Program-made: the position numbers and the translations under genes
Assembly (NCBI GenBank): GCA_964426185.1
Contig: CAYRPF010000001.1
Location: forward strand, 45,767-57,026
Length of the DNA: 11,260 nucleotides
Direction: 5' to 3'
Origin: an uncultured archaeon
Lineage (GTDB): Archaea > Asgardarchaeota > Lokiarchaeia > Sigyniarchaeales > Promethearchaeaceae
The notes under the pieces: generated by a model
The model's input: the letters and a program-made list of their open reading frames with translations, nothing else
What the model was told of the DNA's origin: nothing
The model's database searches: none
Shown here: positions 1 through 11,260 of the stretch, piece after piece
How positions within the stretch are numbered: the stretch's first letter is position 1
Layout: every line of letters starts with the position of its first letter

Positions 1-2
1 TT

Positions 3-725
3 GAAGCATTTAGTCAGTTTAAGCATTTACCTTATCGCTGGTCTGGTCGGAAAGTTAAAATATTTCTGAGCCAACAAGGATTTCTAAGTTATCAGAGATC
101 AAAGCCTGCAGGATACATTTTGGATATCTCAGCAATTGATGAATTTAGAAAGAAAGGCATTATTGAAGAAGAAGTCAAGAAGTCGAAATCAGAATCCTCA
201 AAAAAACCTAAGATTTCGTCCACATCAATTACCGTCTCTCAAGAATCTATTTTACAAACCATCCCCAATTTTCCTCAATATTTGCTTAAACGCATGCCAA
301 AACAAGCCAGGTCGGCTTTTCGTCTGGGTTTATCTCAAATAAATTCTCTTTCTTCAAAAAAAATTGATATCATGATTGAATATTTAACTGCAGCTAAGAT
401 CTTTTTTGATACTTCCTATACTAACGAAAGAGAATTAGTTGCAGCTATCGATCAAAAAATTCGTTTCATGTCAGAAATTTCAGAAAAACGACATAATGAA
501 AATGTGGATAAGATTTTTCAAAAAACCTTCACTGAATTTTATAATAGCGGAAAATTCTCATCAATTATTAAAAATTGGGGAGAAAAATATCAGATAGAGG
601 AATGTGCTTATCAAATTTGGAAAAAAATGGGTAGAAAAGCCAAGAAAATTCCAATCTCTGATTATGCACTCCGGAAGATGATTATATCTACATTGAAGGA
701 AAAATTCCCAGAAAAATCAGCTTAA
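3..725 (+). CDS. Hypothetical protein, 5'-truncated by the window edge; basic and helical, possibly nucleic-acid binding
   Basis: The frame of the 120..725 ORF has no stop back to base 3 (EAFSQFKHLPYRWSGRKVKIFLSQQGFLSYQRSKPAGYILDIS...), so the TTG at 120 is probably not the true start. A Lys/Ser-rich linker (KKSKSESSKKPKISSTS) is followed by a helical domain. No family motif recognised. Confidence 0.75.
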   Translation, partial: EAFSQFKHLPYRWSGRKVKIFLSQQGFLSYQRSKPAGYILDISAIDEFRKKGIIEEEVKKSKSESSKKPKISSTSITVSQESILQTIPNFPQYLLKRMPKQARSAFRLGLSQINSLSSKKIDIMIEYLTAAKIFFDTSYTNERELVAAIDQKIRFMSEISEKRHNENVDKIFQKTFTEFYNSGKFSSIIKNWGEKYQIEECAYQIWKKMGRKAKKIPISDYALRKMIISTLKEKFPEKSA

Positions 726-756
726 AATTTTTTTACTGGCTTGTATTATTCAAAAT

Positions 757-1980
757 ATGGGAAAAATTCAAGAAAATCGTATCAAGAATATTCAAAAATC
801 CCTTCAATCTCTCAATTCTCTTCAATCAGATGAAAATAAAATAGATGGCTGGTTATTCTATGATTTTCACAATCGGGATCCACTTGCTTATCGCATTCTT
901 TTATTGGATGAGCAAGCTTTTCATTCTCGCCGTTGGTATTACTTCATTCCCACAAATGGTTCACCCCAAAAGGTGGTAAGTTCCGTTGAACCCAATGTAT
1001 TGAATGAATTACCTGGAAAAAAGAATATTTACCTTTCATTGCAGCAAAAAAAAGATTTTTTTACTCAAATTCTATCGTCCAATAAAAATATATTAATGAA
1101 CTATTCTCCTATGAATGATGTGCCTTATGTTTCTATGGTAGATGCCGGAACCTTTGAATTCATCCAAAATTTCGGCTGTTCTATTCGCTCTGCCCAAGAA
1201 TTAATTCAAAAATTTGAAGGTTTGGTAGATAATCAAGCATTTAAAACTCATAAAGAAGCGGGGAAAATTATGCATGAAATCATGCAGAAATCCTTTTCAG
1301 AAATCAGTCGTCGGCTTCGTGAAGGAATATCTTGCAGAGAGATTGATATCAAGAAATTCATTCAACAACAATATGCTGAAAATAATTTAATCTCGGATGG
1401 AAGCCCGGAAGTTGCCATCAACAAGAATGCAGCCGATCCCCATTATTTTCCAACCGAAGAAAGCCCATCTATGAAAGAAGGAGATTTGGTTCTAATTGAT
1501 TCATGGGCAAAATTAAATAAACCAGGCTCTGTTTATTATGATTTCACTTGGATGGCCTATATCGGTAGAGAAATTCCTGAAAGGATCCAAAATGTGTGGA
1601 ATATTGTGCGGTCGGCGCGCGATGCAGCTATTGAATTTGAACGAAAGAAACTCAGCAGTGGAGAGCCTTGTTATGGATTTGAAGTAGATAATGTGTGCAG
1701 AAAAGTGATTGGTGATGCTGGATTTGGAAAATTCTTCTTACACAGAACAGGACATTCAATCGGTCAAGAAGTTCACGGAAATGCAGTCAATATCGACGGA
1801 TTAGAAACTAGAGATACGCGCCAAATACAACCTGGAGTACTGCACTCGGTAGAACCTGGAATATATTTAGCCAAGGAAGGTATCGGAATTCGCTCGGAAG
1901 TTGATGTTTATGTGGATAAAGACAGAAATGTTAAGGTCACTGGGCCAATCCAACAAGAAATTGTGAAAATTCAACCATAG
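757..1980 (+). CDS. M24B family Xaa-Pro aminopeptidase/prolidase-like metallopeptidase
   Basis: All five pita-bread-fold metal ligands are present: LIDSWA (D), YYDFTW (D), HRTGHSIG (H), SVEPGIY (E), GIRSEVDV (E). The substrate His is in ADPHY. N-terminal creatinase-like domain with DGWLFYDF and RRWYYFIP. Confidence 0.93.
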   Translation: MGKIQENRIKNIQKSLQSLNSLQSDENKIDGWLFYDFHNRDPLAYRILLLDEQAFHSRRWYYFIPTNGSPQKVVSSVEPNVLNELPGKKNIYLSLQQKKDFFTQILSSNKNILMNYSPMNDVPYVSMVDAGTFEFIQNFGCSIRSAQELIQKFEGLVDNQAFKTHKEAGKIMHEIMQKSFSEISRRLREGISCREIDIKKFIQQQYAENNLISDGSPEVAINKNAADPHYFPTEESPSMKEGDLVLIDSWAKLNKPGSVYYDFTWMAYIGREIPERIQNVWNIVRSARDAAIEFERKKLSSGEPCYGFEVDNVCRKVIGDAGFGKFFLHRTGHSIGQEVHGNAVNIDGLETRDTRQIQPGVLHSVEPGIYLAKEGIGIRSEVDVYVDKDRNVKVTGPIQQEIVKIQP

Positions 1981-1985
1981 AAAGC

Positions 1986-2007
1986 TTTTTGTTATTTTGT
2001 ATTTTTT
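1986..2007 (+). terminator. Putative archaeal-type oligo-T terminator
   Basis: TTTTTGTTATTTTGTATTTTTT begins 6 nt after the TAG of the M24 gene; no GC hairpin. Confidence 0.45.
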
Positions 2008-2028
2008 AATTAAAGACAAATGATGTAG

Positions 2029-2036
2029 TTTATAAA
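2029..2036 (+). promoter_or_regulatory. Putative archaeal TATA box for the M1 aminopeptidase gene
   Basis: TTTATAAA ends 30 nt upstream of the ATG at 2066, which fits a short-leader or near-leaderless archaeal transcript. Confidence 0.5.
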
Positions 2037-2065
2037 TGGTTTGTGATTAATCGGCATGATTGAAT

Positions 2066-4648
2066 ATGCCGATTGATTCTCTATTTAATTCAGCAAATCT
2101 GAGGCGAGGTGAGTTTTCCCGTGAAAGTACGCCTCTTAAATATCCCCCTGCGTTGGAATTTGAGCCGAAACATCAGACCATTTCTCTTTCTTTCTCTTTG
2201 GAAAATAAAATTGCAAAAGGTTTTGTGGAAACCCAGTTAATCTCCAAGGTTCAAGCCGCCCAAGTAATTAAATACGATGCAGTTAATTTGAATGTTGAAA
2301 AAGTTGAAGGTCCAGATGAATGGCACTATAACGGTACAGAATTGACTTGTATTTGGAAAAATCCTATCCCCAAAGGTCAAGCTGCAAGAACTAAGGTATA
2401 CTATAGCATTGATCACCCTATTTCTGGTTTATATTTTAGTTATCCTGATGAAAAATATCCCAACCGTCCTAAATACGCCGCCACCGATGTGGAATCCATC
2501 CGTGCTCGCTATTGGCTTCCCTGTATAGACCACCTCAGCGTTCGGTGCACTCTTGATTTCTTCCTAACATCTGAAAGTTCCCACATAATACTGGCTAACG
2601 GAAAATTAATTTCTGAAGATATTGGAGAAGATGGCAAGAAAACCGCTCATTGGAAGTTGGATTTTCCATGTCCCAGCTATTTAATCACCTTTGCTGTAGG
2701 TGAATTTATTGAATATAAGGATCGGGATGCAGATTCTGGTAGAGAAATGATCCCAGTTTCATATTACACAACAAAAAACTTTATGGTTAATGATCTGGGA
2801 AAAAGTTTTTCGGGAACTCCTGAATTTATTGAATGGATGGTTAGAAAATTCAAATGTCCACTAGAATGGCCCAAATATTTCCAAATTGCTTCAACTCTAC
2901 ATAGAGGTGCCATGGAAAATATCTCATTAGTTACATGGGGCGATTTTGCTATAATGGATGAACGTACCCGAAAGGAATTCAAATGGTTAGTTGATTCTAT
3001 AAATGTTCATGAGCTTTCTCATTCATGGTTTGGAGATATGATTGTGTGTCAAGATTTTGCTCACGCCTGGCTTAAGGAAAGCTGGGCAACTTATGTAGAA
3101 AAATTATATTATGAAGATTTCTTTGGAGAAGAGGAATATCTCTATGGAATGTATGAAGATCGTCGCGATTATATGCGCGAAAGCGATGAACGCTATGCCC
3201 GACCTATTGTAACCAAAAAATACGAATCGTCGTGGGATATGTACGATAATCATCTTTATCCGGGGGGTTCATTTCGACTGCACATGTTGCGTAAAAAAAT
3301 CGGAGATGATGCCTTTTTTGCAGCCACAAGCGATTATTTGAATACTTTTAAGGGAAAAACGGTGGAAACGGTGGATTTCCAGCGTAAATTAGAAGATTAT
3401 TCCGGAATGAACTTGGAACCATTCTTTGATCAATGGTTTTATAGCGCGGGATATCCCAAGTTGAAGGCAGAATTCTCATATGATGAAAAAAATCGAATGG
3501 TGCAAATTAGGCTGGTGCAAAACCAAGTCGATGAAAAGAGTAAAATCGGGGTTTTTCATTTTCCATTAGTTATTGCGTGGGAAACTTCAGAAGGTGAATT
3601 TAACAATCGAAAATATGAAATAACCCAAAAAGTGCAGAATTTATACTTTGAATGCGCTAGAAAGCCTCTCCAGGTGCGTATCGATCCGGAATTTCACCAA
3701 TTATACAGCTTGGAATTTAATCCCGGCCAAGATATGTTGATAAGACAACTTAATACCGACGTAATCATAGGAAAAATTCACGCTGCTTATGAATTGGGCA
3801 AAATTGGAACCCATAAATCGATTTTAGCCATCTTTAATCAATACCAAGTTGAGAAATTCTGGGGGCTCAAAGTAGAGTTTATTAAGGCGATTCTTTCCAG
3901 CTACAACTATTATGCTATAGAATCTGCAGTAAGATTACTTAATCAGGAGCAAGATCCAAAGGTTCTGTTCCACACTATCTCACTACTGGAAGGGAAACGT
4001 CATAAAATTGTAGTAAAAATGATAAAGAATTTTGTGGAACGACCTGAATTCTTCTATTATTCCAAGGGAATGGCGCTTAAAGTATTAGGAAGTCAGCGTA
4101 ACGATGAAATGTGGGAGTATCTTTCTTCATATTCCATTAAAGAAGATTTCAACGGTATAATAGAAGGTGCCCTTTACCAAGCGATAGGAAAACTTCGCAC
4201 TGAGAAGGCACTTACATTTCTGAAAGATCGCCTGCTTTATGGCTCTGTTGATGATAATCTTCGACAAAAGGTATATATTGCTGTGGGAGACGCACTCACT
4301 TGGGCGGATAAGCGCGTTAAAGAGCAATTTCTTGAATTATTCCAAACTGAATTGGAGATTCTTATTCAAGAAATGGATCTACTTTACCTTGGAATGGTGA
4401 TGCGTAATTTGAAAATTTCTCAAGTAGTTGGGTTGCTCGAGGCATTAAAATCTCGGATTTCCAGCCAATACCATCCCAGATTGGAAAAATGGATTGAAAA
4501 TACTCAAAAAAAGGAAACTTCTGAAGAATCATCCAAACAAAAAACGGAAAAGGTGGAAAAATTAGAAAAAATTTTGGGTAAATTGGTAGATCGCGTAGAA
4601 AAATTGGAAAATAAACTGTTTCCAGCCGAAAAAAATGATAAAAAATAA
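2066..4648 (+). CDS. pepN: M1 family zinc aminopeptidase (aminopeptidase N-like) with C-terminal HEAT-like repeats and coiled-coil tail
   Basis: GAMEN exopeptidase motif at 2906-2920. HELSH at 3008-3022 followed by x18-E (WLKES, E at 3077-3079). Catalytic Tyr in DNHLYPGG. N-terminal ARYWLPCID and PSYLITFAVG motifs. Helical repeats in the C-terminal third, ending in heptads (VEKLEKILGKLVDRVEKLENKL). ATG 2066 is preferred over TTG 2060. Confidence 0.94.
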   Translation: MPIDSLFNSANLRRGEFSRESTPLKYPPALEFEPKHQTISLSFSLENKIAKGFVETQLISKVQAAQVIKYDAVNLNVEKVEGPDEWHYNGTELTCIWKNPIPKGQAARTKVYYSIDHPISGLYFSYPDEKYPNRPKYAATDVESIRARYWLPCIDHLSVRCTLDFFLTSESSHIILANGKLISEDIGEDGKKTAHWKLDFPCPSYLITFAVGEFIEYKDRDADSGREMIPVSYYTTKNFMVNDLGKSFSGTPEFIEWMVRKFKCPLEWPKYFQIASTLHRGAMENISLVTWGDFAIMDERTRKEFKWLVDSINVHELSHSWFGDMIVCQDFAHAWLKESWATYVEKLYYEDFFGEEEYLYGMYEDRRDYMRESDERYARPIVTKKYESSWDMYDNHLYPGGSFRLHMLRKKIGDDAFFAATSDYLNTFKGKTVETVDFQRKLEDYSGMNLEPFFDQWFYSAGYPKLKAEFSYDEKNRMVQIRLVQNQVDEKSKIGVFHFPLVIAWETSEGEFNNRKYEITQKVQNLYFECARKPLQVRIDPEFHQLYSLEFNPGQDMLIRQLNTDVIIGKIHAAYELGKIGTHKSILAIFNQYQVEKFWGLKVEFIKAILSSYNYYAIESAVRLLNQEQDPKVLFHTISLLEGKRHKIVVKMIKNFVERPEFFYYSKGMALKVLGSQRNDEMWEYLSSYSIKEDFNGIIEGALYQAIGKLRTEKALTFLKDRLLYGSVDDNLRQKVYIAVGDALTWADKRVKEQFLELFQTELEILIQEMDLLYLGMVMRNLKISQVVGLLEALKSRISSQYHPRLEKWIENTQKKETSEESSKQKTEKVEKLEKILGKLVDRVEKLENKLFPAEKNDKK

Positions 4649-4674
4649 TTGTATCGAGTGGAATTCTCAATATC

Positions 4675-4682
4675 TTTTTTTT
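4675..4682 (+). terminator. Putative oligo-T terminator (T8)
   Basis: Eight consecutive T, starting 27 nt after the M1 peptidase stop codon. Confidence 0.45.
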
Positions 4683-4745
4683 AACTTCAAAATGGTAATC
4701 AATACATTTTACATTAACGGAATATTTTCATTTGTGTGATTTTCT

Positions 4746-5087
4746 ATGAATGAAAATTTGTATCAATTAACTATTACCTCTGAAGCTTTGAAATACATTC
4801 GATCCGAAGGTTCCAACAAATATCAAGATGCATATACTTTAGTTTTAGCCGATTCTCATGCAATAGGAGGGGTAATCGTCCCTGAAATCCACCCCATTGA
4901 AGTGATTATGGGAAATATGCATTTTCGACAGATTTTTTCTCCAGACTATCGTGATTATGGCTTTCCAGTATACTTAGACAGAACTATGGAAAGAGAAGGC
5001 TATGTTCCTGAACATATGCTAATTGATTATGAATTAACACATGCTGGAATGGATTTGGTTTTTAAAAATCCTGATTTCGAGAATTAA
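4746..5087 (+). CDS. Hypothetical protein, probable degenerate HesB/IscA (A-type carrier) fold lacking all cysteines
   Basis: 113 aa with the structural signatures of IscA/HesB in order: LTITSEALKYI, GFPVYLD, LIDYE, LVFKNP. There is no Cys in the protein. The CDS itself is likely real; the fold call is tentative. Confidence 0.6.
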   Translation: MNENLYQLTITSEALKYIRSEGSNKYQDAYTLVLADSHAIGGVIVPEIHPIEVIMGNMHFRQIFSPDYRDYGFPVYLDRTMEREGYVPEHMLIDYELTHAGMDLVFKNPDFEN

Positions 5088-5089
5088 TC

Positions 5090-6076
5090 ATGATGAAATA
5101 TAATTATTTGGGTCATGGGATTTTGCACAAAGATAAGGTCAGGCATCTTCTATTCTCTGATGACGGGCATTTTTGTTATTCGGCAGGATGGGATAAAACC
5201 ATTGTTAAATGGAATATAAAGCAGATCAAAGACCAAAATATTTATCCAGAGTGGAGATTTTGGGGACATAATGCCCCAGTTTCAGCAATTGTAATCATAT
5301 TTCCTGAAAGTTTGCTGATTTCCGGGGATAAGAAAGGATTCCTATTTGTGTGGGATACAAATAAAGGCAATTTAATATTACAAACAAAAACCTTGCATCC
5401 GAAAATTACCGCTTTAACTGTAAGTAAAGAATTTACATCGAATTTGCCTATTAAATTTTACAGTGGTGGTTCTGATGGAAAAATAACTTTATGGGAGCTT
5501 TTTAGAAACCTCGAAATTGCTAACAAACCATGGAATATAAGAAAAATCAAGATTTTCTCCGGACCATCGCAACCGATCCATCAAATTCGTGAAGATTTGA
5601 TACATAATAGACTGATTTGTAGCGGAGATGAGTCTTTAGTATATATATGGGATATAGGTAAGCATGAAAGTCCACCCATAACGCTGAGTTATCCCGAAAA
5701 AATTATATTTTCCTTTGATTTAGCAATATCTAAAGATATGGGATTAATTTTATGCGGAGGACAGAAAAAAGCCTTGTATTTGATTGAATATATTCAAAAT
5801 ACCCCTGCAATCTTGCTGGATCGGGTGAAAACTTCCGCACCTATTAGTTTTATCCGCTATAACCCAGAAACCCAGCAATGGCTGGTATGCGATTTTAAAG
5901 GTTGTTTCTCTATTTATTCTATAAAAAACGAAAAAATTTTGAAAGAAAATGATTTTATCTTGGAAAATTTGCAAAATATGCTCTTTATCGGCCTCAACCG
6001 TGATTGGAGATATTTGGCAGTTTCTTCATGTTCTGATCTAACTCATCAAATTCAGTTTTTTCGCCAATTAAACTAA
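5090..6076 (+). CDS. WD40-repeat beta-propeller protein (about 7 blades)
   Basis: Clear repeats: HKDKV...SAGWDKTIVKWN; GHNAPV...SGDKKGFLFVWD; HPKIT...SGGSDGKITLWE; GPSQPI...SGDESLVYIWD; plus three degenerate ones. Only 2 nt separate it from the upstream stop (TAAtcATG). No signal peptide is apparent. Confidence 0.9.
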   Translation: MMKYNYLGHGILHKDKVRHLLFSDDGHFCYSAGWDKTIVKWNIKQIKDQNIYPEWRFWGHNAPVSAIVIIFPESLLISGDKKGFLFVWDTNKGNLILQTKTLHPKITALTVSKEFTSNLPIKFYSGGSDGKITLWELFRNLEIANKPWNIRKIKIFSGPSQPIHQIREDLIHNRLICSGDESLVYIWDIGKHESPPITLSYPEKIIFSFDLAISKDMGLILCGGQKKALYLIEYIQNTPAILLDRVKTSAPISFIRYNPETQQWLVCDFKGCFSIYSIKNEKILKENDFILENLQNMLFIGLNRDWRYLAVSSCSDLTHQIQFFRQLN

Positions 6077-6119
6077 TTATTTAAATAATCTGCGGAGAAA
6101 TTTTCTAGTCACCTTTATA

Positions 6120-6461
6120 ATGGCCATATCTACCTTGTTTTTAGAAGGTTGTAGAATGCTCTTTGAAATACTAATTATTTGCCTTTGCATAATACTATTG
6201 ATAATAATCGTTTTAGGGATTCATTTGGTAAATAACAATGAACGATTGGGCGAATGGAGCACATATCCAAATGCAAATCTTTACCCCGATGAGCATCATA
6301 CACCATATATGGGTTTTCCCGCTCATCAGATTGTCCCGATTAAATTGAAATTCTGCCCTAAATGCGGTGAACCAATTACCAATTTAATGAAAATGCGGTT
6401 AGCACAAGGTCTAGTTACTTTTTGCGAAAATTGCGGTTGCCGCATCAACCCCGAAATTTAA
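6120..6461 (+). CDS. Single-pass membrane protein with C-terminal zinc ribbon
   Basis: Hydrophobic segment ILIICLCIILLIIIVLGIHLV, a Pro/Tyr-rich linker, then two knuckles CPKCG and CENCG. An alternative start at ATG 6156 lies downstream of a TTTATAA box at 6114-6120. Confidence 0.78.
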   Translation: MAISTLFLEGCRMLFEILIICLCIILLIIIVLGIHLVNNNERLGEWSTYPNANLYPDEHHTPYMGFPAHQIVPIKLKFCPKCGEPITNLMKMRLAQGLVTFCENCGCRINPEI

Positions 6462-6522
6462 TTTTAAGATTTAACTCGTTTTTCATATTTTTTCCGAATA
6501 ATGTCTTGATTTAAGGGGAGAC

Positions 6523-6547
6523 TATTTAACCTAACATCAGTTAAATA
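6523..6547. promoter_or_regulatory. Inverted repeat TATTTAAC-N9-GTTAAATA, candidate transcription-factor site
   Basis: Perfect 8-bp arms at 6523-6530 and 6540-6547, just upstream of a TATA-like TTTTATAC (6555-6562). Confidence 0.35.
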
Positions 6548-6554
6548 AAATTGC

Positions 6555-6562
6555 TTTTATAC
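6555..6562 (+). promoter_or_regulatory. Putative TATA box for the ATP-cone gene
   Basis: TTTTATAC about 55 nt upstream of ATG 6617. T-tracts at 6479-6493 probably terminate the upstream gene, implying a separate promoter. A GAGG SD-like motif lies at 6604-6607. Confidence 0.35.
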
Positions 6563-6591
6563 ATTTCACGCTTATTTGAAATAGAGGACAA

Positions 6592-6605
6592 TCAGTAATT
6601 ACTGA
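6592..6605. promoter_or_regulatory. Perfect 14-bp palindrome TCAGTAATTACTGA, candidate operator or RBS-masking hairpin
   Basis: Self-complementary. It ends 11 nt before ATG 6617 and overlaps the GAGG SD-like motif. Confidence 0.45.
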
Positions 6606-6616
6606 GGCACATCATT

Positions 6617-7180
6617 ATGTTTAAATTAAATTTTGATCCTAAGAAAGTCGAAGAAAAGCACATTATTAATCCTGAAGATCTCTTACCAAAAGAAGTAGAA
6701 ACCACAGATGGAAAAATCTCTCCGTTTGATGCGAAAAAAATAATAAAATCCCTGATGGTCGAAACTAAACTCGAAGAAGAAAAAGCAGTTCAAGTAACGA
6801 TAAACGTACTCCGAAAACTAGGCGGGTTGGGGTTGGAATTTATCGCAGCACCTCATTTACGAGAGTTAGTTTGTGGTGAATTAACGGCACAAGGATTACA
6901 TGAATATCGAAATCGCTATACTCGACTGGGAATTCCAATTTATGATGTTAAAAAATTGTTAACTGAACAGCGGGGCCAAAATTTTGCTTCCTTTCTAGCA
7001 GCCCAAGTGATAGAGCAATATGTTCATCTTGATAGGTTAAGTGAAGCCGCCGAAATTGTTATTGAACAAATTTCTCATTACACTAAAAATTTACCAGAAG
7101 AAGAGAGAACTTTAATTGAAAGCGCCATGGAAAATGCTCTAAAATTATATAATGAAAAAAAGAAGAAACATTTGGTTTAA
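6617..7180 (+). CDS. Stand-alone ATP-cone domain protein related to the N-terminus of archaeal class III ribonucleotide reductase (NrdD); no catalytic domain
   Basis: VETTDGKISPFDAKKIIKSLMVET...IAAPHLRELVCGEL fits the ATP-cone pattern (V..DG....FD..KI...L..ET...P.IRE.V...L). It is followed by YTRLGIPIYDV and AAQVIEQYVHL, which resemble the segment after the cone in archaeal NrdD. The protein is only 187 aa and has no glycyl-radical or catalytic Cys region. Confidence 0.82.
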   Translation: MFKLNFDPKKVEEKHIINPEDLLPKEVETTDGKISPFDAKKIIKSLMVETKLEEEKAVQVTINVLRKLGGLGLEFIAAPHLRELVCGELTAQGLHEYRNRYTRLGIPIYDVKKLLTEQRGQNFASFLAAQVIEQYVHLDRLSEAAEIVIEQISHYTKNLPEEERTLIESAMENALKLYNEKKKKHLV

Positions 7181-7200
7181 AAAGAACCATTTGGTTAAAA
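7163..7200. repeat. Imperfect 19-bp tandem duplication spanning the ATP-cone stop codon and the convergent spacer
   Basis: AAGAAACATTTGGTTTAAA (7163-7181) and AAGAACCATTTGGTTAAAA (7182-7200) match at 17 of 19 positions. Confidence 0.7.
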
Positions 7201-7201
7201 A

Positions 7202-8131
7202 TTACATTGGATGAATTTTCTTCTCGATTTTTTCGATTTTTTCTTTCACGTAATGATCGACTTCCCGCAGTTCGAGTAAAGCGATTTCATGCGCACGTGC
7301 AGGATCACTTTGTTGAGACTCAAAATCACCAAATATTTGTGCTTCTTCTTGGCTTTTCAAAGCTTGCAGTTCTTCCTTGCTAAATTTGTGAGAAATTGCC
7401 CCATCGCGGATATAATATAAACGATCTGCTATTGCTTTTAACTCTGGGTCGTGTGAAACGATAATCATAGTCTTATCTGGAAATTTCTCTATTATTGAAC
7501 GAAGTAATTCCATAATCACTCTTTTTGAGGCAGTATCCAGCTCACCCGTGGGTTCATCACAAAGGATGATGTAGGGATTATTTGCTAAAGCGGCTGCAAC
7601 TGAGACTCGTTGTTGTTCTCCTCCACTTAATTCATCTGGTCTGTGCTTTTTTCTTTCACTCAATCCAACTATATCGAGAAGTGAATCCACAAATTCCTTA
7701 CTTGCTTTATTTAAAGAATGGGATAATTCCAAAGGGAGAAGTATATTTTCTTCAGCGGTTAACTCGGGAATTAGGTTTAAGAATTGAAATACAAAGCCAA
7801 TCTTCTTCCGACGATATTGTTCCATTTCTTTATCTGTGAATTGTGCGATGTCGACTCCATTTACAATAATTCGACCTGAACTAAGGCGGTCCAGCCCTCC
7901 AATCACATTCAACAATGTAGTTTTTCCACATCCACTGGGACCCATAATTACAGTTATTTCCCCTGCATGGAATTCGCAGTTTAATCCACGCAGTGCCACT
8001 ACTTCAATTTTTCCTCTTTTATATATTTTAATGGCATCATCTACTTTAATCAATCCTTCCCCTGAAACTGGGATGTAGGTGGATTTATTATTTTCTATGC
8101 TATTTTTACTCATTTTCTTCACTATTTCCAT
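7202..8131 (-). CDS. ABC transporter ATP-binding protein, LolD/MacB/FtsE-like family
   Basis: Walker A GPSGCGKT, Q-loop GFVFQFLNL, signature LSGGEQQR, Walker B/D-loop ILCDEPTGELD, H-switch VSHD. About 60 aa of charged helical C-terminal extension. Possible alternative start at 8113. Confidence 0.96.
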   Translation of the reverse strand: MEIVKKMSKNSIENNKSTYIPVSGEGLIKVDDAIKIYKRGKIEVVALRGLNCEFHAGEITVIMGPSGCGKTTLLNVIGGLDRLSSGRIIVNGVDIAQFTDKEMEQYRRKKIGFVFQFLNLIPELTAEENILLPLELSHSLNKASKEFVDSLLDIVGLSERKKHRPDELSGGEQQRVSVAAALANNPYIILCDEPTGELDTASKRVIMELLRSIIEKFPDKTMIIVSHDPELKAIADRLYYIRDGAISHKFSKEELQALKSQEEAQIFGDFESQQSDPARAHEIALLELREVDHYVKEKIEKIEKKIHPM

Positions 8132-8170
8132 TATGAATATTTATGATATTAAATAAAAAAATCAAATATT

Positions 8171-11100
8171 TTAAGCTGATATTCGTAAAAGATCGCTGAT
8201 TTTTGACACATCTGATTTGCGGGTTTCAATGGCCACTGCAATTACAATACTGACCAAGAAAGCTAGTAGCGTTCCTGCCAACTGAAGTAAAAGTTTACCC
8301 CACTGGATGAAGATCTCCCTTTGAATGCCACCCAAAGCGCCAGCGAAACCTAAATTATTCAGCTGCAAGATTATAGCAGCACCTCCTATTATACCAGTAA
8401 AAGTGAATAGTGTGCCTAGCAAGATAAGTGTCAACCCTTCTGCAATCTGAATTTTGTATAATATCTTTTTCTCTACACCCCGCGCTCGTAACAAACCCAT
8501 ATCATGTGCTTTTTCGTTAATTGAGATGTACATTATAATTGCAATTCCAAAAGTCACAATTGTTAATAGGTATAGACTTTCCAAATTGATAAAACGCAGT
8601 AAAGAACCAGTAATATCAATGCTGCTTTCTTGGAGGAGAAAATATTCATCATAATAACCCGCTGCATCCCATTCTTCGAGTAGTGAGAGTAAAAAATCAG
8701 AATCGATATCTTCTAAAGACTTTCCTTCAACAGGATAAAAGACTATTGTCATTTGGTTCATTCTTCCATTCGGTATCGTTTGATTTGCTACAATTATTTG
8801 GGCGTTCCATCCATATTCATTAGTTAAAGGAAAACCGGTATAACTACCTATGATTTTCAAATCTTTTTCTAATATTGTATCTGTATCGTTTGCAGACGGG
8901 TATTGAATTGTTATATTTTCGCTGATTGCATAACCTTGTTCAACCATTGAATCGGGTATGAGACAGTAGTCCCCATCAGCGAGTTTAGAGATTGCATCTT
9001 TACCGTATTCCGAATTAATCCATTTAGATTTAATATTCATATGACTGCTGAAATTCTTTGCTGATATTAAATCGATTTCTGCACCACCAAAATATTGATA
9101 ATCATCAAAAATCCCACCAGTTTCAAGATTGAGTTGACCTTCAATTCCTCCACCATATAATCGTCCGAACCAATTTATATCTTGAACATTTGCTTCAGTA
9201 TAATTCGGTTCCATAAAATCTAAAAGAGTTCCTAATCCTTCTGATTTTAGTTTAGGTGAATAGAGATCAATTCTCACTCCATCTCCTGTTAATAGAGTTG
9301 CTCGTTGATTTTGATAATTAACTTCAGATCCTTCCACAGTAGCTGCCATTACCATAAAACTCAAAGCCATGGCTACAATAAATACTAAGCGAAATGACCT
9401 AGCTTGATTATTAATAATACTTTTGGAAGTAAATACTGAGATATTCTTGGAAAATAGGCGACTAGTTTGTTCGACAAATTTTTGAAAGAGTTTGACATTT
9501 CGGCAAAGTAATTTTACCAAAGCATAAGTTAACATAAAAGGAGCGAAGGGTAAGAGAGCAGTTGAAAGCATCATTAGAGGGTAGAGTAAAATTATCACCC
9601 CAAACCCCGCTTGCTTTATTAGAATATCTCCCAAAAGTGTAAATAATATGGGAAATAACCCGAGTATTAGTAGAAACCAATCTAGTTTACGTTTTGGTAT
9701 GGTGTTATGAGTTATTTCATGATATTTGGCCAAACCTTCAATTGGTTCCATTTGAGCAAATTCTTTTAATGGTTTACGCACAGCTACCAATGAGATCAAA
9801 ATACCACCTATAATACCCAAGATCCAGGTTGAAATTTTCATAAACTCTCCAGAAAATAGCTGTCCTAAGATTGAAAGAACGGTTTGGCCTTGGAGGGCTG
9901 GAGGATAAATACGGCTTAACACCAAAGTGGATGTAAAATTTCCCCCAATAATTCCTAAAATACCTCCAATTGCTCCAAGTATCAATGCTTCCAAAAAGAA
10001 CATTCCCTTTAGCTGCTTGGTACTTCCTCCTTTTACCTTTAATAAAGCTAACTCACGTCTCCGCTGTTGGTAACTCAACATCCAGTTAGTTTTACATAAA
10101 TACCAGCCCAAAATCAAAACCGGAAGAGAAATTATCAAAAATAATGCTTGGTAAAGGACCATTTGTAATTGAACTTGGAATACTGCTTGATTTAGAGCTG
10201 TATTAATGGAAATAAATTCTCCTTCTCCAACTCGATCTATTCGGTTTTTTATATAATCTAAACGTGAGGTTATTTCACTAGGTTGAATATTAAGCATCTC
10301 TGAATGATCCAACAGCATACAATATTGAATTACAAATGGTTCGCCTCCATTCATCCATAAAGATTCTCCATAGTGCTGGATTTGTGAAACACTCTGCATC
10401 TGAGCTTCTAATTCTGTGATTATGGATTGAATATATGTCATATTGCCTAAAATCACTCTGGAATCATCTGGATAATAACCATATTGATTGCCGACAAATT
10501 GCCCTAACTGACTCATCTCAAGGATATTCATGGTGCCTAAAATGGGAATATTTGATACATTGACCAAATAGTAGAAATGTTTGAAATCTTCGCCAATTTG
10601 CCCGTATTCTTCAAAACGGAGTCGAATAGTTAAATTATCCCCTGTGGAAAGGTTCATCATTTGGGCAAATCCATTATCAATATAAACGCCTTCTTTCGAT
10701 AAATTTAAGGGTGTATTAAAGCCAACAAGATTCTCAAATCTCTTGATTATTTCTGGATTCTCAAAAATGTTTTGACTTAATCCACAGAAAAATGAATAAT
10801 TAAACCAATTCCATACTTCATAGTCTGAAGATTCATCCGACTCTACAAAAATCGACCAATTTACAGAAGTTGAATCTGGAATATAAATGGATTGATAGTA
10901 ACTGGCATAACCCACTGCATAGGAAGTGAGATATTCAGGTAGTTCGACCTTCAATTTCCCAATTCTACCCAAATTTACAGTAACATTATCATCCTTGCTT
11001 TTGATGGTGAAATCTACTTTCACTTCATCCAACTGCTCCTTAATCATTTGTTGTGCCATTCTATTACTAGCAATATTCACTCCTGATACCAACATGATAC

Positions 11101-11179
11101 TCACAATAATTCCGATCATAATCAATAGTGAGCGTGTTTTATTCCGCCAGAGTGAACGCCTAAGATAGTTTCTAATCAT
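8171..11179 (-). CDS. ABC transporter permease, FtsX/MacB-like, with two fused halves and two large extracytoplasmic domains
   Basis: N-terminal RSLWRNKTRSLLIMIGIIVS TM1. Two FtsX motifs: QRRRELALLKVKGGS...FLEALILG and EKAHDMGLLRARGV...IAEGLTLIL. About 10 TM segments. ATG 11179 has AGGAG 8 nt upstream and is preferred over TTG 11203. It lies directly upstream of the ATPase gene. Confidence 0.93.
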   Translation of the reverse strand: MIRNYLRRSLWRNKTRSLLIMIGIIVSIMLVSGVNIASNRMAQQMIKEQLDEVKVDFTIKSKDDNVTVNLGRIGKLKVELPEYLTSYAVGYASYYQSIYIPDSTSVNWSIFVESDESSDYEVWNWFNYSFFCGLSQNIFENPEIIKRFENLVGFNTPLNLSKEGVYIDNGFAQMMNLSTGDNLTIRLRFEEYGQIGEDFKHFYYLVNVSNIPILGTMNILEMSQLGQFVGNQYGYYPDDSRVILGNMTYIQSIITELEAQMQSVSQIQHYGESLWMNGGEPFVIQYCMLLDHSEMLNIQPSEITSRLDYIKNRIDRVGEGEFISINTALNQAVFQVQLQMVLYQALFLIISLPVLILGWYLCKTNWMLSYQQRRRELALLKVKGGSTKQLKGMFFLEALILGAIGGILGIIGGNFTSTLVLSRIYPPALQGQTVLSILGQLFSGEFMKISTWILGIIGGILISLVAVRKPLKEFAQMEPIEGLAKYHEITHNTIPKRKLDWFLLILGLFPILFTLLGDILIKQAGFGVIILLYPLMMLSTALLPFAPFMLTYALVKLLCRNVKLFQKFVEQTSRLFSKNISVFTSKSIINNQARSFRLVFIVAMALSFMVMAATVEGSEVNYQNQRATLLTGDGVRIDLYSPKLKSEGLGTLLDFMEPNYTEANVQDINWFGRLYGGGIEGQLNLETGGIFDDYQYFGGAEIDLISAKNFSSHMNIKSKWINSEYGKDAISKLADGDYCLIPDSMVEQGYAISENITIQYPSANDTDTILEKDLKIIGSYTGFPLTNEYGWNAQIIVANQTIPNGRMNQMTIVFYPVEGKSLEDIDSDFLLSLLEEWDAAGYYDEYFLLQESSIDITGSLLRFINLESLYLLTIVTFGIAIIMYISINEKAHDMGLLRARGVEKKILYKIQIAEGLTLILLGTLFTFTGIIGGAAIILQLNNLGFAGALGGIQREIFIQWGKLLLQLAGTLLAFLVSIVIAVAIETRKSDVSKISDLLRISA

Positions 11180-11187
11180 ATTTAGAA

Positions 11188-11192
11188 CTCCT
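11188..11192 (-). promoter_or_regulatory. Shine-Dalgarno motif AGGAG for the permease gene
   Basis: The minus strand reads TTAGGAGTTCTAAATATG, with an 8-nt spacer to ATG 11179. Confidence 0.6.
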
Positions 11193-11260
11193 AATTTCAA
11201 CAATTCAACATTGTCTTAAGTATAACAATCTCCGCTTTTTGAAATTTATCCTTTACTTAT

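Follow-up and report, generated by a model that had tools for sequence, protein, structure and literature searches.

The locus studied here raises the question of what an ATP-cone does when it is encoded on its own. ATP-cones are known as switches fused to subunits of ribonucleotide reductases (RNRs) and to NrdR. In the window (the whole 11,260-nt stretch of Lokiarchaeial DNA that was analyzed), a 187-aa ORF encodes such a domain without a catalytic body (its product is designated P0001; Table 1). The original prediction had described this ORF as having an apparent promoter of its own and no RNR gene in its surroundings; the ORF was borne out, and a Pfam and ORF survey of the window detected no RNR gene. 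The neighbors of the cone gene encode an M24 peptidase, an M1 aminopeptidase, a WD40 protein, and a small Zn-ribbon protein and, downstream and in convergent orientation, a MacB-like ABC ATPase and a 1010-aa FtsX permease. A conserved operon partner for the short gene was not found. The FtsX-type permease and its MacB/LolD-like ATPase are syntenic with the cone gene across genera. Regarding the promoter, a TATA-like box and a GAGG motif precede the ATG and are kept in two congeneric genomes (G205 and G089), which is consistent with a putative promoter role of the box. A palindrome overlapping the GAGG motif is not conserved in these two genomes.

Table 1. Positions of the cone gene, its parts, and its surroundings in the window (aa, residues of P0001).
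Feature	Position	Strand	Observation
M1 aminopeptidase, 862 aa	2060–4648	+	TAF2-like Ig and HEAT matches, sub-threshold
Zn-ribbon protein, 113 aa	6120–6461	+	N-terminal membrane helix; C-terminal CxxC...CxxC Zn-ribbon
TTTTTTCCGA stretch	6488–6497		kept in G205, as is the TATA-like box
TATA-like box TTTTATAC, putative promoter element	6555–6562	+	~55 nt 5′ of ATG; TT(T/A)TAT(A/G) box kept in aligned upstream regions of G205 and G089
Palindrome TCAGTAATTACTGA	6592–6605		perfect, 14 bp; overlaps GAGG before the start codon
GAGG Shine-Dalgarno–like motif	6604–6607	+	GAGG or AGGG kept in G205 and G089
Whole gene, 187-aa stand-alone ATP-cone protein (P0001)	6617–7180	+	ORF, ATG to TAA
N-terminal extension, aa 1–19 (MFKLNFDPKK...)	6617–6673	+	common to the 660-aa NrdD-like paralogs lacking the glycyl-radical domain
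ATP-cone domain, aa 20–102	6674–6922	+	Pfam and fold matches (see text)
Invariant linker R98, Y101-T-R-L-G, P107, D110 (YRNRYTRLGIPIYDVK)	6908–6952	+	invariant columns; center of the predicted homodimer interface
NxN-flap region remnant, aa 113–121	6953–6979	+	shortened compared with intact NrdD (..NENSN..) and 660-aa forms
Counterpart of the first long NrdD core helix (FASFLAAQVIEQYVHLDR), aa 122–139	6980–7033	+	second part of the predicted dimer interface
Family-specific two-helix tail, aa 147–187, ending KKKKHLV	7055–7177	+	no NrdD similarity by BLASTP, tblastn, or hhalign
FtsX-type permease, 1010 aa	8171–11203	-	unusually long; paired with a MacB/LolD-like ATPase

Database searches returned ~40 homologues of the same length (181–211 aa; 43–84% identity over the full length), and all named ones were from Promethearchaeota, with Ca. 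Harpocratesius and Ca. Lokiarchaeum ossiferum among the hosts. The Pfam ATP-cone model (PF03477) matched aa 27–102 of P0001 with an E-value of 6e-5 and a score of 23.9 bits, slightly short of the 25.8-bit gathering threshold; it matched 10 of 19 family members at E < 0.01 (best, 5.2e-7). The AlphaFold2 monomer model of P0001, built on a 19-row alignment, had a mean pLDDT of 69, with values of 79–93 in the cone, 55–70 in the C-terminal helices, and less than 50 for residues 104–119. When this model was compared with solved structures using VIA-align, it matched the cones of L. blandensis NrdB (Z 11.9, rmsd 2.1 Å, 84 aligned residues), P. aeruginosa NrdA (Z 11.4), and S. thermophilus NrdD (Z 10.9), with rmsd values of ~2 Å across 82–86 residues and with model residues 23–106 covered. 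The 47 best entries from Foldseek and VIA-align were, without exception, ATP-cone proteins, the fold of which is a four-helix bundle with a β-hairpin roof. Because of these matches to solved cones, the modeled fold of P0001 is that of an ATP-cone despite the sub-threshold HMM score, in agreement with the initial domain assignment. Sequence searches of the PDB (queries P0001, profile A1, and the first 175 aa of P0046) yielded no cone; cones were found by fold comparison only.

The part following the cone also corresponded to its first description. The segment YTRLGIPIYDV...EQYVHL is present and holds most of the 22 columns that are invariant in the short family (mostly R98, Y101-T-R-L-G, P107, and D110, and around P79, R82, E83, and C86), and the C-terminus, ending in KKKKHLV, is helical (helices 143–156 and 161–183 predicted). 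P0001 has no match to PF13597 and stops 48 residues beyond the first core helix. The Zn-ribbon and the glycyl-radical loop, both present in the NrdD of G204 and in P0046, are absent; C86 is the only Cys, and a four-Cys Zn-ribbon of the NrdR type is lacking. The pI within the short family ranges from 5.5 to 8.8.

How this architecture could have arisen is indicated by aa 1–146, which are 57–65% identical to the N-termini of Asgard NrdD-family proteins of 437–727 aa. The similarity extends to aa 146, where the first core helix ends and the barrel has not yet begun, which is about the point at which it had been predicted to stop. The catalytic core of NrdD is a ten-stranded α/β barrel. Compared with the solved class III enzymes of P. 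copri (8P23 and 8P28) and S. thermophilus (9D3X), the folds of which match at Z 9–11, P0001 has the same order of cone, linking segment, and first long core helix (the helix is described for PcNrdD at 123–141, and the flap was defined according to the same study; PMC11226230). Unlike these enzymes, it has no α/β barrel, catalytic Cys loop, Zn-ribbon, or glycyl-radical domain (GRD); furthermore, its NxN flap has been deleted, the roof has other residues in place of the K-R pair, and a helical tail of 40 aa is added. Both the homology to NrdD and the fold support the earlier view of an N-terminal module detached from an RNR of class III type, and it is very probable that P0001 is, by origin and architecture, the N-terminal regulatory arm of such an enzyme.

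Asgard NrdD-family proteins come in more than one form. Intact NrdD (P0046, 727 aa; that of G204, 729 aa) contains a C-terminal Zn-ribbon, a SKITGYY glycyl-radical loop, a NENSN flap, and HIH. GRD-less forms (P0041, P0043, and P0044; 656–660 aa) stop short of the Zn-ribbon, lack the NxN flap, and show INID, IHID, or ITID at the expected HxH site; the NxN flap and the HxHD motif have a role in substrate binding in P. copri NrdD (PMC11226230). A maximum-likelihood tree built from the cone-linker-helix region united every short form with the GRD-less 656–660-aa forms in one clade (support 92/97), which joined intact clade-A NrdD (G204 and P0046) and the cones of NrdJ in a 100/99 clade with an open fork. 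The order inside the short/GRD-less clade is an open polytomy, and monophyly of the short forms is not decided by the tree. Deep-branching short members (P0030, P0032, P0034, and P0035) have a longer flap remnant resembling that of the 660-aa forms. In addition, three genes separate the 660-aa gene encoding P0041 from an orthologous WD40 gene 3.3 kb upstream; this WD40 protein and the one encoded upstream of the short gene in G211 are 39% identical (2e-72). G205 and G211 both retain the block of M24 peptidase, WD40, 113-aa gene, short gene, and convergent ABC and FtsX genes, and the fetched locus of the P0008 contig contains its WD40-to-FtsX part. Because of the tree, the series of flap remnants, and the WD40 synteny, truncation of an already degenerate paralog near the same locus is favored. 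In a first step, intact NrdD would have given rise to a paralog of 656–660 aa without GRD, NxN flap, and HxH motif; in a second, this degenerate paralog would have been cut down to ~187 aa near the same locus. The resulting layout would be the ATP-cone, the YTRLGIPIYDV linker, a shortened flap remnant, the core helix, and a lineage-specific two-helix tail. That relatives might carry a full-length nrdD at this locus, as expected for a recently truncated pseudogene, was therefore half right: an NrdD-like gene of 660 aa does lie downstream of the orthologous WD40 gene, but the truncation is old and selected.

A detached glycyl-radical ORF was found neither in the window, nor in the fetched loci, nor near the GRD-less forms. 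The sister family also encodes NrdD-like proteins of 596–660 aa whose C-termini fall short of the Zn-ribbon and glycyl-radical loop (L017–L021, sister-family genomes; also L008:6001–7983); both the NxN flap and the second His of HxH have disappeared from them, and they co-occur with intact NrdD of 713–722 aa in that family. Their fetched flanks likewise contained no detached glycyl-radical ORF. The tail of P0001, which had been considered novel, is specific to the family, and no similarity to NrdD was detected: BLASTP against the 660-aa form and a tblastn search with 18 tails in every frame of nine nrdD-type DNAs gave nothing significant, and when the tail profile was compared with an NrdD alignment by hhalign, the probability was 0.45% at best. 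The tail may have originated by frameshift or by internal deletion, neither of which was demonstrated by these searches.

If P0001 descends from the regulatory arm of NrdD, one candidate partner would be NrdD itself, and hetero-oligomerization of the two had indeed been proposed. The RNR inventory was taken from 14 genomes of the GTDB family representing 7 genera, which, as kin, are not independent and several of which are 74–89% complete; the assembly containing the window (G000; 3.26 Mb) is 92% complete. The short gene occurred in 10 of the 14 (genera g1, g60, g62, and g63), full-length NrdD in four (G204, G212, G162, and G202), and the two together in none, whereas class II RNR (NrdJ; RNR_Alpha domain) was encoded in all 14. 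In the sister family (135 genomes), the 187-aa type was absent. Canonical NrdD was found neither in the window's own genome nor in the closed genomes carrying the short gene (G205, G206 [L. ossiferum], and G211), which is why pairing with NrdD cannot be the role of P0001 here; judged by these gene inventories, control of NrdD in trans can be ruled out for this genome. No match to the NrdG activase model (TIGR02495) reached the cut-off in any of the 14 genomes, those with NrdD included. The short gene would thus be kept by purifying selection in Promethearchaeaceae genera that do without full NrdD and rely on class II NrdJ. The class II enzyme of the own genome (867 aa) is encoded on a separate contig and has a cone-like N-terminus of its own. 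This NrdJ-type protein (L007:4598–7201, plus strand; G000 contig C6) shows weak leucine-rich-repeat matches in its C-terminal region (aa ~790–846); class II RNR frames are 866–892 aa long in G205, G206, and G207 versus 758–770 aa in G204, G203, G210, and G211.

An alternative partner is a second copy of P0001. Prediction of a two-copy complex gave ipSAE values of 0.68, 0.68, and 0.74 in three runs, compared with 0.00 for the best of three controls. Among proteins solved as same-chain pairs, 20 of 30 attained this ipSAE mark, versus 1 of 23 solved as single chains; the prediction for P0001 used an own alignment, which makes these counts approximate. In the homodimer runs, contact agreement was at least 56% and partner pLDDT at least 65; solved dimers of cones and of NrdD exist, and the score may partly reflect likeness to them. 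The predicted symmetric interface comprises residues 98–112 and 123–139 together with cone residues 49 and 79–95, and 13 of the 22 invariant columns fall within its 42 residues (Fisher p 7.6e-5). Such an interface would explain why the linker is the most conserved part of the protein and why it is disordered in the monomer model. A symmetric homodimer formed via linker and core helix is, on the basis of this model, rather probable.

The first strand of the roof hairpin reads VETTDG in P0001 and VENTRG in other family members in place of the usual V-x-K-R-D-G, so the loss of the first-strand basic residues noted at the outset applies to the family (T-T or N-T for K-R). The pair contacts phosphate and corresponds to Lys7/Arg8 in PcNrdD (PMC11226230). 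A changed ligand specificity as a mark of the short protein, which had been suggested from this replacement, was not upheld, as intact NrdD of the same clade already has VENTRG. In the short family, the residue at the site of E. coli NrdA E15 is variable. A basic residue is usually retained at position 31 or 33 (TRGE or TDGK), and R98 and R103, arginines of the C-terminal helix, are invariant. That P0001 acts as a small dimeric sensor of adenine nucleotides (ATP/dATP) and thereby as a putative nucleotide-sensing regulator is plausible, if somewhat short of probable.

A precedent for a small non-catalytic ATP-cone protein is NrdR, the cones of which match the P0001 model with Z ~10–11.3 (9GEX, 9FVR, and 7P37). 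NrdR works by nucleotide-dependent oligomerization (PMC9110341), and by analogy P0001 may employ this mechanism too. It differs from NrdR in having no Zn-ribbon or other DNA-binding domain, a single Cys, and an NrdD-type cone with the YTRLG linker; the NrdR-like sensor role originally envisaged is not supported, given the lack of a DNA-binding domain. P0001 would rather act through nucleotide-dependent self-association or by docking onto proteins with the same type of cone, such as NrdJ or a winged helix-turn-helix (wHTH)-cone-NrdD–like protein. The latter, 778 aa in the own genome (L003:2928–5264, plus strand; G000 contig C15), is encoded just downstream of pyrB and consists of a winged-helix domain (DUF7347/HTH_20), a VRTS-type cone, a LTRLGVPPFD linker, and a degenerate NrdD-like body without HxH. 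It measures 710–804 aa in the family, matches widespread archaeal DUF7347-cone-NRDD clusters in the ESM Atlas and, from its domains, looks like a transcription factor on an RNR chassis. Co-occurrence singled out no partner: regardless of the short gene, NrdJ was present in all 14 family genomes and the wHTH-cone-NrdD–like protein in 12 of them.

The same observations can be read as those of a nucleotide-independent scaffold, in which ligand binding has been lost and P0001 serves as a dimeric adaptor or assembly factor, for example, for the wHTH-cone-NrdD–like protein. The K-R pair is replaced, the strongest conservation maps to the predicted protein-protein interface and not to the roof hairpin, and the wHTH-type protein, which has the LTRLG.P.FD linker and the EQY..LL helix in common with P0001, is present in all closed family genomes. 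However, the occurrence of this hairpin in intact, presumably regulated NrdD of the same clade means that binding need not be lost, the basic residues kept in the hairpin and in the C-terminal helix speak against such a loss as well, and the wHTH protein also occurs where the short gene does not. A pure scaffold is consequently considered rather unlikely and a nucleotide sensor the better, albeit tentative, description.

If the Zn-ribbon protein encoded upstream supplied what the cone protein lacks, the two genes together could constitute a nucleotide-responsive regulator analogous to NrdR, which itself is a Zn-ribbon fused to an ATP-cone (PMC12176259). A Zn-ribbon gene of ~100 aa is indeed located directly upstream on the same strand in G000, G205, G089, G211, and the P0008 contig. 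However, the protein encoded here carries a membrane helix at its N-terminus, G203 lacks the gene between its WD40 and cone genes, and the best Zn-ribbon match in L. ossiferum lies ~4 kb away within a larger gene. Moreover, the adjacency is part of a block that is syntenic as a whole, and the two genes are 155 nt apart, with the second having its own TATA-like box; such a two-gene regulator is therefore very unlikely. The versions of the ~100-aa Zn-ribbon protein in g63 have no membrane helix and contain a repeated DEYIGRM(N/D)TP motif.

Being a fragment of a larger enzyme gene, from a parent lineage already shedding motifs, the short gene could also be a decaying relic, truncated and functionless. 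This is contradicted by the length of the gene, kept across four genera at the identities given above, by the conserved start region and TATA-like box, and by the complete absence of internal stops in all 10 carrier genomes. dN ranged from 0.08 to 0.4 with dS saturated in nearly all pairs of short genes; the least saturated pair (G211 versus the P0008 contig) had an omega of 0.09 overall and 0.23 in the tail, and tail omega was 0.2–0.45 where computable. The dN/dS comparison that had been suggested for the homologues thus points to purifying selection (omega ~0.1). Because of the saturated dS, the low omega, and the lack of internal stops in ten genomes, the short gene is, by these sequence measures, not a pseudogene, and decay is highly improbable. 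That P0001 is the detachable regulatory subunit of a cone-less NrdD encoded elsewhere can be dismissed almost entirely, as no cone-less NrdD body was found in the own genome with PF13597, TIGR02487, or the 660-aa protein, the sole NrdD-like protein there has its own cone and degenerate motifs, and the closed genomes G206 and G211 contain no PF13597 match at all.

P0001 has company among other stand-alone cones. Annotated but uncharacterized "ATP cone domain-containing proteins" of similar size and cone-only composition include bacterial clusters of 119–200 aa, which are leads only (feature score 0.84–0.86, below the reliable range), and a 141-aa Promethearchaeota cluster in the ESM Atlas; a Lokiarchaeial family of 144 aa has the YTRLG.P.YD linker in common with the 187-aa family. 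The latter is set apart from the other stand-alone cones by its extra tail and its traceable descent from a GRD-less NrdD paralog. In the sister family, the genes of the 144-aa cone family (L014:1498–1932 and flanks) occupy a conserved chromosomal spot, flanked by a Vps28-like (ESCRT-I) gene and a 140-aa gene on one side and by a gene for a 4Fe-4S protein on the other. No paper on stand-alone Asgard ATP-cones or on locus tag NEF87_001764 was found in the literature.

An exhaustive profile search returned 1016 representative clusters at E ≤ 0.001, and among the best 150 of these, leaving out those already collected, 66 of 144 were shorter than 260 aa. Aligned forms of ~130 aa consist of the cone, YTR(L/I)G.P..D, and one helix with an EY..V..LI motif, which aligns with the core helix of P0001, and they end just past this helix. 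Mini-proteins of this layout, with ~120–160 aa, form a large set (P0047–P0190; L056 and L058). A 134-aa member (P0129, L058) is encoded among small unannotated genes together with AEP primase-like and Sak4-like proteins, a context that suggests a mobile element or virus of Asgard archaea. A viral origin of the mini-cones was considered and rejected, as scans of IMG/VR yielded no relatives and PHROGs contained no match for P0001 or P0060. One may speculate that cone, YTRLG linker, and first core helix together are an autonomous dimerizing and nucleotide-sensing module which, as a free protein, would act in trans through mixed dimers or cone-cone docking on NrdD, GRD-less NrdD-like paralogs, wHTH-cone-NrdD–like regulators, or NrdJ, in Asgard archaea and possibly their mobile elements; in this generality, the idea is unlikely to hold. 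For P0001 itself, a free-standing descendant of the NrdD arm that is dimeric and serves as sensor or adaptor is the best overall explanation, although the chances of it being correct in full are no better than even.

In this family, the switch has outlived its enzyme: the ATP-cone arm is found on its own and remained under selection after NrdD was lost, where it probably performs a non-catalytic job. Intact NrdD, the GRD-less paralog, and the 187-aa protein form a stepwise series that neatly illustrates reductive evolution, and the short protein is part of a larger, apparently undescribed set of mini-proteins derived from the NrdD arm. Because the family includes the cultured L. ossiferum, its function can be addressed at the bench. 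If P0001 does not sense nucleotides, it would clearly exemplify how the regulatory arm of an enzyme can be put to new use as a dimeric scaffold. If it senses ATP/dATP and acts in trans, it would add a new layer of control over the dNTP supply in the archaeal lineage closest to eukaryotes, and, should the reading as a trans-acting module be true, it would be the first ATP-cone regulator of dNTP supply to act in trans, persisting after the loss of its source enzyme.
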